From Promethearchaeota archaeon (lineage in GTDB: Archaea; Asgardarchaeota; Thorarchaeia; Thorarchaeales; Thorarchaeaceae), in assembly GCA_027031765.1 (NCBI GenBank), contig JALVPN010000172.1:1-10448 (forward strand): a stretch of 10,448 nucleotides of DNA, read 5' to 3'. The notes beneath the pieces were generated by a model, which did not search any database, was not told the origin of the DNA, and was given only the letters and a program-made list of their open reading frames with translations. Below are positions 1 to 10,448 of the stretch, one piece after another (position 1 is the first letter of the stretch; each line of letters opens with the position of its first letter). The position numbers and the translations under genes are program-made.

Positions 1-74
1 CGGTGTTGCCCAATGGAACGGAGGAACTGCGTCTGCAGGCAGGGGGAGAGGACATCGACCGCCTGAGCCTGGTC

Positions 75-959
75 TCATTGCCGCAGGCCGGTACCAGCCT
101 GGGCCTCGACCCCCAGTGGCGTGGTGAAGGTGAGCCTGCCCTCGTCAAGGCCCTGCTGGAAGCCCTGTGGCCCGTAGAGGACCTCAAAGGGTGGTTCGAT
201 GTCGAGGAACTCGTGGTACTCGTGGGCCCACATCTTGTAGCAGCCCGGACAGTTCGTCACGATCCGTTCAACACCGAGCTCAAGGTACTTCTGGATGTTG
301 TGCTCCGCGAAGACGCGGGCGGTCTCAAAGTCCCCGGTCATGATCATCGGTGCGCCACAGCACCACTCGTCCTCACCGAGGATGGTGAAGTCCTCACCGA
401 TCTTCTCCATGACGAGGGTTGTCGCAATTGTGGCCTGGACTGGCACTGCCTTGAAGGAAGAGGCGCAACCAAAGAAGAACGCAGTCTTGGCAGCGATGCC
501 TACGCGGTCGAGGAGAGCGTCCTCATCAGGGTGCCAGTATGACCAGCCCTCAACGCGGTCCATCTGTGCCTGACCAAGGATGTTCTTTGTCTTCAGGAGG
601 GTCTCGCGTGCGGTGACAAGTGCGTCTGGCCACATGCCCTTCTTGAGGAAGTCGCCACGCAGGGCCTGGTAGACCTTGACAAAGGGGATGTCCACCTGAC
701 AGACCTCCTCGCAACCACCGCAGAGAGTGCACCCGAACACGGCATCCCGGAGGCCCTCAAGGCCCTGTGACGCTTTCAGCCGGCCCTGCATCAGCGCACG
801 CGCCAACAGCATCTTGCCTTTCCCAGAGTAGCTGTCGCGTCGCTTCACCTTGAACGTGGGACACGCACCGTGGCCGACCTGACAGAAGCTACACTGTGCA
901 CAGGTGAAAGGGATTTCCCGGAGACCATACTGTTCAAGGACGGGGAACCTCATGTCCAT
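75..959 (-). CDS. HdrD/GlpC-like Fe-S oxidoreductase (2x[4Fe-4S] plus one CCG domain), apparently C-terminally truncated
   Basis: The translation from ATG 959 (or 953) contains CAQCSFC...CP and CTLCGGCEEVC ferredoxin-type motifs, then CCG-domain motifs FFGC, EWCCG and VTNCPGC. It ends at TGA 75-77 before the expected second CCG domain (YHDPC). The ORF-track extension 960-1271 does not look like this family. Confidence 0.85.
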   Translation of the reverse strand: MDMRFPVLEQYGLREIPFTCAQCSFCQVGHGACPTFKVKRRDSYSGKGKMLLARALMQGRLKASQGLEGLRDAVFGCTLCGGCEEVCQVDIPFVKVYQALRGDFLKKGMWPDALVTARETLLKTKNILGQAQMDRVEGWSYWHPDEDALLDRVGIAAKTAFFFGCASSFKAVPVQATIATTLVMEKIGEDFTILGEDEWCCGAPMIMTGDFETARVFAEHNIQKYLELGVERIVTNCPGCYKMWAHEYHEFLDIEPPFEVLYGPQGFQQGLDEGRLTFTTPLGVEAQAGTGLRQ

Positions 960-996
960 CAACGCCACAGACCAGTCATCACGGCGGTCAGCACAG

Positions 997-1068
997 CAGA
1001 CGGGCCGCCCTAGGGCGTCACGCAGAGAAATGCAGGTAAAATACGTTTCCTTCTTGCAGTACGCACCG
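997..1068. repeat. 72-bp direct repeat, copy 1 (copy 2 at 3128-3199)
   Basis: Manual ungapped alignment to 3128-3199 gives 64/72 identities. The copy is intergenic and lies 38 nt upstream of the HdrD-like start on the minus strand. Confidence 0.95.
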
Positions 1069-1303
1069 GTGCATTGAGGAGCAGAAAGACCGCCCCACCT
1101 AGTATACGAAACTCTGTACAAAGGCCAAGTCCTGTAGCCTTGGGCCAGAAGGGGGCCACCACGGCGAAGTCGTAGATACCGGGACACTCGAGGGTTTCTG
1201 TGATGTCGCAGCTCCGGACACGGGGGACTATTTGCAGGTCGCTCTCTACGCCACCAACGTGAAATATGCACGCACTACAATGGGTGCTGCGGAGTAGGTT
1301 TTG

Positions 1304-1322
1304 GAGCCCCGACAAGGGGCTC
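1304..1322. terminator. Perfect 7-bp stem-loop (GAGCCCC-GACAA-GGGGCTC) downstream of the 1350-2252 gene; possible 3' hairpin or terminator
   Basis: The inverted repeat is directly visible, about 28 nt past the minus-strand stop codon. No U-tract follows it on the coding strand, so its function is uncertain. Confidence 0.35.
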
Positions 1323-1349
1323 ATGCACCTTGTTGCCCATGCGAATCTC

Positions 1350-2252
1350 TCACTGTGACCGCGAGGGCGTTGACTCAAGGTCATCAGATTGGGGCGAATC
1401 ATCCACGTATCTCGACTCATGGAGCGGCCAGCGATCCAAGACCTCGTCAAGCACGTCGCGCTCCGTAGGATGGTCGTACTCAGTAATGTGCCCGGGTATT
1501 AGAAGGCTGGTCACAGCATGCAGTTGTTCTGGTGGGGGCATATCTCTCGGTTCGGCAGCAAGCTGTTTCTGAATCCTCGCCGTGATGTAGTCAAAGTACT
1601 TTGTCCGTTCTTGGACCTCCGGGTTCCTGAGTGCTCCTTCAGTCGGTTGGAATGAGTGCGCAACGCGGACGACCATGTAGTCAGGTTGCTCGTAGGGGAT
1701 GTCCGGGTGTTCGGGCACCTTTGGCACGTAGCCGACATACATGATTTTATACTCACCAGAATATGGCGCAGTAAGCACCTTTACATTGCTCTCTCCCTTG
1801 ATGAGTCCTGCCGCCATACAGATGAGTCCAGGAACAGCAAGTATGAGGGAAGAGAAGCCGCCGGGCGGGCCCAACCAACCCAAGAATGACAGCATGCCAA
1901 TCCCGCTAACAATCGCTCCCAAGACAACAAGGACTGACCCCAAGCCGATTTCCGATACGTTTTTCGCCATTGTTAGCTTGACGCTTGGGGAGCCTGACAT
2001 TGTTCCCGCATAGATGTCGCCGTGTTTCGTATGCCTGACCTCATGCCGTTCGTCACCGACTTCTACGCCTGCATCCTGCAATAGGAAGGCAAGTTCCCTG
2101 TGGAAGTGGTCAACCGGTCTGAACCTCGTCTTTATGTCTGTGAACTCGTAGAAGAACGGATGCCTCAACATCACCTGTCGTAGACTGAGCTCGTCTGAAA
2201 CATCCGCCCTCCATTTCATCTTTCGACTCGTCTTTTTCATGTCCTCTGTCAT
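1350..2252 (-). CDS. Hypothetical membrane protein (300 aa, central two-helix Gly-rich hydrophobic hairpin)
   Basis: Long ORF with AGGGGAGG SD-like sequence just upstream of the ATG. Two hydrophobic segments (IGLGSVLVVLGAIVSGIGMLSFLGWL and FSSLILAVPGLICMAAGLI) are flanked by soluble regions. No family recognised. Confidence 0.8.
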   Translation of the reverse strand: MTEDMKKTSRKMKWRADVSDELSLRQVMLRHPFFYEFTDIKTRFRPVDHFHRELAFLLQDAGVEVGDERHEVRHTKHGDIYAGTMSGSPSVKLTMAKNVSEIGLGSVLVVLGAIVSGIGMLSFLGWLGPPGGFSSLILAVPGLICMAAGLIKGESNVKVLTAPYSGEYKIMYVGYVPKVPEHPDIPYEQPDYMVVRVAHSFQPTEGALRNPEVQERTKYFDYITARIQKQLAAEPRDMPPPEQLHAVTSLLIPGHITEYDHPTERDVLDEVLDRWPLHESRYVDDSPQSDDLESTPSRSQ

Positions 2253-2311
2253 GAAACTGATTCCTCCCCTTCAACGGACAAAGGAATGCAGGCGCTGCCG
2301 TCGAATCGTCC

Positions 2312-2318
2312 TATATTA
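2312..2318 (-). promoter_or_regulatory. Putative TATA box (TAATATA) for the 1350-2252 gene
   Basis: AT-rich heptamer about 60 nt upstream of the ATG in a GC-rich background. Confidence 0.35.
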
Positions 2319-3127
2319 GTCTAACTCGGCTGGACATCGCTGAATGCTTCATTGAAGCCCAAATTGAGCTGGCGTAGCTTGCATCACATGGAGGGGCTGT
2401 GGGCCACGGCCCATTTACGTGGACTTCTGGATAGCCTTTCCGACTCAACAAGTGTATACCAGTCGAAGGGCAAGAAAGAAACAGTCCCCTACAGTGGAAA
2501 AGCGGAGTCCGCGCGTATGTGGGTCTCTTCGTGCCTTCGCACACGCGGGCCCGACAAGAAGACACCGAACTCCGATGCAACATGCAACCGACCTAGAAGC
2601 GATTCTCACCAGAACAGGGCGGAAAGCACTACTCTCAAGGCCACTCTGACAAAGCGTCAGGAAAAGTACAACATTGCCCTGAGGGATGACAGACAACACG
2701 CACGAGTCGGTGTTGACCTCCTTGCAAAGACCCCATTCTTTGTGAATACATGGGATGTCGCAAGAGATGCCGCTCGATATTTCGACCCGTATGGAGGCAC
2801 ACAGATGGTGGTAGGTCTCTTGATGCAGTGTGCTGGACTCTTCCCGTAGCCGGCTGCAAGGGTCCCCCTTCCATGAAGCATGCCTACCTTGACAGTCATG
2901 TGAGATGCTCCGCCGGGCTGGGCCGTCGGTCAGTCCCATTGACAGCTACAGGGCTCTGGCTGAGCAATATATGCGTGCCTCTTGACGGGCGGTCAGCAGG
3001 GTCTGTTGACATGCTGAGGGACACGATGGACGAGGCGTCCGTCGCACAGGAGCACGACCACGCAGGCGCACCTGAGGAGTCGCATCAACGACATCAATAT
3101 GGTATGCGGTGTCACGACACTAAGATA

Positions 3128-3199
3128 CAGACGGGCCGCCCAAGGCCGTCAGACAGAGAAATGCAGGCAAGATACGTTTCCTTCTTGCAGCACGTACCG
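3128..3199. repeat. 72-bp direct repeat, copy 2
   Basis: 64/72 identical to 997-1068, in the same orientation. Confidence 0.95.
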
Positions 3200-3270
3200 A
3201 CCGTGCCACACACCAGCAGTAGCCTCTGGGCCCGCCAGTTGCCCTGACAGACCCCCGTACACAGTAGACG

Positions 3271-3286
3271 CAAGGAAGTCTTATAC
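3271..3286 (+). promoter_or_regulatory. Putative BRE/TATA (CAAGGAAGT-CTTATAC) for the 3373 operon
   Basis: Purine-rich stretch followed by CTTATA, about 87 nt upstream of the ATG. The same CTTATA core occurs at 7908. Confidence 0.4.
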
Positions 3287-3359
3287 AGGCCCTCTGCGGA
3301 AGGTCGGGACAAGTGGCATAGCGTTCACGCTACCGGGGGCCATCTCAGGTCGAGTCCAG

Positions 3360-3367
3360 GGAGGTGA
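3360..3367 (+). promoter_or_regulatory. Shine-Dalgarno GGAGGTGA
   Basis: Perfect SD ending 5 nt before ATG 3373. It supports 3373 over the GTG at 3364, which lies inside the SD. Confidence 0.8.
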
Positions 3368-3372
3368 GGCCG

Positions 3373-4602
3373 ATGGCCAGCTCCGTGTTCGAGGACGAAA
3401 GGGTCAGGCTCTTTGACTGGAAAGTGATAGTGGCGGTAGCCATAATATACTCGATGAATGCGTTCCTACTCGAGGGTGCGAGCAGTCTGTTCCCCCACGA
3501 GGAGCGTGTGACGATTGTCGTGCCTGCATTTGCCTCCATCGTCTTTGGCCCAGTGATTGGAGGCCTGGGCACAGGGTTCGGGAACCTGCTCCTCGACATC
3601 ATCGACAAGTACGTCCTGTCAGACGAGGGGCTTGCTGCGCGCCACGTGCTGGGCTTCTTTGCCAACATGGTGGGTGCGATGGTTGTCGGCCTGTACTCCC
3701 GCAGGACCGTGATTGGTCCGGACGACCGGATATTCACGTGGGAGAGGATACTACAGGCCATAAGGAACACCCTGGCATCAGTCCTCGGCCTCGCTGTGGT
3801 CACGGGTGTGATGATAGGTTACGGGCGGTGGCTGTTGTCCTTTGCCGGGCTCGACACCTACACCTTCGAACAGGGCTCGACCCTTGCCGGGATCATAGTC
3901 ACGAGCAACGGCTTCGTCCTGCTGGTCGCAATGGTGCCACTCCAGCTGGCGTTCCTGTGGGTAGAGAGGCGGCGGGCACGGACATACAGGGACCAGCTCG
4001 AAGAGTCCAGGGCACTGTCAAAGGTGGGCGGCGTGCGTGGAGCACCAGTGCGTGTAGAGTCGTTCAAGGAGCAGGGCAAGGGCTTTGTCCTGCGGCGCTG
4101 GTCAACTGTGAGACTGAAAGTGCGCAACCTGCTCGACATCCCGATGCGTTACCGTGTGGAGGTGCTGGCACAGGACCACGTGGACCCGAACGTGTTCTAC
4201 ACCGAACTCATGACACCCAATGGTGTGGACGTCATAGACCTCCAGGTCTACCCATTCGACGATGCTGAGCGGGTCATCAGACTGGTGTTCCGGCCATGGG
4301 TCGAGAGCATGGACATGCTGCGCGACGTGTTCGAGGACGACCGGCACTTCGCCTACGAGTATACGTACAACGTCCTGTTGCCGGGGAACCGGCGTTTCAG
4401 GGTACTCGTATCAATCGTGGGCATCATGGCACTGATTGTGGCCGTTGCGCAGGCCGTCCGGAGCATGCAGGACGTTGCCACGGGCGTCGCAGCGTCCAGT
4501 GGTTCCCTAGCATTCATGGTGACCGTAGGGGTTGTGGTCGCTGAGTTGCTATTCGTGTTCCTGTGGTACCAGTACAGGAAGCGTCAAGAGGGGGTGGCGT
4601 GA
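3373..4602 (+). CDS. Membrane protein: ECF S-component-like ~6-TM N-terminal domain, soluble beta-rich (Ig-like) domain and C-terminal TM hairpin (409 aa)
   Basis: The motif PAFASIVFGPVIGGLGTGFGNLLLDII resembles the ECF S-component A..FGP..G...G..GNLL.D pattern. About 6 hydrophobic segments precede a polar region (~4000-4370) and two more TMs. Strong SD. Confidence 0.8.
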   Translation: MASSVFEDERVRLFDWKVIVAVAIIYSMNAFLLEGASSLFPHEERVTIVVPAFASIVFGPVIGGLGTGFGNLLLDIIDKYVLSDEGLAARHVLGFFANMVGAMVVGLYSRRTVIGPDDRIFTWERILQAIRNTLASVLGLAVVTGVMIGYGRWLLSFAGLDTYTFEQGSTLAGIIVTSNGFVLLVAMVPLQLAFLWVERRRARTYRDQLEESRALSKVGGVRGAPVRVESFKEQGKGFVLRRWSTVRLKVRNLLDIPMRYRVEVLAQDHVDPNVFYTELMTPNGVDVIDLQVYPFDDAERVIRLVFRPWVESMDMLRDVFEDDRHFAYEYTYNVLLPGNRRFRVLVSIVGIMALIVAVAQAVRSMQDVATGVAASSGSLAFMVTVGVVVAELLFVFLWYQYRKRQEGVA

Positions 4603-4603
4603 G

Positions 4604-5554
4604 GTGGACGACGAGAGACGAGACTGGGAGGAACAACTGACACAGCCAGAACAGCCCGCACCAAGGGGCACTGCACCTGATGACACTGGCAGAGAGAAGG
4701 GCGTGCTCGCTGCTGAACGCCCCGAGACCGCGAACGTCGTGCAAGACAGCAGCGCCATGCGGGTCTTCAGGTCCATACTGGACGTTTCCATGGTGGTAAT
4801 CGCCGGGGCGGTCGCCTACGTCTACTTCGTACAGGACGCGGCCCCTGAAGTAAGGGCCCAGTTCGCAGTCACCATGGGCGGGTTCTTCATCGTGCTAATC
4901 GTACTCGGTCTGCTCATCGTGTGCGAGGGGTGGCAGGGCCGGGACGTCATCAGAGACGTCACACATGAGCGCGGTGAGATTGCACACCTCGGCCCATACT
5001 CCGGCAAGCGCGGCATCCTTGACATAGGTGTCGACCAGCCGTTCGTGCAGTACCACGCGACACCACTGACACTCCGGATCCGCAACATCTCCGACAGCGA
5101 GGGGATTAGAGTGCGGTTCCACTCGATGGACCACATATCACCCAGCAGCATCGACCTGCCAATACCACCGGGCGCCGAGGAGACCATCCACGTCCACGTC
5201 GTGCCGATTGCCATTGGCGAGCGCGACATGTCAATCGAGCTGGCAGACCTGTTCGACGCGGAGGGGCGCCTGATCCCCAAGTACGAGGCGAACACACTCG
5301 CTGTCGAACGCTTCACATACTTCGCCCGTGAGCCGGCATTCGGTGGGATAACGGCAAGCCAGATGAGGCTGCTCAAGACGCTCGCCTCCGTTGCGACCGC
5401 CCTCGTGGTGGGCTCCGGCTTCATACTGGCGTTGTTCGGGGAGGCCCTCGGCGGGATGGAACAGGTGATAAAGACCTATGTCCCGATGCTCGTTATCCTC
5501 CAGGTGCCGGTGTTCTACGTCTACTTCACCCTGAGGAACAGGCTGCCGACCTAG
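4604..5554 (+). CDS. Membrane protein: 2 TM, beta-rich domain paralogous to that of the upstream gene, then 2 TM (316 aa)
   Basis: GTG 4604 lies 1 nt after the upstream TGA, with GAGGGGGTGG as SD. Hydrophobic hairpins flank a domain that aligns by eye with the upstream protein. Confidence 0.8.
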   Translation: MDDERRDWEEQLTQPEQPAPRGTAPDDTGREKGVLAAERPETANVVQDSSAMRVFRSILDVSMVVIAGAVAYVYFVQDAAPEVRAQFAVTMGGFFIVLIVLGLLIVCEGWQGRDVIRDVTHERGEIAHLGPYSGKRGILDIGVDQPFVQYHATPLTLRIRNISDSEGIRVRFHSMDHISPSSIDLPIPPGAEETIHVHVVPIAIGERDMSIELADLFDAEGRLIPKYEANTLAVERFTYFAREPAFGGITASQMRLLKTLASVATALVVGSGFILALFGEALGGMEQVIKTYVPMLVILQVPVFYVYFTLRNRLPT

Positions 5555-5660
5555 CGGTCATCACGTCGCCCCCCGCGGCCCCGGCCGGGCCCGGCACAGT
5601 GCTGGCTGTCACCTCACGGGAGGGCCGGGGGCACCTGACCCAGGGCCTTCCATCTCGCTA

Positions 5661-5669
5661 TGTTTTTAT
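5661..5669 (+). promoter_or_regulatory. Putative TATA-like element TGTTTTTAT upstream of the FAD-NuoB fusion
   Basis: AT-rich island about 64 nt before ATG 5733. An identical 9-mer occurs at 9160-9168. Confidence 0.45.
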
Positions 5670-5732
5670 GTCACGCACGGGGTCGTGGCAGACCGAGAGC
5701 ACTCTCGACCACAGAGATGGAGACGTTTGCTC

Positions 5733-7076
5733 ATGGGGCTTAACAGGCGCCAACTGGCACGGCTGGGCGAGATATTTGGTGACAGACTCATCACCGACAA
5801 GCACGAACTGGTCCTACATGGTGTCGATGTGGGCACGCTCCCGAAACAGGTCGGCTGGCTGATGAACACGAAGCCGGACGCAATCGTCCAGCCGGAGTCG
5901 CCAGAGGAGATAGCCGAGCTCTACAGGTTTGCAAATGAGGAGAGTGTGCCGGTCGTCCCACGCGGTGCAGGGACCTCCGGCTACGGGGGTGCAATCCCCA
6001 GGAAGGGCGGTATCGTTGTTGACATGAGATGGATGCGCCGCGTGCTCACCGTGGACAGAGAAGGGCTGACCATCACCGTCGAGCCGGGGATCTCGTGGGC
6101 AGACCTGCAGTTCGAACTGAACCAGCAGGGCCTCGACCTGCGCTGCTACCCGTCGTCGGGGCTCTCGGCCACCGTGGGTGGATGGGTCTCCCAGGGCGGT
6201 GACGGCATCGGCTCCCTCAAGTACGGCAACATCAACGAGAACGTCGTCGAGCTCGAAGTGGTGCTCCCGAACGGCAAGACGGTCCGGACACGGGACACTG
6301 ACCTGTTCTGCGACACCGAGGGGATACTGGGCATCATAACAAAGGTCACCCTCAAGGTCAAGCCACTCGTACCAATACGGTGCATAGTGGCGAGCTTTCC
6401 GGAGAACTACCTGATGGTCTTCGCCATGGAGAGGATCCTTGAGGAGGGGCCGCTGCCCTTCACAATCAAGTTCGAGGAGAGCAAGTACACAGACCTGAAG
6501 AAGAAGATGTGGGACAGGCCGGAACCGTTCCCGTTCCCTGTGCACCATGGTACGGTGCTCGTTGCCTACGAGGGTGACGACGAGGAGATTGAGGAAGGGT
6601 TTGAGACCGTCCGCCGTGTGGCCGCAGAGCTGAAGGGTACTGTGTATGACGAGCATGTGGCCGAACACGAGTGGGCCGACAGGTTCTATCCAATGCGTGT
6701 GAAGAAGATGGGGCCCACACTCGTCGTCGGGCAGGCCTTTGCACCACTGGAGGGGCTCGAAGGGGTACTCGATGACTTCCAGTTCGAACAGGCCTCTGCC
6801 CCCGCCGGCCTCGACGGGTACGTGACGTCGAGGACTGGCACGACCATCATGGGCTACTTCCTCGAGGACGAACGGCGCCACTTCTTCATGCTGTCGTGGT
6901 CGCAGAGCTTCATCATATTCAAGCTCGCCCAGAAGTACGGTGGCCATGTCCACAGTACCGGTATATGGTTCGCCAACTATGCAGAACAGTACTTCGGCAA
7001 GCGACGCCTGGCACGGATCCGGGCGGCAAAGCTGAAGTTCGACCCGAAGGAGATATCGAACCCAGGGAAGGTATTC
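5733..7076 (+). other. FAD-binding PCMH domain plus FAD-oxidase C-terminal domain of the fusion
   Basis: Family motifs from PDAIVQP to NPGKVF; about 448 aa, a typical size for GlcD-like proteins. Confidence 0.9.
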
Positions 7077-7673
7077 GCATACTGGCTGCCCCTGATACTC
7101 CGGGTCGGCAAGTACTTCATGTGGGTGGCCTACGACGCCTTCAGGAACGGCTTCGGACGGATTGCGCCGGCCCTCCTGCGCTGGCTCCAGAACGTGCCCC
7201 CACTCAAGTGGCTCCTGAGGTGGGGACGTGCGTACAGCCCGTGGCCCGTCCAGTACGGTCTCGGCTGCTGCATGGTGGACGGTGCTGCTGCGGTGGCCTC
7301 CCGGTGGGACCTTGAGAGGTTCGGCATGCTGCCACTGTTCGGGCCGCGACAGTGCGATGTCCTGTGGATATCGGGCTCCCTGACCAAGAAGATGGCCCCT
7401 CGTCCCCGCCGGATCTATGAACAGAGGCCAGAGCCCAAGTTCGTCATATCGTTCGGCCAGTGTGCCGCCAGCGGCGGGCTGTTCTGGGACGGGTACTCCC
7501 TGATGACCCCACCCGACAAGGTGGTACCTGTCGATGTCTACCTGCCGGGCTGCCCACCAAAGCCCTCCGACTTCATGAGGGCGCACCTGATACTACAGAA
7601 CAAGATCCGGGCAGGCACGACACACTGGCAGCGCAAGTACGAGGCCCAGGACGCTATGGGGGTCATACGGTAG
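5733..7673 (+). CDS. Fusion protein: GlcD/D-lactate-dehydrogenase-like FAD-linked oxidoreductase (VAO/PCMH family) plus NuoB/FpoB-like [4Fe-4S] subunit (646 aa)
   Basis: One uninterrupted ORF. N-terminal part: PDAIVQP..., PRGAGTSGYGGAIP, VEPG, SATVGG, EGILGII, FDPKEISNPGK. C-terminal part: WPVQYGLGCC, DLERFG, PRQCDVL, TKKMAP, GQCAASGG, VPVDVYLPGCPP. ATG 5733 has a GGAGA SD; the ORF-track GTG 5685 is less likely. Confidence 0.92.
   Translation: MGLNRRQLARLGEIFGDRLITDKHELVLHGVDVGTLPKQVGWLMNTKPDAIVQPESPEEIAELYRFANEESVPVVPRGAGTSGYGGAIPRKGGIVVDMRWMRRVLTVDREGLTITVEPGISWADLQFELNQQGLDLRCYPSSGLSATVGGWVSQGGDGIGSLKYGNINENVVELEVVLPNGKTVRTRDTDLFCDTEGILGIITKVTLKVKPLVPIRCIVASFPENYLMVFAMERILEEGPLPFTIKFEESKYTDLKKKMWDRPEPFPFPVHHGTVLVAYEGDDEEIEEGFETVRRVAAELKGTVYDEHVAEHEWADRFYPMRVKKMGPTLVVGQAFAPLEGLEGVLDDFQFEQASAPAGLDGYVTSRTGTTIMGYFLEDERRHFFMLSWSQSFIIFKLAQKYGGHVHSTGIWFANYAEQYFGKRRLARIRAAKLKFDPKEISNPGKVFAYWLPLILRVGKYFMWVAYDAFRNGFGRIAPALLRWLQNVPPLKWLLRWGRAYSPWPVQYGLGCCMVDGAAAVASRWDLERFGMLPLFGPRQCDVLWISGSLTKKMAPRPRRIYEQRPEPKFVISFGQCAASGGLFWDGYSLMTPPDKVVPVDVYLPGCPPKPSDFMRAHLILQNKIRAGTTHWQRKYEAQDAMGVIR
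7221..7673 (+). other. nuoB: NuoB/FpoB-like domain of the fusion with all four N2-cluster cysteines
   Basis: Cys codons at 7266 and 7269 (tandem CC), 7461 (GQC) and 7551 (PGCPP). Tandem CC is characteristic of NuoB, whereas group 4 hydrogenase small subunits have CxxC. Confidence 0.9.
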
Positions 7674-7901
7674 TGGCAGCAGGCCCACAGGCCGCGCTCA
7701 ACACGATGACGGATGCAAGACCATAGGCGAGGGACTACGCTACGTCCTAGGCGCTGCGGTGACCCCCACTGTGCACCTGCATGCCGGTGGTGCGCGGATG
7801 CGCGGGACGAGCACCCGGGCAGGGCACGTCCTGCGTCCTCTTGGTGCACCTGATGGGCACCGGCAGTGTCATGGCCACGGGGCAGGTCGTGGCCGATGGC
7901 G

Positions 7902-7914
7902 CAAATACTTATAG
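7902..7914 (+). promoter_or_regulatory. Putative BRE/TATA (CAAATA-CTTATAG) for the 7957 gene
   Basis: AT-rich element 43 nt upstream of ATG 7957. Confidence 0.5.
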
Positions 7915-7956
7915 TGGACTGGCACCGGGAATCCCGAAAGGGACGGAGCTAGGACA

Positions 7957-8427
7957 ATGAAGCTTCGCGAAGACAGTGACCCCTACTGCATGCTATGGGT
8001 CGGGGTACTCCTATTGGGTGCCTACTACTTCAATTTCCTCTACCGGTCGTATACACTGGCCGGCTACATCACCACGATGACCCCGTACCTCATGCCACTT
8101 ACTGTCATCCCACTGGTACTGGTGGTCACCCTCATCGGGTACCTGCGTCCGGCCAGGAGCAGGGTCAAGCCGACAATGCTCGCCCTCTCAGCCGTACTCG
8201 GGCTGTTCATCGTCGTCTTCTCGCTGCTCGTCCCACCGGACATGGGTGGGGGCGTGTTCCTTGCCAGCTGGGGGATTGGCGCTGCACTCCTCACGGCCGG
8301 CGGCTTCTCAATAATGCACCCCCTCGAAGACAGTGTGACACCCGGTATGATGGACGTGTCGGCGCTACACTATGGCCCACCAGCCGAGGAGGCCCCGTCA
8401 GGAGAGGCCCCCGAACAGACAGGCTGA
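7957..8427 (+). CDS. Small 4-TM hypothetical membrane protein with acidic/Pro-rich tail (156 aa)
   Basis: Four hydrophobic segments, a basic central loop (LRPARSRVKP), GGAG/AGGA SD-like sequence and a TATA-like element upstream. Confidence 0.8.
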   Translation: MKLREDSDPYCMLWVGVLLLGAYYFNFLYRSYTLAGYITTMTPYLMPLTVIPLVLVVTLIGYLRPARSRVKPTMLALSAVLGLFIVVFSLLVPPDMGGGVFLASWGIGAALLTAGGFSIMHPLEDSVTPGMMDVSALHYGPPAEEAPSGEAPEQTG

Positions 8428-8647
8428 CCGGTCTCACGGCACCCCGGTCTCAGCGGCAGCGCACAGTTGACCGTACGGGAGTGCGGCTGTGCCTGCCTGC
8501 AACTCCCGGAAGGAAGACGGGGGACAATCGGTATCGACGACAGACACTCAGCCGTGGGCCACATACATCGCTCAGGACCACTACACTAGCACGGCAGTCC
8601 GGCAGTAGTCCGGGCCTGCAGTCCCAGTCCCAGCCGTGCCGTGAGCC

Positions 8648-9007
8648 CTACTCTCTGAGCCAGCTGAGCGCTGCGAATGACAGGAGCAGGCCAAAGGCAA
8701 CCCATGCGAACATGACGATACCCATGAGGTCCGTGAAGAGGGCGAGGTCGAGGTAGCCGTGCACGCCACCAATGAGGCCTGACAGCACGGTGAGCATGAC
8801 CCTGCCCGGGCGCGAGGCTGCAAGGGCAAGCCCGTATGTAGAGGAGACCAGCAACAGGCCGGACACGAAGAGGATGTAGTTGAAGACAGCGCCGGGCGTG
8901 ATCGACATGAGCACGACCCAGAAGTACGCGCCGAGAAGGCCCGCACCTATGAGGAGCACCAGATAGTAGAAGAAAGCACCTTCCTCAGAGACCGTCAGTT
9001 GAACCAC
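8648..9007 (-). CDS. Small 4-TM hypothetical membrane protein (~119 aa), probable paralog of 7957-8427
   Basis: Four hydrophobic segments and a basic central loop (SRPGR). Start taken at GTG 9007 (uncertain by a few codons). The upstream ORF-track extension overlaps its own promoter. Confidence 0.8.
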   Translation of the reverse strand: MVQLTVSEEGAFFYYLVLLIGAGLLGAYFWVVLMSITPGAVFNYILFVSGLLLVSSTYGLALAASRPGRVMLTVLSGLIGGVHGYLDLALFTDLMGIVMFAWVAFGLLLSFAALSWLRE

Positions 9008-9051
9008 CCGATTCTCTCTTGACTCGGTGCGACAGGTCTGACTACGACCGG

Positions 9052-9066
9052 TATTTAACTCCTTTG
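9052..9066 (-). promoter_or_regulatory. BRE/TATA (CAAAGGAG-TTAAATA) for the 8648-9007 gene
   Basis: Canonical archaeal-type TATA 45 nt upstream of the start, preceded by a purine-rich BRE-like stretch. Confidence 0.6.
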
Positions 9067-9159
9067 AGAGGAGCTGCATGCCCTCTGTCGGCCCGGTCGT
9101 CACGTGGGGGCCTGCGGTGCTCCGGAGACCGACCACAGGAGCACCTCACGGGGTCGAAG

Positions 9160-9172
9160 TGTTTTTATTATG
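9160..9172 (+). promoter_or_regulatory. Putative TATA (TGTTTTTATTATG) for the nuoA-nuoJ operon
   Basis: Strongest AT-rich island upstream of nuoA, about 185 nt before the start. It shares TGTTTTTAT with 5661-5669. Confidence 0.5.
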
Positions 9173-9353
9173 CAAGTCAGTACGCGCGAGTCCAACCACA
9201 GGACTGCAGGGCCTGACCCAAGCGGTGAGGACTGCAACCCAAGGACAAAACATGGCCCGTGGTATGACGCCGGACGGAAGGCACTGGTCGCACACAGGGG
9301 TTGCCGGGCCTGACACCATGGCGTGGTGCTGGCGGGCAGGGTGGTCTTCGAAT

Positions 9354-9794
9354 ATGAGGCTGTTCATGGACTTCGTTCCCGTCCTGGTCTGGGCCCTCCT
9401 GGCGGCGGCGCTTGTGATCGTCATGCTCCTGGCCTCCTGGGTGCTGCGGCCGCATGTGCTCCAGAACTCGGAGAAGACCGCCACCTATGAGTGCGGCGAG
9501 GAGCCCATTGGGCCTGCAAGGATTGCATACCCGTACAACTACATTGTCTATACGGTCCTGTTCGTAGTTGTCGATGTGCTGACTGCGTTCCTGTGGCTGC
9601 TCTCAGCGACACCCCTGAGGACATCTCAGGCCGTTGTCTGGCAGGTGTTGCTGTTCATCCTTGTCATCATGTTCGGCATCGGGTATGCCGTGCGCCGCGT
9701 ACCGGAGACCATCCTCTCAGGAGAAGAGACGCTGCGCCTATACCGCCAAGCAAAGGCCGCAGTGGCCGACAGTGAGGCAGGAGGCACCGAGTGA
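9354..9794 (+). CDS. nuoA: Complex I-like subunit A (NuoA/FpoA/ND3)
   Basis: Three TMs and the loop motif EKTATYECGEEPIGPAR, followed by YNYIVYTVLFVVVDV. Start at ATG 9354 or 9366. Confidence 0.9.
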   Translation: MRLFMDFVPVLVWALLAAALVIVMLLASWVLRPHVLQNSEKTATYECGEEPIGPARIAYPYNYIVYTVLFVVVDVLTAFLWLLSATPLRTSQAVVWQVLLFILVIMFGIGYAVRRVPETILSGEETLRLYRQAKAAVADSEAGGTE

Positions 9795-10448
9795 TGCAAG
9801 GGGTCGAAGCACTGTTCGAACAGGTAGAGTTCATAGCAATCACCGTGGTGGTGCTTGTCCTGGCATACCTTGCCCTGGAACACAGGGAGATTGTATACGC
9901 TGCGTTCTTCTTCGGCATGATGGCGGCCACCGTTGCGGGGTACTACCTGCTGCTTGAGGCCCCGTTCGTTGCAGGGATGCAGATTGCAGTGTACACTGGC
10001 GGCATAAGCGCCCTCATAGTGTTCGGTGTGCTGCTCCTACCACGTGCCCAGGACTCCACGCTCGAGAGGTTCAGCCCCCCCATGAAACGGCGCCTCGGCC
10101 TGCTGATATCAGTGGTCGTGACATTCTTCGCTGCAGTCCTCGGCCTCACCTTCCAGTGGTACCAGTCCTTCCCGGCAGGCAGGCCCGAGGCCTCACAGGA
10201 CCTCCAGGGACTGGCGGAGTGGCTCTGGGGCAGCCATGGTATCTACGTACAGATTGTTGCCCTCATCATACTGACTGCTCTGGTCGGCTCGATTGCCATC
10301 ATGCGGATGGAGAAGGCCGAACGGCTGCGGCCCATTGTGGCCGAGTTCGGCACCGAGACAGGGGTGGTCGGTGGACAGGACGGTGATGGCCCAGACAGTG
10401 GAGGGAATGGGGGGTCAGACAACGGTGACGGGGAAGGAGGGAGAGGCG
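9794..10448 (+). CDS. nuoJ: Complex I-like subunit J (NuoJ/FpoJ/ND6), open at the window end
   Basis: My translation from ATG 9794 (TGATG overlap with the nuoA stop) reads MQGVEALFEQVEFIAITVVVLVLAYLALEHREIVYAAFFFGMMAATVAGYYLLLEAPFVAGMQIAVYTGGISALIVFGVLLLP..., including the NuoJ A.FVA..QI.VY.GGI motif. It has 5 TMs and no stop before 10448. It is absent from the supplied ORF track. Confidence 0.9.
   Translation, partial: MQGVEALFEQVEFIAITVVVLVLAYLALEHREIVYAAFFFGMMAATVAGYYLLLEAPFVAGMQIAVYTGGISALIVFGVLLLPRAQDSTLERFSPPMKRRLGLLISVVVTFFAAVLGLTFQWYQSFPAGRPEASQDLQGLAEWLWGSHGIYVQIVALIILTALVGSIAIMRMEKAERLRPIVAEFGTETGVVGGQDGDGPDSGGNGGSDNGDGEGGRG

Follow-up and report, generated by a model that had tools for sequence, protein, structure and literature searches.

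In Thorarchaeia (Asgard archaea), a NuoB homologue is fused to a FAD domain, and this domain is predicted to bind an HdrD-like Fe-S protein encoded near it. The stretch of DNA analysed here (the window; 10,448 nucleotides) is an entire 10.4-kb contig of a Thorarchaeia metagenome-assembled genome (MAG) of hydrothermal vent origin. The best explanation as a whole, to which we give a little better than an even chance, is that the window holds the 5' half of an operon specific to Thorarchaeia, which encodes a complex-I-like ion pump with 11 core subunits and no NuoEFG, and that an older, autonomous two-gene FAD/HdrD redox enzyme was recruited to this pump through gene fusion. The module is linked to the pump by the gene fusion, by conserved synteny, by an unfused, ancestral-like operon and by a predicted interface. 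No published description of a NuoB-fused flavin/HdrD module was found, and the findings point towards a module, so far undescribed, through which electrons enter or leave enzymes of the complex-I-like family. The window is laid out as follows.

1..107, no strand: unrelated contig end, outside the system (no homology to HdrD orthologues)
108..953, minus: first 283 residues of an HdrD/GlcF-like Fe-S protein of about 408 (ORF 75-1271; Pfam CCG 6.8e-14, Fer4_8 5.3e-10)
997..3199, plus: segment between two direct copies of a 72-nt element, holding an ORF at 1350-2252 (minus)
3364..5554, plus: two membrane-protein ORFs, 3364-4602 and 4532-5554 (no family found in Pfam or NCBIfam)
5656..5670, plus: BRE/TATA-like motif resembling a promoter (CGCTAKGTTTTTATG), ahead of the fusion gene and conserved in the L015 and L016 intergenic regions
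5733..7673, plus: FAD-domain::NuoB fusion, 646 aa (ORF 5685-7673; from Pfam and orthologues)
7957..8427, plus: small membrane protein whose tail is acidic; may be an accessory subunit (40-48% identity to the L015 and L016 genes that occupy this position)
8648..8992, minus: 114-aa membrane protein with a GVHGYLD motif, candidate accessory or assembly factor (from distribution and position)
9366..9794, plus: nuoA (Oxidored_q4; ORF 9078-9794; Pfam 4e-18)
9791..10447, plus: nuoJ (Oxidored_q3; Pfam 9e-24), running off the contig end

Pfam searches confirm the HdrD/GlcF-like gene, the FAD-domain::NuoB fusion, nuoA and nuoJ that a sequence-only reading of this DNA had named. That reading was also right to call the genes between them uncharacterised membrane proteins, as these are hydrophobic ORFs that match no Pfam or NCBIfam family. 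Its claim that all the pieces form one system stands in part: two small conserved membrane genes are candidate members of the system, the genes at 1350-5554 appear to be an insertion and the HdrD-like copy is truncated. A second contig (C12) takes the operon further, adding nuoK-C-D-H-I plus four genes for antiporter-like proteins (Proton_antipo_M). Together with B (fused), A and J in the window, homologues of the whole 11-subunit set are present. L015 and L016 have the identical gene order, each on a single contig. The start of nuoA was placed at 9366 because the L015 orthologue starts there.

A lineage-specific insertion, which includes the segment between the 72-nt repeats, seems to have brought in the membrane genes at 1350-5554; linkage was tested for one of them (3364-4602). 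In relatives hdrD and the fusion lie 170-370 bp apart. The two copies of the 72-nt element (997-1068 and 3128-3199) are 89% identical, and no further copy was found anywhere in the genome. Only 6 of the 86 other genomes in the class have a homologue of 3364-4602, and in the three of these six that have the fusion the homologue sits on another contig. The ORFs 3364-4602 and 4532-5554 are probably outside the system. The two small membrane genes that separate the fusion from nuoA are conserved along with the complex. An NCBIfam search found no family for the 7957-8427 product. Sixty-two of 87 genomes have one copy of the 8648-8992 gene; they belong to the 12 genera that have the complex, and where the operon is split (G007 and G026) the gene keeps its place beside nuoA.

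The fusion ORF matches FAD_binding_4 (1.5e-42), FAD-oxidase_C (2.9e-12) and Oxidored_q6/NuoB (8.1e-23). It comprises a VAO/GlcD-family FAD domain (residues ~1-450), a conserved two-helix linker (~451-486) and then the NuoB domain; its public annotation is plain NuoB. Orthologues are 73-82% identical and every one is 646 aa long, which, with the conserved promoter-like motif at 5656-5670, places the start at 5733. This motif has one match in the window and 0 in 200 shuffles. The NuoB domain retains the four conserved Cys of N2 (GLGCC, GQCAASGG, PGCPP), including the tandem CC of complex I, and scores above the NCBIfam NuoB subfamily cut-off (171 versus 116 bits). In the PDB the fusion matches NdhK/PSST/Nqo6 at 1e-40 and LctD at 6e-30, and the top Foldseek matches of the FAD domain are mLDHD (target-normalised TM 0.82-0.85). 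Model pLDDT exceeds 90 for the FAD domain; the NuoB part is poor, with values below 50 for residues 474-539. Absent from the FAD domain is the His/His/Glu metal triad of LDHD, H398, H405 and E442 of the mouse enzyme (numbering checked against the titles of the H405A entries). The three positions align to Tyr, Thr and Val, and the whole FAD subfamily reads G(Y/W/F)VTS and GG(H/K/R)x(H/Y)(S/G)(T/I)G at the triad sites. This loss speaks against a classical 2-hydroxyacid dehydrogenase. As a GlcD equivalog the domain scores 141 bits where 568 are required, and its YdiJ score is likewise far under the cut-off.

The HdrD-like gene truly starts at 953, and its product shares 75% (L015) and 67% (L016) identity with the full-length HdrD-like proteins encoded beside the fusion there. 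In full-length orthologues a pair of ferredoxin-type 4Fe-4S motifs precedes a pair of CCG motifs (CX..CCX..CXXC), and the cluster Cys are all invariant or nearly so in an alignment of 23 full-length sequences. Judged from sequence, the CCG motifs are of the kind that binds noncubane clusters in HdrB. The protein matches TmcB, HmcF and DsrK, all below their cut-offs. In the window, orthologue homology breaks off at about 108 (residue 283 of ~408), so the second CCG domain is absent, leaving the two ferredoxin-type motifs and the first CCG motif. The remainder of the gene was not found elsewhere in the genome. Bases 1-107 fall on a separate Logan unitig at a depth of 5x versus 10-13x, with a break at 135-211, in contigs from the run that holds this stretch (perhaps its source sample). 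This end is probably a chimeric or strain junction. The truncated copy in this genome's assembly counts against the favoured explanation. HdrDE heterodisulfide reductase was rejected as a candidate: neighbourhoods hold no HdrE, McrA was not found in the genome and HdrB equivalog scores are far below their cut-offs. With no McrA, CoM-S-S-CoB from methanogenesis is not expected as a substrate.

The ferredoxin-like 2x[4Fe-4S] domain of the HdrD-like protein is predicted to dock on the FAD domain. Complex prediction gave an ipSAE of 0.86, versus 0.00 for the best of three controls; the ipSAE mark was attained by 58 of 80 solved complexes and by 2 of 110 mismatched pairs. Contacts agreed by at least 96% between runs, partner pLDDT was 90 and the predicted contacts join HdrD residues 13-88 with FAD-domain loops 79-81, 142-145 and 318-330. 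These predictions used self-made unpaired alignments, and a pass is a prediction, not proof of binding. A PDB sequence search turned up no similar complex. The sequence-only reading had proposed the FAD domain as the docking adaptor for HdrD. The modelled interface agrees with this, as do proteins of other archaea in which this FAD family is joined to Fe-S/CCG domains (Fer4+CCG). Neither outcome that the reading had named as refuting, a lack of synteny or co-occurrence in relatives or a lack of a predicted interface, was seen: the HdrD-like gene is syntenic and co-occurs with the FAD(-NuoB) gene almost universally in the class.

The full-length fusion is kept in about 50 of 87 class genomes, and a FAD-NuoB orthologue, whole or fragmentary, is present in 12 genera. 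Across these the orthologous NuoB domain (84-92% identical) never stands alone, and the operon has no second nuoB. Among 1.84 billion representatives, a single cluster at 50% identity shows this architecture. The HdrD-like orthologue (64-80% identical) is restricted to genera possessing the FAD orthologue, and its gene shares a contig with the FAD gene in 52 of the 59 genomes having both. It lies 5' of the FAD gene in all 52; the pair is divergent in 50, directly adjacent (<400 bp) in 38 and separated by 1.4-9.6 kb through insertions in 14. One genus (g14) has an unfused FAD protein whose end coincides exactly with the fusion joint; its gene follows hdrD on the same strand as an operon, and orthologous Nuo genes are absent. 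The same FAD family also occurs joined to NrfD, with multihaem cytochromes and an HdrD-like protein encoded next to it. One FAD/HdrD cassette would then have been recruited independently to two membrane modules, NuoB and NrfD.

What would the recruited module do? A clue comes from NuoD, in which His38 of Nqo4 is kept and Tyr87 is replaced by Met (this genome and L015) or Leu (L016); the roles of these quinone-ligand residues are described in PMC7684303. The best PDB match of NuoD is MbsL of the polysulfide-reducing MBS (6U8Y, 4e-60). NiFe ligands are absent (N-terminal GPQHVSAHG, C-terminal LDPYPGWWDR), one remnant Cys aligning to MbsL C85. A group 4 membrane-bound [NiFe] hydrogenase (Mbh/Ech) is excluded, as NuoD is without the four Cys of the NiFe site. 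A search for a menaquinone pathway in the MAG (95% complete) found no MqnA/D or MenD and no MenB or MenA match above cut-off. A MenA-like gene falls just under it (92 versus 102 bits), so an unusual membrane carrier is conceivable. The loss of the NuoD Tyr, the loss of the FAD triad and the missing menaquinone pathway favour a quinone-independent, ferredoxin-driven pump. Retention of NuoD His38 counts against this mechanism.

On balance we lean slightly towards a pump of this kind, in which the NuoB-fused FAD domain binds HdrD and electrons exit via FAD/HdrD; direction, substrate, FAD-N2 transfer and pumping are what we infer here. Reduced ferredoxin would feed NuoI, and electrons would then reach N2. 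From N2 they would go out via FAD and the HdrD Fe-S chain, with no quinone reduced. At the CCG site a soluble acceptor, e.g., a disulfide or persulfide, would be reduced; alternatively, the flavin might reduce an organic acid. The fall in redox potential would power ion translocation through the four antiporter-like subunits. In solved complex I the N terminus of NuoB is close to the membrane, so the path from FAD to N2 could be indirect. Known types in the complex-I superfamily reduce protons (MBH), polysulfide (MBS) or quinone (complex I). A further catalytic type, running from N2 over a covalent flavin and an HdrD-type CCG reductase to a soluble cytoplasmic acceptor, is a tentative proposal that we think rather more likely to fail than to hold. 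If it is true, Thorarchaeia gain a respiratory-like coupling site without a membrane electron carrier.

What if the module is an input? FAD and an HdrD wire would then oxidise an organic substrate and feed N2, and a carrier or polysulfide would be reduced at the NuoD/NuoH pocket, making the complex a substrate-specific dehydrogenase pump. The closest solved relatives of the FAD domain do oxidise substrates (LctD, LDHD, glycolate oxidase, AGPS), and GlcDEF- and YdiJ-type enzymes send electrons from FAD through Fe-S/CCG to the membrane. The kept His38, the MbsL match and the MenA-like gene close to its cut-off fit as well. However, the triad of 2-hydroxyacid dehydrogenases is missing in the entire FAD subfamily, Tyr87 is lost, a menaquinone pathway was not found in the MAG and the retained NuoI provides a ferredoxin entry route. 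A 2-hydroxyacid-type couple would also offer little driving force to a four-antiporter pump. Input is thus unlikely, if well short of far-fetched.

The proposed exit route also presumes that the FAD domain and N2 exchange electrons. The fusion might only tether a soluble dehydrogenase or reductase, localising or co-regulating it with no such exchange. The module does stand alone in genus g14, the amphipathic linker helices also terminate the unfused FAD protein and the NuoB part of the model is too poor to give the FAD-N2 geometry. Nevertheless, a NuoB that is never unfused across 12 genera and a highly conserved linker make mere tethering quite improbable, and the independent FAD-NrfD fusion in a cytochrome/Fe-S membrane module argues that electronic coupling is the selected trait. 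Least probable of all, with very little to be said for it, is that the hdrD adjacency is only historical: the HdrD-like protein would work with other FAD paralogues and not bind to the fusion. Thorarchaeia do have several paralogous FAD+CCG gene pairs, and insertions part hdrD from the fusion in the 14 genomes noted above. However, the paralogues possess neighbours of their own, the HdrD-like orthologue is found only in genera with the FAD orthologue and invariably 5' of the fusion when on the same contig, and an interface is predicted with controls at zero.

Returning to the pump with a flavin/HdrD exit, Asgard energy conservation bears on models of eukaryogenesis. Headless complex-I homologues of Asgard archaea are usually drawn with a ferredoxin donor and an unknown acceptor (PMC9723677; bioRxiv 10.1101/2024.07.04.601786), and the fusion gives the Thorarchaeia enzyme a concrete, testable partner module. 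It also lends indirect support to the long-standing, unproven idea that HdrD plugs into Fpo-like complexes. For Methanomassiliicoccales, HdrD without HdrE has been proposed to dock on a headless, 11-subunit, putatively ferredoxin-oxidising Fpo-like complex (Lang et al., 2015, as cited in PMC6147122). As summarised there, the proposal shares with ours HdrD as the electron outlet of a headless complex with no quinone, and differs in that here HdrD is predicted to dock on a FAD domain joined covalently to NuoB and hdrD is syntenic with the complex.

Other systems share parts of this arrangement. Headless complex I/NDH-1 (cyanobacterial, and the 11-subunit form of anaerobes) likewise has 11 core subunits and N2 ligands, lacks NuoEFG and probably takes in ferredoxin electrons at NuoI. 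However, the Thorarchaeia order is B(fused)...A-J-K-C-D-H-I-(4 antiporter-like), and the enzyme has one more antiporter-like subunit, no NuoD Tyr87 and an attached flavin/HdrD module. MBS of Pyrococcus furiosus (PDB 6U8Y, PMC7684303) is a ferredoxin-driven, membrane-bound sulfane sulfur reductase with a non-quinone acceptor, and its MbsL shares with Thorarchaeia NuoD the absent NiFe site, the lost quinone Tyr and the remnant Cys (C85). In contrast to MBS, the Thorarchaeia enzyme has the complex I tandem CC and four Cys ligands in NuoB, a Nuo-like membrane arm (A, J, K, H, L/M/N-type) rather than a Mrp-like one, and a flavin and HdrD module. GlcDEF, Dld-II/LdhAB and YdiJ-type enzymes also pair or fuse a VAO-fold FAD subunit with a 2x[4Fe-4S]+2xCCG protein, whereas here the metal triad is missing and the FAD domain is fused to NuoB. 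Hmc, Tmc and DsrMKJOP are membrane redox complexes that similarly have a CCG protein (HmcF, TmcB, DsrK) as their catalytic end in the cytoplasm. The membrane partner in Thorarchaeia, however, is a complex-I-type pump and not NrfD/cytochrome, and a FAD domain is interposed.

The window is the complete contig C172 of a 2.95-Mb metagenome-assembled genome (MAG) that is 95% complete, and the sole public run containing its sequence is a hydrothermal-vent metagenome; no RNA dataset is listed as containing it. The sequence-only reading had reported an HdrD-like gene (hdrD), a FAD-NuoB fusion, nuoA and nuoJ, and had joined them into one energy-conserving chain. The features are as follows.

Features of contig C172 (domain assignments of hdrD, the fusion, nuoA and nuoJ from Pfam)
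108-953, minus strand: HdrD/GlcF-like gene (CCG and Fer4_8 domains) near the left end
997-1068 and 3128-3199: 72-nt direct repeat, 89% identical, framing a 2.1-kb part of the putative insertion
1350-2252, 3364-4602 and 4532-5554: ORFs between hdrD and the fusion, with no family in Pfam or NCBIfam
5656-5670: motif CGCTAKGTTTTTATG, upstream of the fusion
5733-7673, plus strand: fusion of FAD_binding_4, FAD-oxidase_C and Oxidored_q6 (NuoB) in a single ORF, 646 aa
7957-8427: 156-aa membrane protein, position conserved in relatives
8648-8992, opposite strand: 114-aa membrane protein, position conserved in relatives
Right part of the window: nuoA
Right end: nuoJ, extending past the contig end

Another contig of the same genome, C12, starts within nuoK, followed by nuoC, D, H and I and then by four antiporter-like genes (507, 733, 514 and 500 aa; L020, 3569-10359). 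In two relatives, L016 and L015 (the latter a closed 3.16-Mb genome), one contig carries all these genes in exactly the order found across C172 and C12, and this match establishes that the reported genes are real. The order is B (fused), two small genes, A-J-K-C-D-H-I and the four antiporter-like genes. No NuoEFG genes lie within this operon, and a NuoF-like gene is found elsewhere in the genome, on C47. The operon is complex-I-like and headless, and its only NuoB is the flavoprotein fusion. Four antiporter-like subunits rather than the usual three possibly represent an extra pumping module. At C217:92-415, C127:688-1773 and C105:9378-13807 the same genome also carries a second, distant NuoB/NuoD-like set (~33-42% identical) and a second cluster with three antiporter-like genes, which probably belong to another group-4-type membrane complex.

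How firmly is hdrD tied to the fusion? A search of all 87 species genomes of the class found the FAD(-NuoB) orthologue in 61, the HdrD orthologue (64-80% identical) in 63 and both in 59. In every genome in which one contig carries both (52 of 52), hdrD is found 5' of the FAD gene; the two are divergent in 50 of these and separated by under 400 bp in 38, and in the other 14, the present genome included, 1.4-9.6 kb of variable DNA intervenes. In the remaining seven of the 59 genomes the genes are on different short contigs. The genera with the HdrD orthologue are exactly those with the FAD orthologue. Nowhere in the class genomes does the orthologous NuoB domain (84-92% identical) stand alone, and orthologous NuoD (76-87% identical) is distributed over the same 12 genera. 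The proposed synteny and co-occurrence of hdrD and the FAD gene are thus borne out. Further paralogous FAD_binding_4 (~573 and 487 aa) and CCG pairs lie close to the locus in L015 (1-5334), and such pairs form a family expansion in Thorarchaeia. An in-frame TAG in HdrD paralogues was considered as a pyrrolysine codon and rejected: it is a natural stop that the search had read through, and a search for PylS found none.

The sequence-only reading had also noted unknown membrane proteins interspersed among these genes, and they fall into two groups. In relatives hdrD and the fusion are just 170-370 bp apart, and we read the ORFs at 1350-5554 as an insertion into a divergent promoter region. The 412-aa protein encoded at 3364-4602 has homologues in six other genomes, and in the three that possess the fusion these are on other contigs. 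It was therefore rejected as a part of the chain. In the related genome G017 a different single 1330-aa ORF occupies the same site (L019, 4952-8944), so that, together with the inserts in 14 of 52 genomes, the site behaves as an insertion hot spot. The 72-nt repeat was considered as a duplicated fusion promoter and rejected, since its sequence does not line up with the promoter motif conserved in relatives and has no other copy in the 2.95-Mb assembly. The 156-aa and 114-aa proteins, at their conserved positions, are candidate accessory subunits. They have no Pfam or NCBIfam family. The 114-aa protein gene is single-copy in exactly the 12 genera with the complex and remains beside nuoA where the operon is split.

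The fusion is taken to start at 5733 because its orthologues are 646 aa long. The upstream motif CGCTAKGTTTTTATG is kept in L015 and L016 and resembles a BRE/TATA promoter. With its start at 953, the HdrD-like gene matches the full-length genes of L015 and L016 (407-408 aa; 75% and 67% identical, respectively) to residue 283 only. The whole assembly lacks the remaining 125 residues, which include the second CCG domain, and the possibility that they lie on another contig of this genome was rejected on the same search. The truncation is most likely an assembly or strain junction, that is, a chimeric or strain-variable contig end. The terminal 107 bases at the left end are unrelated to the HdrD gene, and in Logan contigs of the same run (one DNA run was compared) they form a separate unitig at 5x against 10-13x depth, set off by a break at positions 135-211.

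One clue to the origin of the fusion comes from genus g14, where the FAD protein is unfused (~499 aa, 56-59% identical) and ends at the exact point where NuoB homology begins in the fusion (between ...PPLKW and LRWGR...). Its gene lies ~120 bp downstream of hdrD on the same strand, and no orthologous Nuo genes are found in g14. On this gene arrangement, the FAD/HdrD pair is an autonomous two-gene unit, which the other genera have joined to NuoB. In many of the nearest non-orthologous FAD relatives (36-41% identical, 860-1040 aa), Fer4 and CCG domains are part of the same polypeptide. Among the closest clusters is P0123 (42% identical), in which the FAD protein is fused to an NrfD-type membrane subunit. 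Its operon in an archaeal MAG (L042, 3758-10657) also holds genes for an NrfC-like Fe-S protein and for two multihaem cytochromes c, and 0.5 kb further downstream an HdrD-like gene lies on the opposite strand. The NuoB and NrfD fusions thus mark at least two independent attachments of the cassette to different membrane redox modules. A trio of genes for a geranylgeranyl reductase (GGR), a polyprenyl synthase and a UbiA prenyltransferase adjoins the g14 pair (L017, 3445-9941); its GGR and polyprenyl synthase genes lie beside the hdrD-FAD pair in L016 (6150-9831), and the trio recurs beside the closest unfused nuoA-nuoB (L044, 11257-14481). This suggests either a common neighbourhood of old date or some connection with prenylated lipids or carriers.

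The FAD-NuoB architecture itself is confined to a single 50%-identity cluster among 1.84 billion representatives, and its close homologues are all named Candidatus Thorarchaeota. Public records label the protein NuoB or hypothetical, and no description of the fusion turned up in full-text searches outside subscription journals, papers on Asgard or complex-I diversity included. We regard the enzyme as a member of the complex-I family that carries a new redox module.

The FAD domain had been proposed as the docking site for the HdrD-like protein, and an interface between the two is indeed predicted. Residues 1-480 of the L015 protein (38-row alignment), modelled with the cognate full-length HdrD-like protein (26-row alignment), gave an ipSAE of 0.86 vs 0.00 for the best of three controls. 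Of 80 solved complexes 58 attain this mark, as do two of 110 mismatched pairs; these counts are only rough because the alignments were self-supplied. Runs agree in at least 96% of contacts, with a partner pLDDT of 90. The predicted contacts join HdrD residues 13-88, the ferredoxin-like domain with all eight 4Fe-4S cysteines, to FAD loops 79-81, 97-100, 121-127, 142-145 and 318-330. A sequence search found no similar complex in the PDB, which makes recall of a solved structure unlikely. The model supports binding without showing it.

The cofactor ligands are intact. The NuoB domain retains the tandem Cys-Cys and two further N2 cysteines, and matches NdhK, PSST and Nqo6 at ~1e-40, better than MbhJ; the HdrD-like family keeps two CX2CX2CX..C and two CCG motifs. 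In the AF2 model the NuoB part is of low confidence and the FAD domain has a pLDDT >90. Foldseek with the full model recovered only the FAD fold and did not tell LDHD from AGPS; the structures closest to the FAD domain are those of LDHD, D-lactate dehydrogenase, LctD and AGPS. Tyr/Thr/Val stands where LDHD has its His/His/Glu metal triad, which is missing from the whole FAD subfamily, CCG-fused relatives included. NuoD lacks NiFe ligands and retains Nqo4 His38, with Met or Leu at the position of Tyr87 (for the roles of these residues see PMC7684303). In this genome no MqnA/D, MenD or McrA was found, MenB had no match above its cut-off and a MenA-like match fell just below its own.

We infer that electrons pass between N2 and the flavin/HdrD chain. 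What if the module were merely tethered to the complex? This is less likely, given that the linker is strictly conserved and that the same FAD family has a parallel NrfD fusion. The main rival concerns direction: flavin/HdrD could be an input module that oxidises a substrate. An electron outlet is favoured, because NuoD has lost the quinone Tyr, the genome shows no evident quinone pathway, and intact CCG sites contrast with a FAD domain devoid of the catalytic residues of a dehydrogenase. As an outlet, the module would carry electrons from reduced ferredoxin through NuoI, N2, FAD and the HdrD clusters to a soluble acceptor. The best PDB match of NuoD is MbsL of the sulfane reductase MBS, and the favoured path is analogous to the Fpo-like:HdrD proposal for Methanomassiliicoccales.

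What the first reader, a model, noticed from the sequence alone, without database searches (positions are those of the whole stretch)
5733..7673. FAD-linked oxidoreductase fused in frame to NuoB: a complex I-like pump with a built-in flavin electron-input (or output) module
Seen: one ORF joins a full GlcD/VAO-family FAD domain (5733-7076) to a NuoB-type domain that keeps all four N2 Cys ligands, about 1.7 kb upstream of nuoA-nuoJ. Established: complex I-like enzymes differ mainly in the input module (NuoEFG for NADH, FpoF/FqoF for F420H2, ferredoxin for headless 11-subunit forms), which normally feeds NuoB through NuoI, and NuoB is normally a stand-alone subunit. Inference: here a flavoprotein is tethered at the terminal cluster, which could couple oxidation or reduction of an unknown substrate directly to ion translocation, or replace the quinone-site acceptor. 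I do not know of a characterised example but cannot confirm novelty without a search.
Basis: partly seen in the sequence, partly recalled or inferred. Interest (0 to 1): 0.92.

Follow-up and report, generated by a model that had tools for sequence, protein, structure and literature searches.

The report
Flavoprotein fused to complex I NuoB
In one family of Thor-type Asgard archaea, the last iron-sulfur subunit (NuoB) of a head-less, four-pump complex I-like enzyme is made as one protein with a membrane-associated flavoenzyme; that flavoenzyme pairs with an HdrD-like iron-sulfur protein and sits beside quinone-prenylation genes, which is a real, conserved and apparently undescribed way of bolting a redox enzyme onto a respiratory ion pump.

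Summary
Window 5733-7673 (+) is one 646-codon gene: FAD_binding_4 + FAD-oxidase_C, a conserved 45-residue amphipathic linker, then a NuoB domain with all four N2 cysteines. It is not an artefact. An independent contig spans the junction, and 47 protein clusters and 52 of 76 sampled family genomes carry the same 646-aa protein. It is the only complex I-type NuoB in this genome; the other NuoB-like gene belongs to a separate [NiFe]-hydrogenase locus. This scan has reported the same fusion on other Thorarchaeota DNA (at least 10 notes).

New here:
- The flavin domain lacks the His-His-Glu site of D-lactate/glycolate dehydrogenases.
- Its nearest relatives are fused to HdrD-like Fe-S domains, and once to a quinone-reactive NrfD membrane subunit.
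- A MenA-type prenyltransferase, a polyprenyl synthase and a GGR-type reductase lie 1.4-28 kb away in at least 31 genomes, and also beside unfused orthologues.
- The partner NuoD has Met in place of the quinone-binding Tyr.

Best reading (about 0.5): a flavo-iron-sulfur enzyme working at the level of the membrane carrier, tethered at the foot of the pump. A direct wire to N2 is not shown. Substrate and electron direction are unknown.

The parts
5733..7673 (+). FAD-NuoB fusion gene, 646 codons plus stop
   Evidence: Single ORF. Start fixed by 12 orthologues, all 646 aa without indels.
5874..6290 (+). FAD_binding_4 domain, with the PRGAGTSGYGG and GGDGIGSLKYG motifs
   Evidence: Pfam PF01565, 1.5e-42. 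Motifs invariant in alignment A1.
6381..7073 (+). FAD-oxidase_C (cap) domain of a distinct subfamily: 'LEDER' and 'GGHxHSTG' stand where LDHD/GlcD have HxGDGNxH and GEHG
   Evidence: Pfam PF02913, 2.9e-12. Alignment to mouse LDHD. Subfamily alignment. Model pLDDT 90.9, fold ties LDHD and AGPS.
7071..7208 (+). Conserved aromatic/basic amphipathic linker (residues 447-492), predicted helical and not a transmembrane helix
   Evidence: Highest 19-residue Kyte-Doolittle mean is 1.3; hydrophobic moment 1.2-1.8. Conserved in fused and unfused orthologues. The homologous tail motif in the wider subfamily is sometimes followed by true TM helices.
7209..7622 (+). NuoB (Oxidored_q6) domain of complex I type, with the tandem CC motif
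   Evidence: NCBIfam NuoB above cut-off. Best solved relatives are NdhK, PSST and Nqo6 at 1e-41, against MbsJ 1e-30 and MbhJ 6e-27.
7266..7271 (+). Codons of Cys512-Cys513, N2 ligands
   Evidence: Aligned to Nqo6 C45/C46.
7461..7463 (+). Codon of Cys577, N2 ligand
   Evidence: Aligned to Nqo6 C111.
7551..7553 (+). Codon of Cys607, N2 ligand
   Evidence: Aligned to Nqo6 C140.
7957..8427 (+). orf156, a small protein with about four TM helices and no known family. It lies directly after the fusion gene in fusion-bearing relatives and is not found beside the unfused orthologues.
   Evidence: tblastn 47-49% identity at the same position in G004 and G009; none in G001/G016 loci. No Pfam hit. Hydropathy.
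9354..9794 (+). nuoA. The ORF as listed starts at 9078, but homology and relatives begin near Met 9354.
   Evidence: Pfam Oxidored_q4, 4e-18, at residues 114-206 of the ORF. Relatives match from residue 91-94. Candidate starts.
9791..10447 (+). nuoJ, running off the contig end. The operon continues on contig C12 with nuoK-C-D-H-I and four antiporter-like genes.
   Evidence: Pfam Oxidored_q3, 9e-24. C12 content. Same gene order on long contigs of G004 and G009.
75..959 (-). HdrD/GlcF-like Fe-S protein (two ferredoxin-type Cys motifs plus a CCG domain), the predicted partner of the FAD domain. This copy lacks the second CCG domain; it diverges from orthologues 130 nt from the contig start.
   Evidence: Pfam CCG and Fer4_8. 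Orthologues are 63-65% identical only up to their residue about 308. Complex model for the G004 orthologue pair: ipSAE 0.88, best control 0.00.

Best explanation
The gene encodes the only complex I-type NuoB of a ferredoxin-type (NuoEFG-less) complex I-like ion pump with four antiporter-like subunits. Its N-terminus carries a complete FAD domain from an uncharacterised, membrane-associated branch of the GlcD/LDHD/AGPS flavoenzyme clade.

Shown:
- The fusion is real and under strong constraint.
- The operon has no other nuoB.
- The FAD domain keeps its FAD-binding motifs but lacks the 2-hydroxyacid dehydrogenase metal site.
- The flavoprotein and an HdrD-like 2x[4Fe-4S]+CCG protein belong together. 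They are neighbours in fused and unfused forms, they are one polypeptide in the nearest outside relatives, and a complex model supports binding.
- This flavo-Fe-S module recurs next to membrane redox parts and quinone genes: a MenA-type prenyltransferase with a polyprenyl synthase and a GGR-type reductase; an NrfD fusion with cytochrome c-like, NrfC-like and UbiE genes; and tails that end in TM helices.

Inferred:
- In Thorarchaeia the complex I-like Q-module takes the role that NrfD or a TM tail has elsewhere. The amphipathic linker would lay the flavo-Fe-S enzyme on the membrane surface at the foot of the peripheral arm, beside NuoH/NuoA.
- There it would exchange electrons with the pump through a prenylated quinone-like carrier, or the carrier's binding site. 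The locus would then be a compact chain: ferredoxin -> NuoI -> N2 -> carrier -> CCG/Fe-S -> FAD -> unknown substrate, or the reverse.

The substrate, the direction of flow and the identity of the carrier are unknown.
For: Reality and constraint:
- 12 orthologues, 75-81% identical, no indel; 47 clusters; 52 fused of 76 family genomes, 11 or more genera.

Operon and absence of a second nuoB:
-. The other Oxidored_q6 genes are hydrogenase small subunits. NuoD' of the second locus has RICGICSATH and DPCFSC.
- Genomes without the fusion (g2, g4, g7, g13) also lack this NuoD type; they only have 31-34% matches, the hydrogenase type.

Flavin domain is not an LDH or GlcD:
-.

HdrD-like partner:
- Divergent or co-directional neighbour.
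- Rosetta-stone fusions P0053, P0055, P0057, P0058 and P0069 at 35-41% identity.
- Complex model of the G004 orthologues: ipSAE 0.88, best of 3 controls 0.00. That mark was reached by 58 of 80 solved and 2 of 110 mismatched pairs, and these counts hold only roughly because my own alignments were used. Runs agree in at least 95% of contacts and partner pLDDT is at least 88. The interface joins the first [4Fe-4S] motif of the partner to the FAD pyrophosphate loop and to the subfamily motifs FYPMRIK and DER.

Membrane and quinone link:
- Amphipathic tail shared with unfused forms and with TM-tailed relatives.
- NrfD-FAD fusion P0052, in an operon with cytochrome c-like, NrfC-like, HdrD-like and UbiE genes.
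- MenA-type prenyltransferase: TIGR00751 117.8 bits against a cut-off of 102.15. It occurs with a polyprenyl synthase and a GGR-type reductase next to the module in G004, G009, G001 and, in another Asgard family, G063.
- The MenA-like gene is on the same contig 1.4-28 kb from the fusion in at least 31 genomes. In this genome the orthologues lie on small contigs C2, C10 and C176.

Point of attachment:
- The NuoB domain aligns to Nqo6 from its residue 22-23.
Against: - No head-group pathway for a naphthoquinone was found. There is no MqnA/D in this 95%-complete genome, and no MenB or MenD above cut-off in it or in 12 relatives. The carrier is therefore hypothetical.
- The partner NuoD has Met where quinone-reducing complex I has the essential Tyr (Nqo4 Y87); His38 is kept. 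Its best solved relative is MbsL of the sulfur-reducing MBS complex. That fits a non-canonical acceptor site at least as well as a quinone site.
- The MenA-like gene also occurs in genera without the fusion (g2, g7, g13), so the linkage is not exclusive.
- No cofactor distances could be measured; the full-length model was poor (pLDDT 56).
- The position of the NuoB N-terminus at the membrane foot rests on my memory of solved structures.
- The complex model used the G004 orthologues, because the window's HdrD-like copy is cut by the contig end.
Confidence: 0.5

Rival explanations
1. Direct wire. The FAD domain and the HdrD-like clusters dock on NuoB/NuoD and pass electrons straight to or from cluster N2. 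They would replace the quinone as donor or acceptor, so that oxidation or reduction of a soluble substrate drives the pump. This resembles the proposed Fpo-like + HdrD enzyme of Methanomassiliicoccales.
For: - NuoD has lost the quinone Tyr and resembles MbsL, whose complex reduces a soluble substrate at the proximal cluster.
- No quinone head-group pathway was found.
- The covalent link to the N2 subunit is conserved without a single indel.
- A preprint reports peripheral heterodisulfide-reductase-like domains on MBH-like complexes of other Asgard lineages (10.1101/2024.07.04.601786).
Against: - The attachment is at the NuoB N-terminus through an amphipathic, membrane-type linker.
- The same flavo-Fe-S module elsewhere is joined to the quinone-reactive NrfD and lies beside MenA/UbiE-type genes.
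- Unfused orthologues work without any such complex.
- No distance to N2 could be computed.
Confidence: 0.2
2. Carrier biosynthesis or maintenance. The FAD/HdrD-like pair is an anaerobic oxidoreductase acting on the prenylated compound made by the neighbouring MenA-like, polyprenyl synthase and GGR-type genes, for example a ring or side-chain oxidation or reduction. The fusion would only place it, or dump its electrons, at the pump.
For: - The link to the prenylation trio is kept even where the complex is missing (g2) and in another family, where a phytoene-desaturase/HpnE-like gene joins the cluster.
- The fold ties with alkyl-DHAP synthase, which binds lipid substrates.
Against: - A low-flux biosynthetic enzyme gives little reason for a permanent 1:1 fusion to a respiratory subunit, or for this degree of conservation.
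- Relatives sit in respiratory-type operons with cytochrome c-like, NrfC-like and NrfD genes.
Confidence: 0.12
3. Non-catalytic flavin relay or scaffold. Having lost the 2-hydroxyacid site, the FAD domain no longer binds a small substrate. It would serve as a 2e-/1e- converter, an assembly factor or a regulatory cap for the complex, in the way GlcE serves in GlcDEF.
For: - The catalytic His-His-Glu is absent.
- The subfamily-specific motifs lie in the modelled Fe-S interface and not in an obvious substrate site.
Against: - The whole cap domain is conserved, with invariant polar residues (H405, H407, E378-R381).
- The same subfamily exists as a free enzyme with its own Fe-S partner.
Confidence: 0.1
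4. Artefact: a chimeric assembly, or a frameshift that joins two genes.
For: One relative (G158) has the gene in two frames.
Against: - The G158 case is a single indel inside the cap domain, not a domain boundary.
- 47 independent clusters, long contigs up to 3.2 Mb, an independent contig across the junction, and identical length in all orthologues.
Confidence: 0.01

Closest known systems
Canonical NuoB / Nqo6 / PSST / NdhK (N2 subunit of complex I and NDH-1)
   Same: Oxidored_q6 domain above curated cut-offs, tandem-Cys N2 ligand set, and about 1e-41 to NdhK, PSST and Nqo6. Encoded with nuoA, J, K, C, D, H, I and antiporter-like genes.
   Different: It carries a 490-residue FAD domain plus linker in place of the short N-terminal segment. 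It is separated from the operon by a 4-TM gene. Its NuoD partner lacks the quinone Tyr.
Head-less 11-subunit complex I-like enzymes (cyanobacterial NDH-1, Fpo-like complexes), including the proposed Fpo-like + HdrD ferredoxin:heterodisulfide enzyme of Methanomassiliicoccales (my knowledge of the literature, not read here)
   Same: No NuoEFG or FpoF in the locus. An HdrD-type CCG protein is functionally tied to the complex.
   Different: The tie here is covalent and goes through a flavoprotein. The HdrD-like protein is modelled on the FAD domain, not on the pump. These organisms are not methanogens.
'2M' complex I with an extra antiporter-like subunit (Chadwick et al. 2018, ISME J; cited from memory and from the reference list seen)
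   Same: Four Proton_antipo_M subunits after nuoI: 507, 737, 516 and 530 aa.
   Different: Gene order is A-J-K-C-D-H-I-M'-L-M-N, nuoB is fused to a flavoprotein, and the host is archaeal.
Flavoprotein + Fe-S/CCG dehydrogenases: GlcDEF glycolate oxidase, quinone-dependent lactate dehydrogenase LdhGH, GlpABC, YdiJ
   Same: VAO-fold FAD subunit plus a 2x[4Fe-4S]/CCG partner. The partner's best NCBIfam hits are TfrB, LdhH, GlpC and GlcF, all below cut-off. Relatives exist as single FAD-CCG polypeptides.
   Different: It fails the GlcD and YdiJ cut-offs and lacks their catalytic metal site. It has its own membrane tail and is fused to NuoB.
Transmembrane redox complexes with NrfD-type membrane subunits and cytoplasmic HdrD-like proteins (Qrc, Hmc, Tmc, DsrMKJOP)
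   Same: The nearest outside relative, P0052, is an NrfD-FAD fusion in an operon with cytochrome c-like, NrfC-like and HdrD-like genes. The partner also hits TmcB, HmcF and DsrK models, below cut-off.
   Different: In Thorarchaeia the membrane module is a complex I-like pump, not NrfD.
MBH-like complexes of other Asgard lineages with a peripheral heterodisulfide-reductase-like domain (preprint 10.1101/2024.07.04.601786)
   Same: An Hdr-type redox module on an Asgard complex I/MBH relative.
   Different: That work concerns [NiFe] group 4 enzymes of Asgardarchaeia, Baldr-, Hermod- and Odinarchaeia. It mentions no flavoprotein-NuoB fusion and no Thorarchaeia complex.

Membership tests
NuoB (complex I N2 subunit) | Oxidored_q6 domain scoring above the curated NuoB cut-offs | tested here: met
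   NF005012 171.1 bits against 116; TIGR01957 164.2 against 142.7.
NuoB (complex I N2 subunit) | Four Cys ligands including the tandem CC. Group 4 hydrogenase small subunits have CxxC instead. | tested here: met
   GLGCC, GQCAASGG and PGCPP align with Nqo6 C45/46/111/140. The genome's hydrogenase-type copy has CNGC.
NuoB (complex I N2 subunit) | Encoded with the other core subunits and needed by them, with no second copy | tested here: met
   Order A-J-K-C-D-H-I plus 4 antiporter-like genes, with no nuoB, in G004, G009 and on contig C12. The other Oxidored_q6 genes are hydrogenase subunits.
NuoB (complex I N2 subunit) | Works with a NuoD that binds quinone through conserved His and Tyr (Nqo4 H38, Y87) | tested here: not met
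   His is kept (QHVSAHG). Tyr is replaced by Met (ERLCML against PRMDYL), and this is conserved in three genera.
GlcD / D-lactate dehydrogenase (2-hydroxyacid dehydrogenases of the VAO fold) | FAD_binding_4 + FAD-oxidase_C architecture and fold | tested here: met
   Pfam. TM-score 0.81-0.83 to mouse LDHD, but 0.79-0.81 to AGPS as well.
GlcD / D-lactate dehydrogenase (2-hydroxyacid dehydrogenases of the VAO fold) | Score above the curated family cut-off | tested here: not met
   TIGR00387 glcD 140.7 against 567.9; PRK11230 90.8 against 897.
GlcD / D-lactate dehydrogenase (2-hydroxyacid dehydrogenases of the VAO fold) | His-His-Glu metal site (mouse LDHD H398, H405, E442; residue numbers from my memory of the 8jd* papers, motif read from the aligned chain) | tested here: not met
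   GHVGDGNFH aligns with DGYVTSKNGVT. There is no conserved His in residues 355-385, and the Glu position is variable.
Flavo-Fe-S (FAD + HdrD/GlcF-like CCG) dehydrogenase | Dedicated 2x[4Fe-4S]+CCG partner that binds the flavoprotein | tested here: met
   Conserved neighbour. Fused in relatives. Complex model ipSAE 0.88 against control 0.00 for the G004 orthologues, which is a model and not a measurement.
Fpo-like + HdrD type enzyme | HdrD bound to the complex I-like core and reducing CoM-S-S-CoB | not testable with these tools
   Only the FAD:HdrD-like contact was modelled. The substrate of the CCG site is unknown.
'2M' (extra-pump) complex I | Fourth antiporter-like subunit in the operon | tested here: met
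   Four PF00361 genes on C12 and in G004 and G009.
MBS/MBX sulfur-reducing complex | MbsJ/MbsL-type subunits with an Mrp-like membrane module | tested here: not met
   NuoD is closest to MbsL (4e-60), but the NuoB domain is closer to NdhK/Nqo6 (1e-41) than to MbsJ (1e-30), and the membrane arm is of the NuoA/H/J/K/L/M/N type.

The most novel reading that the evidence does not exclude
The Thorarchaeia enzyme is a new class of respiratory machine. A complex I-like pump's terminal cluster is served by a covalently attached flavo-iron-sulfur (FAD + HdrD-like) module, either directly or through a captive prenylated carrier. Ferredoxin oxidation would then be coupled to reduction of a soluble organic or disulfide acceptor (or the reverse) with four pumping modules and without a free quinone pool.
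Probability: 0.2. Interest if true: 0.9.

Novelty: new variant of a known kind. Interest (0 to 1): 0.75.

Why it matters
Complex I relatives are thought to differ mainly in the module that docks at the far (NuoI) end of the peripheral arm. Here a redox enzyme is fused at the opposite, membrane-proximal end, to the subunit that holds the last cluster. The partner NuoD has lost the canonical quinone tyrosine.

The finding gives genetic proof of a physical association between a flavo-Fe-S dehydrogenase or reductase and a pump in Asgard archaea, the closest known relatives of eukaryotes. It links that module to quinone-prenylation genes in a lineage usually described as fermentative. It also offers a concrete candidate for the 'unidentified terminal acceptor or donor' of head-less Asgard complex I (compare PMC9723677).

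The module's recurrence with NrfD, with TM tails or with NuoB suggests a general plug-in principle for membrane redox modules. This can be tested by structure determination and by quinone analysis.

Tried and rejected
- Full-length AlphaFold2 model on 14 near-identical orthologues: poor (pLDDT 56, NuoB part below 50), so not used for geometry.
- No tool gave coordinates, so FAD/Fe-S to N2 distances could not be measured.
- Sequence overlap between the window end and contig C12: none. The join rests on synteny only.
- RNA evidence: no RNA holder listed. The second run of the same study laid nothing.
- Literature: no paper with NuoB+GlcD+fusion relevant to this, none with Thorarchaeota+NuoB, and none with Asgard+complex I+lactate dehydrogenase+HdrD. 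The archaeal fusion survey PMC11237513 names only nuoBC(D) fusions in its main text; its supplements were not read. The Asgard papers read do not mention the fusion.
- The second CCG domain of the window's HdrD-like gene was not found elsewhere in the assembly; only 30-40% identical paralogues turned up.
- orf156 against the 156-aa ORF next to the G063 homologue: no similarity.
- NCBIfam gave no named family for the FAD subfamily or its fused relatives.
- Fold search could not separate an LDHD-like from an AGPS-like cap.
- The G158 'split' gene is a frameshift inside the cap domain, not a natural fission.
- I considered that the unfused g2 protein, which ends ...PPLKWLRNR where NuoB helix 1 begins, is a truncated former fusion. 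This is suggestive but undecided; there is no NuoB remnant downstream.
Full report
**1. Observation**

The window is the whole 10,448-bp contig C172 of a 2.95-Mb, 229-contig, 95%-complete genome. Database names of near-identical proteins place it in Thorarchaeota.

ORF 5685-7673 (+) has no stop. Twelve orthologues from other genera all start at the Met equivalent to ATG 5733. All are exactly 646 aa, 75-81% identical, and have no indel.

- Pfam finds FAD_binding_4 (1.5e-42), FAD-oxidase_C (2.9e-12) and Oxidored_q6 (8e-23).
- NCBIfam NuoB models pass their curated cut-offs.
- The four N2 ligands (C512, C513, C577, C607) align with Nqo6 C45/46/111/140.

**2. Not an artefact**

- A 1313-nt Logan contig from a hydrothermal-vent metagenome run covers 6092-7404 with no difference. 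It may come from the source sample.
- More tellingly, 47 clusters at 90% identity from NCBI, ENA, JGI and Logan have the same architecture. Nearly all are 646 aa, and some lie on contigs up to 3.2 Mb.
- In a sample of 300 Asgard genomes the fused gene is present in 52 of 76 genomes of this family (11 or more genera) and in no other family.
- An exhaustive HMMER pass over 1.84 billion cluster representatives found a single cluster with FAD + NuoB.
- NCBI simply names the protein 'NuoB'.

**3. Which complex it serves**

The genome holds two complex I-like gene sets.

- Set Y is the window (fusion, orf156, nuoA, nuoJ|) plus contig C12 (|nuoK-C-D-H-I and four antiporter-like genes), with no nuoB. 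The two contig ends do not overlap. On long contigs of G004 and G009 the order is HdrD-like <-> fusion, orf156, a variable gap, then nuoA-J-K-C-D-H-I-4x antiporter. NuoB-like sequence occurs only in the fusion gene.
- Set X (contigs C217, C127, C105) has a CNGC-type small subunit and a large subunit with RICGICSATH and DPCFSC. It is therefore a group 4 [NiFe]-hydrogenase with a complex I-like membrane arm, of the kind described for other Asgard lineages (PMC11291895).
- The remaining Oxidored_q6 genes are soluble hydrogenase subunits.

Genomes of the family without the fusion (genera g2, g4, g7, g13) also lack the Y-type NuoD. With this query they yield only 31-34% matches, which is the X type.

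One NuoF-like gene and several FrhB-like genes exist elsewhere in the genome, but none is linked to the locus.

**4. The NuoB and NuoD parts**

- The NuoB domain is closest to NdhK, PSST and Nqo6 (1e-41), not to MbsJ (1e-30) or MbhJ (6e-27). It aligns to Nqo6 from residue 22-23 ('PLKWLLRWGRAYSPWP' against 'TLEKLVAWGRSNSLWP').
- The FAD domain and linker therefore replace the short N-terminal segment. From my knowledge of the T. thermophilus structure (not measured here), that segment lies at the membrane foot of the peripheral arm near Nqo8/Nqo7, far from the NuoI end where inputs dock.
- The Y-type NuoD is most similar to MbsL of the P. furiosus MBS complex (4e-60) and then to Nqo4 (8e-57).
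- It keeps the His of the quinone site (QHVSAHG). It has Met at the Tyr87 position (ERLCML against PRMDYL) and ends in DPYPGWWDR. All of this is conserved in three genera.

**5. The flavin part**

- FAD-binding motifs are invariant.
- The best solved relatives are LctD (5e-36), mouse LDHD, a D-lactate dehydrogenase deposited under the molecule name 'Glycolate oxidase' (9qgz/9qit), and alkyl-DHAP synthase.
- A good model (pLDDT 90.9) ties LDHD (TM-score 0.81-0.83) with AGPS (0.79-0.81).
- The protein fails the GlcD cut-off.
- The hallmark HxGDGNxH and GEHG metal site is replaced by DGYVTSKNGVT...LEDER and GGHxHSTG.
- The replacement motifs ('L.DER', 'GG.PYSTG.W', 'ERFYPMRIK') define a wider uncharacterised subfamily. 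No NCBIfam model names it.

Calling this domain a lactate or glycolate dehydrogenase is therefore not justified.

**6. Linker**

- Residues 447-492 are as conserved as the domains.
- They are rich in Trp, Tyr, Phe, Arg and Lys, have a high helical hydrophobic moment, and never reach transmembrane hydropathy.
- The first helix (LPLILRVGKYF) is homologous to a tail motif (PFLRIGRKFF, PFMRIGNRIF) of unfused subfamily members. In some of those members true TM helices follow it.

The flavoenzyme was thus already membrane-associated before it met NuoB.

**7. Partner and context**

- An HdrD/GlcF-like protein (two ferredoxin-type motifs and two CCG domains in relatives) is divergent from the fusion gene in G004 and G009. 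It is co-directional just upstream of the unfused orthologue in genus g2, and adjacent in a second Asgard family.
- In this window the HdrD-like gene lies 4.8 kb away, because three membrane-protein genes are inserted (1350-5554). Its second CCG domain is lost at the contig start.
- The closest non-Thor homologues of the FAD domain (35-41% identity) are often single polypeptides of the form FAD + Fer4_8 + 2xCCG.
- A complex model of the G004 orthologues supports binding:
  - ipSAE 0.88, best of 3 controls 0.00.
  - The mark was reached by 58 of 80 solved and 2 of 110 mismatched pairs (rough, because my own alignments were used).
  - Runs agree in at least 95% of contacts, and partner pLDDT is at least 88.
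  - The partner's first [4Fe-4S] motif lies against the FAD pyrophosphate loop and the subfamily motifs. This is a model, not a measurement.

**8. A link to a membrane carrier (not found in the earlier scan notes I could retrieve)**

- Beyond the HdrD-like gene lie three further genes in G004 and G009: a MenA-type prenyltransferase (TIGR00751 117.8 bits against a cut-off of 102.15), a polyprenyl diphosphate synthase and a GGR-family reductase.
  - The same set sits beside the unfused orthologue in g2.
  - In family f16 it sits together with a phytoene-desaturase/HpnE-like gene and two antiporter-like genes.
- The MenA-like gene is on the same contig 1.4-28 kb from the fusion (mostly 1.4-3.4 kb) in at least 31 genomes.
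- In this genome its orthologues lie on tiny contigs C2, C10 and C176, so the region is simply fragmented. They are paralogues of other UbiA, GGR and polyprenyl synthase genes of the genome.
- One close homologue (P0052, 41% identity) is fused to an NrfD quinone-reactive membrane subunit. Its operon also has cytochrome c-like and NrfC-like genes, a convergent HdrD-like gene and a UbiE-type methyltransferase.
- Against a canonical menaquinone: no MqnA/D in this genome, and no MenB or MenD above cut-off in it or in 12 relatives.

**9. Reading**

The recurrent pattern is a cytoplasmic flavo-Fe-S module plugged into different membrane parts: a TM tail, NrfD, or, in Thorarchaeia, the Q-module of a four-pump complex I-like enzyme.

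- I therefore favour (about 0.5) a carrier-level enzyme tethered at the foot of the pump, exchanging electrons with it through a prenylated quinone-like carrier or its site.
It is neither shown nor excluded.
- A biosynthetic role for the carrier (about 0.12), a non-catalytic relay (about 0.1) and an artefact (about 0.01) are less likely.
- Substrate and direction are unknown.

**10. Novelty**

- No searchable paper describes the fusion.
- Related ideas do exist: head-less complex I with menaquinone and an unknown acceptor in Sif- and Jordarchaeia (PMC9723677), and Hdr-like peripheral domains on MBH-like complexes of other Asgard lineages (10.1101/2024.07.04.601786).
- This scan has already reported the same fusion on other Thorarchaeota genomes.
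- I rate it a new variant of a known kind. It would surprise a bioenergetics specialist and is directly testable.

Noticed in passing
G000 contigs C217:2-825 (-), C127:1-3352 (+), C105:8050-14086 (+): A second complex I-like gene set: nuoA'-small subunit (CNGC type) | nuoC'-large subunit (RICGICSATH and DPCFSC, so a true [NiFe] site)-nuoH'-nuoI' | split nuoJ'-nuoK'-L'-M'-N'. This is a group 4 hydrogenase with a full complex I-type membrane arm, cut over three contigs.
   Followed up: partly
window 75-1271 (-): The HdrD-like gene matches its orthologues only up to their residue about 308. The second CCG domain is missing, and the sequence diverges 130 nt from the contig start. This is probably an assembly break; no high-identity remainder exists elsewhere in the genome.
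   Followed up: yes
window 1350-5554: Three genes for membrane proteins of no known family (300 aa on the minus strand; 412 and 340 aa on the plus strand, the latter two with several TM segments and a central soluble part) are inserted between the HdrD-like gene and the fusion gene. In G004 and G009 that spacer is only about 0.2 kb.
   Followed up: partly
window 7995-8756 (+) and 9078-9353 (+): The 253-aa ORF that overlaps orf156 is Arg/Pro-rich and has no relatives, so it is likely spurious. The first 92 codons of the listed nuoA ORF have no counterpart in relatives, so the real start is near 9354.
   Followed up: partly
window 10340-10447 (+): nuoJ ends in a Gly/Asp/Asn-rich low-complexity tail exactly where the contig breaks. 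This is a likely cause of the assembly gap before nuoK on C12.
   Followed up: no
L039:1268-3274 (-) (G063:C6, another Asgard family): A single 668-aa protein joins NuoI-type 2x[4Fe-4S], NuoB and NuoD domains. It lies next to nuoC and an FrhB/FpoF-like gene, and is a different kind of NuoB fusion.
   Followed up: partly
L033:5758-12657 (NCBI GCA_046760505.1 contig): An archaeal operon: two cytochrome c-like genes, an NrfC-like Fe-S gene, an NrfD-FAD fusion (867 aa, 41% identical to the window's FAD domain) and a small ORF. A convergent HdrD-like gene and a UbiE-type methyltransferase lie nearby.
   Followed up: partly
relatives, e.g. G007:C62:34119-37581, G002:C18:3043-21306, G015:C8:50890-61759, G005:C27:16316-29550: Arrays of several GlcD-like paralogues (open frames of 500-600 aa, 28-46% identical to the FAD domain) lie 10-25 kb from the fusion gene in many family genomes.
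   Followed up: no
L032 (G158:C5:93232-95186): In one relative the fusion gene is in two frames because of a single indel near residue 440. This is a sequencing error or a pseudogene, not a domain fission.
   Followed up: yes
L025:8448-9941 and L026:7882-9378 (genus g2): The unfused orthologues (498-499 aa) keep the whole amphipathic tail and end ...FPPLKW(L/I)RN, exactly where NuoB helix 1 begins in the fusion. These genomes lack the Y-type complex. Whether this is the ancestral state or a truncated former fusion is open.
   Followed up: partly
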